Source: Sediminibacterium sp. (GTDB taxonomy: Bacteria; Bacteroidota; Bacteroidia; Chitinophagales; Chitinophagaceae). Taken from it: a stretch of DNA of 64,000 nt. Below the pieces are notes generated by a model that had not been told where the DNA came from, searched no databases, and worked only from the letters and a program-made list of their open reading frames with translations. The DNA lies in the NCBI GenBank assembly GCA_017983845.1, contig JAGOAO010000006.1:15281-79280 (forward strand). Reading direction: 5' to 3'. Below are positions 1-64,000 of the stretch, piece by piece (the first letter of the stretch is position 1; the number at the start of each line of letters is the position of its first letter). Position numbers and translations under genes: made by a program.

Positions 1-2
1 TG

Positions 3-1046
3 CACGCAGTGGAAGGAATCTTGGGACATTTTGTGCCTGCTATCCCAGTTGGCATTAACGAGTTTAGCTCAAAAGGCATTGCATTTGATCATTATAGATT
101 CACGATGCCTTATATCAATGAATCTATTTTGTTCCATGAATTTGGCTATGACAATGATTATGTAAAAACTAATTTTCTAGAAGCAATAGGAGATGGCCAT
201 TATGCTTTATTGCCTGCATTTAAAACGCAAAGAGCAGTGGAAGCATATTTTGCAAAACAGGTGCAGTCAGAAGCCAATGCAAAATTACAACAGGGTCTAT
301 ATAATTTGATTGCGAATGTAATTTTGATAGATGGAAACAAGCCGCAGGAATACCATTTTAGATTTAATATTGGACATACTAGTTCGTTTCAACATTTGGA
401 TGAAAGAACGAAATATTTATTGAATGAATTGTATGTAGATTATTTTTTCAAAAGACAGGATGCAGCTTGGGAAAAAGAAGCAATGAAGAAATTGCCCATG
501 TTAAAACGTTCAACGAATATGTTGATCTGTGGTGAGGACTTAGGTTTGGTGCCCTCTTGTGTTCCGAATGTGATGTATCAATTAGGTATGTTAAGTTTAG
601 AAGTACAACGTATGCCTAAAGCGACGCACAAAACATTCTTCCATCCTAATGATGCACCTTATTTAAGTGTAGTAACACCTTCTTCACATGATACGAGTAC
701 GGTGAGAGGTTGGTGGGAGGAAGACCGTGCAAAGACGCAGCAATTTTACAACCAAGAAATTGGTCAGTGGGGAGAAGCGCCGATGTATTGTGATGGTTGG
801 ATCAATAAAGCCATTTTATTACAACATTTATATTCACCTGCTATGTGGGCTATTTTCCAGTTGCAGGATTTTATGGGTATTGATGAAGCGATACGTAGAG
901 CGGATCCAAATGAAGAACGCATTAATGTGCCAGCCAATCCTAAACATTATTGGAGGTATAGAATGCATTTAAGTTTAGAGCAATTGATAACTTCTGATCA
1001 GTTTAATCAAGAATGGTTTCATTTGATTAAAGCAAGTGGCAGATAA
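3..1046 (+). CDS. malQ: 4-alpha-glucanotransferase (GH77), C-terminal part; 5' end lies outside the window
   Basis: The frame is open from the window start. GH77 motifs ICGEDLG, SLEVQRMPK, TPSSHDTST and RINVPA...WRYRM are present. Confidence 0.9.
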   Translation, partial: HAVEGILGHFVPAIPVGINEFSSKGIAFDHYRFTMPYINESILFHEFGYDNDYVKTNFLEAIGDGHYALLPAFKTQRAVEAYFAKQVQSEANAKLQQGLYNLIANVILIDGNKPQEYHFRFNIGHTSSFQHLDERTKYLLNELYVDYFFKRQDAAWEKEAMKKLPMLKRSTNMLICGEDLGLVPSCVPNVMYQLGMLSLEVQRMPKATHKTFFHPNDAPYLSVVTPSSHDTSTVRGWWEEDRAKTQQFYNQEIGQWGEAPMYCDGWINKAILLQHLYSPAMWAIFQLQDFMGIDEAIRRADPNEERINVPANPKHYWRYRMHLSLEQLITSDQFNQEWFHLIKASGR

Positions 1047-1097
1047 TTATATTTTGTAGTTAACGATTTTAATTTCCAATCCAATAAACAAAGACAC

Positions 1098-2171
1098 GTG
1101 CAATTAGATTTTTGGGAACAAAGTTTACCTTTTGAATATCCATTCACCATATCCAATGGAAGAACAAAAACGCATCAACATAGTTTGATGGTAAGATTGT
1201 CTATGGGCAATTGGGCTGGCTTTGGAGAAGCACCGGCGATTGTCTATTATAATGTGACAGTGGAGTCTATGATGGAACAATTGGAAAAGCAAAGAAAATT
1301 AATTGAAAAATTTGCCTTAATAGATCCCGAAAGATTCTGGCATTTTTTACATCATCTATTTCCAAACGATCCTTTTTTAGTATGTGCTTTAGATATGGCA
1401 GGTTGGGATTTGTGGGGACAGATGAAAAAACAACCCCTGCATCAATTGTGGAATACAACATGGAAAACAACGGGGGATGTAGTGCCACCAATCTGTGATT
1501 ATACATTGGGTATTGATCCTATCGATAAGATGGTGCAGAAAATGGAAGCGCATCCATGGCCTATCTATAAAGTAAAAGTGGGGACGGACTATGATATTGA
1601 AATGATTACTGCCTTAAGAAAGCATACAGATAAACCTATTCGTGTAGATGCCAATGCAGGATGGACAACAGAGGAGGCGCTTATTAAAATTCCAGCACTT
1701 GCTACTTTAGGAGTTGAATTGGTGGAACAACCATTGGCTAAAGACAATTGGGAAGGGATGGAACAGTTAAAAAAACAATCAAGTTTGCCATTATTCGCAG
1801 ATGAAAGTTGTGTATTTGAAAAAGATGTGGCCACCTGTGCCAATTACTTCCATGGTATCAATATTAAGCTTACAAAATGCAGTGGATTAACACCTGCCTT
1901 GAGAATGGTCACAGAAGCAAAATCATTGGGATTGAAAGTGATGATGGGCAGTATGAATGAATCTGTGATTGGTTCTGCAGCCATTGCGCAATTTTTACCA
2001 CAATTGGATTATGTAGATATGGATGGACCTTTGTTGATGACTCAATTGAATGGAGTAGGGTTAAATTATAGTTTTAACAACCAAAATGGGATGATTCAAC
2101 CATTGATGTATCCAGGCTTAGGTGTTGCTTTTAGAATGCCTTTTGATAAATCAAATAATGAATCCTTTTAA
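1098..2171 (+). CDS. dipeptide epimerase (L-Ala-D/L-Glu epimerase, enolase superfamily)
   Basis: GFGEA N-terminal motif, KVKVG (KxK), metal ligands DAN/EQP/DES, NIKLTK and DMDG; GTG start. Confidence 0.85.
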   Translation: MQLDFWEQSLPFEYPFTISNGRTKTHQHSLMVRLSMGNWAGFGEAPAIVYYNVTVESMMEQLEKQRKLIEKFALIDPERFWHFLHHLFPNDPFLVCALDMAGWDLWGQMKKQPLHQLWNTTWKTTGDVVPPICDYTLGIDPIDKMVQKMEAHPWPIYKVKVGTDYDIEMITALRKHTDKPIRVDANAGWTTEEALIKIPALATLGVELVEQPLAKDNWEGMEQLKKQSSLPLFADESCVFEKDVATCANYFHGINIKLTKCSGLTPALRMVTEAKSLGLKVMMGSMNESVIGSAAIAQFLPQLDYVDMDGPLLMTQLNGVGLNYSFNNQNGMIQPLMYPGLGVAFRMPFDKSNNESF

Positions 2172-2180
2172 TTAACATAC

Positions 2181-2765
2181 ATGACACCAGAGCGCACAGA
2201 GAAATTATTAAAAGTATTGCATCAACGTCAAGCCAATTTAACGGTGATTATGGAAAACGTGCAGGATCCGCATAATATTTCTGCGGTCTTAAGAACCTGT
2301 GATGCGGTAGGTATACAGGAAGTGTATGTATTGAGCACAGAATTACCTAGGTACAAGCATTTTGGTTATAAGAGCAGTAGTAGTGCCATTAAATGGCTGA
2401 CCATTCATGAATACAATGATGTACAAAAATGTGTAGCCGATGTACGTCAAAAGTTTAAAACAATATTAACGACGCATTTATCTAGTGATGCGATTGATTT
2501 ACATGCGATTGATTTTACACAATCTGTTGCGCTAGTTTTTGGCAATGAACATGATGGCGTGTCGGATGAATTGAGAGGTTTAGCAGATGGTAATTTCATT
2601 ATCCCACAAATGGGGATCATTCAAAGTTTAAACATATCGGTGGCCTGCGCTGTAACTATTTATGAAGCGATGCGCCAAAAAAGAAATGCGGGTCATTATG
2701 ATCAGTGCAGTTTGCCTGATGACCAATTAGCACAATTAAAAACAGAATGGGGGTTCGAAGATTAG
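2181..2765 (+). CDS. trmH: SpoU/TrmH-family tRNA (Gm18) 2'-O-methyltransferase
   Basis: SPOUT motifs ENVQDPHNISAVLRTCDA, VFGNEHDG and IPQMGIIQSLNISVA. Confidence 0.8.
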   Translation: MTPERTEKLLKVLHQRQANLTVIMENVQDPHNISAVLRTCDAVGIQEVYVLSTELPRYKHFGYKSSSSAIKWLTIHEYNDVQKCVADVRQKFKTILTTHLSSDAIDLHAIDFTQSVALVFGNEHDGVSDELRGLADGNFIIPQMGIIQSLNISVACAVTIYEAMRQKRNAGHYDQCSLPDDQLAQLKTEWGFED

Positions 2766-2803
2766 ATAAATTGGATTAAACAATTAGACTAATCAATTTC
2801 TTC

Positions 2804-4573
2804 TTACATCTGTTCTGGCACTTCAATACCCAATGCACGCATTGCTTGATTTAAGGTAGCTGCTGTGAGGATGCCTAATTGAATTCTTAAATTTTTCTTG
2901 GCTTCAGATGCTGCATTCGCTATTGAAAGCTCTGCGTAAAAGCTATTGAATAATTTAGCCAAGTTAAAGGCATAGATCGCCAATTTAGAAGGGTCAAGTG
3001 ATTCGGCTGCTTCATTCACTTCTGCAGAGAAATTAGCCAATTCCATTGCCAATGCTTTTTCCAACGGTAATAAATCGGTGCCAATTTGCTGCACTGATGT
3101 GCCCGTTTTTCTTAAGATGCTTTTAATTCTAGCGTGTGTATATTGAATAAATGGACCTGTGAAACCATGAAAGTCAATACTTTCCTCTGGATTGAAAATC
3201 ATCTTTTTCTTTGGATCAACCCTTAATAAAAAGAATTTCAAAGCGCCTAGTCCTATCGTATCATATAATTTTTCTAATTGCTCAGTACTAAAGTCATCTA
3301 CCTTACCCAATGACTCCGTTTTTTCTTTTGCAATTTGAATCATGCCATCTACTAAATCATCTGCATCCACCACGGTGCCTTCTCTGCTTTTCATCTTACC
3401 AGTAGGCAATTCTACCATGCCATAACTTAAATGATAGATCCCGTCTGATGCAGGCAATTGTAGTTTCTGACAAATTAATTTCAATACTTTAAAGTGGTAG
3501 TTTTGTTCGTCACCTACTACATAAATACTCGCGTCGGTATTGAATTCTTTTTGCTTTAATTCCGCCAATCCAATATCCTGTGTAATGTATACAGAAGTGC
3601 CATCTTTTCTGCGCACAATCTTTTCGTCTAAACCTTCTCCTGTTAAATCAATCCAAACAGAGCTATCTTCTTTTTGATAGAATACTTTTTTAGCTAAACC
3701 TTGGTCTACCAAATCCTTTCCTAATAAATAAGTATTGCTTTCGTAGTAGGTTTTTAAAAAGTCAGATCCAATTTTTTTATAAGTCACATCAAAGCCTGCG
3801 TAAACCCATTCGTTCATGCGTTTCCAAAGCTCCATGGTTTCATTGTCTCCTTGTTCCCATTTCAATAACATGGCTTGCGCCGCTTTTTGTATAGGGGCTT
3901 CTTTTTCGGCTTCTTCTTTGGTCATACCACCAGCCACTAAAGCTTCCACTTCGGCTTTATAAGCATCATTGTATTTGACATAATAGTCTCCTACAAAATG
4001 ATCTCCTTTTTGATTGGTTGTTGTTGGTGTTGCACCATTCGCAAATAATTGCCAAGCAATCATACTTTTACAAATATGGATTCCTCTGTCATTCACGATA
4101 CAAGTTTTCACCACTTCGTTTCCTTGTAGTTTTAATATTTCAGCAATACTCCAACCTAAAAAATTATTTCTTAAATGTCCTAAGTGTAAAGGCTTATTGG
4201 TATTAGGGGAGGAGTACTCCACCATAATTTTTCTTGGGTGTGCAGTGGGCGTAATTAATTTAGCCGTATTTGCTGCTTTAAGATAATCCAACCAAAATTG
4301 ATCGCTAATGGTAAAGTTTAAAAAACCTTTGACAATATTAAAATCCGTAATTGTACCTGGCATACTTGCCTTAACTGCAGTGCCTAGTGCATTGCCTAAT
4401 TCGTCTGGACTCTTGCCTAATTGTTTCACAAATGCAAATAATACGATGGTAAAATCTCCCTCAATCTCTGGCTTTGTTGCATTCACTAATACCTGTTCAG
4501 TTTTAATTTGAACTTGATAGATTTCTTGAAGCGCATTCGCAGTAGCCTGCTTTAAATTTTGGATCAATTGCAT
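2804..4573 (-). CDS. argS: arginine--tRNA ligase
   Basis: VEYSSPNTNKPLHLGHLRN (HIGH), YVVGDEQ, KMKSREG and GPFIQYTHARIKSIL motifs. Confidence 0.97.
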   Translation of the reverse strand: MQLIQNLKQATANALQEIYQVQIKTEQVLVNATKPEIEGDFTIVLFAFVKQLGKSPDELGNALGTAVKASMPGTITDFNIVKGFLNFTISDQFWLDYLKAANTAKLITPTAHPRKIMVEYSSPNTNKPLHLGHLRNNFLGWSIAEILKLQGNEVVKTCIVNDRGIHICKSMIAWQLFANGATPTTTNQKGDHFVGDYYVKYNDAYKAEVEALVAGGMTKEEAEKEAPIQKAAQAMLLKWEQGDNETMELWKRMNEWVYAGFDVTYKKIGSDFLKTYYESNTYLLGKDLVDQGLAKKVFYQKEDSSVWIDLTGEGLDEKIVRRKDGTSVYITQDIGLAELKQKEFNTDASIYVVGDEQNYHFKVLKLICQKLQLPASDGIYHLSYGMVELPTGKMKSREGTVVDADDLVDGMIQIAKEKTESLGKVDDFSTEQLEKLYDTIGLGALKFFLLRVDPKKKMIFNPEESIDFHGFTGPFIQYTHARIKSILRKTGTSVQQIGTDLLPLEKALAMELANFSAEVNEAAESLDPSKLAIYAFNLAKLFNSFYAELSIANAASEAKKNLRIQLGILTAATLNQAMRALGIEVPEQM

Positions 4574-4627
4574 AAAATAGTATTACCGTCTGCAAAAGTA
4601 ATTAATTAAGATTACCTTTATGCATAC

Positions 4628-5125
4628 ATGTTGAAACTACACGAATTTATTAGCAAATTAATTCTTGACCTAATTGATGGGGTGTATCCATTATTTAGGA
4701 GGTTCATGCCTTTGCAAACCTTTCGTTATGCAGCCTGTGGTGGGGGGAATACGGTACTAGATATTCTACTCTTTTTTATTGCTTACAATTATATATTAGA
4801 CACGACTCCAGTGTATTTTGGATGGTTGACGATAAGCCCGCATATAGCGTCATTCATGATTAGCTTTACCGTCACATTCCCAATAGGCTTTTATTTAAGT
4901 CGATATGTAGTATTTCAGGAAACCTCAGTACGTAAGACCAAGCAACTCTTCCGTTATTTTATGGTGGTGCTAGGCTGCATCTTTTTAAACTATATCTTTT
5001 TAAAGTTATTCGTAGAAGCTTTGGGCTGGAATGCGACAATGGCGAAGATTGTAACCACCTTTTTTGTGGTCATTTTTAGTTATACGAGCCAAAAGAACTT
5101 CACTTTTAAAAGTACCAAGGCTTAG
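4628..5125 (+). CDS. GtrA-family membrane protein (lipid-linked glycan translocase-like)
   Basis: About four hydrophobic segments; FRYAACGG...DILLF, YLSRYVVF and SYTSQKNFTF patterns typical of the GtrA family. Confidence 0.75.
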   Translation: MLKLHEFISKLILDLIDGVYPLFRRFMPLQTFRYAACGGGNTVLDILLFFIAYNYILDTTPVYFGWLTISPHIASFMISFTVTFPIGFYLSRYVVFQETSVRKTKQLFRYFMVVLGCIFLNYIFLKLFVEALGWNATMAKIVTTFFVVIFSYTSQKNFTFKSTKA

Positions 5126-5229
5126 TTTAACTGCCTTTTCTTCCCCTTTTTCCCCTTTTTTATGCCATTTCAGTCTCATTTCGAGCTTGCTCTACTGACA
5201 TTTATGCCATTTTTGCCAATTCGACATTA

Positions 5230-5245
5230 TGGCATAAAGATTGAA
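5230..5245 (+). promoter_or_regulatory. candidate sigma-54-type -24/-12 promoter of dnaK
   Basis: TGGCAT-AAAGA-TTGAA matches the TGGCAC-N5-TTGCW spacing, ending 36 nt before the dnaK ATG. Confidence 0.45.
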
Positions 5246-5281
5246 CTATAGGTTTCAATTAATCATTGAAAATCAATCATT

Positions 5282-7186
5282 ATGGGAAAAATTATAGGAA
5301 TTGACTTAGGTACCACAAATAGTTGCGTATCTGTTATGGAAGGTGGTGAGCCAGTAGTAATTGCGAATGACGAGGGTAGAAGAACCACGCCATCGGTAGT
5401 AGCCTTCTTGAAAAATGGAGAGCGTAAAGTAGGTGATCCAGCAAAAAGACAAGCGATCACGAATCCAGAAAACACCATCTCTAGTGTGAAGCGTTTTATG
5501 GGTCGTCGTTTCAATGAAGTTTCAAGTGAATTAAGCTTGGCTAGTTACAAAGTAGTTAAAGGTGATAACGATACAGTACGTGTTCAAATTGAAGACCGTA
5601 TGTATACACCACAAGAAATTTCTGCAATGGTTTTGCAAAAGATGAAAAAAACTGCAGAAGATTATTTAGGTGCTGAAGTAACTGATGCTGTCATTACTGT
5701 ACCTGCTTATTTTAACGATGCACAAAGACAAGCAACTAAAGAAGCGGGTGAGATTGCAGGTTTGAATGTTCGCAGAATTGTGAATGAACCAACTGCAGCT
5801 GCATTGGCTTATGGTTTAGATAAAAAGAATGTAGAGCAAAAAATTGCTGTATTCGATTTAGGTGGTGGTACTTTTGATATCTCTGTCCTTGATTTAGGGG
5901 ATGGTGTATTCGAAGTAAAATCTACCAATGGTGATACACATTTAGGTGGTGATGACTTTGATAAAGTAATCATGGATTTCTTAGCAGATGAATTTAAAAA
6001 TCAAGAAGCAATTGACTTAAGAAAAGATCCAATGGCTTTACAACGTTTAAAAGAAGCAGCAGAAAAAGCAAAAGTGGAATTGAGTTCTTCTTCTGAAACA
6101 GAAATCAATTTGCCATACATCACAGCGGTAGATGGTGTTCCAAAGCACTTAGTATTAAAATTAACAAGAGCAAAATTTGAATCACTTGCAGATAGTTTAT
6201 TCGCACGTTGTTTGAAGCCATGTGAAGCTGCATTGAAAGATGCAGGTTACACAACATCTCAAATTGATGAAGTGATCTTAGTAGGTGGTTCTTCAAGAAT
6301 TCCTAAAGTACAAGAAATTGTAGAGAAGTTTTTTGGAAAGAAACCAAACCGTTCAGTGAATCCAGATGAGGTGGTTGCAATTGGTGCAGGTATCCAAGGT
6401 GGTGTATTGACAGGAGATGTAAAAGATGTATTGTTATTAGACGTTACACCTTTGAACTTAGGTATTGAAACAATGGGTGGTGTGATGACAACAATGATTG
6501 CATCTAACACAACCATCCCAACTAAGAAAACAGAAATCTATTCTACAGCAAGTGATAACCAACCTGGTGTACAGATTCATGTAATTCAAGGAGAGCGTCC
6601 AATGGCTGCTCAAAATAAAAGCTTAGGTATGTTTAACTTGGATGGTATTCCACCAGCACCAAGAGGCGTACCTCAAATTGAAGTGACTTTTGATATTGAC
6701 GCTAACGGTATCTTAAACGTAAGCGCAAAAGACAAAGGAACAGGTAAAGAGCAAAAAATCAGAATCGAAGCAGGTAGTGGTTTGACTAAGGAAGAAATCG
6801 AAAAGATGAAAGCCGAAGCAAAAGCAAACGAAGCTTCTGACAAGATTGAGAAAGAAAGAGTAGAGAAGTTGAACGAAGCGGATAGCTTGATTTTCCAAAC
6901 TGAGAAGCAATTAAAAGAGTTTGGAGACAAGATCCCAGCAGATAAAAAAGCACCAATAGAGACAGCTTTAGAAACTTTAAAAGTAGCTCATCAGGCACAA
7001 GATATCACGCAAGTGAATGCTGCTTTGGAAGCTATGAACGCTGCTTGGACTGCTGCAAGTGAAGATATTTACAAGGCACAACAAGAAGGTGGTGCTGGCG
7101 CTCAAGGACCAGATGCAGGCGCTCAGGCTGGTGGACAAGCTTCAAATGATACAGTTGAAGATGCACAATTTGAGGAAGTAAAGTAA
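5282..7186 (+). CDS. dnaK: molecular chaperone DnaK (Hsp70)
   Basis: [38 protein letters not shown] and LVGGSSRIP; C-terminus ends EDAQFEEVK. Confidence 0.99.
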
Positions 7187-7211
7187 GATTTACCCCTAAA
7201 AGTTGAATATT

Positions 7212-7247
7212 AAAGCCCTTTCTGTTATACAGAAGGGGCTTTTTTTG
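7212..7247 (+). terminator. Rho-independent terminator of dnaK
   Basis: AAAGCCCTTTCTGT-TAT-ACAGAAGGGGCTTT hairpin followed by a T run. Confidence 0.85.
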
Positions 7248-7425
7248 TTCATATATTATTCACAATTTTTTACTCTATGATTGATTTTCAATTGATTAGA
7301 GTCAATTTGAATGTACTATATTAAAAATTTTTTAATATAAGACATATTTCTAAGCATATCATTGGTTATAGTATTTATTCTAGATGACTTATATGATATA
7401 TTCGCGGGCACTTAATATATCATAT

Positions 7426-10400
7426 ATGTTGAATTTGAATTTTTTTAAGAAATTGAATGATCAAATTTCTTTATCTAAAAAAACTATTGTTTTTGCCTTA
7501 TTGTTAGTTTTTTCTTTTACCTCTTTTAACTCCCAAGGTCAAGTGAGTTTAACTTTTTCGAATGGTTATCTTGGTACCCAAAACTCAGCTGTCCAAAGTA
7601 CCAGTAATATTAAAAATTTCGCTTCTCTTGGAATTGCCAGGGTTAGTTTTGGACAGTCATATTCCGGAACTTTTGGTGGAACCCAGGGTAATGACCTTGC
7701 AGGGGTTATCAAATTCTATCTGACATCTGGGAGGGTGATCTCCTTAAATGGGGCATTGAACTGGAGAGAGACGACTGGTAATACTGTTGAAGTATTTGGT
7801 TTAATCATTGATGCTGGCCAAAATGCAACTATTACATATGGTTCAAATCAAACTTATAATATTGTTGGTGGAAGCACAGGTGGTTCAAGTACAAGTATTG
7901 GTCTTAGATCTTATACTTCTTCTTTAGCATTTACTGACGGTGAAAGTCGCAATGGTAATGCAGCAACTTCAGGTATCATTGCTAATTTCAATACAGAACT
8001 TGCAAATACACCTCAACCTTCTTCAATATCACTAACCAATTCAAGTGTGATAGAAGGTCAAAATTTAGTGTATACAGTCACATTGAGTACTGCTACGACT
8101 GCTAACCGTCCTCAAGTGTATACTTTTAATACTTCAGGTATTGCAATTAAAGGAACAGATTATAATGGAACTTATACTTTTTCAAATGGTGTAGTGGATA
8201 ATGGAGATGGCACTATTACAGTGCCTGGATCTATTAGTAGTTTTACAATTACTGTAAATACAACTGACGATTTAATTGTAGAAAATATTGAAAATTTATA
8301 CGTTTACGTTGGTAGTAAAGTTGGCTTAGGGTCTATTGCGGATAATGACAATTCAAGTATTGCAAATTGTGATCCGAATAGTTTGTACGATAACATCGTA
8401 AGCGGATACCATCAATCCATTGCAAAAAAGAGTGATGGTACTTTTGCAGTATGGGGAGGTTTGATGGCTAGTAATGGGTCATCTTATAAATTAACGCCTA
8501 CAACAATAAATTCAATTAATTATCCTGGTCTTGTTGGCACACCATTAAAAACAGCTCTAGCAGGAGCTGCAAGTAGTTCTAATTCACAAGCTATTTTATT
8601 AACAACTGATGGATTGTATGCATGGGGTTCAGAATCTAATGTATTAGATGATGCTTTAACTTCTTCTGATGCCTTTGCAAAAATCATCACCCCAACAGGT
8701 GGTGATGCATCTACTAAATTACCAACTGGTGTTACTCCGGGATCGGTAAAGATGATGGTTGCGTTTTACAAAACATTAGTGTTGGTTACAAATGCAGGTA
8801 ATGTATGGGTTTTGACTCAAGTAAATGGAGAATTAAGAGGTGTTGGGTCAAATGCTGGAGCCTCAACAACATGGAATAAAGTAAAAATAAATTCAAATAC
8901 TGACTTATCGAATGTAATTTCTGTTAGAGGAATGGTCGATGATGCCAATTACAATGCTTTAATGGCATTAACGGCTGATGGTAAGGCATATGTATGGGGA
9001 AAAACAGTTTATTTGGCAGATGGAAATGGGGTTGTTACAAAAAATTATGCAACGCAAATGGTTTTGCCAACAGAATTTAATGAAACGAACCTTCCTAAAA
9101 TGATAGCAGTAACTGGAGGAAATAAAACTTCTAGTTTAACTTGTAATAATACATTTTATATTTTATCTAATGGTGGTAGTTTGTACGCAGTTGGAGATAA
9201 CCAAAAAAAGCAAATAGGTGACTTTACAACTACAGAAAGAAAAATATGGACACGAGTAAAAATAAATTCAACAACTGATTTTACAAATATCAATTATATT
9301 TCTGCAATGGAGAGCGATCCGTCGGATCCAGCTGTTGTAGCAATTACCAAGGCAGGAGTTTTATATACTTGGGGCTTCAATCCAAGAAATATGATTGGTC
9401 GTCCAACTGCTAACATTGCTTACGACCCAGGTGTTCCAGCGGGTTTTTTACAAGGAACGGATAAGGCAATTTTTGCTGAAATGGGTGGACATACTTTAGT
9501 ATATATTAAAGAGGGTAGTACACAGTTTTGTTATGTGGGACATAGAGTAGATGGTTCAATGGGAGACGGAACAAATACAGATGCTGATGAAGTAGCCTTT
9601 AACTGTTCAGGAACGCCTTCTTTAGCTGTTTGTGGATCGGTGCCAGTTGCTGCATCTACAACAACATCAACTATCACAGCTAATCCAACTAGTATAGCAG
9701 CAAATGGTATCACAACTTCTATCATTACTGTTCAATTAAAGCAAACGAACGGAACTAATTTAACATCTACAGGTGGTACCGTTGTGATCACAACAAATAA
9801 AGGAACTATTAGTAATGTTACAGATAACAATGATGGAACCTATACTGCTATATTAACAAGTTCAACATTTGTTGAAGCAGCTACATTAAATTATACATTG
9901 AATGGGGTGAATGGCACCAATAATGCATCTGTTAACTTCACTGCAGCAACCAATCCTGTTTTAACAGCTACTGGAACTTTGAAAACATTCACTTCATGTT
10001 CTGGTTGTACAGTTGCTCCACAAAGCTTTACAGTTTCTGGTGTAGATTTATCAACAAATAACATAGTAGTCACTGCGCCAACAGGATTTCAAGTTTCTAC
10101 AAATGTAAATAGTGGATTTGCTACAAGTATTAATATAGCGCCAACATCTGGTACGGTTACAACAACTACAGTTTATACTAAATTGACTAATAATGCTACA
10201 ACAGTTGCAAGTGGTGTGATCACAGTTGCCTCTACTGGTGCTGCATCAAAAACAGTTACAGTTACTACGAATACAGATAATGCATTGAGTTTTGATGGAA
10301 CAAATGATTTTGTAAATATTCCTGATAATGACGCTTTAGATTTATTAAATGCATTCACCATAGAAGCATGGGTAAATCCATCATCTACTTCAGGTAGTCA

Positions 10401-13400
10401 GGTAATTATTGGGAAAATTCAGGATGTAAATACTGGTAATGCAGCCGATCTTGCATATGGTTTGAGAATAGGTTCAGGTGTGTTGAGAGCTGAAATTGGC
10501 GATGGTACTGGTGCGCAATCAGTAACAACTAATAATGTAGTTGCAAATAAATGGCAACATATTGCCATGGTTTTTAATGGTGCTACTATAAATGGTGTAA
10601 CAGGTTCCTTAACATTATATGTTGATGGTGTTAAACAGGGGAATACTTTAGCCACAGGATACAGCACACTAAAAAATGTTTCTACTTCATTGAAATTTGG
10701 AGCATACGGTCAATATTTTACACAATATTATACAGGCTTACTAGATAATGTTAAAATTTGGAATACTGTAAAATCCGATGCTGAAATTTTATCAGGGATG
10801 AATACCGAATTAAATGGTAATGAAACAGGTTTAGTTGCTTTTTATAATTTCAATTCAGGAACTGCAAATGGCACGAATACGTCAATTTCAACCATAGAAG
10901 ATAGATCAGCGAATGCATTTACAGGAACATTGACCAATTTTGCAAAAACAGGTTCGACATCAAATTTTGTTTTAGGTACCATTCCACCAATTACTGTTAC
11001 TGGAAATGCAACTATAGTTGTGAGAGGTAATACACTTCAACTTTCAAATGGATTAACTGGTGGTGTTTGGGCATCTTCAAATGCAAGTTTTGCAACAGTT
11101 GATGCTTCTACCGGACTTGTAAGTGGAGTTGCTGATGGCACTTTGAATATTACTTATACAATTTGTGATAAAACAGTTAGTTATGCGTTAACTGTAGTTA
11201 CCCCAATTATCACTACTAGCGGTACTTTAAAAACGTTCACATCTTGTTCAGGTTGTACTGTTGCACCACAAACTTTTACTGTTTCCGCAGTAAATTTAGG
11301 GGCTAATTTAGTGGTGGCACCTCCAACTGGATTTGAAGTTGCTACAACTTTAGGTGGTACATACAGTTCGACTTTATCTTTGGTGCCAAGTTCAGGTACA
11401 GTAGCTACAACTACAATTTATACTAGATTAATCAACAACGCTTCTTCTGCAGTTGGTGGTAATTTTAATATTACATCTACAGGGGCAACTACAAGAACTT
11501 TTGCTACGACAGTAAATACGGACAATGCATTGATGTTAGATCATGCTGGTTATGTGAATTTGGGAGATGTATTAGATAATACTAATTTAGCCAACACAAC
11601 AGAAGCATGGGTATATTGGAAAGGTTCTTCTGAAGCTTTCTCTGAAATCTTCACTAAAGATGTAATTCAAGCATTTGCAATTACTAGTAGTAATAAATTA
11701 CATACAAATTTCGGAGATGGATCAAATTGGATTTCTGGCTTAAATTCTACTACCTCAATTCCTTTAAATACATGGACACATGTTGCAGTGACTAGAAGTA
11801 GCACTGGAGTTGTTAAAATGTATATCAATGGTGTTTTAGATGCTTCTACTAATACAATGAACGTAACAGGTAATAATACCGCATTAAGAAGTATTGGTGG
11901 AAAGAATGTAAACGGAGGCATGTTCGGCTTATTTACAGGTGCAATTGATAATTTAAAAGTTTGGAATGTTGAAAAATCAGGTACAGAAATTGCCAATGGC
12001 TTGTACACTGAATTAGCAGGTAATGAAACTGATTTATTAGCTTATTATGATTTTAATCAAGGAATAGCAAGAGGAACGAATACAAGTATTTCTACTTTAA
12101 TAGATAAAGGGCCTTCGGCATTCAACGGTACAATAACTGCTGTTACTTTAACTGGAACATCATCCAACTTTGTTGATGGGTCAATTCCAAACATTACAGC
12201 AGCTGGTAATGCTTCAACAATTTTAGCTGGAGGAACATTAGCTTTATCTAATGGACTTACAGGAGGAGTATGGTCAAGCTCAGATAATAATATAGCAACA
12301 ATTAATGCTTCAACAGGTGTTGTGACAGGTGTTGGAGCGGGTAATGCAATTATAAGATATCAAATATGTAGTAAAGTTGTTGCATATGGAGTTACGGTCT
12401 TAGTTCCTTCACTTACCACTGGTACTTTAAAAACATTTACATCATGTTCTGGCTGTACGATTCCTGCTCAAACATTTACTGTTGCAGGAACGAACTTAGG
12501 ATCGAATGTGGTTGTGACTGCACCATCTGGTTTTGAAGTTTCAAATGCTTCTGCTGGTACGTATAGTGCTACTTTATCATTAACGCCTACATCTGGTACT
12601 TTGGCTACTACAAATGTATATGCAAGATTAATCAATAACGCGACTACTGCATCTAATGGAAACTTCACAGTTGCTTCTACTGGAGCTGCATCAAAAACAG
12701 TGACTGCTACTGTGAATACGGATAATGCATTGAACTTTGATGGAACAAATGATTACGTTATATTAAATTCTTCTTTAGCTTCTGCTTATAATAATAATTC
12801 AGTTACAATTGAAGCTTGGATTAAAACAACTGATTCAAAACTTATTAATGAAATTTTTGCATTGGGGAGTTCAACGGTGTATAACAATGTTGTTGAATTT
12901 AGGACATCAGGTGGCAAGTTGCAATTTATATTAAATGATGGTGTTAAATTTTATGGATTAGAAAGTACGGGTTTTGTTAATACGGGTAAATGGATGCATG
13001 TTGCTGTAGTTAAATCTGGTACAAATATTGTTTTATACGTCAATGGACAATTGGCAAGTGGCTCACCAGGTAATGGAAGTGATGCCTCTGCATCTCCTTC
13101 TTTAGATTTTGCACATATTGGAGTTTTAAAATATAGAACATCAAGTACTAATTTTGCATTTATAAATGGCTCAAATTTTTCAGGTGGTATAGATCAACTA
13201 AGAGTTTGGAATACTGCAAGAACTATTTCAGATATTGCGGCAAATATGTATGTAGAGATGGCCGGTAATGAAACCGGATTAGTTGCTAATTATGATTTTA
13301 ATCAAGGAGTAGCTAATGGATCAAATACTTCAATTTCTACGGTAAATGGTAGAACAACAACACCTTATAACGGTACTTTAACGAATTTCGCATTAACAGG

Positions 13401-16400
13401 TACTAATTCTAATTTTGTAACCGGATTTATTACTGATATTGTTGGTGCATCTATTTTAAATAAAGGTTTAACAACTACATATACGGATGGATTAACAGGT
13501 GGTGCTTGGTCTTCAAGTAATACCAATATTGCGACGGTGAATTCAACTACAGGAGTTGTAACAGGTGTGAATCCTGGAACAAGTACTATTACTTATACTA
13601 TTTGTGAAAAAACAGTTTCTAAATTGGTGACTATTGTAGTTCCTACTATCACAAAATCAGGAACTTTAACTGCATTTAATACCTGTTTAGGTACAGCCTC
13701 TGCTGCACAAACATTTACGGTGAGTGCACAATATCTAACTGCGAATTTAGTATTGACTGCGCCAACTGGATATGAATTATCTACAGATGGTGCTACTTAT
13801 ACATCTACTTTAAGTATAGCTCCTGTATCTGGAACAGTGAGCGCTAGATCAATCTATATTAGATTGTCAACAGCTTCTGTAAATGGTCAATCTGGTAATA
13901 TATCTATAACATCTACCGATGCAACAACTCAAAATATGGCAACTGGGAATGCCACAGTAACTAGAACTGTTGCAGCTTCTGTGACCATTAGCTCAAATGC
14001 GACAAATAATAGTATTTGTGCAGGCACAAATGTGGTATTTACCGCAACACCAACTAACGGAGGTAATGCGCCAACCTATCAATGGAAATTAAATGGCAAT
14101 AGTATTACAGGTGCAAATAGCGCAACTTATTCTACTACTGCTTTAACCAATAATGATGTAGTGACCGTATTAATGGGGTCTAGTTTAACATCATGTTTAA
14201 CAGGTTCCCCAGCTACTTCAAATTCGATTACAACAACTGTGACAAGTATTCCTGTAACACCAGGAAATATAACTGGTCAGTCTGTGATTTGTATGAATTC
14301 AAATCAAGTGTATAGTGTTGTTGCTGTTCCTGGAGCTACGTCTTATACATGGGTAGTTACTGGGGACTTAACGGCAACCACATCTACAACCAATGTTTTA
14401 AATTTAACGTCAGCAAATAATGCTGGTTCAGGTACTATAAAAGTGTTGGCAAATAATGCTTGTGGAAGTTCTGTATATAGTAATGTATTCAGTGTAACAG
14501 TAAGCAATCAACCTGCTCCAACTGCAAATTTCTCAGTATCTGGAAATACAGTTTGTTTAACAAATGCTGGTGTAACTTTTACTAGTACTAGTACGCCAAA
14601 CGCTTCAACGAATTCCGCTATTGCAACTTATGCATGGACATTCGGGGATGGCACTACAGCAACTACTGCAACAACAAGTAATACTTATACAAGCTCTGGT
14701 ATTTTTGATGCAATTTTAACTATCGAAGATGCGAATCAATGTACTTCATCCATATCTAGAAGAATCACAGTTGATCCTATTAGTGTTGCTGGTACTGCAA
14801 CAGTTGCAAACGCAACAATTTGTGAAGGTGCTAATACAAACTTAAATTTAACAGGTTATACAGGTGCTATCCAATGGCAAAGCTCAACTGATGGTATTAA
14901 CTTTACAAATATCACTGGAGCAACTTCTGCTACGTACACAACTGCTAATTTAACAGCAACTACTTATTATCAAGCATTGGTAACAAGCGGTACTTGTAGC
15001 GCCGTTACAAGTGGTGTAGTCACTGTGACAGTAAGTCCAATCCCAGCTGTTACTTTATCATCTGTTGCTAATGTATATACTAATGCCACAAGCTTTGACT
15101 TAATTTATAATAATGCAGTTGGTACACCTGACGAATATAGTATCAATGCTGTTGGACCAAATGCTTTACCTAATTTTAATTCAATCACTAATTTTGGTTT
15201 AATAGGAAGTCCTATCACAGTTGCAATTCCTGCTTCAACAATTGGAACTTATAATTTTAATTTACTTGTAAAAAATGGTTCAATTGGTTGTGTGTCAAAT
15301 ACCATTCCATTTACAATAACAATAGCACCTCAACCACCAGCTGGATTGTCTTACACTACACCAAATGTGTATCTTACTGGTACAAGCATTACGCCACTTA
15401 ATCCAACAAGTACAGGTGGTGTTATTAGCCAATATAGTATTGGGCCAAGTTTGCCAGCTGGATTAACTATTAATCCTACAACTGGTGTCATTTCAGGTAC
15501 ACCATCTGCAGTGTCTACTCAAACTAGCTATACTGTAACAGGTACAAATGCGTCTGGTACTGTTACTGCTACTGTGGTGATTACAGTGAATTCTAGTGTG
15601 GTGCCTCAGCCTCAAGGATCTATAGAAGCTGTGGATTATGGTTTATTGGCTGCTGATACGGTGAAACTTAAATTAACTACTTCTAATGGTACAGCACCAT
15701 TTACTTTGATTTTAAGTAATTCTGCTAATACAATAAAAGATACAATTTCTAACTTAACGCCTGTTAATAATGAAATAGAGTTTTTACAAAAACGATTAGA
15801 TACAACCAAAGTATTTACAATTTATAAATTGATTGATGCGAATAATAATACAAGAACAACTGGTTTTACTAAAGACACTACTATTGTTAGATTATTAAAA
15901 CCTCAAATTCTTTTGACATTAAAAGCAGATCCTGCAGTAAGACAGGATGACAATAGCTTTAAGATTAGATTGTTGATGAAAATTAAAAATGCGGGTCAGT
16001 TGAATTTACGTAATGTTCAAGTGAATGCCAATTTAAGTACAGTGTTCCCATCCAATATTACCTATGTTTTAGATAGCGTTAGGGTTTTAAGTGGGGGGCT
16101 TGTTTTGAATCCTAATTATTCAGGAGCTGGTTCTGCGACATCTGCTTCAAGTGCAGAATGGATTTCTAGTGCAAGTTCAAATAGCACAAATCAATCATAT
16201 TCAGTGTTAGATGGCAACTATTTATTTAATTCAGGAGTTAGTTTGAATCAAGCTGAAGAAGGTGAGGTAGCTTACTATGTTTCAATTGGTGCAACAGCAC
16301 AAAATGTGGTACTTAAATTACAATTCGAAACTGCAGGAGATGGGGTATTAGTGAAAAATGATGGCTCTACAAGTGAGCAAGCAACTACATCAATTTCTGA

Positions 16401-18195
16401 TGATGGTTCGAATTTGGCGCAACACCCAGATATCACCAATCAGGGTTTACCAATGCCTACTTATGTTCCATTATTCCCTAATGAAAGTATTGGGGCAAGT
16501 TTAAATGTGGGTTCAGCAACGCCAGTAACTGGAGGATTTCAGTATCATTTTACTGCCAAGATTAAAAACTATGGTAATGTAAATTTAGATAGTATAAGAA
16601 TTGAATATAATTTCAATGAACTTTATCCGGCGCCAGACCAAGCAAGTTTGGTAGGCACCCCAACTATTACACGTGGTAATATTGTCTATAATACAAATAG
16701 TTATGATGGCTACAATGACGTATACCTATTTAAATATGGCGGTGATCTACAAGTTGGAGACAGTGCAACTTATGAATATGACTTAAAAGTAACCACTGCA
16801 AAAGCGGCTTATACATGGCCAAACTATTTTGTTGCTTATGGTAGATCAGTGAATAGTGGGGTATTTGTAAATGACACTTCTATGGCAGGCATTGATCCAG
16901 ATCCAAATAATGACAATGACCCTATTGAGAAATTCCTTACAGGAGTGACGATCAATTATGAAAGACCAGCACCTCCAACGGTAGACAATAAAACCTATAA
17001 TTATGGAGATACCAAGCCAGCTAATATAGGTGGATTGGTAAGGTCAACGCCTACAGGAACAATACCAGTTTGGTGCGATACTAAAACTGCAGCTTGTAGT
17101 GTAACACCTCCACCAACACCAACAGAGATTGGTAAATACATCTATGCTTTAAGATCATACGATACAACTACTTTATTATATAGTGAAGTTTTAGTGTATG
17201 ATACAGTCATAATAAGACCACCGGTTCCAGTTGTGGTGAATAAGAAATATATTATTGGCGCGAGCGCTAATCCAAATAATGTTTCTGGTCAAGTAACTGG
17301 TATGACAGGCAGTACCCTTAAATACTTTAAGAATGCAGGAGTACTAAATGCAATTCCAACATTAGGAGTTGTGCCAGGTGTAACAAGATATACAACTAGT
17401 CAGACAGTAAATGCCATTGAAAGTGATACGGTTGGCTTTACGGTAACCATGTTGGACCCTAAGACGATGTTGCATTTGCAAAAAATTGCAGAAGAACCTA
17501 GGTTGCAAACGAATTCAACTTTCAATATTACTTACACTTTCTTAGTGAATAATAGAACGGATGAGCCAATGAGTAATGTTTTGGTAGTGGATAATTTGCA
17601 AAACACTTTTCCTCAGCCAACCGCATTTACAAAAGTAAGTTTGTCTAGTACAGGAGGTTTAGTAACAAATAACGGATTTAATGGAATGAGTGATATCAAT
17701 CTGTTAAGTGGTACGAGTTCACTTGCAGCATTTGCAATGGATACAATTCGTTTAACTATTAATTTACAACCTAAAGGTTATACAGGTACTGTAAATAATC
17801 TAGCTGTAATTACTGCAACTACGCCTTACGGGGTGATTAATATGAATTCTTCATCGCAATCATTTGCAAATGAAACTTCTAAGACGCCTACATCTTCAGT
17901 GATTCCAGATTTAACAATCGATATTCCTGAAGCTTTCTCTCCAAACCGAGATGGCGTGAATGATCGTTTTGTAATTTTAAAACCATTTGGAACTACTATA
18001 GAATTAGAAGTATTCAATCGTTGGGGTAATGTGGTGTATGCAAATGGAAACTATAATAACGAATGGGACGGAAGAGGTACTAATAATTTTATCGGACAAG
18101 ATTTAATGGATGGTGGTTATTACTATACATTAAAAGCAAAGTCTGTAAATGGCAATATTCAAATTTTTAAAGGATTCGTATTAATTCAGAGATAA
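7426..18195 (+). CDS. giant T9SS type-B substrate / adhesin (~3,590 aa): Calx-beta-like, RCC1-like propeller, invasin-type Ig, 3x LamG, Big_2, PKD, putative-Ig and gliding-motility-associated C-terminal domains
   Basis: Uninterrupted ORF from 7384. ATG 7426 is preferred because it lies downstream of a TATATTCG -7 box and gives a signal peptide ending SQG/Q. The C-terminus IPEAFSPNRDGVNDRF...VFNRWG...WDG...GGYYY is a type-B CTD. LamG motifs (TIEAWV, WQHIA/WTHVA/WMHVA, LYVDG), Big_2 (GVWASSN..ATVD..TGLV), PKD (YAWTFGDG) and He_PIG-type Ig (LPAGLTINPTTGVISGTP) are visible. Confidence 0.85.
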   Translation: MLNLNFFKKLNDQISLSKKTIVFALLLVFSFTSFNSQGQVSLTFSNGYLGTQNSAVQSTSNIKNFASLGIARVSFGQSYSGTFGGTQGNDLAGVIKFYLTSGRVISLNGALNWRETTGNTVEVFGLIIDAGQNATITYGSNQTYNIVGGSTGGSSTSIGLRSYTSSLAFTDGESRNGNAATSGIIANFNTELANTPQPSSISLTNSSVIEGQNLVYTVTLSTATTANRPQVYTFNTSGIAIKGTDYNGTYTFSNGVVDNGDGTITVPGSISSFTITVNTTDDLIVENIENLYVYVGSKVGLGSIADNDNSSIANCDPNSLYDNIVSGYHQSIAKKSDGTFAVWGGLMASNGSSYKLTPTTINSINYPGLVGTPLKTALAGAASSSNSQAILLTTDGLYAWGSESNVLDDALTSSDAFAKIITPTGGDASTKLPTGVTPGSVKMMVAFYKTLVLVTNAGNVWVLTQVNGELRGVGSNAGASTTWNKVKINSNTDLSNVISVRGMVDDANYNALMALTADGKAYVWGKTVYLADGNGVVTKNYATQMVLPTEFNETNLPKMIAVTGGNKTSSLTCNNTFYILSNGGSLYAVGDNQKKQIGDFTTTERKIWTRVKINSTTDFTNINYISAMESDPSDPAVVAITKAGVLYTWGFNPRNMIGRPTANIAYDPGVPAGFLQGTDKAIFAEMGGHTLVYIKEGSTQFCYVGHRVDGSMGDGTNTDADEVAFNCSGTPSLAVCGSVPVAASTTTSTITANPTSIAANGITTSIITVQLKQTNGTNLTSTGGTVVITTNKGTISNVTDNNDGTYTAILTSSTFVEAATLNYTLNGVNGTNNASVNFTAATNPVLTATGTLKTFTSCSGCTVAPQSFTVSGVDLSTNNIVVTAPTGFQVSTNVNSGFATSINIAPTSGTVTTTTVYTKLTNNATTVASGVITVASTGAASKTVTVTTNTDNALSFDGTNDFVNIPDNDALDLLNAFTIEAWVNPSSTSGSQVIIGKIQDVNTGNAADLAYGLRIGSGVLRAEIGDGTGAQSVTTNNVVANKWQHIAMVFNGATINGVTGSLTLYVDGVKQGNTLATGYSTLKNVSTSLKFGAYGQYFTQYYTGLLDNVKIWNTVKSDAEILSGMNTELNGNETGLVAFYNFNSGTANGTNTSISTIEDRSANAFTGTLTNFAKTGSTSNFVLGTIPPITVTGNATIVVRGNTLQLSNGLTGGVWASSNASFATVDASTGLVSGVADGTLNITYTICDKTVSYALTVVTPIITTSGTLKTFTSCSGCTVAPQTFTVSAVNLGANLVVAPPTGFEVATTLGGTYSSTLSLVPSSGTVATTTIYTRLINNASSAVGGNFNITSTGATTRTFATTVNTDNALMLDHAGYVNLGDVLDNTNLANTTEAWVYWKGSSEAFSEIFTKDVIQAFAITSSNKLHTNFGDGSNWISGLNSTTSIPLNTWTHVAVTRSSTGVVKMYINGVLDASTNTMNVTGNNTALRSIGGKNVNGGMFGLFTGAIDNLKVWNVEKSGTEIANGLYTELAGNETDLLAYYDFNQGIARGTNTSISTLIDKGPSAFNGTITAVTLTGTSSNFVDGSIPNITAAGNASTILAGGTLALSNGLTGGVWSSSDNNIATINASTGVVTGVGAGNAIIRYQICSKVVAYGVTVLVPSLTTGTLKTFTSCSGCTIPAQTFTVAGTNLGSNVVVTAPSGFEVSNASAGTYSATLSLTPTSGTLATTNVYARLINNATTASNGNFTVASTGAASKTVTATVNTDNALNFDGTNDYVILNSSLASAYNNNSVTIEAWIKTTDSKLINEIFALGSSTVYNNVVEFRTSGGKLQFILNDGVKFYGLESTGFVNTGKWMHVAVVKSGTNIVLYVNGQLASGSPGNGSDASASPSLDFAHIGVLKYRTSSTNFAFINGSNFSGGIDQLRVWNTARTISDIAANMYVEMAGNETGLVANYDFNQGVANGSNTSISTVNGRTTTPYNGTLTNFALTGTNSNFVTGFITDIVGASILNKGLTTTYTDGLTGGAWSSSNTNIATVNSTTGVVTGVNPGTSTITYTICEKTVSKLVTIVVPTITKSGTLTAFNTCLGTASAAQTFTVSAQYLTANLVLTAPTGYELSTDGATYTSTLSIAPVSGTVSARSIYIRLSTASVNGQSGNISITSTDATTQNMATGNATVTRTVAASVTISSNATNNSICAGTNVVFTATPTNGGNAPTYQWKLNGNSITGANSATYSTTALTNNDVVTVLMGSSLTSCLTGSPATSNSITTTVTSIPVTPGNITGQSVICMNSNQVYSVVAVPGATSYTWVVTGDLTATTSTTNVLNLTSANNAGSGTIKVLANNACGSSVYSNVFSVTVSNQPAPTANFSVSGNTVCLTNAGVTFTSTSTPNASTNSAIATYAWTFGDGTTATTATTSNTYTSSGIFDAILTIEDANQCTSSISRRITVDPISVAGTATVANATICEGANTNLNLTGYTGAIQWQSSTDGINFTNITGATSATYTTANLTATTYYQALVTSGTCSAVTSGVVTVTVSPIPAVTLSSVANVYTNATSFDLIYNNAVGTPDEYSINAVGPNALPNFNSITNFGLIGSPITVAIPASTIGTYNFNLLVKNGSIGCVSNTIPFTITIAPQPPAGLSYTTPNVYLTGTSITPLNPTSTGGVISQYSIGPSLPAGLTINPTTGVISGTPSAVSTQTSYTVTGTNASGTVTATVVITVNSSVVPQPQGSIEAVDYGLLAADTVKLKLTTSNGTAPFTLILSNSANTIKDTISNLTPVNNEIEFLQKRLDTTKVFTIYKLIDANNNTRTTGFTKDTTIVRLLKPQILLTLKADPAVRQDDNSFKIRLLMKIKNAGQLNLRNVQVNANLSTVFPSNITYVLDSVRVLSGGLVLNPNYSGAGSATSASSAEWISSASSNSTNQSYSVLDGNYLFNSGVSLNQAEEGEVAYYVSIGATAQNVVLKLQFETAGDGVLVKNDGSTSEQATTSISDDGSNLAQHPDITNQGLPMPTYVPLFPNESIGASLNVGSATPVTGGFQYHFTAKIKNYGNVNLDSIRIEYNFNELYPAPDQASLVGTPTITRGNIVYNTNSYDGYNDVYLFKYGGDLQVGDSATYEYDLKVTTAKAAYTWPNYFVAYGRSVNSGVFVNDTSMAGIDPDPNNDNDPIEKFLTGVTINYERPAPPTVDNKTYNYGDTKPANIGGLVRSTPTGTIPVWCDTKTAACSVTPPPTPTEIGKYIYALRSYDTTTLLYSEVLVYDTVIIRPPVPVVVNKKYIIGASANPNNVSGQVTGMTGSTLKYFKNAGVLNAIPTLGVVPGVTRYTTSQTVNAIESDTVGFTVTMLDPKTMLHLQKIAEEPRLQTNSTFNITYTFLVNNRTDEPMSNVLVVDNLQNTFPQPTAFTKVSLSSTGGLVTNNGFNGMSDINLLSGTSSLAAFAMDTIRLTINLQPKGYTGTVNNLAVITATTPYGVINMNSSSQSFANETSKTPTSSVIPDLTIDIPEAFSPNRDGVNDRFVILKPFGTTIELEVFNRWGNVVYANGNYNNEWDGRGTNNFIGQDLMDGGYYYTLKAKSVNGNIQIFKGFVLIQR
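9973..13990 (+). repeat. intragenic tandem repeat: three ~1.2 kb units plus a partial fourth
   Basis: Units start at 9973, 11221, 12421 and 13660 with GTL(K)TF(TSCSGC); periods are 416, 400 and 413 codons. The end of the partial fourth unit is approximate. Confidence 0.85.
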
Positions 18196-18196
18196 A

Positions 18197-19126
18197 ATGA
18201 GAAAAAACAGTATACTATTATTTTGTGTACTTGGACTAATGTTATCATTAGAGTCAAGAGGACAATCACTGCCTATGTACTCACAGTACATGTACAATAT
18301 GGTGAACATTAACCCTGCTTATGCAGGTAGTAGAGGCGTACCAAGTTTATCTGCTATTTGGAGAGAGCAATGGGTAGGTTTACCTGGCTCTCCATCTACA
18401 AAATCATTTTCTTATGATATGCCTACAGAAAACAAGAAGATGGGATTAGGCGTTCAGTTATTTGATGATAAGTATGTAAACTATATCAAAAGAACTGGAT
18501 TGAACTTGTACTACAATATCAAAATACCTGTATCAGAGAATGGCGTATTGAGTATGGGTTTAAAAGCCGGTGTATATAATGATACAAAGAATTTAAATAG
18601 TGCTTATTTGGGTGCAAGTAGCAAGTATTTAACTGACGTTGCATATGCAAGTAATTTCAATCGTATTGTGCCATTAGCAGGTGCCGGAATCTATTATAAC
18701 GATGACAAGTTTTATGCAGGTTTCTCTGCTCCAGATGTATTGGTTTTTTCTAAAATAAAAGATTATAATTCTGACAACGCATTGTTTCAAGTAAACGAGA
18801 TCCATTATTTTTTAACAGCTGGTTATTCAATCGACGTAAATGAAGATCTTCAGATTAAACCATCTGTTTTAATGAAAGCGACAAGTGGTGCACCTGTTGA
18901 ATTTGATTTGAATACCAATGTATGGTTACATAATATCATAGGGGCAGGTGTATCTTATAGAACTAGTGAATCTGTATTAGCAATGGTTGAAACACAAGTG
19001 ACGCCGCAGTTAAGATTTGGATACGCGTATGATATGCCTTTTAAAAGACCTAATTCACATGAGTTATTTCTACGTTATGAGTTAGGACGTTTATTTCCGA
19101 AATCAAAATCTTATAAGACTAATTAA
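18197..19126 (+). CDS. PorP/SprF-family type IX secretion system membrane protein
   Basis: QSLPMYSQYMYNMVNINPAYAG start, WREQWVG, QLRFGYAYD and HELFLRYE; lies immediately after a type-B CTD gene. Confidence 0.9.
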   Translation: MRKNSILLFCVLGLMLSLESRGQSLPMYSQYMYNMVNINPAYAGSRGVPSLSAIWREQWVGLPGSPSTKSFSYDMPTENKKMGLGVQLFDDKYVNYIKRTGLNLYYNIKIPVSENGVLSMGLKAGVYNDTKNLNSAYLGASSKYLTDVAYASNFNRIVPLAGAGIYYNDDKFYAGFSAPDVLVFSKIKDYNSDNALFQVNEIHYFLTAGYSIDVNEDLQIKPSVLMKATSGAPVEFDLNTNVWLHNIIGAGVSYRTSESVLAMVETQVTPQLRFGYAYDMPFKRPNSHELFLRYELGRLFPKSKSYKTN

Positions 19127-19128
19127 TT

Positions 19129-21732
19129 ATGAACAATTTATTATATAAAATAAGCTTGTCATTTGGTTTGATCCTTAGCATAACGCTTGGTAGTCAATTA
19201 AACGCTCAGGATGCATCTGGAATTCAGAAGAAGCTCTTAGTAAGGGATTCTTTGGATTTTAAACAAGCCAACTCTGGTTTCAATACAAAAGCAAAAGAAT
19301 TTAATCCTATCCCATTTAAAGATGGATTATTATTTATTTCAAATAAGCAAACAGCGGTTAATAAGCTAGGATTTAATAAAGTGTATTGGGTGCCAAAATC
19401 ATTGATTGGGAAAAAGGATAGTTTAACTAGCGCAATAAATTTAAATGATGAATTTACTGCACCAACTAGCAATGATAACAATATTCTTTATAGATACAAT
19501 AAAAAGAAAGTTAGAATGGCGAACAATGCCATTGAAAACAAGTTTGCTGAATTTGTGCCAGAAGAAAGCTTTGCTATTGATGATACAGCAGCATACATTG
19601 TTTATCCCCAATTATCAAACAGAAAAATTGCCGGTGAATACAAGTGGGAATTATGGGAAGCCAATTTAGTTGATGGCAAGTTGAAAAATGCACATAAGAT
19701 CATCATTAAAGATTCTGCAGCAGATTATATCAATCCGTTTTTATCAGCAGATAAAACAAAATTATACTTTTCAAGTAATAGGGCAGGCGGCAAGGGCGGT
19801 TTTGACATTTATGTATTAGACAAGGTAAATGGAGTTTGGAGTGTCAACCCAGTCACAAATGCATGTGTTAACACAGTATCTGATGAAATCAATCCTACTG
19901 TAAATGGATTCGATTTATTGTTTAGTTCGAATAGAGCTGGAGGTATGGGAGGATTTGATGTTTATCGTGTATCTATTCAGCCAAGTATAACATCTTGTGA
20001 TGTAAACAATTTAGGTTATCCAGTGAATACTGCAGCTGATGATTCAAGAATCATTCAGTTAAATTCAGATTTTTATGTTTCAAGCAAACAATTAGGTGCT
20101 ATGGATATTGCGGCTATTCAATATAAACCAGTATCTATTCCTCTTTCTGGGCAGTTGGCCTATTTGAATGATTCAACATTGTCTCCTAATCAAGCGTTGT
20201 ATGTATATGACAATGATACCCAAAAAGTAGTAGATACTATTTATACAGATGCAAATGCAAAATACAATTATGCTGCAAAGCCTAATCGTAATTATCGTAT
20301 TCAAACAAAAAATGCAGACGGTATTGAAGAATTTTTTGCATTAACAACTAACGATAAAATAACATCACCTATCTTATTTGCAACAAATTTGAAAGGTAGA
20401 AGTCCAAGACAAATTAAAGACTCTACAGAGAAGGTTTGGGCAGCTATCGAACAAAAGCGTCAAGACAGTATAGCTGCTGTGAGTTTAGAATCTAAGTTTA
20501 TCGTTTATTATGGTTTTGACAAGTCGGTATTAACTGCAAAGGAGAAATTGGTTTTGGATAGCTTATACAATAAATTACAGAAAATGCCTTCTACTTACTT
20601 AATTGTAGGAGCATTTACAGACTGCGTGGGTTCATTTAAATACAACTATACTTTATCTGTCAATAGAGCGAAGTATGTAGTGAATTATTTAAAGAAAAAG
20701 GGATTGCCATCTAGTCGTTTTGTATCCAATGGTTATTCTAAAAATTATACCATCACACCTTGTACAGTTAGTTTAAATAAAAAGGCGCAACAAAACAATC
20801 GTCGTGCTGAAATTGTATTGAGCGATGTAGGAAATACCAATTGGGCAAAATTGGAGAAGGAAAGAGGGAAGTCTTACTATGCGGTGTATGATAGTAAAAA
20901 GAATATCATTCCAACCAAAACAATTCTATCTAAGGCTGTTGTAAGTAATGTAGTTGAAAAGAGTACAGATTTAGCTTCTGCCTCTGTTGGCACTTCTCTT
21001 AAGAAAAAGAAATTAAATGCTGTAAATACAAAGGGTGGGCCTTCTTTAAACGCTCCTATATTAGCTGCTCAAGAAAAAAAGGTTGTAACAATAGAGGAGA
21101 AAATACCTGCTGAAGTTAAAACCAAAGTTAGTAATCCAGTGGTTATTAAACCTGTAATAGCTAAAACTACTTTAGTGAAAACGGTTGTTACTAAGCCAGT
21201 TGATACAATTGCAAGTTCAAAGTCTATTGTTAAATCAGAAGTTAAATCTGAAGTTAAATTGGTTGCTGCACCATCCACTTATGTAGATGATGAAATTAGT
21301 AAAGCGGAGATCTTAAAAGCATTGGATTCTTTAGCGAAATTAAGAATAGAGCAGGATCGTATAGTAGAGTACCTTACTAAACGCATTAATAAGAAGCCTA
21401 TTGATATCATGGTTAGTTCAGATTCGGTTACTATTGAAATCTATGATAATGCTGTGCATGATAAGGATTCTGTATCTATTATATTCAACAACAGAATTAT
21501 TGTAGACAAGCAAGAGTTAAAGGTGAATAAGCCTATCCAATTTAAATTGAAAGTAAATAAGGATAAGAAGTACAATGAAATGATCATGGTGGCAGAAAAC
21601 CTTGGTGCCGAGCCGCCAAATACTGCAGTGATGTTTGTGACAGAGAAAAATGGTAGAAGACAACAAATTATGCTTTCTACAGATATGCTTCATAATGAGG
21701 TTGTCTACTTCATTAGGATAGGAAAAGAATAA
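19129..21732 (+). CDS. PorE-like protein: PD40 repeats, OmpA peptidoglycan-binding domain and an extra C-terminal domain
   Basis: PD40-type repeats (LYFSSNRAGGKGGFDIY, LLFSSNRAGGMGGFDVY); OmpA_C-like YYGFDKS...GAFTDCVG..YN..LS.NRA...NNRRAEI. Confidence 0.8.
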   Translation: MNNLLYKISLSFGLILSITLGSQLNAQDASGIQKKLLVRDSLDFKQANSGFNTKAKEFNPIPFKDGLLFISNKQTAVNKLGFNKVYWVPKSLIGKKDSLTSAINLNDEFTAPTSNDNNILYRYNKKKVRMANNAIENKFAEFVPEESFAIDDTAAYIVYPQLSNRKIAGEYKWELWEANLVDGKLKNAHKIIIKDSAADYINPFLSADKTKLYFSSNRAGGKGGFDIYVLDKVNGVWSVNPVTNACVNTVSDEINPTVNGFDLLFSSNRAGGMGGFDVYRVSIQPSITSCDVNNLGYPVNTAADDSRIIQLNSDFYVSSKQLGAMDIAAIQYKPVSIPLSGQLAYLNDSTLSPNQALYVYDNDTQKVVDTIYTDANAKYNYAAKPNRNYRIQTKNADGIEEFFALTTNDKITSPILFATNLKGRSPRQIKDSTEKVWAAIEQKRQDSIAAVSLESKFIVYYGFDKSVLTAKEKLVLDSLYNKLQKMPSTYLIVGAFTDCVGSFKYNYTLSVNRAKYVVNYLKKKGLPSSRFVSNGYSKNYTITPCTVSLNKKAQQNNRRAEIVLSDVGNTNWAKLEKERGKSYYAVYDSKKNIIPTKTILSKAVVSNVVEKSTDLASASVGTSLKKKKLNAVNTKGGPSLNAPILAAQEKKVVTIEEKIPAEVKTKVSNPVVIKPVIAKTTLVKTVVTKPVDTIASSKSIVKSEVKSEVKLVAAPSTYVDDEISKAEILKALDSLAKLRIEQDRIVEYLTKRINKKPIDIMVSSDSVTIEIYDNAVHDKDSVSIIFNNRIIVDKQELKVNKPIQFKLKVNKDKKYNEMIMVAENLGAEPPNTAVMFVTEKNGRRQQIMLSTDMLHNEVVYFIRIGKE

Positions 21733-21754
21733 GATTAGTTAGTATTGATATTTT

Positions 21755-21793
21755 AAACTGCCTCCAAAAGTTAATTACTTAAGGAGGCAGTTT
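21755..21793 (+). terminator. stem-loop, probable terminator of the T9SS cassette
   Basis: Perfect 11 bp inverted repeat AAACTGCCTCC / GGAGGCAGTTT; the loop is long (17 nt). Confidence 0.6.
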
Positions 21794-21858
21794 GCATTTA
21801 GGTTCATTTTTCTTTACAAAAACTTTGTCGTAGCTTCGCAGCTTATTATATTCGAATT

Positions 21859-22305
21859 ATGAAGCGTATTGACCGACATAGAGCCATTTTAGGGGTAGAT
21901 AACAAGGCAACTTTAGGGGACTTAAAGAAAGTATACCGTAAGATCATGATGGAATGGCATCCTGACAAATTTCAGGATAGTGACGAGTCAAAGCAGGCTG
22001 CTGAGGTAAAATCGGCTAAATTAATCGCTTCATACCATTTTTTAGTAAGTGTGCATCCAGAAACCCATGAAGCTACTAAAGAAGCTTATTTGCTGACAAC
22101 TTCTGAAGCCAGCATCAATGATTTTGAATTCAAGTCTGAAATTCTTCGTGTTGAATTCTCGGATGGTACTGAATATGAATATTATGGTGTGCCTAAAGCC
22201 ATCTATGTTAAATTAGTCAATGCTGATACACCTGATCGTTTTGCAAGACGACATATTTACAATACTTATTTGTACAGAAGTACGAGTAAGATAGTGGGTG
22301 GGTAA
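21859..22305 (+). CDS. J-domain (DnaJ-like) plus KTSC-domain fusion protein
   Basis: N-terminal ILGV...LKKVYRKIMMEWHPDKF (intact HPD); C-terminal LRVEFSDGTEYEYYGVP...FARRHIYNTY is KTSC-like. Confidence 0.8.
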   Translation: MKRIDRHRAILGVDNKATLGDLKKVYRKIMMEWHPDKFQDSDESKQAAEVKSAKLIASYHFLVSVHPETHEATKEAYLLTTSEASINDFEFKSEILRVEFSDGTEYEYYGVPKAIYVKLVNADTPDRFARRHIYNTYLYRSTSKIVGG

Positions 22306-22403
22306 TTAGAATATTTCCGAACGAATTTCTTGTTGGAAACTTAAATTAGATTTTATCTATTTCGGATTACATATCAGATAGTTTTATTTTACAAACTATT
22401 TAT

Positions 22404-22983
22404 ATGTCCTATGAAAAGAAATTATACATTATTGCTGGATGTAATGGGGCAGGGAAAACGACTGCTTCAAAACGTTTACTTCCGGATCTAATTAATTGTA
22501 ATGAATTTATTAATGCTGATGAAATTGCATTTCAACTATGTCCTGACAATGTTGAATCTGTTGCTTTTTTATCAGGTAGAATAATTCTTCATAGAATCTC
22601 TGAATTACTTGCTAAAGGAGAAACCTTTGCCTTTGAAACAACCTTATCTACTAGATCATATAAAGAGACGGTAATTTTCGCTAAATCGATGGGTTACAAT
22701 GTTGTTTTAATCTATTATTGGCTTAATTCTGTTGATTTGGCTATTGATAGGGTAGCTTCAAGGGTTTTAAAAGGAGGACATAATATTGATAATGAAGTTA
22801 TTAGAAGACGCTACAAAAGGGGGATCAATAATTTGTTCAATATTTATATACCTTTGGTCAACGAATGTTTGATTTTTTGATAACACAAATATTGATTATG
22901 AATTATTTGCAGTTAAAACAAATCAATCTAGTTTTTATATCATAAATCCAGAAAAATGGACAATACTAAATCAAAACAGTTAA
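22404..22983 (+). pseudogene. zeta-toxin-like P-loop ATPase/kinase (predicted ABC-type ATPase family), interrupted by a +1 frameshift
   Basis: IIAGCNGAGKTT, FINADEIA, FAFETTLS and RVASRVLKGGHNI motifs. The ORF stops at TGA 22878-22880 right after a T6 run; removing one T gives LIFDNTNIDYELFAV... to TAA 22981-22983 (192 aa). Confidence 0.65.
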
Positions 22984-23138
22984 TTCGTAATATTGAATTA
23001 AGTAAAGATGCAAAAATTATATTGGCCAGTATGGATAAGGTTAAGGCTGATATAATTGAATCACATAAAAAAACAAACACAGCATTGGTTGTATCAATTG
23101 ATGGCAAGATTGTTCATATTAAGCCTGAAGATTTATAA
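22956..23138 (+). CDS. small hypothetical protein, probable partner of the upstream P-loop protein
   Basis: 60 aa ORF ending ALVVSIDGKIVHIKPEDL, a pattern I associate with the small genes that follow this ATPase family; the start codon is uncertain. Confidence 0.6.
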   Translation: MDNTKSKQLIRNIELSKDAKIILASMDKVKADIIESHKKTNTALVVSIDGKIVHIKPEDL

Positions 23139-23161
23139 ATTATATAATTGTATATTTGATG

Positions 23162-23371
23162 ATGCATTCGTATAAATTAGATAGAACAGCTTTTAAAGCT
23201 CAGACTGTTGAAGAGGCTTCTAATCACGCTGAATATTATAAATCACTCCCATGGCTTGAGCGTTTAAAGATTGCTGCATACTTAAATAGTATTGCATTTA
23301 ATTACGATATAAATCATCCGCCAAAAATGGATAAGACGCTATTTAAGGCAAGATCAAGAAATAATGGGTAA
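23162..23371 (+). CDS. small hypothetical protein, putative antitoxin-like partner of the downstream nucleotidyltransferase
   Basis: The ORF track starts at TTG 23156; ATG 23162 is preferred because it follows the -7 box TATATTTG (23151-23158). The stop overlaps the next start (8 nt). Confidence 0.7.
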   Translation: MHSYKLDRTAFKAQTVEEASNHAEYYKSLPWLERLKIAAYLNSIAFNYDINHPPKMDKTLFKARSRNNG

Positions 23372-23816
23372 TATATTTAATGAAGACTTTAGGGATTTTA
23401 TAAAAGCTTTGAACCAAAATGAAGTTAAATACATCTTGGTTGGAGGTTACTCAGTTATTCTACATGGATATCCCAGAACAACAGGTGATATGGATGTATG
23501 GGTAGAAAGAACTCCTAAAAATTATACATGTTTGTCAAAAGCTTTTTCTGCATTCGGAATGCCAATGTTTGACATGAATGAGAGTAATTTTTTAACTCAT
23601 CCCAATTGGGATGTTTTTACATTTGGAAAACCTCCTTCTGCAATTGATATCATGGTTGAGATTAAAGGATTAGATTTTACAATGGCCTATAAAAATTCTA
23701 TTTTTTTCGAAGAGAATGGCTTGCCTGTTAGAACAATTCATAAAGATGATCTAATCAAGGCAAAGCTCGCTGCTAATAGGCCAAAGGATCAAAATGATTT
23801 AGAGAATTTAAAGTAA
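23364..23816 (+). CDS. single-domain nucleotidyltransferase (Pol-beta superfamily, DUF6036-like)
   Basis: ILVGGYSVILHGYPRTTGDMDVWV (GG...DxD), a later IDIM aspartate, and the C-terminal LIKAKLAANRPKDQNDL. Confidence 0.8.
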   Translation: MGNIFNEDFRDFIKALNQNEVKYILVGGYSVILHGYPRTTGDMDVWVERTPKNYTCLSKAFSAFGMPMFDMNESNFLTHPNWDVFTFGKPPSAIDIMVEIKGLDFTMAYKNSIFFEENGLPVRTIHKDDLIKAKLAANRPKDQNDLENLK

Positions 23817-23868
23817 CTTCCCTTTTACCCTTTTTGTGGTAAATGCTTAGCTTTTTTAAAAAACGTAT

Positions 23869-24264
23869 ATGAATATCATAAATAGATCAAACTTGAAAAA
23901 TATAATGTTATACGTGATGTTCGTATTTTATATTTTTGGAGGATACAATCATTTTAACAATCCATCTTTCTATATCCCGCTTATTCCTCCTTATTTGTCT
24001 ACTTGGGCAGTGGAGCTTAATTTAATTTCAGGTTTTGCAGAAATTATTTTAGGTATTTTATTGATTCCTACACAAACTAGAAAATGGGCAGGCTTTGCGA
24101 TCGTGTTGATGCTCATTGCCTTTATACCTAGCCATATTTATTTTATTGAACGTGGTAATTTTGCTTTAGGAAACTTTACCATGACGCCATTGATCAGTTG
24201 GATTCGGTTATTGGTCATTCAACCATTATTAATGCTTTGGGCGCTTTGGGTAAGTAGGAAATAA
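23869..24264 (+). CDS. DoxX-like membrane protein
   Basis: GYNHF..P.FY..LIP, SGFAEIILG and a C-terminal WIRLLVIQPLLMLWA; four hydrophobic segments. Confidence 0.75.
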   Translation: MNIINRSNLKNIMLYVMFVFYIFGGYNHFNNPSFYIPLIPPYLSTWAVELNLISGFAEIILGILLIPTQTRKWAGFAIVLMLIAFIPSHIYFIERGNFALGNFTMTPLISWIRLLVIQPLLMLWALWVSRK

Positions 24265-25095
24265 AGATGGTGTTGAACGAATGTAGTTTTGATATTTTTC
24301 CAAATGACCCCATTTTTCCATCCCTGATATTTCCAATAACCTTACACCACTTACGTAGACGAGTAGTAAATAAGTAAATAATGGAGAGATTAATGTGAGG
24401 TATTGTCCCCCAGATAAGGAGGATATGGACATGATAGCAATACCAGTCCATAAAGTGATTTCGCCAAAGTAGTTTGGATGCCTTGAGTAAGCCCAAAGTC
24501 CATGTTGGATAAATTGATCTTTGTTTTTAGGATCTTTTCTGAAATTAGACTTTTGTGTATCAGCGATGATTTCAAAAAGGAAACCGACAACAAAGATCAG
24601 CAGACCAAAATAGAATACACCATTTTGTACTACACCTTTATTACTTGCTATAGCTGTCAAGGCGCACATGGAACAGATAGACACCCACATGCCTTGTAAA
24701 GTCCATGTCATAAAGAATCTAGTGGGTGAAGTTTTGATTTTTCTAAATCTTTTATCTTCCCCTGCTTTATGAATTCTTAAAAATAAAAAACTACCTAAAC
24801 GGATTGTCCATATTAGGATGCAAGCAGCTAATAGTATGTTTCCAATATTTACATTCATTGAAGCATAACTATGATAGCATACATAACTCACAACAGATAA
24901 GTAAGTAATACTCCCTGTAAGATCATAAAACTTTTCTGTTTGAAAAATATAGGCAGGGATAAATGCAATCCACTGAATCATATAAGCGATTAATATAGCT
25001 TTTTGTATAAGTTCTAAACCGGTTAAAAATGCAATGCCATATCCAATTAAAAAGGCGATGAGGGAGAATAGAATATTGAGTAGGGATTGTTTCAT
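24229..25095 (-). CDS. DUF1295 (steroid 5-alpha-reductase-like) membrane protein
   Basis: FYDLTGS, WTIRLGSFLFLRI, GEDKRF, ADTQK and GLWAYSRHPNYFGE. Confidence 0.85.
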   Translation of the reverse strand: MKQSLLNILFSLIAFLIGYGIAFLTGLELIQKAILIAYMIQWIAFIPAYIFQTEKFYDLTGSITYLSVVSYVCYHSYASMNVNIGNILLAACILIWTIRLGSFLFLRIHKAGEDKRFRKIKTSPTRFFMTWTLQGMWVSICSMCALTAIASNKGVVQNGVFYFGLLIFVVGFLFEIIADTQKSNFRKDPKNKDQFIQHGLWAYSRHPNYFGEITLWTGIAIMSISSLSGGQYLTLISPLFTYLLLVYVSGVRLLEISGMEKWGHLEKYQNYIRSTPSLFPTYPKRPKH

Positions 25096-25171
25096 AAGAC
25101 GTTTTTAAATGTCATTTTAAAGTTAGGCAAGTTTGGTTGAATGGATAATGGCTTACCCAAAGCCTTTTGCA

Positions 25172-25304
25172 GGACTGCCGACTCACTTTGTTCGTCGTCT
25201 TCCCTCTACTTCTACTAGGGGCTTACTCAAAGCCTCTACAAAAGCTTCGCTTTTGCCGGGCGTTTCCCTTTGTCTGCTTTTTTGAGCAAGCTCAAACAGC
25301 ATCC
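25172..25304 (-). repeat. structured multi-hairpin element downstream of tRNA-Leu (copy A; related to 52064-52190)
   Basis: Shares ordered blocks GGATG, GCAGAC, CAAAAG, AGGCTTTGA, AGGGA and CGGCARTCC, and the hairpin layout, with the element after tRNA-Arg. Confidence 0.6.
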
Positions 25305-25310
25305 AAAAGA

Positions 25311-25342
25311 AAACGCCCCGACACTTGCGTGTCGAGGCGTTT
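25311..25342 (-). terminator. Rho-independent terminator of tRNA-Leu
   Basis: Minus strand AAACGCCTCGACAC-GCAA-GTGTCGGGGCGTTT followed by TCTTTT; GNRA loop, with a G-U pair on this strand. Confidence 0.85.
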
Positions 25343-25343
25343 G

Positions 25344-25427
25344 TGCCCAGAACAGGAATCGAACCTGCACTACCTTGCGATAACCAGATTTTGAGTCTAG
25401 CGCGTCTACCAATTCCGCCATCTGGGC
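25344..25427 (-). tRNA. tRNA-Leu(CAA)
   Basis: GCCCAGATGGCGGAATTGGTAGACGCG...CT-CAA-AA...GGTTCGATTCC...TCTGGGCA; long variable arm; CCA is not encoded. Confidence 0.97.
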
Positions 25428-25466
25428 ATATTTGCACTTACGTGCTCGGCGGGGTGCAATATTACA

Positions 25467-25970
25467 TTAATGATGGAAATCTTCCAAAATACGGTCAAGG
25501 TATTTTTTCTTATAGTAATAAGATTTTATTTGCAGCATTGCTTCTTGTGAAATAGTATCGACCTGACCCATTTCCATATAGTTTTGAATAGGTGCATATA
25601 TTTCATTTTTTAGTGATTCCACCTGTTGAATTATTGTTTGTTTCGAGTTTTCGTCCACTGCATCCATCCAAGCCTCGTTTAAATCCATCATTTCCATTAA
25701 AAAGTCGGGTTCTAAGGCATATTTCTCGTCTGGGGTTAGGATACCTAATATTTCAAGTACATAGGGTAGAATGCGCTCTTTTTGGTTTAAAAGGGTAAAT
25801 CCTTTATTGGCCAATGAAGATTGTTCTAATGCTGCTTCTTGTTCCTCAGTGGTGCCTTGTGCAAATTTATCCGGATGGGAGGCTTTTTGGATCTCCATAA
25901 ATGCAGCCCTTAATTTCTGCGTATCTACTTGAAAACCAATGGGAAGGCCAAATAACTCAAAATAGTTCAT
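25467..25970 (-). CDS. hscB: Fe-S co-chaperone HscB
   Basis: MNYFELFGLP start, ASHPDKF and FLMEMMDLNE; the ORF-track extension to 26003 is rejected. Confidence 0.85.
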   Translation of the reverse strand: MNYFELFGLPIGFQVDTQKLRAAFMEIQKASHPDKFAQGTTEEQEAALEQSSLANKGFTLLNQKERILPYVLEILGILTPDEKYALEPDFLMEMMDLNEAWMDAVDENSKQTIIQQVESLKNEIYAPIQNYMEMGQVDTISQEAMLQIKSYYYKKKYLDRILEDFHH

Positions 25971-26004
25971 GCTAAAATTTCTTATATTGTGCAAAATAAC
26001 CAAT

Positions 26005-27201
26005 ATGCCTGTATTAGGACTTATTAAAGAGGGAAAAGTTCCCAGTGATAATAGAGTTGCATTAACACCAAAGCAATGTAAATGGCTTAAGGAGCAACAT
26101 TCAGATTGGGATATTATAGTTGAAGCATCTCCTAATAGATGTTATCAAGACCAAGAATATAGTAGAGAAGGTATACAAATCGTTTCAGATATTACCAAGG
26201 CAGACATTCTTTTAGGAATCAAAGAAGTACCAAAAGACCAATTGATTGCAGGTAAAACTTATTTGTTTTTCTCGCACACTAAAAAAGCCCAATCCTATAA
26301 TCAGGCCCTTTTTCATAAAATGATGGATCTAGGGATCACCTTAATCGATTATGAGTGTTTGGAGCATGAAGATGGACAACGCTTGATTGGTTTTGGATTT
26401 TTTGCTGGTATCGTGGGTGCCCACAATGGTATTATGGCTTATGGAAATAGAACAAAAGAATTTCATTTAGGCAGGGTGAAAGAAGTGAAAGATTATCGTG
26501 AATTAATACATACCTATTTTGGTTTAAAATTGCCTCCAGTAAAGATTGTAGTTACTGGATCGGGAAGGGTGGCGCATGGCATTATAGAAATCATGAATTT
26601 AATGGATGTGCAGCAAGTGGAGCCCGATGAATTTGATCGTCATTATGCATATCCAGTATATGTGCATTTAAAAGGAAGAGATTTGTACACGCATAAAATT
26701 ACAAAGGATTATGAGCGAAATGATTTTCATACAAATCCTTCTAACTATGACTGTTCCTTTAAACAGTACTTGCCGCATGCACAAATATTAATGAATGGCA
26801 TTTATTGGGAACCAGGAATTCCTCCATTGTTTACCCAAGACGATTTATTGAACAATGAATTTGCATTAACCACCATTGCAGATATCACGGATGATGCTCA
26901 TGGAAGTGTACCTTGTAATTTAGGAGATGCACCTTCTGAAGATCCGGTATATGGTGTTAACATAAATACATTTGAAAAAACGGTACCATATTTGCCAGAA
27001 GGGATAGATATAATGGCAGTAGGAAATTTACCTAACGAATTACCACGTGATGCGAGTAGGTTCTTTGGCGAACAATTAATCAAATATGTATTGCCAGATT
27101 TAGTAGCTGGTGGAAATGAAATTATTCAACGCGCTACCATGTTAAACAAAGGGGTATTGAATCTTCGCTATGACCATTTAGTGGACTATGCAAAACATTA
27201 G
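26005..27201 (+). CDS. AlaDh/PNT-fold NAD(P)-dependent oxidoreductase (lysine-ketoglutarate reductase / saccharopine dehydrogenase-like)
   Basis: GLIKEGK...RVALTP, GIKEVP, FFSHTKK, IDYECL, IADITDD and MAVGNLPNELPRDAS; likely start MPVLG. Confidence 0.75.
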   Translation: MPVLGLIKEGKVPSDNRVALTPKQCKWLKEQHSDWDIIVEASPNRCYQDQEYSREGIQIVSDITKADILLGIKEVPKDQLIAGKTYLFFSHTKKAQSYNQALFHKMMDLGITLIDYECLEHEDGQRLIGFGFFAGIVGAHNGIMAYGNRTKEFHLGRVKEVKDYRELIHTYFGLKLPPVKIVVTGSGRVAHGIIEIMNLMDVQQVEPDEFDRHYAYPVYVHLKGRDLYTHKITKDYERNDFHTNPSNYDCSFKQYLPHAQILMNGIYWEPGIPPLFTQDDLLNNEFALTTIADITDDAHGSVPCNLGDAPSEDPVYGVNINTFEKTVPYLPEGIDIMAVGNLPNELPRDASRFFGEQLIKYVLPDLVAGGNEIIQRATMLNKGVLNLRYDHLVDYAKH

Positions 27202-27250
27202 TACATTAAAACGCTTGCTATAGTTTATAAAAAATAGTGCTAGTATTACT

Positions 27251-27979
27251 TTATAAATGTAAATAGTAATCCTTTAAAAGCGCAGTAAATTCTGCAGTGT
27301 AAGATTGATCTGCGTTTTTGATAATAAGCTTAGTTCTTAAAATACTTGCTTCAGATTGCTTAACAAACTTCAGCATGGCTCTAATAGGAAGATGTTTCGC
27401 ATCATTGTACATCAATACTTCTTCGGCCAATTGCATCCCATGATTGCTTGCTAATTTTTGCATCGTGTAGGCCCTTAATGTGGGCACTAATACATACCAA
27501 GCACCATGCGCTTGTAATAATTCACCAGCAGCTTTTGCTAATTCCTCCCAAGGCAAGGCAACACTATGTAATGCTACATTTTTAGCGGCATCTGGCGAGG
27601 TTAAATCACCTTCATAAAATGGCGGGTTGGTGATGATACAGTCATAGAGTAGCTGTTGAAAATTCGCAGCATAATCTTGAATGGGTATATGTTCTACCAA
27701 CAATCTATCGCACCAAGGACTGGCTTCAAAATTGGCTTTTGTTTGTTTGAATGCACCTGCTTCAATTTCTATAGCTGTCATAGTTGCGGTTGATTTCTGG
27801 GCCAGCATCAAACTCAATAAGCCAGTACCAGATCCAATATCCAATATCTTTTGCGCAGTTTGTATTTGAGGATCTTGGGCAGCCCATGCACCAAACAAAC
27901 ATGCATCAGTACATACTTTCATAGCAGTATGTTCCTGATGCACGGTAAATTGTTTAAACTGAAAATAGGGGTTCGCCAC
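27251..27979 (-). CDS. trmN6: tRNA1(Val) A37 N6-methyltransferase (TrmN6/YfiC family)
   Basis: FQFKQFTVHQ..AMKVCTDA, ILDIGSGTGLLSLMLAQ and IITNPPFY. Confidence 0.85.
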   Translation of the reverse strand: MANPYFQFKQFTVHQEHTAMKVCTDACLFGAWAAQDPQIQTAQKILDIGSGTGLLSLMLAQKSTATMTAIEIEAGAFKQTKANFEASPWCDRLLVEHIPIQDYAANFQQLLYDCIITNPPFYEGDLTSPDAAKNVALHSVALPWEELAKAAGELLQAHGAWYVLVPTLRAYTMQKLASNHGMQLAEEVLMYNDAKHLPIRAMLKFVKQSEASILRTKLIIKNADQSYTAEFTALLKDYYLHL

Positions 27980-27981
27980 TA

Positions 27982-28743
27982 TTAGTCAGCAGTTATTCCA
28001 GCTACGATATACTCTTTGTTTAAACGAGCAATGTTCGCTATTGAAATTTCTTTAGGACAAGCAGCTTCACAAGCACCTGTATTGGTACATGATCCAAAGC
28101 CTTCCTTATCTAATTGTGCCACCATATTGGTTACACGTGTTTTTCTTTCTGGGCCTCCTTGAGGTAATAAAGCTAAGTGAGATACTTTGGCACTCAAGAA
28201 CAACATAGCAGAGCTGTTTTTACAAGCGGCTACACAAGCTCCACAACCAATACACATTGCAGCAGCAAATGCTTCATCTGCCTTTGCTTTCTCAATAGGT
28301 AAAGAGTTACCATCTACGGCATTACCAGTGTTTACGCTAACGTATCCACCCGCTTGAATGATTCTATCGAAAGCAGATCTGTCTACTGTTAAATCTTTAA
28401 TCACAGGGAAAGCATTTGCTCTCCATGGTTCAATCACAATGGTATCATTGTCTTTGAATGCACGCATATGCAATTGACAAGTGGTATTTGCTTGCCAAGG
28501 ACCATGTGGCTTACCATTGATATACATAGAACACATTCCGCAGATACCTTCTCTACAGTCGTGATCAAATGCTACCGGTTCGCCGCCAGTGGTAATTAAT
28601 TGTTCATTTAAAATATCCATCATTTCTAAGAAAGACATTTCATCAGAAATATTCTCCACTCTGTACATTTCAAATGCACCAGCAGTTTTCGTATTTTTTT
28701 GACGCCAAACTTTTAAATTCAAATTCATAGTAGTATGTGACAT
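27982..28743 (-). CDS. sdhB: succinate dehydrogenase/fumarate reductase iron-sulfur subunit
   Basis: [21 protein letters not shown] and [12 protein letters not shown] Fe-S motifs; start ATG 28743. Confidence 0.95.
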
Positions 28744-28750
28744 GGCAATA

Positions 28751-30724
28751 TTATTTATAGTTTCTTTGAGATGGTTTAATAACATCATATTTCAATTCCT
28801 CTTTGTGTAAAGCCCACTCATGTTCAGCTTTTGCTTCCCATGCAGCAACATACATAAAGTTTTCATCGTCTCTTAATGCTTCACCTTCTGGTGTTTGGTA
28901 TTCTTCTCTAAAGTGACCTCCACAGCTTTCTTCTCTAGCTAAGGCATCTACGCACATTAACTCACCTAATTCAATAAAGTCAGCAACACGGTTGGCTTTA
29001 TCTAATTCAGGATTGTATTCGTTGATTTCGCCTGGGATTCTAACATCAGACCAGAATTCTTTTTTCAATGCTTGTACTTCTGCAATGGCTTGTTTTAAGC
29101 CTTCTGCGTTTCTAGCCATACCACATTTGTCCCAGATAATTTTACCTAGACGTTTATGGAAACTTTCAACAGTTTGCTTTCCGTTGATATTCTTTAGTGT
29201 AGCAATTCTTTCTGCCACTGTTTTTTCAGCAGCTTCAAATGCAGGATGTGAAGTAGGGATAGGCGCATTGTAAATCTCATCTGCTAAGTTGTTACCTAGT
29301 GTGTAAGGGATCACAAAATAACCATCCGCTAAACCTTGCATCAATGCACTTGCACCTAAACGGTTGGCACCGTGGTCGCTAAAGTTGGCTTCTCCTAATG
29401 CATACAATCCTGGAACAGAAGTTTGTAATTCATAATCTACCCATAAGCCGCCCATAGTATAGTGTACAGCAGGATAGATACGCATTGGCACTTCGTATGG
29501 ATTTTCTCCAGTGATTTTTGCGTACATGTCAAATAAGTTACCGTATTTTTCTTTCACTACTTCTTTTCCTAAACGGATAATTTCGTCATGCGCTACATTG
29601 CTTAATCCTTTCTTGCTTACTTCTGTTTTACCATAACGCTCAATGGCTGCAGCATAATCTAAATAAACAGCTTGCTTAGAAGTACCCACGCCATAACCTG
29701 CATCACATCTTTCTTTTGCAGCACGAGACGCAACGTCACGTGGTACCAAGTTACCGAACGCTGGATAGCGACGCTCTAAATAATAGTCTCTTTCTTCTTC
29801 TGGTATTTCATTCGCTTTTCTGTCATCCCCTTGTTTTTTAGGCACCCAAATACGACCATCGTTTCTCAAAGACTCTGACATCAAAGTCAATTTAGATTGA
29901 TGATCTCCACTTACTGGAATACAAGTAGGGTGGATCTGAGTGAAACAAGGATTCGCAAAGTAGGCACCTTGTTTGTGTGCTTTCCATGCAGCTGTTACGT
30001 TAGAGCCCATTGCGTTGGTAGACAAGTAAAATACATTACCATAACCACCAGTACACAATAAAACAGCATATCCAAAATGACGCTCTAATTCACCCGTCAC
30101 TAAATTTCTTGCGATAATTCCTTTTGCCTTTCCATCTACTTTTACTACGTCTAACATCTCGTGACGTGCAAACATTTGCACATTACCCAATGCTACTTGA
30201 CGCTCTAAAGCTTGGTAAGCACCAATCAATAATTGTTGACCAGTTTGACCAGCTGCATAGAATGTTCTTTGTACTTGAGTTCCACCAAAAGAACGGTTAC
30301 TTAATAAGCCACCATATTCACGTGCAAAAGGCACACCTTGCGCCACACATTGATCAATAATATTAGTAGACACTTCGGCTAAACGATGCACATTCGCTTC
30401 ACGTGCACGGTAGTCACCACCTTTGATCGTGTCATAAAATAATCTGAATACGCTATCACCATCATTCTGATAGTTTTTAGCAGCATTGATTCCACCTTGT
30501 GCAGCAATAGAGTGCGCACGACGAGGTGAATCCTGAAAACAAAATGCTTTTACTTTATACCCCATTTCTCCAAGTGAAGCAGCAGCAGAAGCACCAGCTA
30601 AGCCAGTACCTACTACAATTACTTCCATTTTTCTTTTATTTGCTGGGTTGACCAATTTGCAATGGCCTTTGTAATCTTCCCATTTATCATCAAGAACACC
30701 TGCAGGAATTTTAGCGTCTATCAT
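28751..30724 (-). CDS. sdhA: succinate dehydrogenase/fumarate reductase flavoprotein subunit
   Basis: [17 protein letters not shown] (covalent FAD His), QIHPT, VHYTMGG, HGANRLG and EESCGGHFR. Confidence 0.96.
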
Positions 30725-30774
30725 AGTTAATCTTTTATCAATCAGTTAATGAAAATTGTGTTGTTTGTATCGAA

Positions 30775-31473
30775 TTATTTAATCCAATCAAAATAAAAGC
30801 TAATTGGCATCAATGCAAAAAGCAATGGGATAAAAATGGCAAAGCCATATCCAATACTTGTAATCATTGTATGGTATCTTTTATTGTGCACCCCAATAGT
30901 TTTGAAAGCACTTTGGAATCCGTGTGCTAAGTGATAGCCTAAAGATCCGCAAGCTAAAACGTACAACACAACAATATAAGGATTGGTAAATACGATATCC
31001 ATCTCTGCATATAAATTATGCAAGATCACACCATTGTGTTCTACTTCGCCTAAAGCTTGAATAGAACCAATACCGCCCAATCTACTTGGCGTCCAAAAAT
31101 GGTAGATATGTGCAATTAAGAACATCAGGATTAATGTACCTAATACGGCCATGCTTCGGCTATACCATTTACTTCCTTTGTCATAACTAACGGCATAACC
31201 CACAGCTCTTTTACTTCTATTTTCAAGGGTCAATAAATAACCTTGATAAATATGTAAGAAGATGCCAAGGAACAATCCAATTTCTAAAATTCTAGGTACA
31301 GCATTGCTACCCATGAAATGTCCAGCTTTGTTGAACATTAAACCACCATCATTTGCCCAGATGGTTGCATTCAATCCAGCATGTACAATTAAGAAAAGAA
31401 TTAAGAAAATACCTGTGAATCCCATTACCAATTTTTTCCCAACGGAAGAGGTAAACATTTGTTTGAAAGTCAT
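30775..31473 (-). CDS. sdhC: succinate dehydrogenase cytochrome b subunit
   Basis: SSVGKKLVMGFTG, heme His-containing TM helices (LIVH, LHIYQG, IAHIYHF, GYHLAHG); first gene of the sdhCAB operon. Confidence 0.9.
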   Translation of the reverse strand: MTFKQMFTSSVGKKLVMGFTGIFLILFLIVHAGLNATIWANDGGLMFNKAGHFMGSNAVPRILEIGLFLGIFLHIYQGYLLTLENRSKRAVGYAVSYDKGSKWYSRSMAVLGTLILMFLIAHIYHFWTPSRLGGIGSIQALGEVEHNGVILHNLYAEMDIVFTNPYIVVLYVLACGSLGYHLAHGFQSAFKTIGVHNKRYHTMITSIGYGFAIFIPLLFALMPISFYFDWIK

Positions 31474-31664
31474 AGTAGATGATTTAAAAATCTGCGCAAA
31501 AATACGGATCAAATAGATAGGTTTCTTTCTATGTTGCTTATTTTTAGCACAATAGACAAAAAACTTCTACAAACTGCTCATCGGCTTTTAGGTTAATTCA
31601 GCCCTTTTATCAACCGCCCTTCAATAATTTAGGGCCATACAAATGAAAATCCTAATTTTACGAT

Positions 31665-32912
31665 ATGATTAAAGTTTTAGGGATCCTATGGAATAGCTTT
31701 AAAATGGCACTACAAGAGCTAAAAGTAAATAAGTTAAGAACCTTTCTTTCCTTATTTGGTATCACTATTGGCATCTTCTGTATCATTGGTGTGCTTGCAA
31801 CCATTGACAGCTTAAAATCAAAGGTAAAGAGTGACTTATCCAGTTTTGGAAGCAATACAATCTATATAGACAAATGGGATTATGCAGGTGGACCTGATTA
31901 TCCTTGGTGGAAATTCGTGAAAAGGCCCTCTATGAAGATTTCGGAGATGGAGATGGTGAAAAAGAAGAGTAGCTTGGCTGCAAATACGGCATTCTTTACT
32001 TCAACTAGTGCCACATTCACTTATGAGGAGAACGTATTAAAGGGAATTAATATATATGGTATCTCTGAGGAATTTAAAGACATCCAGGCATTTAATATTG
32101 GCTATGGTCGCTATTTCACAGAATCAGATTTTCAGCGAGGTATACCAGTTGGTGTAATTGGTTCTAAAGTATCGGAAGAACTTTTTGGTAAACCGGAAAA
32201 AGGTTTAGGTAAAGTGGTGTCTTTTAATGGTCGAAAATTAATGATCATAGGGATCATCGAAAAACAGGGTAGTAGCATCATTGGTGGATTTGATTATGAC
32301 AGAACCTGTTTATTTACCTACAATCATTTTGCTTCCATTTACAATCCTGATAATTACAATCCATACATTATGGTGCAGGCAAAACCTGGCATCACTTCAA
32401 AAGCATTGCAAGAAGAATTAACGGGGGTGATGCGTCAGTTAAGAAAGTTGAGTCCTACACAAGAAGATAATTTTACTTGTAATGATGTAGCGCAATTTAA
32501 AGACCAAGTAGAGGGATTCTTTGGATCTGTAAACCAAGGTGGATGGGCCATTGCGGGTTTGTCTTTATTAGTGGGTGCATTTGGTGTGGCCAATATTATG
32601 TTTGTAACAGTGAGAGAAAGAACTAGTCAAATTGGTTTGAAAAAAGCCATTGGTGCTAAAAGTTCAACCATCTTATATGAGTTTCTTTTAGAGAGTGCAT
32701 TCTTATGTATTGTGGGCGGACTGGTTGGCTTATTCTTAGTCTGGTTACTGACATTGGCATTAAGCTCTGTACTACCTTTCCCAATTACCATTGCGCCAAA
32801 TATTATTTTCATGGCATTGAGTTTATGTATTGTTTTAGGGGTGATTTCTGGCATTATTCCAGCAAGAATTGCCGCTAGAATGAATCCTGTAGAAGCCATC
32901 AGATCTAAGTAA
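31665..32912 (+). CDS. ABC transporter permease (MacB/FtsX-like)
   Basis: NKLRTFLSLFGITIGI, NIMFVTVRERTSQIGLKKAIGA and PARIAARMNPVEAIR. Confidence 0.9.
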   Translation: MIKVLGILWNSFKMALQELKVNKLRTFLSLFGITIGIFCIIGVLATIDSLKSKVKSDLSSFGSNTIYIDKWDYAGGPDYPWWKFVKRPSMKISEMEMVKKKSSLAANTAFFTSTSATFTYEENVLKGINIYGISEEFKDIQAFNIGYGRYFTESDFQRGIPVGVIGSKVSEELFGKPEKGLGKVVSFNGRKLMIIGIIEKQGSSIIGGFDYDRTCLFTYNHFASIYNPDNYNPYIMVQAKPGITSKALQEELTGVMRQLRKLSPTQEDNFTCNDVAQFKDQVEGFFGSVNQGGWAIAGLSLLVGAFGVANIMFVTVRERTSQIGLKKAIGAKSSTILYEFLLESAFLCIVGGLVGLFLVWLLTLALSSVLPFPITIAPNIIFMALSLCIVLGVISGIIPARIAARMNPVEAIRSK

Positions 32913-32942
32913 GTTTATCTAATTATACTTTACCTTTGCGGG

Positions 32943-33962
32943 GTGTTAAAACCAATCACCATTTTAGCGATAGAGTCTTCATGTGATGAAACTGCTGCGT
33001 CAGTGATCATTGATGGACAAATTCATTCCAATTTTATTGCCAATCAATTGGTACATGAAAAATATGGAGGAGTTGTGCCAGAACTTGCTAGTCGCGCGCA
33101 CATGGAAAATATAGTTCCTGTGGTAGAAGAGGGGTTGAAGAAAGCATTTCCTCACTTGAATCATACCGAGCGTTTAGCGCAACTAGATGCCATTGCTTTT
33201 ACACAAGCACCTGGCTTAATTGGAAGCTTATTAGTAGGTGCTCAATTTGCTAAATCATTGGCATTGACCTTAAATAAACCATTGATAGCAGTGCATCATA
33301 TGCAAGCGCATGTACTGGCAAATTTAATTGACGAACCTCGACCTGCATTTCCTTTTTTATGTTTAACAGTGAGTGGTGGACATACTCAAATAGTACAATG
33401 TGATAGTCCGTCTCAATTAACCATTATTGGTCAAACCATTGATGATGCTGCGGGTGAGGCTTTTGATAAAATTTCAAAACTACTTGGCCTACCTTATCCT
33501 GGTGGCCCTGTTTTAGATAAATTGGCGCAATTAGGCAATCCAAAAGCTTTCGAATTTGCAAAGCCAATGGTACCAGATTTAAACTATTCTTTCAGTGGTT
33601 TAAAAACAAGTGTCTTGTATTTTTTACAAAAACAGGAACCTGGTTTTATTGAAGCCAACTTGAATGATTTATGTGCTTCAGTTCAATATACCATTGTTGA
33701 AATTTTGATGTATAAATTGAAAAAAGCAGTGATTCAAACGGGTATCAAGCAAGTTTGTATTGCTGGTGGTGTGAGTGCGAATTCAGGTGTACGCAATGGT
33801 ATAGAAGCTTTGGGGGTAAAAATGGGCTTTAAAACCTATCTACCCGCTTTCCAATATTGTACCGATAATGCTGCAATGATCGCGATTACAGCACATTATA
33901 AATATATCAATCAAGCATTTGAGCCTTTGTCTACATCTGCACATGCAAGATCCGATTGGTAA
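32943..33962 (+). CDS. tsaD: tRNA N6-adenosine threonylcarbamoyltransferase
   Basis: ILAIESSCDETAA, PELASRAH, VHHMQAH, SGGHT, DDAAGEAFDK and CTDNAAMIA; GTG start. Confidence 0.97.
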   Translation: MLKPITILAIESSCDETAASVIIDGQIHSNFIANQLVHEKYGGVVPELASRAHMENIVPVVEEGLKKAFPHLNHTERLAQLDAIAFTQAPGLIGSLLVGAQFAKSLALTLNKPLIAVHHMQAHVLANLIDEPRPAFPFLCLTVSGGHTQIVQCDSPSQLTIIGQTIDDAAGEAFDKISKLLGLPYPGGPVLDKLAQLGNPKAFEFAKPMVPDLNYSFSGLKTSVLYFLQKQEPGFIEANLNDLCASVQYTIVEILMYKLKKAVIQTGIKQVCIAGGVSANSGVRNGIEALGVKMGFKTYLPAFQYCTDNAAMIAITAHYKYINQAFEPLSTSAHARSDW

Positions 33963-33972
33963 GTGGAAATAA

Positions 33973-35631
<1,659 letters not shown>

Positions 35632-35765
35632 GCTTAAAAAGGATTAAAAATCAATCTTTTAGCAATAAAAGACCTTTTTTATTCGTTTGAAAGAAAAAAA
35701 CATTAAAAAAATGGGACCGTAAGGTATAATTACTTACCTTTGCCGTCCGTAAAAAATTATTTCTC

Positions 35766-36002
35766 ATGGCTAGAGTATGTCAGATAACTGGAAAGAAGCC
35801 GATGACTGGAAACAGCGTATCGCATTCTAACATTAAAACAAAGCGTCGTTTTCTTCCGAACTTACAAAAGAAGCGTTTCTACTTTGTTGAAGAAGATCGT
35901 TGGATCACTTTAAAAGTATCTGCTGATGCTTTAAGAACTATTAACAAAAATGGTTTAGCAGCAGTAGTAAAAGATTTAAGAGCCGCAGGCGACAAAATCT
36001 AA
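35766..36002 (+). CDS. rpmB: 50S ribosomal protein bL28
   Basis: [10 protein letters not shown]...[16 protein letters not shown]. Confidence 0.98.
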
Positions 36003-36039
36003 GTAAATAATCATTAAGTATAACTTATAATATACCATC

Positions 36040-36222
36040 ATGGCACGTAAAGGAAACAGAGTTCAAGTAATATTAGAGTGCACAGAGCACAAGACTACTG
36101 GTTTACCAGGGACTAGTCGTTATATTACAACTAAGAACAAAAAGAATACTCCAGACCGTATGGAGTTCAAAAAGTATAATCCAATTTTGAAAAAAGTAAC
36201 TGTACACAAAGAAATTAAATAA
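36040..36222 (+). CDS. rpmG: 50S ribosomal protein bL33 (no complete Zn-binding Cys set)
   Basis: [10 protein letters not shown]...[21 protein letters not shown]...HKEIK. Confidence 0.98.
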
Positions 36223-36224
36223 TC

Positions 36225-36398
36225 ATGGCAAAAGCAGCTTCTAAAAACGCGAAAATCAAGGATCTTAAGGCTTCTGCTGAAGCTAAAAACTGGACTAAAG
36301 TAATTAAAGCAGTACGTAGCCCTAAAACAGGTGCGTATACTTTTAAAGAGTCTATCGTTTATAAAGACAATGTAAAAGAATTCTTAGCTGGTAAATAA
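36225..36398 (+). CDS. DUF4295-family protein, Bacteroidota-specific ribosomal protein bL38 (57 aa, absent from the ORF track)
   Basis: Read by hand: MAKAASKNAKIKDLKASAEAKNWTKVIKAVRSPKTGAYTFKESIVYKDNVKEFLAGK; third gene after rpmB-rpmG; SPKTGAYTFKE motif. Confidence 0.85.
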   Translation: MAKAASKNAKIKDLKASAEAKNWTKVIKAVRSPKTGAYTFKESIVYKDNVKEFLAGK

Positions 36399-36432
36399 TT
36401 ACCGCTATTGATTTTCGTAATCAATATTATTC

Positions 36433-36466
36433 AAAACCTTCTCTTTCATTAGAGAAGGTTTTTTTA
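36433..36466 (+). terminator. Rho-independent terminator of the rpmB operon
   Basis: AAAACCTTCTCT-TTCATT-AGAGAAGGTTTT hairpin followed by a T run. Confidence 0.85.
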
Positions 36467-36492
36467 TGTAGTAAATCACTAATTTTGTACCT

Positions 36493-37458
36493 ATGAGCTT
36501 TTTAGGAAAACTATTTGGGAAAAAGGAACAAGAAACATTGGATCAAGGTTTAGAAAAGACCAAACAGGGCTTTTTTGAACGTATATCTAAAGCTATTGTA
36601 GGTAAAACTTCGGTAGACGACGAGGTATTAGATCAATTAGAAGAAGCTTTAATAGGTGCAGATGTTGGAGTTGATACTACTTTGGCTTTAATAGAACGTA
36701 TCCAAGAAAGAGTCAAGAAGGATAAATATGTATCCACTACAGAATTGAATCAAATCTTATACGATGAGATTGCAAATTTATTGGTAGATGCCCCACAAGA
36801 TCTTACTGGTTTTCAAGTTCCTGCAGATAAAAAACCTTTTATCACATTGGTAGTTGGGGTCAATGGTGTGGGCAAAACTACTACCATTGGGAAATTAGCG
36901 CATCATTTTAAAGCAGCGGGTAACGAAGTGTTATTGGGTGCTGCTGATACATTTAGGGCCGCAGCGGTAGATCAATTGACTATTTGGAGTGAAAGAGTTG
37001 GTGTTCCTATTGTAAAACAAAATATGGGGGCTGATCCAAGTTCTGTGGCATTTGATACAGTACAATCTGCATTGGCCAGGAAATCTGATATTGTTTTTAT
37101 TGATACTGCGGGACGTTTACACAATAAAGCACACTTGATGGATGAATTGAACAAGATCAACCGTGTGATTCAAAAACAAATACCTGATGCACCGCATGAA
37201 GTGCTATTGGTTTTAGATGGCTCTACTGGTCAAAATGCATTAGAACAAGCCAAGCAATTTATGGCTGTAACCAATGTCACTGCATTGGCCATTACTAAAT
37301 TAGATGGGACTGCCAAAGGTGGTGTACTGTTGGCGATAGCACATCAATGTAAAATACCAGTAAAATATATTGGTGTAGGTGAGCAATTGGATGACCTCAT
37401 CCTATTTGATAAAGTGGCTTTTGTAAAAACCTTATTTAAAGGTGTAGCGAATGCCTAA
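36493..37458 (+). CDS. ftsY: signal recognition particle receptor FtsY
   Basis: GVNGVGKTTT, DTFRAAAVDQL, DTAGRLHNK, TKLDGTAKGG and IGVGE. Confidence 0.98.
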   Translation: MSFLGKLFGKKEQETLDQGLEKTKQGFFERISKAIVGKTSVDDEVLDQLEEALIGADVGVDTTLALIERIQERVKKDKYVSTTELNQILYDEIANLLVDAPQDLTGFQVPADKKPFITLVVGVNGVGKTTTIGKLAHHFKAAGNEVLLGAADTFRAAAVDQLTIWSERVGVPIVKQNMGADPSSVAFDTVQSALARKSDIVFIDTAGRLHNKAHLMDELNKINRVIQKQIPDAPHEVLLVLDGSTGQNALEQAKQFMAVTNVTALAITKLDGTAKGGVLLAIAHQCKIPVKYIGVGEQLDDLILFDKVAFVKTLFKGVANA

Positions 37459-37974
37459 ACCGGCCCATCCACTCTCAAAATAACTCGATCCTACAATATT
37501 AAATGAAGGTTGCCAGTCTAAACTAAGGTTGAGTGGTGCATTCTTTATTTTATAATCCAATCCTAAAACGCCATCGACACCCAATGCGATCCCAGCATCA
37601 TGCGTAGGATTGTTCTTTTTCCATTCCTCACTCCAAAGGCCTAAGTGTCCACCGTATCCAATATACCAGCTCAATTGGTCAGTATTTGCGAATGGGCTAT
37701 ACTTTTCAATCAATACGGTAGCTCTAAAGCCATCTAGTGTAAAATAGCCAAGTGCTTCTATAGCCTTAGTGTCCGTTAGAAAGGATTTATAAGAGATGGC
37801 ACTAGGGTACATTTTGACACCAATTGCTTTTTGATATCCTGTAGTGTATGGGCCAGTTTTTTTTACAGGTTCTAAACTATATGCTTGCGCTTGCACTTGT
37901 ACATTGAAGAGTCCTAAAATTGGAATAAGTAAAAAGGGGGTTATTCGCATAGAATTAGATTTTGAGGGTCTCAC
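37432..37974 (-). CDS. hypothetical exported protein, probable small outer-membrane beta-barrel
   Basis: Signal-peptide-like N-terminus (VQA/Q), amphipathic beta-strand pattern, C-terminal LGIRYTF. Confidence 0.65.
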   Translation of the reverse strand: MRPSKSNSMRITPFLLIPILGLFNVQVQAQAYSLEPVKKTGPYTTGYQKAIGVKMYPSAISYKSFLTDTKAIEALGYFTLDGFRATVLIEKYSPFANTDQLSWYIGYGGHLGLWSEEWKKNNPTHDAGIALGVDGVLGLDYKIKNAPLNLSLDWQPSFNIVGSSYFESGWAGLGIRYTFK

Positions 37975-38038
37975 AAATTTAGGACTAAGGGCTTAAACAA
38001 CTGTTTAAAAAATGGTAAAATTTGGGTAAGTTTGTAAC

Positions 38039-39004
38039 ATGCATCCTTTTCAAGAATTGATCGAAAAATTCAATAAAGATTTCGATACCCAACATTTTCC
38101 ATCACAGCCAGCAAGTTTGTATGAGCCAAGTGAATATTTTTTAAAAATTGGGGGAAAGCGTATCCGTCCAGTTTTATGTTTATTGGGGAATGAATTATTT
38201 AGTGAACTGCATCCAGATGCTTTTTTAGCTGCGAATGCGGTGGAATTATTTCATAATTTCTCCTTGGTACATGATGACATGATGGACGAAGCGAGTTTAA
38301 GAAGAGGCCAACCAACAGTGCATACAAAATACGACTCCAATACGGCACTATTAGTGGGAGACATTATGGTCATTAGGGCCTATGAATACCTGCAACCTAT
38401 TCAGTCCAATCATTTGTCAAAAATTTTAGGGCTGTTCAACCAAACCGCAAGAGAAGTTTGTGAAGGGCAACAACTGGACATGGATTATGCAAAAAGAGCC
38501 AATGTCACATTAGATGAATACATCCATATGATCACTTTGAAAACATCTGTGTTACTTGCTGCAAGTTTACAAATGGGTGCAATCATTGGTGGAGCAGGTG
38601 AGCATAATTGCAAGCATTTATATGAATTTGGAAAGAAGCTTGGTATTGCTTTCCAGATTCAGGATGATTATTTAGATGCATTTGGTGATGCCAAATTATT
38701 TGGCAAAGATGCAGGGGGAGACATCAAACAAAATAAAAAAACCTTTTTGTTAATTCGTGCCTTAGAAACAGCTGATGCACAACAATTAGAAAAACTGAAT
38801 GCACTCTTAGCTTCTGATCCAGCAGATAAAGTAGACCAGGTATTAGACATTTTTAGAGCATGTAAAGTAGATGCTTGGGCAGAAGATTTGAAACAAAAAT
38901 ACATGCTAGAAGCATTGGCTCATTTAGAAGCCATTGCAGTCATATCTGCAAGAAAAAAACCATTGATCGATTTGGCGAATTATTTAATGAACAGAATCCA
39001 ATAA
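38039..39004 (+). CDS. polyprenyl diphosphate synthase (IspA/GGPPS family)
   Basis: GGKRIRP, FSLVHDDMMD (FARM), EGQQLDM, KTSVLL and FQIQDDYLD (SARM). Confidence 0.92.
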   Translation: MHPFQELIEKFNKDFDTQHFPSQPASLYEPSEYFLKIGGKRIRPVLCLLGNELFSELHPDAFLAANAVELFHNFSLVHDDMMDEASLRRGQPTVHTKYDSNTALLVGDIMVIRAYEYLQPIQSNHLSKILGLFNQTAREVCEGQQLDMDYAKRANVTLDEYIHMITLKTSVLLAASLQMGAIIGGAGEHNCKHLYEFGKKLGIAFQIQDDYLDAFGDAKLFGKDAGGDIKQNKKTFLLIRALETADAQQLEKLNALLASDPADKVDQVLDIFRACKVDAWAEDLKQKYMLEALAHLEAIAVISARKKPLIDLANYLMNRIQ

Positions 39005-39008
39005 TTAT

Positions 39009-40706
39009 ATGTCTTTATTCAGAAAAAAATCAATTGAAAAAATTGTACAAGATGCAGAAGCTGGTTTAGTCGACGGACATAGTGCTAATGGATTAAAAAA
39101 AGTCTTAGGGGTTCGTGACCTCACTTTAATGGGCATTGCTGCTGTAGTAGGTGCTGGAATATTTTCAACCATTGGTACTGCTGCTTTTCATGGTGGCCCA
39201 GGAATTTCCATTCTATTTGTCATTACTGCCATTACTTGTGGATTTAGTGCACTTTGTTATGCTGAATTTGCAAGTAGAGTACCCATTGCTGGTAGTGCTT
39301 ATACTTATGCTTATGTCACATTTGGAGAATTGATTGCATGGATTATTGGTTGGGCTTTAATATTAGAATATGCCATTGGAAATATTGTGGTGGCAATCAG
39401 TTGGAGTGGGTATTTTATCAATTTGTTGGAAGGATTCCATATTCATCTTCCAGGTTGGTTGTCTACCAATTTTGAAACTGCGCAGCAAGGTTACGAAGAA
39501 GCAGTTAAACATTTAGCTGCAGGAGGCACCAAAGAAACTTTTAGTAAACTAGCAAGGATTGGCTATGACGCCATTACCAATGCACCCATGATTGGTCAAA
39601 CCAGAATCATATTGAATATCCCTGCATTTGTGATTGTGGTTTTAATTACGATGTTAGTGTACAGAGGGATTAAAGAAAGTAAAAAGAGTACCAATATCAT
39701 GGTGATTTTTAAAATTGCGATTATTTTAATGGTCATTGTACTTGGATTCTTTTATGTGGATACTGCCAACTGGGCGCCCTTTATGCCCAATGGATTTAAA
39801 GGGGTTTTGGCAGGTGTCTCTGCAGTATTCTATGCTTATATTGGTTTTGATGCAATTTCAACGACAGCAGAAGAATGTAAGAACCCACAAAGAGATATGC
39901 CACGTGGTATGATCTACTCCTTATTGATTTGTACCGTATTGTATATTTTAATTGCCTTGGTGTTAACAGGCATGGTGGATTATTCACTTTTAAAAGTGGA
40001 CGATCCTTTGGCTTTTGTATTTGAAAGAATTGGATTGCATAAAATTGGATATATCATTTCTGTGAGTGCAGTGGTGGCTACTACAAGTGTACTTTTAGTG
40101 TTTCAATTAGGGCAGCCAAGAATATGGATGAGTATGAGTCGGGATGGTTTGATGCCTAAAAAATTCTCAGAAGTACATCCTAAATATGGTACACCTGCTT
40201 TTGCAACCATCATTACAGGTATTTTTGTGGGTGTCCCTTCCTTGTTTATGTCCATTTCTAGAATGACAGACCTAACTAGTATTGGCACATTATTCGCTTT
40301 TGTATTAGTATGTTTTGGCGTCCTTGTATTACCTAGATTGTCTCCATCTGTAAAAAAACAAGCGTTTAGATTGCCTTATATCAATGGACAATATATCATA
40401 CCAGCATTGGCATTGGTTTTTATTTATTTTGGACAAAATAGAATTTTCAATGCCATCAAAGAAGCGGGAAATGAAGGATATCAAGAAATTTTATTTTTAG
40501 TATTTGTTGTCATTTTAATGGTGGTGGCTGTTTTAAGTTTTATCAAAAAATTCTCTGTGATCCCAATTATTGGCGCCATGTGTTGTCTATACTTAATGAT
40601 AGAGATTCCACCAGTGAGTTGGTTGTGGTTCTTTGTATGGATGTTAATAGGATTGGTGATTTACAGTTTGTATTCTAAAAAGCATAGTCTTTTAGCAAAA
40701 AAATAA
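39009..40706 (+). CDS. amino acid permease (APC/CAT family)
   Basis: GIAAVVGAGIF, YAEFASRVP.AGSAY, YIGFDAIST.AEE and MSRDGLMP. Confidence 0.92.
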   Translation: MSLFRKKSIEKIVQDAEAGLVDGHSANGLKKVLGVRDLTLMGIAAVVGAGIFSTIGTAAFHGGPGISILFVITAITCGFSALCYAEFASRVPIAGSAYTYAYVTFGELIAWIIGWALILEYAIGNIVVAISWSGYFINLLEGFHIHLPGWLSTNFETAQQGYEEAVKHLAAGGTKETFSKLARIGYDAITNAPMIGQTRIILNIPAFVIVVLITMLVYRGIKESKKSTNIMVIFKIAIILMVIVLGFFYVDTANWAPFMPNGFKGVLAGVSAVFYAYIGFDAISTTAEECKNPQRDMPRGMIYSLLICTVLYILIALVLTGMVDYSLLKVDDPLAFVFERIGLHKIGYIISVSAVVATTSVLLVFQLGQPRIWMSMSRDGLMPKKFSEVHPKYGTPAFATIITGIFVGVPSLFMSISRMTDLTSIGTLFAFVLVCFGVLVLPRLSPSVKKQAFRLPYINGQYIIPALALVFIYFGQNRIFNAIKEAGNEGYQEILFLVFVVILMVVAVLSFIKKFSVIPIIGAMCCLYLMIEIPPVSWLWFFVWMLIGLVIYSLYSKKHSLLAKK

Positions 40707-40709
40707 TCA

Positions 40710-41738
40710 ATGAAGTATCAGGTGGGTGATGAAATATTGGTCTTGCATAGCAATGAGGAAGGGCATATCATTGAAATCATGAACGACGAAATGGTCATGA
40801 TAGAAGTGCGTGGTGTAAAGTTTCCTGCTTATATGGATCAGATTGACTTTCCTTATTTTAAACGTTTTACAGAAAAGAAATTATTCCCAGAAAAAAAAGC
40901 ACCACAGAAAATATTTGTCGACCAGATACCCAAAGAGAAGATTCAAAAAAATGACAGCAAGGAAGACGCAGGAGTTTGGTTGAATTTAATTCCTAAATTT
41001 AACTTGGATGATTTTAATGACGAAGTGGTAGACACACTTAAGATTTACTTATCCAATAAAACACGTATCGCATACAATTTTGTATACGAACAAATTGCTC
41101 AAGGGGAAATTGATTTTTCAATTTCATCTACCATCGCCCCATTTACCGATTTCTACATTCACGATATACCCTTTGCAGTAGTCAATGATAGCCCGCAATT
41201 TGCTTTTGATTTTTCTTTAGTGGAGCAGCACAAAAAAAAGGCAGATCATTTTGAAGCAACTGTGAAGATTAAACCCAAGCAAATTTTCCAGAAAATAGAA
41301 GCTTTAAAGGAAGACAATAAAGTCACTTTAGATTACGAACTTTTTAAGACCTATCCAGATAAAGTAGAGGATAACCATATTGCCATTGACATTTTAAGAA
41401 ATGCAGGCTATAAAGTATACGACGCCTCTAAGATAAAAGAGCATATCCCTAAAGCTAGATCGGTGGTAGACCTGCACATAGAAAAAATCATGGATCGACA
41501 TAGTCATTTGACGAATGCAGAAATCATTCATTTTCAATTAACCGAATTTGAAAAGTGGTTTGAATTGGCACAATTGAATCATTTGCCTTCTTTGATCATC
41601 ATACATGGTGTGGGAACAGGGAAGCTTAAAAATGAGATTCATGATTTATTAAAAGTGAAGAAAGGGGTCAAAAGCTTTATCAATCAATACTCCGATTTTT
41701 ACGGTTATGGTGCAACCGAAGTCTTTTTCCAGTATTAA
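40710..41738 (+). CDS. Smr/MutS2-domain protein (DUF2027-type)
   Basis: C-terminal VDLHIEK...IIIHGVGTGKLK...GYGATEV Smr domain. Confidence 0.85.
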   Translation: MKYQVGDEILVLHSNEEGHIIEIMNDEMVMIEVRGVKFPAYMDQIDFPYFKRFTEKKLFPEKKAPQKIFVDQIPKEKIQKNDSKEDAGVWLNLIPKFNLDDFNDEVVDTLKIYLSNKTRIAYNFVYEQIAQGEIDFSISSTIAPFTDFYIHDIPFAVVNDSPQFAFDFSLVEQHKKKADHFEATVKIKPKQIFQKIEALKEDNKVTLDYELFKTYPDKVEDNHIAIDILRNAGYKVYDASKIKEHIPKARSVVDLHIEKIMDRHSHLTNAEIIHFQLTEFEKWFELAQLNHLPSLIIIHGVGTGKLKNEIHDLLKVKKGVKSFINQYSDFYGYGATEVFFQY

Positions 41739-41771
41739 GCACATCCACTTTATTTTACTACCTTTGACCTG

Positions 41772-42112
41772 ACTACAATCCCGAGCTATCGTGGTAAGCA
41801 ATTGCCAAGGAAAGTCCGGACAGCATAGGGTAACCCACCGGTCAATAGCCGGCATCCCAGCAATGGGGTAGAGAAAGTGCCACAGAAAATAACTACCTCG
41901 CAAGAGGAAAAGGTGAAAACGTGAGGTAAGAGCTCACGAATAAGACAAGTAATTGTTTTATAGGGTAAACCTTGGGTGCTGTAATGCCATGTAAAGGAAC
42001 GTTTGAGGGCGACTCGTCCGAGTTCCAGGGTAGGCAGCAAGACTTTAGCAGTAATGTTAAGGCTAGATAAATGATAGTTTAGAAACAGAATCCGGCTTAT
42101 GAGGTTTGTAGT
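41772..42112 (+). ncRNA. rnpB: RNase P RNA (bacterial type A)
   Basis: AAGGAAAGTCCGG, GAAAGTGCCACAGAAA, GGTAAAC and ACAGAATCCGGCTTA conserved blocks; terminal pairing ACTACAA/TTGTAGT; -7 box TACCTTTG at 41759-41766. Confidence 0.95.
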
Positions 42113-42147
42113 TACTTTTTTTTAATTGAACTTAAATTTGAATTCAT

Positions 42148-43237
42148 ATGACGATTGAACAGATTAAGCGTATGAAGGACCAAGTGAGTGTCCTGAGGAG
42201 GTTTCTTTGACGTCGATAACCGTTTATATAAGATAGATCTAGACAAACAACTTTCCTTGTCTCCTGGTTTTTGGGATGACAACAAGCGTGCGACTGCCAC
42301 GATGAAGGAAATTAAATTAAATGAATATTGGACCAAGCTTTTTCAAGAGGTTGAAACAAGTGTAGAAGATTTTGTTGTGCTATTTGAATTCTGGAAAGCA
42401 GGTGATGCCACTGAAGTAGAAACAAAAGAAGCTTACGATAAAGCAATCATTGCGATAGAAGAGGCAGAGTTTAAAAGCACTTTAAATATGCCCGAGGACG
42501 AGCTTCCTGCCATATTGCAAATCAATCCAGGCGCAGGTGGAACAGAGAGTCAGGATTGGGCCGAAATGCTATTAAGAATGTACACCATGTATGGTGAGAA
42601 GCAAGGATGGACTGTCAGCTCCTTAGATTATCAAGAAGGTGATGGCGCAGGCATTAAATCTGCAACCATACAATTTGATGGCCCTTTTGCTTATGGCTTT
42701 TTAAAAGCAGAATCTGGGGTACATCGTTTAGTGCGTATTTCTCCATTTGATAGTAATGCAAGAAGACATACCAGTTTTGCTTCGGTGTATGTGTATCCTT
42801 TAATTGATGACACCATTGAAATTACAGTGAACCCTGCCGATATTGAATGGGAATTTTACAGAAGTGGCGGCAAGGGAGGGCAAAATGTCAATAAGGTAGA
42901 AACTGCGGTTCGTTTAAAACATGCTTCTGGAATCATTGTTGAATGCCAGCAATCAAGAACACAGGGTGAAAATAGAGAGATTGCCATGAAGATGTTGAAG
43001 AGTAGATTGTATGAGGAAGAAATGCGTAAAAAGCAGGAAGCACTCAATGCATCTAATGCCAATAAGAAAAAAATAGAATGGGGTAGTCAAATACGTTCTT
43101 ATGTTTTTCATCCCTATAAAATGATTAAAGACCATCGTACGGATTTTGAAGTGGGTAATGTTGGCCCAGTCATGGATGGAGAAATTGATGGGTTTATCAA
43201 AGCTTATTTGATGCTAGAAAAATCCGAATCAGAATAA
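42148..43237 (+). CDS. prfB: peptide chain release factor 2 with programmed +1 frameshift (~362 aa)
   Basis: ATG 42148 gives MTIEQIKRMKDQVSVLRRFL, then CTT-TGA-C (42205-42211) preceded by AGGAGG (42196-42201). The +1 frame continues into the 42257 ORF with the SPF and GGQ motifs. Confidence 0.96.
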
Positions 43238-43239
43238 GC

Positions 43240-44841
43240 TTAATGTAGCTTTGGAGATAAGATATCAAACTTCGTTCTTGGTTTCAAATCAATCCACCAT
43301 TTGAATTGATTCAGTTTTAAAGTTTCTTTTGGGGTATCAAACAATGGGGTCATTTTACCTGTCAATTGATTGATGAATACAATTTTCACTGGTTCGTCAT
43401 TGTTGAAATCGATGGTAATGATTTGTGCGTTGGAATGATTGACCCCAATAAATTTACCTTCATTGTCTGTAGCGAAATAAATATTTTCTGCACTACCTCT
43501 AGTCTGCATTTGGTGTATTTTTCCTTCCAAAAAGTCGACAACAATTGAGTTCCCCCTTAATTGGTTAAAGTAATCTGTACTATCCACCGGATTAATGGCC
43601 ATCGCATTATTGATCACCCTGAGTTGCTCAGGCTTTTTGTTGTTCAAATGCATGTAGATTGTATCTCCAGTAATTTGATTCTGGTTAACCCAAAGTATGG
43701 GCTGTTGATGCAAGCGTATGGTAGAGTCGGCCAATGAATAAAATAAACTATCAGTGACACCTTGCAAAGAATCTGAATAAATCTTCACATGATGGAATGC
43801 TTCAAAATATTTATTCAAACTAGAATCTTGAATTACAGTTTCTTTGGTTCTTGCTTTAGGGATGGTTCTTTTTAAATCACTTAGCCTACCACTATATAAA
43901 GTATCGGCGCTAATGTATAAAGTGTCTTTTGGTTGCTTAATCATTAACGTTGGCAACTCTGTAGCCAATAAAATATCTTTCTTGCGATTGGTTTTGATAT
44001 TGTTGGCAAGTAAGTCAAAACTCAAACTGTCTTTAGACTTGTACAATGCATTGCCTCTAAATTCTCCTAAACCTAATGAATCGTCAATAGCCATTTCATT
44101 GGCAATAAAAAAATAACTGCTATCGTCTATGGAGGAACGTTCGTATAGATATCCTTTTCTTGTACCAATATTATAATTGCCATTCTTAGTTTTAATGATT
44201 CTAGAACCACTAATAATTCTAGAAGGGCTTATAAAATTAGCCAATTGTGAATAGGTATTGTATTCTAGCGTGTCTGTAAAAATGCTATTATCAGGATCAA
44301 TTAAGGATACTTTGTTTCTAAAAATAACATCCCTTGTAATGCCGTAATAAACACCCTCTGTACTTTTTAATATTGTTTTATTGCGGACTAATTTGCCCCC
44401 TTTTTTATACACACCAATTTTAACTGCCACATCATAGTCAAGAGAATCGGTGGTTAAAGTGCCTCGACCATCGGTTAATTTTACATGTTTTCTGAGTTGC
44501 GCCTTTTTGGTGTTACCATCATACTTTAGATAGTCTGCATAAGTATGAATTGAATCAGCATCATTGATATGCACTTTCCCAAAACCCTCTAATGTATTGT
44601 TGGTTGCGTTGACAATAATACTATCTCCAAATAATAGGGTGGTTCCTTGTCTAACTTTTACATGTCCTACCAATATCAAAAAATCGAAGCTATCTTGTTT
44701 TTTGATATTGTATGATTCGGCAGATAGAAACTCAATTAATTTACCAGTATTGTTGGCAATAGCAGTTGTATCCTGACTCTTTGCATGAAAAGTCAAAAGT
44801 AAAATGCAAAACAGAACGATATAAGCGCGTGATTTAATCAT
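43240..44841 (-). CDS. OstA/LptA-like beta-jellyroll protein
   Basis: Signal peptide; repeated LxxDSxxY/LFGDSI/TLTTDSLDY strands; GNQITGDTI-like and QLRGNSI motifs. Confidence 0.75.
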   Translation of the reverse strand: MIKSRAYIVLFCILLLTFHAKSQDTTAIANNTGKLIEFLSAESYNIKKQDSFDFLILVGHVKVRQGTTLLFGDSIIVNATNNTLEGFGKVHINDADSIHTYADYLKYDGNTKKAQLRKHVKLTDGRGTLTTDSLDYDVAVKIGVYKKGGKLVRNKTILKSTEGVYYGITRDVIFRNKVSLIDPDNSIFTDTLEYNTYSQLANFISPSRIISGSRIIKTKNGNYNIGTRKGYLYERSSIDDSSYFFIANEMAIDDSLGLGEFRGNALYKSKDSLSFDLLANNIKTNRKKDILLATELPTLMIKQPKDTLYISADTLYSGRLSDLKRTIPKARTKETVIQDSSLNKYFEAFHHVKIYSDSLQGVTDSLFYSLADSTIRLHQQPILWVNQNQITGDTIYMHLNNKKPEQLRVINNAMAINPVDSTDYFNQLRGNSIVVDFLEGKIHQMQTRGSAENIYFATDNEGKFIGVNHSNAQIITIDFNNDEPVKIVFINQLTGKMTPLFDTPKETLKLNQFKWWIDLKPRTKFDILSPKLH

Positions 44842-45838
44842 GAGCCAAACTGTCCGATAAAGGTTTAGCTAGTGGAACTGACTTATCCTTCTTGCCAAAT
44901 ACCGAAAGGCTTACATAACGTTTAGGATGTACTTTAATATCATCCACCAATGTATTCACACTTTTAATCGTACTCTGTAATTGTGTGTACATATTGGGGT
45001 CATTCAACAATTTAGCTGCGGTGCCGTTGCCATTGTTTAATTTATTGATCGTAGTATTTAATGCAACCAATGCTGTTTGAATATCTTTGATTGTTTTATT
45101 TAAATCAGCATCTTTAATGGACTTGGTCGTGCTATCTAAATTGGTCAGGATATTTGAAATCTTTTGGTTGTTCTGATTCAAGTTAGCAGTAAAAGAATTG
45201 ATATTGTCTGCTGTTTTTGCAATAGAACCATTTTGTTTGTTCAACATACCTTCCACTGATTGTATAGATTTATCTAAGTTCGCTGTGGTGGTAGATAAGT
45301 TGGCTAAAATGACCTTGAAGTTTTGTCTGTTTTCGTCATCTAAGGTTTTGTTCACATTGCCCAGTACTTTTTCAAGAGAAGTAATCGTGTTCTTTATCTG
45401 TTCTCCAAGAGGGGATAAGGTATTCATAAAATCACCTAATAAACTTGCAGCTGGTGCAGTTTTAATGGTATCACCTGATAGCACCATCATTGTACTATTA
45501 CCTGGTACAATATTAATTGCATTGGTACCTAATGGGTTTTCTTGAATAGTGGCTACTGAATTTTTTGGAATCTTGTATAATTGATTCAACTTAATACAAA
45601 CAACCAATTCAGATAAATTGTCGTTCATATTTTCGATCTCAAATACTGTACCTACCTGGAACCCGTTTACAAAAACTGGATTAGAGACAATCAAACCTTT
45701 TGTGTCGGTATATTTAGCATATAAAAATGAACCAGATTTAAAGAAGGTTTTTCCTTTTAGAAAATTGAATCCTAAGATGATTAAGGTGACGGCAATGACC
45801 GTTAAAGCACCCACTTTAGTTTCATTAGATACACGCAT
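44834..45838 (-). CDS. MlaD/MCE-family protein
   Basis: MRVSNETKVG N-terminal anchor, GLIVSNPVFVNGFQVGTV, coiled-coil C-terminus and DIKVHPKRYV. Confidence 0.88.
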   Translation of the reverse strand: MRVSNETKVGALTVIAVTLIILGFNFLKGKTFFKSGSFLYAKYTDTKGLIVSNPVFVNGFQVGTVFEIENMNDNLSELVVCIKLNQLYKIPKNSVATIQENPLGTNAINIVPGNSTMMVLSGDTIKTAPAASLLGDFMNTLSPLGEQIKNTITSLEKVLGNVNKTLDDENRQNFKVILANLSTTTANLDKSIQSVEGMLNKQNGSIAKTADNINSFTANLNQNNQKISNILTNLDSTTKSIKDADLNKTIKDIQTALVALNTTINKLNNGNGTAAKLLNDPNMYTQLQSTIKSVNTLVDDIKVHPKRYVSLSVFGKKDKSVPLAKPLSDSLAHD

Positions 45839-45884
45839 AGGATTCTGTTGCTTGATTTGAATACAAATTTAACTAAAATTTAGC

Positions 45885-46823
45885 CTAATTCGCATTTGCC
45901 TTCTGTTGATTCTCTAAAGAGTTCTTATAACGTTGTAATGCCTTAGTGATAGCTTCGCAAAGCTCATTTTGGCCATTTTCACTGTTTAAATATTCCTCTT
46001 CCTCTGGATTAGAGATGAAACCTGTTTCAATTAATACTGCTGGCATAGCTACGGCTTGTAATACCCAAATGCCTGTTGGGCGTTGTTTTGCTTCTCTACT
46101 TACCCTGCCTGAAGCTTTAAATTCTTCCTCTATTGTTAAAGCTAAGCTTGCGGCTCTTTGAAAATATTGTTGAGCTAGAATGCTAGCCATCATTTTTTTG
46201 GTTGGATCAATCTCAGATTCATATTCCTTAATTTGTTTCAAGGATACTGAGTCCAACTGTTCTACCACTTCTTCCACCATTTCACTTGCTACTTCTTTTC
46301 TCGCGTCTGATTTACCCACATTGTAGATATAAGTCTCTGTACCTATAGCTGTACTTGGTAAATAGTTGGTTTTATATTTAGGAACTTGTTTTGTGACCTT
46401 TCTTTTTTTCCCTTTTTTCTTTACATAATAGGTTTTAGTGGTATATCCAACCACTTCTTTTACAACTTTTCCTCTCGCTGAATTCGTATGAATACAAACA
46501 AAAAGATCTCCCTTAGTTGCGTTGGCTATTTTAGCTTTTTCTACCACTGAATGATAAATATCGGTGGTTCTAGTCATCACCACTTCCACATCTGGCATGG
46601 CTTGTTTGATATAGTTTTCCAATTTTAAAGAAATTGCTAGAGAAACCGCAGCTTCAGTGGAATATTTACCCTTAGATCCTATGTCCGTACCGCCATGACC
46701 AGCGTCAATCACGATGCGTTTTAATGATTTTGAGGAGTTTTGAGCCTGTAGGCCTAGTCCAAGACAGCTAAAAAGGGCAATTAGACTAAAACTAAATGCT
46801 AAAATCATTCTATTTTGCTTCAT
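45885..46823 (-). CDS. N-acetylmuramoyl-L-alanine amidase (Amidase_3)
   Basis: IVIDAGHGGTD, FVCIHTNS and MPAVLIETGFISN Zn/catalytic motifs. Confidence 0.92.
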   Translation of the reverse strand: MKQNRMILAFSFSLIALFSCLGLGLQAQNSSKSLKRIVIDAGHGGTDIGSKGKYSTEAAVSLAISLKLENYIKQAMPDVEVVMTRTTDIYHSVVEKAKIANATKGDLFVCIHTNSARGKVVKEVVGYTTKTYYVKKKGKKRKVTKQVPKYKTNYLPSTAIGTETYIYNVGKSDARKEVASEMVEEVVEQLDSVSLKQIKEYESEIDPTKKMMASILAQQYFQRAASLALTIEEEFKASGRVSREAKQRPTGIWVLQAVAMPAVLIETGFISNPEEEEYLNSENGQNELCEAITKALQRYKNSLENQQKANAN

Positions 46824-46839
46824 AATCAGTTCCTTAACA

Positions 46840-49458
46840 TTGTTTTACTTTATTTTTGCAGGAGTGAACCTAGCAGGATACAAAAATAACGCAAAAACGA
46901 CCCTTTCTATTGTTAAAATGCTCATTTTAACGATATTAATTTCTGCTATTCAAACTAATTTATACGCTCAGACAGATAGTGTATCCAAAAAGAAGATCCA
47001 ACTTTCAAAGGATAGTGTGGATGCCGTCATTAGTTACAATGCATCAGATTCTGGTGTCATGCACCTCAAATCAAAGACTTTCTTTTTATACGGCAATGCC
47101 AAAACAACGTATAAAACGGCTCAATTAGAGGCTGGTAAGATCATTTTTGACCAGGAGACCCAAAATATCACTGCTTATGGGGCCAAGGATACCACAGGTA
47201 ATTTAAAAAGCAAACCAAGGTTTAAAGAAGGGGATTTAAACTCCACCAACGATTCCATATTTTATAATCTTCAGTCTGGCAAAGGATTAACAAAGAATAG
47301 CAATTTCCAACAGGGCGAGATATTTGTTCAAGCTGCCGCAATGAAAAAAGTGAATCCTACAGATGCTTTTGCATGGAAAGCAAGATTTACAACTTGTAAT
47401 TTAGATGAACCACATTTTGCTTTCAGAACAAATAAGCTCAAAATAGTCACCAATAAAATAGGCGTATCTGGCCCAGCTTTTCCTGAATTTGAAGGAGTGC
47501 CCATGCCCATTGGTATTCCTTTTGGCATTTTTCCACTCAATAAATCGGGTGGTCAGTCAGGGTTGATGGCACCTGCATTTACTTCCAGTGAGGATTTTGG
47601 TCTTGGTTTTGAAGGGATTGGCTATTATAAGGTGATTAATCAGCATATGGATGCCACTGTTCGTGCAAATATTTATTCTTACGGGGGTTGGAATGTGAAT
47701 ATGAACAGCAAGTATATTCAACGATATAAATACTTGGGTAATTTTAATTTAAGTCTACAAAAAACTAGAACCCTTAACAGAAATATTGCCATCGCAGATG
47801 AATTTACAGGGGGTAGTACCTATATGTTGAACTGGTCTCATTCAATGGATCCAAAGGCAAAACCAGGTACAAGTTTCACTGCCAATGTGAATTTTGGAAG
47901 TACCAAGTACAATCGTAATTTATTGAACAATGCGGTACAAAATTTTCAGAATCAAATTAGTTCTTCCGTCTCTTACAGTAAGTCATGGAATAATAAATAC
48001 AATTTATCCGTCAATTTAACGCATAACCAAAACAACAATCTAGGTTTGGTGAATATGAGTCTTCCTAATATTAACTTTAACGCGTTAACCATTTATCCTT
48101 TCCAATCCAAAGACCAGGTAGGTGCTGGAAAATGGTACGAAAAAATTGGGATAGGGTACAATGGGAGCATGCAAAACCAATTGTCATTTTACGATTCGGC
48201 ATTTAGCATAAGACGAATTTTAGATACCATGCAGTGGGGCGCAAATCATAGTATTCCAATCACTTTATCACTTCCTTCATTAGGCCCAATCACAGTGTCT
48301 CCAAGTATTTCGTTAGAAGAGAAATGGTTTGGGCAACAAAATATAAAAACTTGGAATAGTCAATTACAAAAAGTAGACACTACCATTAACAGAGGATTTT
48401 ATAGAGCCACTCAAATGAGTTTTGGATTAGGTACTGCAACTAGAATTTTCGGCACCTATAAATTTAAGAAAGGGAATATTAAAGCAATCCGTCACGAGAT
48501 AAGACCAACAGTGTCTATCAATTATAAGCCGGATATGGCTAAGTCTTATCATTATTCAACGCAGGTAGATACAAGCGGAAGAGTATATCGCTTTTCAAAA
48601 TACGATGGCAATGGTTTAGGTGGTGCATTTAGCGAAGGTACTTTTGGAGGAATGGGTTTTGGTGTAGATAATTTCCTAGAGATGAAAGTAAAAGATAAGG
48701 AAGACACAAGTGCAGATGCTTTTAAGAAATTTAAATTAATTGAAGGTTTTGGATTTAATTCAAGCTATAATTTCTTGGCGGATAGTTTTGCGTTGGGTGG
48801 GTTTAATTTTTATGCAAGAACTACGCTGTTTGAAAAATTAAATATCACTACCTCTTTCAATCTAGACCCTTATGAAACGGATTCAAAAGGTTTTAGAGTC
48901 AATAAATTAGCGATCGATCCTTCACGTCTAAAATTTGGTAGCATCACGAATGGAGGAGTTTCATTTTCTACTTCTTTTGCAAGTAAATCAAAAGATAAAA
49001 ATAAGGACGCAAAAAAGAATATCCCATTGGATCCATTTATGACACCAGACGAACAACAACGTCAATTATTGTATGTACGTTCTAATCCTGCTGAATTTAC
49101 AGACTTCAATACGCCTTGGTCATTGAATCTATCTTATTCATTTCAATTTTCTAAAACCATAAAACCAGATTATTCTGGGTTTAAACTACAAACTTATTCT
49201 ACTTTAAATTTGACTGGTGACTTTAGCGTATCGCCAAAATGGAAGGTAGGAGGAAGTAGTTATGTGGATCTGTCACAATTTTCTGTACAACAATTAAGCA
49301 TGTTCATTACAAGAGAAATGCATTGTTGGCAATTGGCCATTAATGTGATGCCAATCGGTATATACCGTTCATTTAGTATCACAGTGAATCCTAAATCAGG
49401 CATTTTAAGAGACCTTAAAATCAATCGAAGCAGAACCTTCTCCAATTCAACTTACTAG
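46840..49458 (+). CDS. lptD: putative LPS-assembly protein LptD
   Basis: N-terminal OstA-like region, RFTTCNLDEPHF, long beta-barrel region and MHCWQLAINVMP; the start codon is uncertain. Confidence 0.8.
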   Translation: MFYFIFAGVNLAGYKNNAKTTLSIVKMLILTILISAIQTNLYAQTDSVSKKKIQLSKDSVDAVISYNASDSGVMHLKSKTFFLYGNAKTTYKTAQLEAGKIIFDQETQNITAYGAKDTTGNLKSKPRFKEGDLNSTNDSIFYNLQSGKGLTKNSNFQQGEIFVQAAAMKKVNPTDAFAWKARFTTCNLDEPHFAFRTNKLKIVTNKIGVSGPAFPEFEGVPMPIGIPFGIFPLNKSGGQSGLMAPAFTSSEDFGLGFEGIGYYKVINQHMDATVRANIYSYGGWNVNMNSKYIQRYKYLGNFNLSLQKTRTLNRNIAIADEFTGGSTYMLNWSHSMDPKAKPGTSFTANVNFGSTKYNRNLLNNAVQNFQNQISSSVSYSKSWNNKYNLSVNLTHNQNNNLGLVNMSLPNINFNALTIYPFQSKDQVGAGKWYEKIGIGYNGSMQNQLSFYDSAFSIRRILDTMQWGANHSIPITLSLPSLGPITVSPSISLEEKWFGQQNIKTWNSQLQKVDTTINRGFYRATQMSFGLGTATRIFGTYKFKKGNIKAIRHEIRPTVSINYKPDMAKSYHYSTQVDTSGRVYRFSKYDGNGLGGAFSEGTFGGMGFGVDNFLEMKVKDKEDTSADAFKKFKLIEGFGFNSSYNFLADSFALGGFNFYARTTLFEKLNITTSFNLDPYETDSKGFRVNKLAIDPSRLKFGSITNGGVSFSTSFASKSKDKNKDAKKNIPLDPFMTPDEQQRQLLYVRSNPAEFTDFNTPWSLNLSYSFQFSKTIKPDYSGFKLQTYSTLNLTGDFSVSPKWKVGGSSYVDLSQFSVQQLSMFITREMHCWQLAINVMPIGIYRSFSITVNPKSGILRDLKINRSRTFSNSTY

Positions 49459-50198
49459 GCAGGATTGTGTTTTAAATAATGCGCTGCCATTATCTCATAA
49501 GCCAATTCCTTTAAAGACTGAACTGTATGCCCTTCAGTCGCTATTGGAGCTAATATGTCCATTTGTATTTTACCAGGTCTAAAACACATGGCTGGATAAG
49601 CGGGTAATATTTTCTTCGTGTTTAATAAAACTACTGGAACGATTGGTTTCTGTGTATCAATCGCTAATTTAAATGCCCCATCATAAAACGACTTCAAAGG
49701 AGCACTGGTTTTATTTCTTGTACCTTCTGGATAAATTAACATGTCTAATCCTACACCTAAAACCCTTTTCATTTCCTCGAAACTTTCTCTTCTGCTTTGA
49801 TTGTCTTTTCTGTCTACAATAACAGATCCAAATTTATAGACCCATCCGAAAACAGGAACATAGACAAAGCTTTTTTTAGCAATTGTTTTATTCGCTCTAG
49901 GTAAAAACGGTGTGCTAACCGGGACATCAATTAAGCTATTGTGATTGCATATGACAATAGCAGGGCCTATTCCCTCAAAATGATATTTCCCTGTTACTTT
50001 AAAGCTACATCCTGACAAGGTCAGAAACAAACCCATCCATAATCTAGAGATCCTTCTGTGCCATTTTGTTTTATTGGGTTCTGGTAAAAAGAAGCAGGGT
50101 AGGTAAAACCAGATAAAAATAAACATAGTCGAAGCAAAAACGAGTAATGCCCAGCAAGCCATGATACGTCCAATGAATCTTGTAACTTTTTGTGTCAT
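49455..50198 (-). CDS. lysophospholipid acyltransferase (PlsC family)
   Basis: NHNSLID (HX4D), YPEGTRN and FYDGAF. Confidence 0.9.
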   Translation of the reverse strand: MTQKVTRFIGRIMACWALLVFASTMFIFIWFYLPCFFLPEPNKTKWHRRISRLWMGLFLTLSGCSFKVTGKYHFEGIGPAIVICNHNSLIDVPVSTPFLPRANKTIAKKSFVYVPVFGWVYKFGSVIVDRKDNQSRRESFEEMKRVLGVGLDMLIYPEGTRNKTSAPLKSFYDGAFKLAIDTQKPIVPVVLLNTKKILPAYPAMCFRPGKIQMDILAPIATEGHTVQSLKELAYEIMAAHYLKHNPA

Positions 50199-50199
50199 A

Positions 50200-50871
50200 T
50201 TATATAGTCCAATCGATTGGGTCTTTTTTTACTTGAATTAAATATTGATTTGTTGCGCTAAAATGTTTACAACCAAAAAAACCATTATAAGCACTTAAAG
50301 GAGAAGGATGTGCCGCTCTTAAAATTTTATGTTTTGTGGCGTCTATTAGTATTTGTTTTTGACTTGCATAATTTCCCCATAGAATGAAAACAAGATCAGA
50401 CTTTTCGTTCGATAATAATTTGATTAGATCATCTGTAAATTGTGTCCATCCAATTTTACTATGACTGCCTGGTTCATCCGCTCTTACTGTTAATGCGGAG
50501 TTCAATAATAAGACACCTTGCTTTGCCCAATGGGTTAAATCCCCGGATTCTGGTATTGGCATACCAATATCCTTGTTCAATTCTTTATAGATATTCAATA
50601 AGGAAGGGGGTATTTTACAACCAACTGGAACAGAAAAACTAAGCCCCATTGCTTGTCCTGGTTGGTGATAGGGGTCTTGTCCAAGAATCACCACTTTTAC
50701 TTGATCAAATGGAGTGTTGTTAAATGCATTAAAAATTAAACTTCCTTTTGGGTAAATGGTTCTATTTAGCGCTTTTTCGGTTTTAAGGTGCGCGGTAATC
50801 TGAGTAAAATAGGGACGCTCAAATAAGGGCGTCAATGCTTTTTTCCAACTGTCTTCTATTTTAACCTCCAT
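50200..50871 (-). CDS. ung: uracil-DNA glycosylase
   Basis: VILGQDPYH, GVLLLN and AHPSPLSA. Confidence 0.97.
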   Translation of the reverse strand: MEVKIEDSWKKALTPLFERPYFTQITAHLKTEKALNRTIYPKGSLIFNAFNNTPFDQVKVVILGQDPYHQPGQAMGLSFSVPVGCKIPPSLLNIYKELNKDIGMPIPESGDLTHWAKQGVLLLNSALTVRADEPGSHSKIGWTQFTDDLIKLLSNEKSDLVFILWGNYASQKQILIDATKHKILRAAHPSPLSAYNGFFGCKHFSATNQYLIQVKKDPIDWTI

Positions 50872-50915
50872 AATGACTAAATTACATCTTTTAGTTATAA
50901 AATAGTCGGTTTGAT

Positions 50916-52064
50916 ATGAAAAAGGGGTTCCTGTTTATTACAATGTTGGTAATTTCAATAGGGCTGTATGCAGCTCCTGCATTGAATGACTCTATTGTAG
51001 ACCAAAGAAAAGCATTGTTACAATTAATTGCAGATTTGCAAACTAAGAATGATCCAACAAATTTAAATGGTTCATTTCCATCCTATAGAAAATATTTTTT
51101 TAGCAATCAATTAAAACCAGAAGACAACGTTTTTTTTACTTCATTGGTGTTGTTTAATCTAGGACAGTTTAAGGATAAAATGCATCCAGAAGAACTGGCA
51201 TTATTGGATCAATGCAAAACAAATGCATTGCCTTATTTAGATCGATTTAAAAATAAAAAAAACCAACTAACTTATAATTTTTGGCCTAGGAATCCTCCTC
51301 AGATTTTTCCGAATGGCGGTTGGTTAAATTTGTTTAATCAAAAATTCGCTTTAGCAGATGATATTGATGATGCATCCATCACTTTATTGGCATTAGGAGT
51401 AACTGATTCTCTTGCTAAAGCCATGCAGACAAAATTTGGCGCTTTTAGGGTGGGTTTGATTAAATCCAATCGTAGTTTTTACAAAGCCTATAAAAATAAA
51501 CCAGTATATAGTACTTGGCTGGGTCATAAAATGCCAAAAGATGTTGACCTATCTGTTTTATCAAATGTATTGTTGATGCATACCATTGCAAAAATTCCTT
51601 TGAATGCGACTGATTCTGCTAGTTTAGATTTAATTGTGGATTTAATGAAGGAGAATAAACATCTTAAAGATCCAAAATTTGTTTCTCAGCATTATGCAAA
51701 TACTGCAACAATTCTTTACCATGTTGCTAGGTTGATATATTATTCGGATTATCCTCCCTTACTTGCATTGAAACCAATCTTGCTTGATCAAACTAAGTCA
51801 ATGTTAACGCAGTCCAAATATCCTTTGGAGCAGCTGTTGTTGAATACAAGTATATTAAGACTAGGTGGGGAGGTAGAATTGCCTTCTGATACTGCGAGTT
51901 TATCAACGAATAATTATCCTTATTTCGTGGCGAATATTGCTTCGGTGTTGAATAATCCTTTTAAGCGGATTGTCAATCAATCCAACATAGTACGATTTGA
52001 TTATTTTTCTTATGCTTTTAATTTGTCTTTATTATATGAAAATTGGATGTTAAGGGTGGATTAG
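50916..52064 (+). CDS. hypothetical exported protein with a DxDD motif (terpene-cyclase/prenyltransferase-like alpha-alpha toroid, tentative)
   Basis: Signal peptide; LADDIDDASITLLAL and DVDLSVLSNVL helical motifs. Confidence 0.5.
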   Translation: MKKGFLFITMLVISIGLYAAPALNDSIVDQRKALLQLIADLQTKNDPTNLNGSFPSYRKYFFSNQLKPEDNVFFTSLVLFNLGQFKDKMHPEELALLDQCKTNALPYLDRFKNKKNQLTYNFWPRNPPQIFPNGGWLNLFNQKFALADDIDDASITLLALGVTDSLAKAMQTKFGAFRVGLIKSNRSFYKAYKNKPVYSTWLGHKMPKDVDLSVLSNVLLMHTIAKIPLNATDSASLDLIVDLMKENKHLKDPKFVSQHYANTATILYHVARLIYYSDYPPLLALKPILLDQTKSMLTQSKYPLEQLLLNTSILRLGGEVELPSDTASLSTNNYPYFVANIASVLNNPFKRIVNQSNIVRFDYFSYAFNLSLLYENWMLRVD

Positions 52065-52190
52065 GATTGCCGTCGTTGCACTCCGGCCTCCCTTTAGTGA
52101 CTTTCATCAAAGCCTTTCAAAAGTACGCTATGCGTACTTTTTGCTTTTGTATGTTTCGTCTGCGCCTTCAAGCGAGCTTGAGGCACATCC
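52064..52190 (-). repeat. structured multi-hairpin element downstream of tRNA-Arg (copy B; related to 25172-25304)
   Basis: Same ordered blocks and hairpins as copy A, with different stem sequences. Confidence 0.6.
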
Positions 52191-52199
52191 TTACATACA

Positions 52200-52227
52200 A
52201 AAGCCTGTCACTTTCGTGACAGGCTTT
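52200..52227 (-). terminator. Rho-independent terminator of tRNA-Arg
   Basis: AAAGCCTGTCAC-GAAA-GTGACAGGCTTT perfect stem with a GNRA loop on the minus strand. Confidence 0.85.
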
Positions 52228-52228
52228 G

Positions 52229-52302
52229 TGATTCGGATTGGATTCGAACCAATGGCCCTCATCTTAGAAGGATGACGCTCTATCCAGCTGAGCTACCGAA
52301 CC
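52229..52302 (-). tRNA. tRNA-Arg(TCT)
   Basis: GGTTCGGTAGCTCAGCTGGATAGAGCG-TCATC-CT-TCT-AA-GATGA...GGTTCGAATCC...CCGAATCA; CCA is not encoded. Confidence 0.97.
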
Positions 52303-52395
52303 ATCTTCCCCCCAATTCAAATATTCTCCTTGGGGTTGCAAAATAAAGAAATAATAAGCGTTTTTCAAAGAAATTTTAGCTCAAATTGATCTAAA

Positions 52396-53121
52396 TCAAT
52401 CCTTTCCTATTAAATCACGAATCACGACACTCGCTACAGTACAGCCAAATATTGCTGGCATATAGCTTAATGTACCAATAATAGACTTTTTAGGGAACGC
52501 TTTCTCAGTCACGATGATTTTGTCCTGGTCTGCTTTTTCTGGGCTAAATACTACTTTTAAGCCCTTTTTAATGCCTAGAGATTGTAGTCTTTTTCTAACA
52601 TATCTAGCTAAGTTGCAAATATATGTTTTGGAGATATCAGTCACTTTTATCTGACTTGGATCTACTTTACCGCCAGCGCCCATCGAACTTACAATAGGTA
52701 AATTACGGTCAATGCAACCTTTAATTAAAAAGGTTTTCGCTGATAAAGTATCAATACAATCTACCACATAATCCCATTGTGTACTATCTAATAAATCTCT
52801 TGTAAGCTCCTCTTTGATGAATATTTCTAAAACGGTCAAATCTAATGCTGGGTTGATATCCTTAAGCCTGGTACCCAGCACTTGCGCTTTGGGCATGCCA
52901 GCAGTTGAATGTAAGGCTGGAATCTGTCTATTGATATTGCTTGGGTCAATGGTATCATTGTCCACAATGGTCATTTTGCCCACTCCTGCACGAACAATCA
53001 TTTCGGCACAAATACCACCCACACCTCCTAGGCCAACAATTAATACATTTTTACCCATTAAGGAATTTATGCTTTCTGCGCCTAACATCAGTTCAGTTCT
53101 ACTCATCCAATAGGGTATCAT
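52396..53121 (-). CDS. tcdA: tRNA threonylcarbamoyladenosine dehydratase (ThiF/E1-like)
   Basis: VGLGGVGG, VDNDTIDPSNINRQ, YVVDCID, SSMGAGGK and VVFSPE. Confidence 0.88.
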   Translation of the reverse strand: MIPYWMSRTELMLGAESINSLMGKNVLIVGLGGVGGICAEMIVRAGVGKMTIVDNDTIDPSNINRQIPALHSTAGMPKAQVLGTRLKDINPALDLTVLEIFIKEELTRDLLDSTQWDYVVDCIDTLSAKTFLIKGCIDRNLPIVSSMGAGGKVDPSQIKVTDISKTYICNLARYVRKRLQSLGIKKGLKVVFSPEKADQDKIIVTEKAFPKKSIIGTLSYMPAIFGCTVASVVIRDLIGKD

Positions 53122-53154
53122 ATCGTATCTTTATCCTGCAAAAATCATAAAACC

Positions 53155-54204
53155 ATGTCTATTTCTAAAATCTTTTTTATAGGCTTTTTATTTATTAGTT
53201 CTTTTGTCTCTGGTCAATATCAGATTCAAGAATTAACCACACAAAAAGGGGTAAGTATAAGAGCATTATCAGTGCCTACTGAAAGTGTTATTTGGGCTAG
53301 TGGATCTAAGGGGATGATTGCAAAATCAACCAATGAGGGTAAAAGCTTTGAGTGGATGCAAGTAAAAGGATATGAAAAAAGGGATTTTAGAGCAATGCAT
53401 GCTTGGAACGACAAAGAAGCAATCATTGTTGCTGTTGCGTCACCTGCAATTATTTTAAAAACAAAAGACGGAGGTGCTTCATGGTATAAAGTGTATGAAA
53501 ATCAGGATACTGCAATGTTTCTAGATGCCATACATTTTACTAATGCAAATAATGGTACAATCGTTGGAGATCCTGTGGATGGCTTACTATTTATGCTAAC
53601 AACAAATAATAAAGGTGAGCATTGGTCTAAACTACCATCCACTTATTTTACATCCAACTTAAAAAATGGAGAAGCATTTTTTGCATCAAGTAATTCTAAC
53701 TTAGTACAAGTGGGTAAATCACTTATTATGGTAACAGGAGGATTATCAAGTAGATTATGGATGAATGGAGCAGCTTACGAAATGCCGATCATTCAAGGCA
53801 CAAATTCAACTGGTGCCAATAGTGTAGCAGTTTCACCCAATCAACAAAAATTAATTGTAGTGGGTGGTGACTTTACACAAGACAAAAAATCAGAATCCAA
53901 TATTGTAGGATATAGATTATTGCTTGAACCATCCTCTGACAAAAAACATTTAACCCAAAAGAAAATGATTTTGCAGTCTTTAAAATTGTCCTCCCCAAAT
54001 GGGTATAAATCTTCTATTGCTTTTATAAATAATCAATTATTAATTACTTGTGGTACTTCTGGCGTGGACATTTCTGAAGATGCAGGAAAATCATGGCAAA
54101 AAATTAGTGATTCCTCTTATCATGTAGTAAAAAAACATGCTAATTTACAAGGGGCTTTCTTGGCCGGATCTGGTGGAAGAATTGGGTACATTCGATTCAA
54201 ATAG
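53155..54204 (+). CDS. BNR/Ycf48-like beta-propeller exported protein
   Basis: Asp-box repeats STNEGKSF, TKDGGASW, TNNKGEHW and SEDAGKSW; signal peptide ending VSG/Q. Confidence 0.8.
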   Translation: MSISKIFFIGFLFISSFVSGQYQIQELTTQKGVSIRALSVPTESVIWASGSKGMIAKSTNEGKSFEWMQVKGYEKRDFRAMHAWNDKEAIIVAVASPAIILKTKDGGASWYKVYENQDTAMFLDAIHFTNANNGTIVGDPVDGLLFMLTTNNKGEHWSKLPSTYFTSNLKNGEAFFASSNSNLVQVGKSLIMVTGGLSSRLWMNGAAYEMPIIQGTNSTGANSVAVSPNQQKLIVVGGDFTQDKKSESNIVGYRLLLEPSSDKKHLTQKKMILQSLKLSSPNGYKSSIAFINNQLLITCGTSGVDISEDAGKSWQKISDSSYHVVKKHANLQGAFLAGSGGRIGYIRFK

Positions 54205-54285
54205 TTTAGACAGTTTTTACTGAATGCGAAATTTAACATTCTGGTTGTTTGTAGATTTATCAACTTGTATTAATTTAGTAAAAGG

Positions 54286-54576
54286 ATGAAAAAGTACCAA
54301 TCTATCATATCATTTGACATGGACGAGGAGTTTATGACCCTTGTACCTGCGCATAGAACTTATATCAACTTTCTTTTAAATAAAGGCACAATTGAAACCT
54401 ATTCTGTAAGTATGGAATCCCAGCAATCTTGGATTACTATTAATGCGAATTCTAAGACAGAAGTAGAAGAATTATTACAAAAATCCCCTTTATCTAAGTA
54501 TTGGAGCTTTGAAATAGTAGAATTATTTGTTTACGATAGCCAGTCCAATAGGCTTCCAGCGGTTCAATTAAATTAA
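54286..54576 (+). CDS. small protein, muconolactone isomerase-like/YCII dimeric alpha-beta barrel (tentative)
   Basis: VPAHRTYIN, SYSVS-like TYSVSME, LLQKSPL pattern; 96 aa. Confidence 0.5.
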   Translation: MKKYQSIISFDMDEEFMTLVPAHRTYINFLLNKGTIETYSVSMESQQSWITINANSKTEVEELLQKSPLSKYWSFEIVELFVYDSQSNRLPAVQLN

Positions 54577-54611
54577 TTCAACTTTTTTTTGGGAAATTGA
54601 AAATACCCCCT

Positions 54612-54619
54612 TAAATTTG
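54612..54619 (+). promoter_or_regulatory. Bacteroidota sigma-70 -7 element of tRNA-Val
   Basis: TAAATTTG matches TAnnTTTG, 10 nt before the tRNA. Similar boxes occur at 32931, 36480, 38027, 41759, 42133 and 54777. Confidence 0.75.
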
Positions 54620-54629
54620 CACTCCTTAA

Positions 54630-54704
54630 GGGAGCATAGCTCAGTTGGTTCAGAGCATCTCGTTTACACCGAGAGGGTCCGCGGTTCGAGCCCGTGTGCT
54701 CCCA
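54630..54704 (+). tRNA. tRNA-Val(TAC)
   Basis: GGGAGCATAGCTCAGTTGGTTCAGAGCA-TCTCG-TT-TAC-AC-CGAGA...GGTTCGAGCCC...TGCTCCCA; CCA is not encoded. Confidence 0.97.
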
Positions 54705-54708
54705 CAAA

Positions 54709-54747
54709 GAATCCTCAACATATCAATTAAGATTGTTGGGGATTTTT
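54709..54747 (+). terminator. probable terminator after tRNA-Val
   Basis: AATCCTCAACA...TGTTGGGGATT stem followed by a T run. Confidence 0.7.
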
Positions 54748-54788
54748 GCTTTTATAGCCTTTTATAATAATTGAACTAATTTTGTCTT

Positions 54789-55973
54789 ATGCAAGTATTC
54801 ACAACCCGAAATAAAATCATCATTACCTGTAATAAATGGTTGGCTACAGCATTAAGAGCCGAAGTAATTGGTTTAGGTTTTGACGTAGATAGGGTTTTTC
54901 AAACTGGTGTAGAATTAACAGGTACATTAAATGATTGTATTCGTTTAAATTTAAATTTAAGGACGGCAAGTCAGGTAATGTATTCTTTAAAATCGTTCAT
55001 TTGCAATGATCCCAATGAACTGCATCAAAATTTAGTGACCATCCCTTGGGAAACCATGATTCAACCCGATGGCTATTTCTCGGTCATAAGCAATGTGTTT
55101 AATGACACCATTTCTACCAATTTATTTGCTAATCTACGTGTCAAAGATGCGGTGGTAGATAGGATGCGAGATACAACAGGTAAGAGACCTTCTACTGGAT
55201 CGGAATTAACAGGAGCGGTGGTGTATTTATTTTGGAAAAATGATGAAGCAGAAGTCTTCTTGGATACATCTGGAGATTCTTTAGCAAGACATGGATATAG
55301 AAAATTACCAGGCAGAGCGCCAATGCTAGAGGCTTTGGCAGCTGCTACTATCTTATCTACAAAATGGAATAAATTTGGTGCATTTGTGAATCCAATGTGT
55401 GGTTCAGGAACTTTGGCGATTGAAGCAGCATTAATTGCTACCAAGAGAGCCCCTGGTTTATTTAGAAATAACTATGCTTTCATGCACATTATTGGATATG
55501 ACAAAAAGATATACGAGCAAGAAAGAACAATTATAGTAGAACAGGTAAGGGTGCTACCTAATCTAGTTATTATCGCATCTGATATTAGTAAAGAGGCAAT
55601 TAAAGTAGCTAAAATCAATGCATCTGTTGCAGGTGTAGAAGATTTAATTGACTTTCAAGTATGCGATTTTGAATTGACTGAAATGCCAGAACCTGAAGAA
55701 GGTGCGATTGTGATGATTAATCCTGAATATGGAGATAGATTAGGGGAGGAAGTTGAATTGGAAGCAACTTATGCACGCATGGGAGATTATATGAAAAATA
55801 AGTGCAAAGGGATGACGGGCTATATCTTTACTGGAAATTTAGATCTTGCGAAAAAGATTCGTTTAAAACCTAGTCGTAGAATTGAATTTTTTAATGCAAC
55901 AATTGACTGTAGGTTATTGGAATATGAATTATATGCTGGTACTAAAAGAACAGATAAATTGGTGGCTGAATAA
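54789..55973 (+). CDS. THUMP-domain class I SAM-dependent RNA methyltransferase (RlmL/YpsC-like)
   Basis: LDTSGDSLARHGYR, APMLEALAAA, VNPMCGSGT and INPEYGDRL. Confidence 0.9.
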   Translation: MQVFTTRNKIIITCNKWLATALRAEVIGLGFDVDRVFQTGVELTGTLNDCIRLNLNLRTASQVMYSLKSFICNDPNELHQNLVTIPWETMIQPDGYFSVISNVFNDTISTNLFANLRVKDAVVDRMRDTTGKRPSTGSELTGAVVYLFWKNDEAEVFLDTSGDSLARHGYRKLPGRAPMLEALAAATILSTKWNKFGAFVNPMCGSGTLAIEAALIATKRAPGLFRNNYAFMHIIGYDKKIYEQERTIIVEQVRVLPNLVIIASDISKEAIKVAKINASVAGVEDLIDFQVCDFELTEMPEPEEGAIVMINPEYGDRLGEEVELEATYARMGDYMKNKCKGMTGYIFTGNLDLAKKIRLKPSRRIEFFNATIDCRLLEYELYAGTKRTDKLVAE

Positions 55974-55974
55974 A

Positions 55975-57111
55975 CTATTCACCATATAAAAGAAAAGGTT
56001 CCATTTTTTGTCTCCAATGGTTCACTCTTAATAATTTTGACAATTGTTGAAGCCAATCCTTTAGTGGTAAATCAAAGAGTTTCTCAGCATTGGGTATTCC
56101 CAATAATTTGGACAAATGTCCTTCACCTGTTTTATTATGTTCTGTGGGATAAGGCGCCCATATAAAATCTGCGGGGTGTATATCCTTGATTAATTTTAAC
56201 ATAATAAGTCCATTCATTACAGCCTTATAGTTGGAAGGTTCTTTTACTTTTAAACGTACTGCTTCTTTTAATGGCTCTATTTTTAAATCATCCCCTAATA
56301 CTTGATTCATAATAGCTGTAAGTGTATCTACTTTTAACCATGGTGCGCCAATCCATTCAAATGAAAAAGCAGTATCTCTTCCTATAGATAAATTGGTGGC
56401 TTCAAAAAAACATAAACCTGGATACAATAAACAAGATTCAAAATTTTGGATTGCAGGGGATGTTTTAACCCATGGTAAACCCCATTCAAAAAAAGTATGC
56501 CATCTTTTCCATCCACTACATTTCACAATTTCTATATCCGCTTTCCAATCCATTAGATGATTAAAATAAAGTGCCAATTCTCCTAAAGTCGCTTGATGTT
56601 TAACGGGGATACTAAATCTGCCAATAAAACTACTGACTGCTGGATCTAACAATGGGCCTTCAGCTAAATCAAAATTTCCTGATAAAGGATTTGGACGATC
56701 GAGTAGTACTATTTTTTTATTGTATTTGGCTGCAGCTTCTACAAAATAAGACATTGACCATAGGAATGTATAAAATCTTGTACCTGCATCTGGTACATCA
56801 AAAAGAAGTAGATCTATATTTTCAAGATCTGTAGCTTCGGGAGCAAATTTGTTCCCATATAAACTTACAATGGGCAAATGGGTAATTGGATCCAATCCAT
56901 CTTTCATGAATGCACCATCTTTCCCATTGGTGTCTATGCCATGTTCAGGTGAAAATAACTGCACCAAATTAAAACCTTGGTCAATCAATGCCTTTCTACT
57001 TGGTATACCATCGCATGTTTTTGCAGCATCATTGGTTAACATGCCAATTCTCAGCTGTTTCCATGAAGGCTTTAGAAGCAATAAATGATCTACTCCAAAT
57101 TGAACAGACAT
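55975..57111 (-). CDS. exo-beta-N-acetylmuramidase NamZ family (DUF1343)
   Basis: LFSPEHG, SLYG, LFDVPDAGTRFYT, LDRPNPL and TSPAI motifs. Confidence 0.85.
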   Translation of the reverse strand: MSVQFGVDHLLLLKPSWKQLRIGMLTNDAAKTCDGIPSRKALIDQGFNLVQLFSPEHGIDTNGKDGAFMKDGLDPITHLPIVSLYGNKFAPEATDLENIDLLLFDVPDAGTRFYTFLWSMSYFVEAAAKYNKKIVLLDRPNPLSGNFDLAEGPLLDPAVSSFIGRFSIPVKHQATLGELALYFNHLMDWKADIEIVKCSGWKRWHTFFEWGLPWVKTSPAIQNFESCLLYPGLCFFEATNLSIGRDTAFSFEWIGAPWLKVDTLTAIMNQVLGDDLKIEPLKEAVRLKVKEPSNYKAVMNGLIMLKLIKDIHPADFIWAPYPTEHNKTGEGHLSKLLGIPNAEKLFDLPLKDWLQQLSKLLRVNHWRQKMEPFLLYGE

Positions 57112-57112
57112 A

Positions 57113-57679
57113 TTAATTTATTTTTTTAATAAAACTAAACCCAGTGTCCTTTTTTAAGGTTTCTACCACATTGAAAATGATAGGACAACGATCATAATGC
57201 ATAAAAGTCGTGAACAACCTTTTATTGAAATCGGGAACATGGAAAGCAGGAAATTCTTTACAACCTGCAAAACGGTGACTATATACTGTGCAACTATTGT
57301 CTTTTAAAAAATGACAAGGAATGGCATTAATAACCATATTGCCTGACTCTCCTTTTGAAAGGTATTTCTCGTCAAATTCAGTTCTATTTTGCCCCAAATG
57401 AGCTGCTAAATGGTTTGCTTCAGCCTCATCTATATTGACCATCAAGCTTTTACAACAATTGCCACAATCTGTACATTCAATTTTTGGCGAGATGGTTTCA
57501 GATAGTTCAAAAACGGCTTTATCTAGTGAATTACTGTCTAAATCCCTCAAAAAGTCCTGAAATGCATCATTTTCGGCTGTTAATTCAACTGCTTTAGTCT
57601 TAATATAGTCTAAATCGACTATCGGGTATGTGTTCGAATGATTGATACTGCAAAGGTAAGAAAATAATCTTTTATCCAC
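57113..57679 (-). CDS. YkgJ-family cysteine-cluster protein
   Basis: CTDCGNCC, PCHFL...CTVY..R...CKEFP; the start may be slightly downstream of the ORF-track start. Confidence 0.82.
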   Translation of the reverse strand: MDKRLFSYLCSINHSNTYPIVDLDYIKTKAVELTAENDAFQDFLRDLDSNSLDKAVFELSETISPKIECTDCGNCCKSLMVNIDEAEANHLAAHLGQNRTEFDEKYLSKGESGNMVINAIPCHFLKDNSCTVYSHRFAGCKEFPAFHVPDFNKRLFTTFMHYDRCPIIFNVVETLKKDTGFSFIKKIN

Positions 57680-57768
57680 ATAATCCCCTTTATTGGCTAA
57701 AACAGGCGCCTGGGTATTAGATTTGCAAACTTACGAGGGCATTTTGTGTCCATAAAGCATTGATAACT

Positions 57769-59664
57769 ATGGCAGAAGTAAAAATACCGGCAGAATATAA
57801 TGAAGACTCCATCCGTTCCCTAGATTGGAAAGAACATATTCGACTTAGACCAGGTATGTATATTGGAAAATTGGGTGATGGAACCGCGCCTGATGATGGT
57901 ATCTATGTATTGATCAAAGAAGTTATTGATAACTGTATCGATGAACATACCATGGGTTATGGTAAACAAGTAGAAATTTCCATTCAAGATAAAACAGTGA
58001 CCATTCGAGATTACGGTAGAGGTATCCCATTGGGAAAAATTGTAGATGTAGTAAGTAAGATCAATACCGGTGCAAAATATGATAGTAAAGCTTTCCAAAA
58101 ATCTGTAGGATTGAATGGAGTAGGTACAAAAGCGGTGAATGCGTTAAGTGACGATTTTGAAGTAACTGCATTTAGAGATGGAAAGCAAAAATCTGCTAGC
58201 TTTAAAAGAGGTCAGTTGATAGAAGAGACTAAGGAAACTAAATCATCTGAGCCCAATGGTACCTTGGTTGTATTTACGCCAGATGCCACTATCTTTAAAA
58301 ACTACCATTTTATTTACGAATACATTGAAAGTCAGTTATGGAATTATTGTTATTTGAATGCTGGTTTAGTGATTCATTTCAACGATAAAAAATTTGTAAG
58401 TAAAAACGGCTTGTTGGATTTGTTAGAACGCAAAACCAATCCAGACGAACTAAGGTATCCTATCATTCATTTAAAAGGTGAAGATATTGAAGTGGCTGTG
58501 TCCCATAACAATGATTATGGCGAAGACATTTTCTCATTTGTAAATGGTCAATATACCACACAGGGAGGTACACACCAACAAGCATTTAGAGAAGCCTATG
58601 TAAAAGTGATCCGTGATTTTTATAAGAAGGATTATGAAGCTTCTGATATTAGAACAAGTATTGTTGCTGCAGTTTCTGTTCGTGTTCAAGAGCCTGTATT
58701 TGAGAGTCAAACTAAGACTAAATTAGGTTCTCAGAATGTGGCAGATGGCGGCCCAAGTATGAAGAATTTCGTCACTGAATTTTTGGCTAAGGAATTGGAT
58801 AATTTCTTACACAGAAATCCATCAGTTGCAGATGCTTTAAAGAAGAGAATAGAACAAAATGAACGTGAGCGTAAGGAGTTGGCTGGTATCAAGAAATTGG
58901 CGAATGAAAGAGCTAAAAAAGCCAATTTACATAACAAGAAATTAAGAGATTGTAGAGTACACTTGAACGACGAAGTACCTAATAAGAATAAAGAAATATT
59001 TATTTCCACTCAGCAAAATAGCACCTTATTTATTACCGAGGGAGACTCTGCAAGTGGAAGTATTACGAAGTCGAGAAACGTGGATACACAAGCTGTATTT
59101 AGCTTAAGAGGTAAACCACTGAATGCATTTGGACTCACTAAAAAAGTTGTGTACGAGAATGAAGAATTCAATCTATTACAACACGCTTTAAATATTGAAG
59201 ATGGTTTAGATGGCTTACGTTATAATAATATTGTGATTGCTACCGATGCCGATGTGGATGGGATGCACATCCGTTTATTGATGTTGACTTTCTTTTTACA
59301 ATTCTTCCCAGACCTGGTAAAAAGAGGCCATGTTTTTGTTTTAGAAACACCCTTATTTCGTGTAAGAAATAAACAAAAAACAATCTACTGTTACGATGAA
59401 TCTGAAAAGCAAAAAGCGATAAGCGAATTAGGAAACAAGCCAGAGATTACACGATTCAAGGGTTTGGGTGAGATTAGTCCAGAAGAATTTGGAAAATTCA
59501 TCAATGCTGATATTAAATTAGCTCCAGTAATTTTAGAACAAGGAGATCATATTCAACATTTGTTAGAATATTATATGGGTAAGAATACCCCAGAAAGACA
59601 AGAGTTCATTATCAATAATTTAAAAGTTGAATTAGATAAAGCAAATGATACACATAGTATTTAA
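57769..59664 (+). CDS. parE: DNA topoisomerase IV subunit B
   Basis: [40 protein letters not shown] and DADVDG; shorter than GyrB; start ATG 57769. Confidence 0.93.
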
Positions 59665-60490
59665 CACCGCAGACATTGCTGCTTTAGAAGCGGCTATTGA
59701 ATTAGATGAATCTTTGGCTGGAAAGATCATTGAGATTAAGGACGACTATGCAGTTGGCCCTATAATGGATATTTATGAAACAGAAGGCTATCAAGTTAGA
59801 AGAGATTGGTGGAAAGAAGTGTTGTTGAATTCACCTTACGAAGATCAATTAGATATAGTGGATGATAAATTAACTGTGCATCATTTACATACTTCATTGA
59901 ATCATGACGAAAATGAAATGATTTGGATATGGATGGGACAGAACGTGCACGATGTTTGTGGGTACTATTGGCTAATGAGTCAGTTTAAAGAATACCAAAG
60001 TAGGATTCATGTTTTGTATTTAAACAATTTACCTTTCTTGAATGAAAAAGGTCAGTTATTCTATCCTACACATTTAAGCCAAATTCAACCTAAGGAATTC
60101 TTGAAGGCTAAAAAATTAGCAAGACCCATTACTTTAAGTGAATTTGAATTGGATCCGGACGAATGGAAAAAGTTGTGTAATGAGAATGAAGGAGTTCGAT
60201 TTTTAGACGGAGGTAAGAAAATAATGAGCATGGGAATTGGTTATTATGATAAAGAGATTCTATCATTATTGACTAAAAACGCACAGAAATTACAGAGTGC
60301 TTTGGGCAACATTTTAACTAAAATGAAGATCAAAACAGGGGATGCCTTTATTGTATTTCGTTTAAAAGCTTTAGAGGCAGAAGGGAAATTAGTCATTGCT
60401 GGTGATTGGAATAAGGGATGGAAGGATTTGGTTATTCAAATGCCTGGTGGATCGGCTGTGGTTCCAGAAGCAGAAGCATCAATCAACTAA
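59645..60490 (+). CDS. DUF1835/DUF3658-like hypothetical protein
   Basis: [37 protein letters not shown]...G pattern. Confidence 0.65.
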
Positions 60491-60491
60491 T

Positions 60492-60860
60492 ATGTCTGTA
60501 CAAATCCTAGCCATAGACCTTAAAGCAGTAGATGAACGTGGTGCCCTTCATTATTTTAGTACAGATAGAACGGGTGAGTTTTTATTGGTTTATCGAAATG
60601 CAGGATCCATAAGTGGACAGCATTATCATAAGGGGATTTCGGCTGGAAAAAATCCAGAGGACATGCTTTTGGTGCAAGGGAAAGCAAGTTTAAACTGGAA
60701 AAATTTAGAAACAAAAGAAGTAAATACGGTGGAATTGATTGCCCCAATAAGAGTGAAAATTCCTGCTCAAATTTGGCACGAATTAAAAGCAATCACCGAT
60801 ATCGTTTTTATTGAATTAAATAGTTTAAGTGACGGTAGTGCAGATACGCATCGAATCTAG
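60492..60860 (+). CDS. cupin-fold protein (WxcM/RmlC-like)
   Basis: DERG, GQHYH, IPAQIWHE; start ATG 60492 lies immediately after the upstream stop. Confidence 0.65.
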   Translation: MSVQILAIDLKAVDERGALHYFSTDRTGEFLLVYRNAGSISGQHYHKGISAGKNPEDMLLVQGKASLNWKNLETKEVNTVELIAPIRVKIPAQIWHELKAITDIVFIELNSLSDGSADTHRI

Positions 60861-60881
60861 TTGTTACGAATCAGAATAGTT

Positions 60882-63404
60882 ATGGCAAAAGAGAAAAATT
60901 TAAGCAGGGTAACAGAAAATGAATCAGGTGTTCAGGGACAGTATAAAAACTGGTTCATGGAATATGCATCTTATGTAATTCTTGAAAGAGCAGTACCCGC
61001 CATTGAAGATGGTTTGAAGCCAGTTCAAAGAAGAATCCTACATGCCATGAAGGAAATGGATGATGGAAGATTCAATAAGGTGGCGAATATTATTGGACAA
61101 AGTATGCAATACCATCCCCATGGTGATGCAAGTATTGGAGATGCATTGGTCAATATTGGACAAAAAAATTTATTAGTAGAAACCCAAGGTAACTGGGGTG
61201 ATGTAAGAACAGGTGACTCCGCTGCTGCATCACGTTATATTGAAGCTAGATTAAGCAAATTTGCTTTAGAAGTTGCTTTTAATGCCAAAACAACTGAATG
61301 GGCATTAAGTTACGATGGTCGTAAACAAGAGCCAGTGACTTTGCCAATGAAGTTTCCTTTATTGTTGGCACAAGGTGCAGAAGGTATTGCAGTTGGATTA
61401 TCAACTAAGATTTTACCCCATAATTTTAATGAATTAATAGACGCTAGTATTAAGTATTTAAGAGGACGTAAGTTTGAATTATTACCCGACTTTCAAACTG
61501 GAGGCATGATTGATGCATCTGCGTACAACGATGGTAAGCGTGGAGGTAAAGTAAGGGTGAGGGCGCATATTGAGGAAATGGATAAGAAAACCTTAGTGAT
61601 TAAAGATGTACCCTATGGTGTTACCACCACTCAATTGATGGAAAGCATTACCAAGGCAAACGACCAAGGTAAAATCAAAATCAAAAAAGTAACTGACGTT
61701 ACTGCTGCACAGGTTGAAATTCAAATTGATCTTGCAACAGGTATTTCTCCTGACATCACTATAGATGCTTTATATGCATTTACAGATTGTGAAATCAGTT
61801 TATCTCCCAATGCTTGTGTGATTGTGAATCAACGTCCACAATTCTTAGGTGCTAGTGATTTGTTACGTCATTCTGTAGACCATACTAAAGGATTGTTGAA
61901 AGCAGAATTAGAAATTCATTTGCAAGAATTATTAGACAAATGGCATTTCACTAGTTTGGAAAAAATATTCTTTGAAGAAAAAATTTACCAAGAACTTGAA
62001 AAGAAACACCTTAATTGGGAAAAAGTAATTGATGCGATTGATAAAGCATTTGAACCTTTTAAGAAGAAGTTTAAAAAGCCGATAGAAAGAACAGACTTAT
62101 TAAAATTAACTGATAAGCCTGTAAGAAGAATCTATAAATTAGATATCGAAGATTTAATTGCGCAAATTAAATCAATAGAGGAAGAGATCAAAGAAGTGAA
62201 GCATAACCTTGAAAATTTAGTAGATTATGCAGTGAGTTATTACGAAAATTTGCAAAAGAAATATGGCAAAGGCAAAGAACGTAAAACCGAATTGAAAGAA
62301 TTTGATACGATCCAAGTGAAGCAAGTGGCTATTGCCAATACCAAACTCTATATCAATAGAGCAGAAGGTTTCATTGGGACTAGTTTAAAGAAAGATGAAT
62401 TCTTATGTGACTGTACCGACTATGACGATATCATTGCCTTTACCAAAGGGGGCACCATGAAAGTGGTAAAAGTCTCCGATAAGATATTTATAGGAAAAGA
62501 CATTATTCATGCAGCTGTATTCCAAAAAAATGATGAACGTACCACCTACAATATGATCTATATTGATGGTTCTTCTGGAATAAGTTATGCAAAACGATTT
62601 AATGTAACTGGTGTGACTAGGGACAAAGAATATGTTTTAGCAAAAAGCTTAGAGAAATCTAAAGTGCATTATCTATCGATCAACGCGAATGGAGAGGCTG
62701 AGTCTGTTAAAATTATATTAAGTCCTAACTGTAGTGCTAGAATTAAAGAATTCGATTTCTTCTTTGAAACTTTAGAAGTAAAAGGAAGGAGCAGCGTGGG
62801 CAATCAAGTGACTAAATATCCTATCAAGGCGGTTAAATTAAAAGAAGCTGGTAAGAGTACTTTGGTGGGTAGAAAGTTATGGTTTGATGATAAATTCGGA
62901 AGATTGAACACCGAAGAAAAAGGACAATACTTAGGTACATTTGAAGATGAGAAGCTCATTGTCATTACGAAGGATGGTAATTATGAAGTAACTGATACCG
63001 AATTGACTCAAAGATTTGACCCTGAAAAAGTTCTTTTCATGGAGAAATTCAATCCAGAAAAAGTCATCACCGCAGTTTATCTAGATAAAGAGAAACTACA
63101 ATTCAATATCAAAAGATTCAAGATAGAAACAACTACTTTGAAGACACCATTTACTTTCATCAAAGAAGGCAATGGCAATTATGTAGCAGCCGTATCTACT
63201 CATATTGAACCAGTATTGGTTGTACTGTCAGGAAAAGGCACACAACAAAGAAAAGCCAAGTTTAAAGTGAGTAAAATGGTAGACGTAATGGGTTCTAAAG
63301 CTGTAGGTACTAAGTTGGTTGATTTCAGTAAATCCATCGAAATGGAATGGGAAACCAAAGTAGTGATTAAAGATCCTAACGACGAACAACCAGAATTGTT
63401 CTAA
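60882..63404 (+). CDS. parC: DNA topoisomerase IV subunit A
   Basis: ILERAVPAIEDGLKPVQRRIL, YHPHGDAS and catalytic SRY; paired with parE; start ATG 60882. Confidence 0.93.
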   Translation: MAKEKNLSRVTENESGVQGQYKNWFMEYASYVILERAVPAIEDGLKPVQRRILHAMKEMDDGRFNKVANIIGQSMQYHPHGDASIGDALVNIGQKNLLVETQGNWGDVRTGDSAAASRYIEARLSKFALEVAFNAKTTEWALSYDGRKQEPVTLPMKFPLLLAQGAEGIAVGLSTKILPHNFNELIDASIKYLRGRKFELLPDFQTGGMIDASAYNDGKRGGKVRVRAHIEEMDKKTLVIKDVPYGVTTTQLMESITKANDQGKIKIKKVTDVTAAQVEIQIDLATGISPDITIDALYAFTDCEISLSPNACVIVNQRPQFLGASDLLRHSVDHTKGLLKAELEIHLQELLDKWHFTSLEKIFFEEKIYQELEKKHLNWEKVIDAIDKAFEPFKKKFKKPIERTDLLKLTDKPVRRIYKLDIEDLIAQIKSIEEEIKEVKHNLENLVDYAVSYYENLQKKYGKGKERKTELKEFDTIQVKQVAIANTKLYINRAEGFIGTSLKKDEFLCDCTDYDDIIAFTKGGTMKVVKVSDKIFIGKDIIHAAVFQKNDERTTYNMIYIDGSSGISYAKRFNVTGVTRDKEYVLAKSLEKSKVHYLSINANGEAESVKIILSPNCSARIKEFDFFFETLEVKGRSSVGNQVTKYPIKAVKLKEAGKSTLVGRKLWFDDKFGRLNTEEKGQYLGTFEDEKLIVITKDGNYEVTDTELTQRFDPEKVLFMEKFNPEKVITAVYLDKEKLQFNIKRFKIETTTLKTPFTFIKEGNGNYVAAVSTHIEPVLVVLSGKGTQQRKAKFKVSKMVDVMGSKAVGTKLVDFSKSIEMEWETKVVIKDPNDEQPELF

Positions 63405-63425
63405 TTTTGTATAAAATCAAGTAAT

Positions 63426-64000
63426 ATGTCAACCATCAATGTAGGTCAATTTAATTTAATGCGTGTAGACCGTAAGGTGGACTTTGGTTTTTATATGGAC
63501 GATGGAGAAGAGGGTGTGTTGTTGCCAAAACGTTTTGTGCCTTCTGGATTACAGGTTGGTGATACCATTAGTGTATTTGTTTACCATGATTCAGACAATA
63601 GATTGATTGCTACCACACAGGAACCATTTGCGGTGGTAGGAGATATTGCTGCATTGAAAGTTGTTGCTCTTACTAAGCAAGGTGCATTTATGGATTGGGG
63701 GTTAATGAAGGATTTATTCGTTCCTGTTTCACAGCAACTTTCAAGCATGCGTTTAGGTGGCAAGTACCTTGTTAAATTGTATTTAGACAAACAAACGGGT
63801 AGAGTTGCTGCAACTGAAAAAATTGACAATCAAATTAGCAATGACTCACTAACAGTTAAAGAAGGTGAAAAAGTTAAATTACAAGTGTATCGTGAGTCAG
63901 ATATTGGTTATGTAGTGATTGTGAATCAAGTGCATCAAGGATTGGTATATAAGAATGAAGTATTTACCCATTTACATATTGGTCAAATAATAGAAGAAGG
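63426..64000 (+). CDS. CvfB-family S1 RNA-binding protein, 3' end lies outside the window
   Basis: Read by hand: MSTINVGQFNLMRV...GVLLPKR...VFVYHDSDNRLIATTQEP...GAFMDWGLMKDLFVP. Confidence 0.88.
   Translation, partial: MSTINVGQFNLMRVDRKVDFGFYMDDGEEGVLLPKRFVPSGLQVGDTISVFVYHDSDNRLIATTQEPFAVVGDIAALKVVALTKQGAFMDWGLMKDLFVPVSQQLSSMRLGGKYLVKLYLDKQTGRVAATEKIDNQISNDSLTVKEGEKVKLQVYRESDIGYVVIVNQVHQGLVYKNEVFTHLHIGQIIEE

Follow-up and report, generated by a model that had tools for sequence, protein, structure and literature searches.

The question raised by this locus is what kind of element lies directly behind a tRNA-Leu gene as a run of closely spaced hairpins, and recurs behind a tRNA-Arg gene in the same window. 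The window, that is the whole 64,000-nt stretch of DNA analysed, is C29:15281-79280 of a 2.03 Mb, 37% G+C assembly from a Sediminibacterium-like member of the Chitinophagaceae. An earlier note had listed a series of sequence blocks on the minus strand; all of them were found at 25172-25342, and the same blocks were found in the same order after tRNA-Arg(TCT), at 52064-52227. The recurrence of the blocks in these two copies, A and B, is far above chance, since with a covariance model built from 10 copies of the same genome the score is 81 bits (E 1e-18) for copy A and 113 bits (E 7e-27) for copy B.

The element starts at the first nucleotide past the tRNA discriminator. The earlier note had placed its beginning after the terminator; as judged from the pairing, however, the terminator is a part of the element and does not lie upstream of it. 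The terminator 3′ strand, the U-tract and the spacer behind it form 12–14 bp, termed H2, with an A-rich block that precedes the M2 hairpin (CAAAAGC in copy A). In copy A, H2 pairs GGGGCGUUUUCUUU with AAAGGGAAACGCCC, and in copy B GCUUUUGUAUGU with ACAUACAAAAGC; the spacer sequence varies between copies and the pairing is retained, as in GGGCGUUUUCUUU/AAAGGGAAACGCCC of copy A, which includes G-U pairs, and GGCUUUUUUAAUGC/GCGUUAAAAAAGCC behind tRNA-Ser. A further helix, H1, is formed between the first trailer bases, usually C-AAAGCC, and a GGCUUUG located 3′ of the second hairpin. The predicted structure is a four-way junction whose arms are H1; the T arm, formed by the GNRA-looped tip of the terminator hairpin; a long arm made of H2, two purine-rich internal loops and then a CUYG-tetraloop hairpin (M1); and the M2 arm, a GNA-triloop hairpin connected to H1 by GAAA. 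The junction loops (GNRA, CUYG and GNA) are all of extra-stable types. Beyond a linker of 10–25 nt, 3′ of the junction, lies another hairpin, M3, with the consensus GGA(U/A)(C/G)-stem-GA-NN-GNA-NN-GA-stem-(C/U)A(A/G)UCC. Short M3 variants (e.g. GGAUCAGCGAAGCUAAUCC) and arrays of the M3 3′ half are also present, and the GC-rich M3 hairpins of this genome are found exclusively behind junctions.

Copy A occupies 25172-25343 on the minus strand, as do all of its parts, and follows tRNA-Leu(CAA) (25343-25427, minus strand; found by ARAGORN and by the Rfam tRNA model at 58.7 bits), which is without an encoded CCA. The first H1 base is C 25343, the first base past the discriminator by ARAGORN and the tail listing, and the H1 5′ strand CAAACGCCUC (25334-25343) could alternatively form the base of the terminator stem. 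It is followed by the T arm GACAC-GCAA-GUGUC (25320-25333) and by the H2 5′ strand (25306-25319), which pairs over 14 bp, G-U pairs included, with the A-rich partner of the U-tract at 25258-25271. Between the two H2 strands lies M1 (25272-25305), with a purine-rich internal loop (UGGA / GAC) and a hairpin whose cap, AGCUUGCU, has a CUUG tetraloop. The M2 arm CAAAAGC-GAA-GCUUUUG, with junction nucleotides, spans 25237-25257, the H1 3′ strand GAGGCUUUG 25228-25236, the linker AGUAAGCCCCUAGUAGAAGUAGA 25205-25227, and the M3 hairpin GGGAAGACGAC-GA-AC-AAA-GU-GA-GUCGGCAGUCC 25172-25204. Beyond M3, at 25150-25168 (minus strand), the H1 3′ strand and linker are in part repeated once more (AAAAGGCUUUGGGUAAGCC).

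Copy B, at 52064-52228 on the minus strand, follows tRNA-Arg(TCT) (52228-52302, minus strand; ARAGORN and Rfam) and its first H1 base is C 52228 by the tail listing. The MFE fold of the 113-bit match is the whole four-way junction (52108-52228), with H1 between 52222-52228 and 52108-52114, the T arm at 52206-52221, H2 between 52193-52205 and 52143-52154, M1 at 52155-52192, the M2 arm at 52119-52142 and the GAAA linker at 52115-52118, all on the minus strand. The linker to M3 lies at 52092-52107 and M3 itself, GGAGGCCG-GA-GU-GCA-AC-GA-CGGCAAUCC, at 52064-52091, also on the minus strand. The two ends of the element had been thought to pair with each other (GGAUGCUG with CGGCAGUCC); copies A and B would allow this pairing, but it is not conserved across copies. 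GGAUG is located in an internal loop and in the base of the CUYG hairpin, and GGCAGUCC is the 3′ strand of M3, which is closed by local pairing with GGGAAGAC and not with the 5′ GGAUG.

The junction is also what single-sequence folding returns for most copies. The ViennaRNA MFE structure is the four-way junction in 8 of the 11 copies of this genome, and the corresponding counts are 83/102 for the genus, 21/33 for the order and 14/18 for the class. The terminator hairpin is GC-rich and sits directly behind the tRNA with an A-tract before it and a U-tract after it, and a run of at least four U after the T arm is present in 94/102 genus, 31/33 order and 18/18 class copies; the first hairpin and U-tract thus have all the looks of a canonical intrinsic terminator, which is nearly always there. 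Plain intrinsic terminators of tRNA genes likewise place a hairpin and U-tract directly behind the tRNA. In contrast to these, the 3′ strand and U-tract of the element have a conserved, covarying partner and the base of the stem has a second one. Since its strands have partners downstream, the terminator would be one arm of a four-way junction, and as the downstream half is complementary to the terminator, a full-length RNA should be able to swap strands. One copy, L126, behind tRNA-Arg(CCG) of genome G019, lacks both the U-tract and the A-tract and retains all four helices, which argues for conservation of the junction as such. H1 is longer in other families of the order, with a mean of 4.1 extra bp toward the tRNA as against 0.6 in slid controls, and reaches 12–20 bp in some copies.

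Covariation was examined in the 102 genus copies gathered with a model (R1) built from 10 copies of this genome. All seven helices covary. In the alignment of these copies (101 distinct sequences), 94.5% of cells are paired as against 66% when shuffled, double changes occur at all 43 pairs, and the covariation score is 0.67, compared with 0.18 for shuffled alignments, none of 500 of which reached the observed value, and 0.06–0.10 when partners are slid by 1–3 columns. Since this alignment had been fitted to the model, the count was redone on a plain MAFFT alignment of the 10 copies, which gave 87% paired against 71% shuffled, 26 double-change pairs and again 0/500. From the same MAFFT alignment, H2, M1 and both hairpins were also predicted independently by RNAalifold. 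Since the two hairpins of many copies share the sequence of their stem bases, H1 and H2 could be a side effect of similar hairpins, and the four possible pairings were therefore compared copy by copy. H1 is complete in 80 of the 102 copies and has a mean of 5.75 of 6 pairs, compared with 5.14 for the terminator base and 4.62 for the M2 base. It is also retained, with other sequences, where a full terminator stem or M2 base stem is impossible (AAAGAC/GTCTTT, ATGTCC/GGACAT, AACAGA/TCTGTT and AGAAGC/GCTTCT). The idea of a tRNA-associated structured element with covariation thus gains support from this score together with the position of the copies, described below.

The strand that folds can be read from the wobble pairs. 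Among paired cells there are 200 G-U or U-G pairs against 27 A-C or C-A, an excess possibly somewhat inflated by the model-based selection of hits, and model scores are 25–46 bits on the reverse strand as compared with 50–137 bits on the tRNA strand. Both observations indicate that it is the tRNA-sense strand which folds, so that the minus-strand reading first given to the two window copies holds. Together with the position rule, this makes RNA the most likely folding molecule.

These data bear on a reading in which the element is two back-to-back terminators acting at the DNA level, the first hairpin serving the sense strand and the reverse complement of the M2 hairpin and A-tract the antisense strand, with the four-way junction a by-product of similar stems. 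The opposite strand of the M2 region does read AAAGCC-hairpin-GGCUUUUUU, the model does find its weaker matches on the reverse strand, and palindromic 106-132 bp ‘terminator’ candidates have been described in Bacteroidetes (PMC8040213), some of which may be sightings of the present element. However, covariation is seen in the spacer past the U and A tracts, and in H1 where neither terminator stem is possible; the GAAA linker would be a bulge in an antisense terminator, and the copy without U or A tracts retains the junction. The helices of M2 show G-U and not A-C pairs, and this wobble asymmetry disfavours an antisense-terminator reading of M2. We regard two back-to-back terminators as very improbable.

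The position of the copies is highly regular. There were 99 genus copies with enough upstream sequence, and 87 of these start at most 10 nt from a same-strand tRNA; two are second tandem copies, and the other ten have 3′ fragments of a tRNA or tmRNA, 17–55 nt long and of a kind typical of island-integration scars, directly upstream. Each forward-strand copy checked is preceded by a tRNA on the same strand, by a tmRNA or a 3′ fragment of either, or by another copy in tandem. The first H1 pair falls between −1 and +2 of the tRNA end given by ARAGORN in 79 of the 87 copies; H1 intrudes into the tRNA by at most 1–5 nt, and the acceptor strand is not mirrored. Matches at the level of the order and the class obey the same position rule, one of them lying behind an intact tmRNA. 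Taking position, covariation and folding strand together, we consider it probable, at roughly 70%, that the element is a structured RNA domain conserved in the 3′ trailers of Bacteroidia tRNA and tmRNA genes.

Scanning with covariance models, which the earlier note had proposed as the way to find further homologues, revealed many. A BLAST search with copy B had brought up three further, diverged copies in this genome, all of them immediately downstream of a tRNA; the total is at least 13, of which 11 lie behind tRNA loci (Lys-TTT, Cys-GCA, Glu, Met, Leu-GAG, Leu-CAA, Arg-TCT, Ser-GGA, Arg-ACG, Ser-TGA and Leu-TAA) and two behind tRNA-Met fragments. ARAGORN finds 28 tRNA genes in this genome, 25 of them without an encoded CCA, and about 40% of the tRNA transcription units carry the element. 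Because this coverage is partial, the element does not appear to be required for tRNA maturation in general. Model R1 is positive in 21 of 24 congeners, with 1–13 copies each. A second model, R2, finds the element in at least 51 of 301 genomes and 30 of 129 genera of the order, and in at least 125 of 401 sampled class genomes (about a third) and 83 of 200 genera; these taxon counts are lower bounds, with 8–11 candidates scored per genome. At least two genomes from other classes were positive in a phylum-wide sample. Genera other than that of the host have 1–8 copies per genome, and the number per genome reaches ~14. A pattern scan of species-representative genomes led to assemblies of Sediminibacterium, Chitinophagaceae and Chitinophagales, mostly from freshwater.

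The view that the element belongs to no named family is borne out by Rfam, which at gathering thresholds gives no family for the element in either window stretch. Permissive searches with the window and 16 further copies gave only spurious or sub-threshold matches. The tRNA model (RF00005) finds the true tRNAs only and gives no match to the junction even at E up to 10, which rules out strict tRNA mimicry; since that model misses the junction, the element does not look like a close mimic of tRNA. The GUCCY-hairpin motif was considered for M3, and by its published description (GUC-hairpin-CY) it does not fit. A junction in Bacteroidetes tRNA trailers is not found in the literature consulted, including Weinberg 2010 and 2017, Fremin & Bhatt 2021 and the F. 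psychrophilum transcriptome. The element thus appears to be an apparently uncatalogued, class-wide variant of the tRNA trailer and terminator with a conserved four-way junction.

The closest known design is that of Clostridiales-1 (RF01699), a large four-stem RNA common in gut Clostridiales (Weinberg et al. 2010, PMC2864571 supplement). Like the element it is multi-copy and multi-stem, ~170 nt long and of unassigned function. Its published alignment (PMC2864571) has a long hairpin capped by (A/U)G-CUUG-CU, which resembles M1, then a second hairpin, and a last hairpin GGAU..GGGAGUGC-GUA-GCACGGA..AAUCC with a GA/GNA/GA tip, which resembles M3; both likenesses come from inspection of that alignment and are not statistical. 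The Clostridiales-1 model gives 30.7 bits for copy A and 30.3 bits for L046, the gathering score being 48, and 14 of the 16 further loci have no match. The closing stem P1 of Clostridiales-1 encloses three hairpins, whereas H1 of the element encloses the T arm, H2/M1 and the M2 arm with M3 outside; the element also has the added terminator arm, while Clostridiales-1 is without a U-tract/A-tract helix. In five examples with flanks (PMC2864571), Clostridiales-1 is a stand-alone gene with an AT-rich upstream region and its own terminator after it, and no tRNA lies within 100 nt upstream, whereas the element always abuts a tRNA or tmRNA 3′ end. Because all scores are sub-threshold and the RNA is a stand-alone gene in those flanked examples, we do not treat the two as one family.

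A quite different possibility is that the copies are selfish DNA, either a mosaic repeat comparable to REP/BIME, ERIC or BOX or a miniature element targeting tRNA 3′ ends, which folds as single-stranded DNA and is spread by a transposase or by integrative islands. REP/BIME, ERIC and BOX elements are intergenic, have a modular, hairpin-rich build with some units in tandem, and are often transcribed, and loops of the GCGAAGC type are very stable in DNA as well. Tandem copies of the element with a period of ~180 nt and arrays of M3 half-repeats would fit such a repeat, as would variable presence at orthologous tRNAs (e.g. Arg-CCG and Arg-CCT) and the roughly 10% of genus copies that lie behind tRNA fragments left by islands. 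However, REP/BIME, ERIC and BOX elements are scattered among genes of every kind, often as near-identical copies in one genome, whereas the copies described here are all at tRNA or tmRNA 3′ ends, old and divergent, with no near-identical dispersed copies. Copies behind different tRNAs of the same genome share 56.5% identity, compared with a between-genome background of 56.2%, and copies behind the same tRNA species in different genomes share 63.5%; for 52 of 87 copies the nearest neighbour is one that follows the same tRNA species. Divergence has proceeded through compensatory change, no target-site duplication was seen, a scan of viral contigs with the consensus pattern gave no matches, and the rule of position and strand is absolute.

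At tRNA-Leu loci upstream synteny is kept, and the elements diverge or exchange types between Leu genes. Filled and empty sites were compared at orthologous tRNA-Arg(CCG) and tRNA-Leu loci, where similarity is lost 3–25 nt past the tRNA or an element of another sequence type is present, and no clean insertion boundaries were definable. Since identity behind the same tRNA exceeds identity within the genome, which equals background, the copies are read as old, vertically inherited with their tRNA genes and structurally constrained, with some gene conversion, and not as recently mobile. The earlier suggestion of a mobile or non-autonomous element thus finds no backing in the identities or in the viral contigs; we regard a selfish repeat as improbable, and the single-stranded-DNA reading that goes with it is disfavoured by the strict location of the copies, on the transcribed-sense strand and right behind tRNA 3′ ends.

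Any link of the element to integrases is only indirect, in that 3′ fragments left by islands in tRNA and tmRNA genes still have the element behind them. At C21:84798-102765 (minus strand), outside the window, two tandem islands of ~4 kb and ~13.5 kb are present at tRNA-Met, with 45-nt direct repeats of the 3′ portion of the tRNA as their borders. One copy lies behind the intact tRNA-Met, and copies lie behind both 45-nt repeats, 4 and 18 kb further on, so both islands carry their own copy behind the restored tRNA piece; the first two copies, at 102562 and 98319, are identical in junction sequence. In congener G017 two copies (L085 and L088; C1, ~2275903 and ~2281237) lie 5.3 kb apart with the same tmRNA 3′ end sequence before each, which suggests an island integrated into ssrA. 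The tRNA-Arg(CCT) gene at G000:C6:1441-1513 (minus strand) is without an element, which congeners have at this tRNA; ~40 nt downstream there is a duplicate of its last 15 nt (CTTGGCGAGACCACA) that resembles an integration or excision scar.

The most likely mode of action is the following. The terminator hairpin would form first and halt most polymerases, so that the whole domain would be confined to read-through transcripts. These would acquire the downstream half and could refold the terminator into the junction by branch migration, the terminator 3′ strand, U-tract and spacer joining the A-tract as H2 and the freed first trailer bases joining GGCUUUG as H1. As the stems are homologous, the hairpins should be able to exchange strands without a large barrier, and the junction would be favoured by the additional spacer pairs of H2 and flank pairs of H1. 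A cut at the tRNA 3′ end past the discriminator, made by RNase Z on CCA-less genes or by RNase P acting on H1, would then free the domain; because H1 starts at +1, the ordinary tRNA 3′-end cut would leave it with a helix-protected 5′ end. The freed RNA of junction and M3 would be a discrete molecule with a specific partner.

Such use of tRNA processing has precedents. The 3′ external transcribed spacer of glyW-cysT-leuZ in E. coli and the mammalian MALAT1/mascRNA are RNAs made from tRNA or tRNA-like precursors by tRNA-processing enzymes. In both, a functional RNA is cotranscribed with a tRNA or tRNA-like fold and owes one end to tRNA processing, which for the element is proposed. The glyW-cysT-leuZ spacer, however, is short or unstructured, and in MALAT1/mascRNA the tRNA-like part is downstream. 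To our knowledge no RNA of this kind is a terminator-embedded junction family conserved across a class.

The alternative is that the element acts purely in cis as a fail-safe, the junction and M3 only handling read-through, with no free functional RNA. They would form a compact block that is nuclease-resistant or nuclease-targeted (e.g. an RNase III or RNase P site), parts the tRNA from downstream RNA and shields neighbouring genes from the strong tRNA promoter. This would suit the nearly universal embedded terminator, the strict location at the ends of tRNA and tmRNA units and the islands rebuilding tRNA-Met, which bring their own copy, and stacking of H2 on the M2 arm would provide a quasi-continuous helix of ~22 bp. 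However, any stable hairpin would suffice for the purpose, and a plain terminator is enough for many tRNA units; it is all that is found behind the other tRNAs here, such as tRNA-Val(TAC) at window positions 54630-54705. Nor is the element seen after other highly expressed genes, and in the window no junction element follows the class A RNase P RNA (41773-42115, plus strand; 241.5 bits). Conservation of the four-helix topology throughout the class, of the purine-rich loops, of the GAAA linker and of the M3 sequence suggests specific recognition by a partner rather than a barrier. These specific features, and the restriction of the element to tRNA-like 3′ ends, lead us to favour a passenger small RNA, for which the tRNA gene would supply promoter and processing handle, as the likelier of the two, although tentatively and at somewhat less than even odds; a purely cis-acting role is possible but doubtful. 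A point against the passenger RNA is that the good terminator inside the element should make the full-length RNA rare.

Taken to its full extent, the passenger-RNA reading becomes a model that as a whole we think rather unlikely. A mobile four-way junction would let read-through transcripts undo their own terminator by branch migration, making H1. RNase Z, or RNase P seeing H1 stacked on the T arm as a minihelix, would cut one bond, and with this single cut a CCA-less tRNA would gain its mature 3′ end and a class-wide, multi-copy small RNA its 5′ end. A dedicated protein would bind the conserved M3 hairpin of that RNA, and Clostridiales-1 would be a stand-alone relative of this bistable terminator-to-cloverleaf RNA in Firmicutes. 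If the element is transcribed, a large and widespread structured RNA family has been missed by catalogues, probably because beside a tRNA it looks like ‘just a terminator’; if the rest is true, it would be a natural RNA that switches from terminator hairpin to four-way junction by strand exchange and couples tRNA 3′-end processing to production of another RNA. For the Bacteroidia, whose RNA biology is little known, this bears on the efficiency of tRNA terminators, the fate of read-through transcripts and the use of tRNA genes as platforms for passenger RNAs. The model also lets annotators mark the regions of the element and recognise pairs of tRNA fragment and junction as island-integration scars.

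Several variants of the basic layout were seen. Partial units, consisting of the H1 3′ strand (GGCUUUGGGUAAG..) and M3, stand in tandem behind some copies, among them window 25150-25168 (minus strand), L044, L050 and L055. Behind tRNA-Met such arrays have up to 3–4 repeats. The near-identity of the units of any one array suggests that they arose by local slippage or duplication. In many order and class loci (e.g. L290, L295, L297 and L299) the linker between junction and M3 is C-rich and G-poor (CCUCCCC, CCCCCC). At L299 a U-tract follows M3, so that in some lineages M3 may be a second terminator. An expanded variant of ~218 nt, with additional hairpins in the long arm, lies behind tRNA-Cys(GCA) at G000:C12:22797-23014 (minus strand), and its MFE fold still closes H1. 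Finally, downstream of tRNA-Gly(GCC) and outside the window, a tRNA-Leu(UAA) (G000:C12:18079-18259, minus strand; L307:380-560) has an anticodon loop apparently split by a ~220-nt insert, with a junction element after it at C12:17875-18000. The insert gives a sub-threshold Rfam match to group I introns (36.6 bits, gathering 50, E 1.3e-7); ARAGORN misses the split gene here and in G012, and other congeners have an uninterrupted tRNA-Leu(TAA).

Follow-up and report, generated by a model that had tools for sequence, protein, structure and literature searches.

A structured element of ~170 nt directly behind tRNA-Arg(TCT) in Sediminibacterium sp.: a putative tRNA-trailer RNA from an uncatalogued Bacteroidota family

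In the 64,000-nt stretch of Sediminibacterium sp. DNA analyzed here (the window), the tRNA-Arg(TCT) gene is followed by a series of hairpins that ends at the stop codon of a convergent open reading frame, and a comparable segment lies behind tRNA-Leu(CAA). The locus raises the question of whether these segments, termed B and A respectively, are sequence-divergent copies of one structured element and, if so, whether such an element is a sign of mobile-element traffic at tRNA genes, as the initial annotation had suggested, or a part of the tRNA transcript.

Extent and predicted fold of the element

The motifs listed by the initial annotation for the minus strand of 52064-52227 are all present, among them GGATG, the CTCG-capped hairpin, CAGAC and AATCC, and further the hairpin AAAAGTACGC-ATA-GCGTACTTTT, the AGGCTTTG box and the hairpin GCCG-GA-GT-GCA-AC-GA-CGGC. 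The boundary placed at the convergent stop codon is also exact, since 52064 is both the last base of AATCC and the last base of the TAG of the 50916-52064 reading frame. The extent given for B needs some amendment: a folded element does occupy this region, but its true start is 52228, immediately behind the discriminator, and it includes the hairpin of the terminator (52200-52227) as one of its parts. The module starts at the first nucleotide after the discriminator and contains the intrinsic terminator of the tRNA. Its parts and surroundings are as follows.

52229..52302, minus strand: tRNA-Arg(TCT) gene (ARAGORN; Rfam tRNA 66.1 bits)
52060..52228, minus strand: whole element, copy B, 169 nt, model positions 1-175 (R1 141 bits; R2 123.2 bits, E 1.4e-25)
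52221..52228, minus strand: P1 5' strand, CAAAGCCU, from the first base after the discriminator onward, also the 5' base of the terminator stem
52200..52227, minus strand: terminator hairpin T, AAAGCCUGUCAC-GAAA-GUGACAGGCUUU, then a U-rich run (from sequence and helix 2 covariation)
52193..52205, minus strand: P2 5' strand, GGCUUUUGUAUGU, made of terminator 3' base, U run and spacer, pairing with 52143-52154
52160..52188, minus strand: H1, two-part hairpin with conserved apex AAGCUCGCUU and CUYG tetraloop (helices 4 and 5 covary)
52143..52154, minus strand: P2 3' strand, ACAUACAAAAGC, spacer and A run
52119..52142, minus strand: H2, perfect variable hairpin AAAAAGUACGC-AUA-GCGUACUUUU (all 10 pairs covary)
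52108..52115, minus strand: P1 3' strand, AGGCUUUG, which closes the four-way junction
52064..52092, minus strand: H4, 3' hairpin GGGAGG-CCGG-GA-GU-GCA-AC-GA-CGGC-AAUCC (helices 7 and 8)
50916..52064, plus strand: convergent open reading frame of 382 aa, without Pfam match, its TAG stop abutting the end of H4
25168..25343, minus strand: copy A, behind tRNA-Leu(CAA) (25344-25427), with the architecture of B (R2 96.5 bits, E 1.3e-19)

The ARAGORN call of tRNA-Arg(TCT) also takes in 52228, the first trailer base. Homologs of the convergent reading frame, ~70-73% identical, lie behind the same tRNA in two relatives.

Folding predictions indicate that the tRNA-sense strand can form a four-way junction, which the H4 hairpin then follows. 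In this junction, P1 forms between the 5' arm base of T and the downstream GGCUUUG box; the 3' arm base of T, together with the U run and spacer, pairs with the downstream A-run box as P2, which is capped by H1; and the two remaining arms are the top of T (52207-52220), which is retained, and the variable hairpin H2. Unconstrained minimum free energy (MFE) folding at full length yields the junction for both copies (B -76.4 kcal/mol, A -75.8 kcal/mol), 28 of 40 copies favor the junction energetically over the terminator state (median -3.2 kcal/mol) and B alone folds with a z of -4.7 relative to shuffles. The AGGCTTTG box, annotated initially as a hairpin of its own, finds its main partner in the first 8 trailer bases (P1), and a local hairpin with AAAGTC is a possible alternative in B. 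The proposed pairing of the two ends of the element (GGATGTGCC with GGCAATCC) had to be abandoned, for the MFE folds do not contain it and other copies lack complementarity in the matching segments.

At the 5' end of B, T is an intrinsic terminator at 52200-52227, followed by UUUUGUAUGU; the terminator hairpin of A was likewise detected by a terminator scan. An intrinsic terminator explains just the first ~35 nt of the element. At the 3' end, H4 has a tandem G-A tip and its 3' strand ends in AAUCC; B keeps only AATCC(T)AATCC of tRNA-end-like sequence here, and its H4 is probably a decayed pseudo-T-arm.

Shared structure and distribution of the copies

A covariance model (R2) built from 38 copies, all of them from other genomes, was run over the 64-kb window. 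Only B (123.2 bits, E 1e-25) and A (96.5 bits, E 1e-19) were recovered, with no third match below E 0.08, and these scores place the likeness of A and B far beyond chance. B is hence a sequence-divergent copy of the structured element of A, as had been proposed, the stems being held by compensatory change. Compensatory changes on both sides occur in 48 of 56 pairs, and 0 of 500 shuffles attain this; in all, 92.6% of cells are paired, against 39-48% in slid controls, in alignments that were fitted to the model and therefore flatter the structure. P1 is paired in 98.7% of cases and has double changes in five of its eight pairs; P2 is paired in 95.9%, with double changes in 9/13 pairs. P1 is further supported because copies with unrelated sequence keep the pairing, as AACCAAUUCA:UGAAUUGGUU, outside a separate terminator, and in other families as GAUCAAAGCAC:GUGCUUUGAUC and GAAUGGAAAAU:AUUUUUCAUUC. 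The apex columns of H1 (AAGCUYGCUU) are >90% conserved. Outside H4, G-U pairs exceed A-C combinations by 56 to 7, and the tRNA-sense strand is therefore indicated. The same excess is also compatible with folded single-stranded DNA.

The two copies first noted turn out to be part of a larger set, the genome holding 13 full copies, all of which (13/13) abut a tRNA gene or a tRNA 3' fragment. As the initial annotation had it, the element is no generic tRNA trailer: it is absent from 18 of the 28 tRNA genes called by ARAGORN in this genome, including the tRNA-Val of the window (54630-54705), which has a plain terminator only. A 67-68-nt 3' module has been amplified, tandem arrays of 3' modules occur, and modules have been reshuffled among, and are common to, different tRNA loci. 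Among relatives, 48 of the 61 genomes sampled within the genus (Sediminibacterium-like) have copies; for the order the figure is 14 of 97 genera, and for the phylum Bacteroidota 20 of the 179 genera sampled. A full tRNA lies at most 15 nt upstream in 97 of 130 copies, model position 1 coincides in 61 of 97 copies with the nucleotide that follows the discriminator, and the orientation of the element is always that of the tRNA. The special tie to tRNA-Leu(CAA) and tRNA-Arg(TCT) as integration hot spots does not survive this survey, in which copies trail 23 isoacceptor types.

The family is absent from the Rfam catalogue. With Rfam 15, only tRNA and RNase P RNA reach the gathering threshold over the window, B has no match at E up to 10 and five diverse copies have none at E up to 0.1. 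The full-text literature searched describes no tRNA-trailing element in the Bacteroidota, the only relevant paper being that on the tRNA-linked repeats (TLRs) of E. coli (PMC8144298).

Trailer RNA, mobile DNA or terminator cassette

Our preferred interpretation, to which we assign an even chance, is that B belongs to a Bacteroidota-wide, uncatalogued non-coding family of ~170 nt and constitutes a putative read-through tRNA-trailer RNA. The module would act as RNA: polymerase reading through T would extend the tRNA transcript, the full-length trailer would refold from the terminator state into an equally or more stable junction, and tRNA 3' processing after the discriminator would free a trailer whose 5' end is flush at P1. 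The outcome might be a stable tRNA-coupled trailer RNA or else a processing and insulating structure, possibly a functional analog of the E. coli tRNA-linked repeat RNAs, and H4 would go back to a copy of part of a tRNA, the T-arm with the 3' acceptor strand, which has stayed perfect in other lineages and decayed in this genus. No promoter is evident inside the element. T looks strong (12 bp plus U run), which speaks against this interpretation in that read-through may be rare. A bolder and rather unlikely version postulates a phylum-wide class of tRNA-anchored RNAs that switch from terminator hairpin to tRNA-like cloverleaf and back, as the Bacteroidota counterpart of TLRs. The first base pair of the cloverleaf would fall exactly at the tRNA processing site, and RNase P or RNase Z could therefore cut there, seeing a pseudo-tRNA; read-through would be coupled to maturation of the tRNA 3' end and to the freeing of a stable trailer RNA, and the pseudo-T-arm with its copy of the tRNA 3' end would set the far terminus.

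The link to mobile elements put forward initially fares less well, at least in its direct form. No match to PF01797, the profile for RAYT-type (Y1 HUH) transposases, was found in the genome (97.6% complete), although the same search was positive in six control genomes; the genome contains only two Xer-sized tyrosine recombinases, neither of them next to A or B, and both copies are surrounded by housekeeping genes. What stands in favor of the link is indirect: the tRNA-Met islands, the split locus of relative G020 and the 17-nt repeats of other lineages, all of which bear on a somewhat unlikely alternative in which the element works at the DNA level, as a miniature non-autonomous integrative cassette or as the att-arm region conserved in a family of islands that target tRNA genes. 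Its insertion at the T-loop/3' end of tRNA genes would be due to a recombinase provided in trans, and its hairpins would work as folded single-stranded DNA.

Outside the genus, 6 of 29 copies close with 17 nt (A58 to C74) that repeat the cognate tRNA 3' end perfectly, and a second terminator follows. The resulting direct repeats flank ~170 nt, a classic insertion signature that argues against the RNA interpretation; in these other lineages, H4 is a pseudo-T-arm running into the 17-nt copy. In G020, a complete tRNA-Arg(TCT) gene has a different trailer and, on another contig, 17 nt copied from the 3' end of tRNA-Arg lie in front of an element copy; an insertion between this gene and the element copy seems to have occurred, and the separate segment fits an inserted island. 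In the same vein, the tRNA-Met islands of this genome are bounded by a tRNA 3' half, T and the element, and a few copies lie at non-tRNA sites, preceded by only 4-5 nt resembling a tRNA 3' end, such as GGCTA. The tandem arrays of 3' modules and the shuffling of modules between loci also fit the DNA-level alternative, as do junction arms that are homologous, like those of a migratable Holliday junction. The H2 stems of orthologous copies are wholly different, yet perfect; this, together with modules common to several loci, indicates DNA-level copying or gene conversion rather than slow RNA compensation.

On the other hand, a search for reverse transcriptase and serine recombinase genes found neither in this genome, and the persistence of 13 copies without these or a Y1 transposase, beside only two Xer-size recombinases, favors the RNA interpretation over insertion. 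The tRNA 3'-end repeat occurs in 0 of 30 in-genus copies, the stems being nonetheless maintained, and no match of at least 9 nt to such a repeat exists within any copy of this genome. B has been inherited vertically, behind the same ThiF-tRNA-Arg unit, in nine species. The tRNA-Met islands each have the tRNA 3' half, T and the element together, and on one reading, which would favor the RNA interpretation, this unit is required as a whole. The H4 loop is not identical to the T-loop, as the overlap region of a tyrosine recombinase would require, and arm-type att sites do not need base-pair covariation. No integrase was found beside partial-tRNA copies in relatives (L041, L042 and L046). A scan of IMG/VR with one exact motif pattern gave two matches, neither of which scores with the model, and this lack of a model-positive copy also counts against the DNA-level alternative.

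Several related origins were discarded: a phage origin, on the IMG/VR one-pattern scan; a retro-element, in the absence of reverse transcriptase and serine recombinase from the genome; and A and B as attL/attR scars of an island, given their housekeeping neighbors, the lack of an adjacent integrase and the lack of a tRNA-end repeat.

A third explanation, which we regard as improbable, is a structural terminator/insulator cassette without trans-acting RNA, made of facing terminators (T and, on the opposite strand, H2 plus A run), in which the extra hairpins would block read-through and exonucleases and template-switch repair of quasi-palindromes would keep the stems perfect. T is indeed a canonical hairpin plus U run, and the H2 of B, read on the plus strand, scores as a terminator for the convergent reading frame (terminator-like hairpin and T-rich tail, 52119-52141 in the scan); the genome is compact (2.0 Mb), and stems that are variable yet perfect fit template switching. 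However, the downstream gene is convergent in 43 cases and co-directional in 39, which reveals no convergent-gene bias, and P2 (28 G-U, 0 A-C) would be mismatched in antisense RNA. The AAGCUYGCUU apex, P1 and H4 are unnecessary for termination, for which a single hairpin suffices in most tRNA genes of this genome.

The spread of a REP/BIME-type palindromic repeat by a RAYT transposase, finally, is barely tenable. Hairpin-rich, intergenic, multi-copy units with compensatory changes are indeed present; nevertheless, the Y1_Tnp gene is missing, the full copies are not dispersed but all located at tRNA genes or tRNA 3' fragments, and the unit is branched and ~170 nt long instead of a ~35-nt palindrome. 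The present evidence already contradicts this idea.

Resemblance to known systems and significance

BOX elements of Streptococcus pneumoniae and REP/BIME of enterobacteria are modular, hairpin-rich, multi-copy repeats dispersed across intergenic regions. The element shares with them the tandem amplification of internal modules, here the 67-68-nt 3' module, and differs in being strictly anchored, as a family, to tRNA 3' ends and in the lack of a RAYT. Integron attC sites and the attP of CTX phage are folded single-stranded recombination sites. They too have a strand-specific fold conserved by structure and not by sequence, and the direct-repeat-flanked units of some lineages and the gene-bearing tRNA-Met islands bounded by the element add to the likeness; unlike them, the element has no integron integrase, its target is the tRNA 3' end and it persists beside Xer-size recombinases only. 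The external transcribed spacer RNAs of tRNA 3' ends, such as 3'ETS-leuZ of E. coli, are short, unstructured and located upstream of the operon terminator. A functional RNA freed from a tRNA trailer by processing is what is proposed here as well, although the highly structured element is located past the terminator.

It is the tRNA-linked repeats of E. coli, themselves still unexplained, that the element most resembles. These comprise the tyrT-distal repeats/RtT RNA (Rfam RF00391) and the rrn-linked RrA/RrB/RrF sRNAs; the RrA/B/F repeat RNAs lie behind a first terminator, T1, and their transcription depends on read-through there, and TLRs terminate in 18-19 nt that repeat the 3' end of the stable RNA located upstream (PMC8144298). 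Like TLRs, the element is non-coding, multi-copy, sometimes tandem and largely a puzzle as to function, and it lies in the same orientation directly behind tRNA genes (tRNA or rRNA genes for TLRs). The 17-nt copy of the tRNA 3' end is a further point in common, but only for family members outside Sediminibacterium; B and 30 of 30 in-genus copies lack this hallmark of TLRs. There is no sequence or Rfam similarity to them, RtT RNA (RF00391) included, the phylum is different, and the four-way junction that re-pairs the terminator arms is absent among the TLR features found described.

If the preferred interpretation holds, an unrecognized structured RNA is appended to a large share of tRNA genes in many Bacteroidota, including the abundant freshwater Sediminibacterium, other Chitinophagaceae, Aquirufa, Flavobacteriales and some Bacteroidaceae. 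In covariation support the element is on a par with many curated families, though no Rfam model exists, and annotating it would explain hundreds of seemingly "empty" tRNA-flanking intergenic regions and keep them from being mistaken for island scars. The two-state design, with a four-way junction built by re-pairing the arms of the terminator, is architecturally unusual and could represent a new coupling of termination, processing and RNA release, or a new type of folded recombination site. What the tRNA-linked repeats of E. coli do has been asked since 1978 (PMC8144298); the element offers a second, structurally well-defined system in which to address this question and, if the terminator-cloverleaf toggle were true, would provide a tractable structural model for the old TLR puzzle.

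Architecture of the element and of copy B

Copy B, the folded module directly behind tRNA-Arg(TCT), belongs to a real, uncatalogued family of structured elements that is spread across the phylum, is anchored to tRNA 3' ends, folds in a strand-specific manner and has two competing folds. Its architecture was derived from an alignment of 15 copies plus the tRNA-Ser(tga) copy, whose terminator stands apart from the outer helix. The element starts at the first base 3' of the discriminator and comprises, in order:

P1 (long-range helix), 5' strand: CAAAGCCU
T (the tRNA's terminator hairpin), top: follows the P1 5' strand, e.g. CUCAC-GAAA-GUGAG
P2 (long-range helix), 5' strand: GGCUUUUUU and a spacer of ~6 nt, being the terminator 3' base and U run
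H1: two-part hairpin with a nearly invariant apex, AAGCUYGCUU (also written CCAAGCTYGCTTGAG)
P2, 3' strand: the spacer complement and AAAAAAGCC
H2: hairpin with perfect pairing and a highly variable sequence
P1, 3' strand: AGGCUUUG, then a GGUAAG-type linker
H4: longer hairpin closed by GGA.../...(A/G)UCC, its tip often bearing tandem G-A pairs

The four-way junction (P1, T-top, P2/H1 and H2) and the complete terminator hairpin are alternative folds, as both arms at the base of the terminator are taken up by P1 and P2. Copy B is laid out as follows (window coordinates):

about 52229-52302, minus strand: tRNA-Arg(TCT), directly upstream of copy B
52221-52228 with 52108-52115, minus strand: P1
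52200-52227, minus strand: T
52193-52205 with 52143-52154, minus strand: P2
52160-52188, minus strand: H1
52119-52142, minus strand: H2
52064-52092, minus strand: H4

All the motifs that the initial annotation had listed are present downstream of tRNA-Arg(TCT) on the minus strand, and the element does abut a stop codon as stated there, the final base of its closing AATCC (52064) being the last TAG base of a convergent 382-aa ORF (50916-52064). On the plus strand, H2 of copy B reads as a terminator-like hairpin with a T-rich tail for this ORF; family-wide, the gene downstream of the element is co-directional in 39 cases and convergent in 43. The tRNA-Val gene in the window is indeed devoid of the element and followed by a plain hairpin only. 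Copy A (25168-25343, minus strand), behind tRNA-Leu(CAA), has an additional orphan GGCTTTGGGTAAGCC box after it (25148-25168, minus strand), a second P1 3' strand and linker motif. The window also encodes an ordinary housekeeping RNA, bacterial RNase P RNA class A (41773-42115, plus strand; 241.5 bits).

Support for the fold, its strand and its competing states

The fold stood up against shuffled controls. In a hand-structured MAFFT alignment, 86.7% of cells were paired, against 72% in shuffles, with both-side changes in 32 pairs. Among 38 model-aligned copies from other genomes the figure was 92.6%, against 39-48% with slid partners, with both-side changes in 48 of 56 pairs and none of 500 shuffles as good on any measure; model-fitted alignments favour structure, but the margin is nonetheless very large. 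Pairs specific to P1 covary, and its outermost C:G and junction-adjacent U:A are impossible in the rival pairing of an A-run box with a GGCUUUG box; in distant copies, P1 sequences are wholly different and complementarity is kept. The refutation proposed in the initial annotation, that A and B would align no better than shuffled controls, turned out the opposite way: a covariance model built only from the 38 copies (R2) singles out, within the 64-kb window, exactly copy B (123.2 bits, E 1e-25) and copy A (96.5 bits, E 1e-19). The match ranking next has an E-value of 0.085; E-values of home-made models are rough. The 127-nt core of copy B alone folds far more stably than shuffles (z = -4.7).

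Outside H4, G-U pairs outnumber A-C mismatches by 56:7 (p about 1e-10; 67:14 in another count), and by 28:0 in P2, an excess that points to selection of the fold in single-stranded nucleic acid of the tRNA-sense strand. In 61 of 97 copies the model starts on the base that follows the discriminator; in the others, 2-11 nt separate model position 1 from the tRNA. Left unconstrained, full-length B and A both reach their minimum energy as the four-way junction with H4 (-76.4 and -75.8 kcal/mol, respectively). Of 40 copies, 28 had a junction of lower energy than the terminator-enforced state (median difference, -3.2 kcal/mol); the terminator constraint is crude, and hence the energy gap for copy B is overstated.

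We consider it an even proposition that the element acts as an RNA: read-through of the tRNA terminator would produce it, the transcript would refold into the four-way junction, and tRNA 3' processing would release it. That it is a purely passive double-terminator cassette seems improbable, for this would leave the conserved H1 apex, P1, H4 and the sense-strand G-U bias unexplained.

Occurrence, inheritance and distribution

The whole assembly (G000; 2.03 Mb, 37% G+C, 55 contigs, 97.6% complete) was scanned with an nhmmer profile, and the two copies initially counted became 13 full ones. Ten lie behind tRNA genes in the B-type layout (Lys(ttt), Cys(gca), Glu(ttc), Met(cat), Leu(gag), Leu(caa), Arg(tct), Ser(gga), Arg(acg) and Ser(tga), among 28 tRNA genes per ARAGORN), one behind a split tRNA-Leu(UAA) and two behind tRNA-Met 3' halves. 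The element is strictly anchored to tRNA 3' ends, since the remaining matches were only incomplete 3' modules, arrayed in tandem next to full copies, and one isolated 3' module (C21:81455-81530). Outside the window, the tandem 3' module (GGCUUUGGGUAAG box and H4, 67-68 nt) occurs in four to five repeats behind tRNA-Met and tRNA-Ser(gga) (G000:C21:102260-102520 and G000:C31:39200-39520). The tRNA-Leu(UAA)-like gene, likewise outside the window (G000:C12:~18000-18350; L211 380-560, minus strand), has its anticodon loop split by ~250 nt and is then followed by the element; for the inserted segment, the group I intron model of Rfam (RF00028) gives a match below threshold (36.6 bits, E 1.5e-7), and a relative (G012, L040) presents the same arrangement.

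A unit of a ThiF-like gene and tRNA-Arg(TCT) is conserved in 13 genomes of the Sediminibacterium-like genus and retains the element behind it in nine, so that copy B is old. In the remaining four, other sequence follows the tRNA. One of these, G020, has an element copy on a separate contig, behind 17 nt that duplicate the 3' end of tRNA-Arg (AATCCAATCCGAATCAC); apparently, an island has come in between tRNA-Arg and its ancestral trailer. In the B orthologues of two relatives (L002 1581-1840 in G004; L003 1583-1841 in G001) and in the tRNA-Cys copy (G000:C12:22744-23009), the H1 apex holds a nested insertion of ~100 nt starting CCACGAAGTGGATGGG, in one case with a second AAGCTTGCTT-type apex; the insertion represents an expansion domain or, alternatively, another small element targeting the H1 loop.

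Model searches detected copies in 48 of 61 genomes of the genus (1-18 each; copy-free genomes are mostly >2.5 Mb), in 23 of 201 genomes and 14 of 97 genera of the order, and in 23 of 401 genomes and 20 of 179 genera phylum-wide, including candidate matches in two genomes of other classes, the large searches undercounting because of stricter filters. A pattern scan of named GTDB genomes gave, among the matches listed, at least 67 model-positive loci (67 of the first 100), in MAGs labelled Sediminibacterium, Chitinophagaceae, Chitinophagales, Sphingobacteriia, Aquirufa, Flavobacteriaceae, Flavobacteriales and Bacteroidaceae. Such labels are fallible, and the few positives among these matches labelled Sphingomonadales or Comamonas are taken to be mis-binned contigs; pattern matches in Campylobacter, Vibrio and Clostridia were rejected as chance. 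On this distribution, the source of the window is a Sediminibacterium-like bacterium of fresh water. Within 15 nt of a complete same-strand tRNA lie 97 of 130 distinct copies, behind 23 isoacceptors; among the first 68 examined, the ones lacking a complete tRNA mostly followed a tRNA 3' fragment or sat at the end of a contig, and a tRNA directly adjoined six of the seven distant copies that were checked. Rfam held no family matching the element, and literature searches returned no description of one.

tRNA-end repeats and the question of mobility

For every tRNA, the tail was compared with the 3' terminus of the element behind it. In six of 29 out-of-genus copies (behind Glu, Met, Pro, Arg(tcg) twice and Lys), the H4 3' strand (…UAAUCC…) continues into 17 nt that match the cognate tRNA perfectly, beginning at A58 and ending one base past the discriminator; several of these copies are followed by a second terminator-like hairpin. 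The H4 5' strand resembles the T-stem 5' strand, and H4 is a putative pseudo-T-arm. In a Sphingobacteriia MAG (L122, about 3300-3370), the element is followed by short tandem repeats, TCTAATCCG(T/C)TCCGGTATTTT, each with a tRNA-Leu(taa) 3'-end fragment, forming a ladder of tRNA-end copies.

What defines the E. coli tRNA-linked repeats (PMC8144298) is the hallmark of a tRNA 3'-end copy at the end of the unit, and out-of-genus members of the family resemble them in their 17-nt copies. None of 30 copies in the genus has this repeat, however, and no element of G000 contains even a 9-nt match to the tRNA tail, the only remnant in copy B being AATCC(T)AATCC. Copy B thus differs from tRNA-linked repeats in both hallmark and homology; given the hallmark in other lineages and the remnant left in B, it may work like one by analogy and probably shares their type of origin.

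The initial annotation had suggested a link to mobile-element traffic and proposed looking for a co-occurring RAYT or integrase gene. The genome, at 97.6% completeness and with 13 copies, contains no Y1/RAYT gene, reverse transcriptase or serine recombinase. Tyrosine recombinases number just two, both Xer-sized and neither adjoining copy A or copy B, whose neighbours are housekeeping genes. Both Xer-sized genes (307 and 328 aa; G000:C29:9370-9885 and G000:C7:37817-38320, outside the window) lie within ~1 kb upstream of tRNA genes, namely tRNA-Leu(gag), which has an element, and a Thr-Tyr-Gly-Thr cluster; this proximity may be conserved housekeeping synteny, or meaningful. An IMG/VR pattern scan yielded no model-positive copies. 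At tRNA-Met(cat), outside the window (G000:C21:84600-102800; L021, L022), there are two cargo blocks, of about 4.3 kb (multicopper oxidase with DUF6370 and DUF3347) and about 13.5 kb (a nosZ/nosD/nosL/ABC cluster with MerR and Crp regulators), each bounded by a tRNA-Met 3' half (anticodon loop onwards), terminator and element, and with no integrase among the ORFs tested; in a relative (G043, L042), the same oxidase and DUF6370 genes adjoin a partial tRNA-Met and element.

The main rival to action as an RNA is an element working at the DNA level, either a miniature integrative cassette or a folded recombination site. This reading is favoured by the 17-nt flanking repeats outside the genus, by module shuffling and tandem arrays, and by H2 stems that are perfect yet fast-changing. 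We regard it as rather unlikely, in view of the missing mobility enzyme, the vertical inheritance of copy B and the loss of the repeats where the fold is retained. The RNA and DNA-cassette readings are compatible: the element could have originated by insertion and now act as an RNA.
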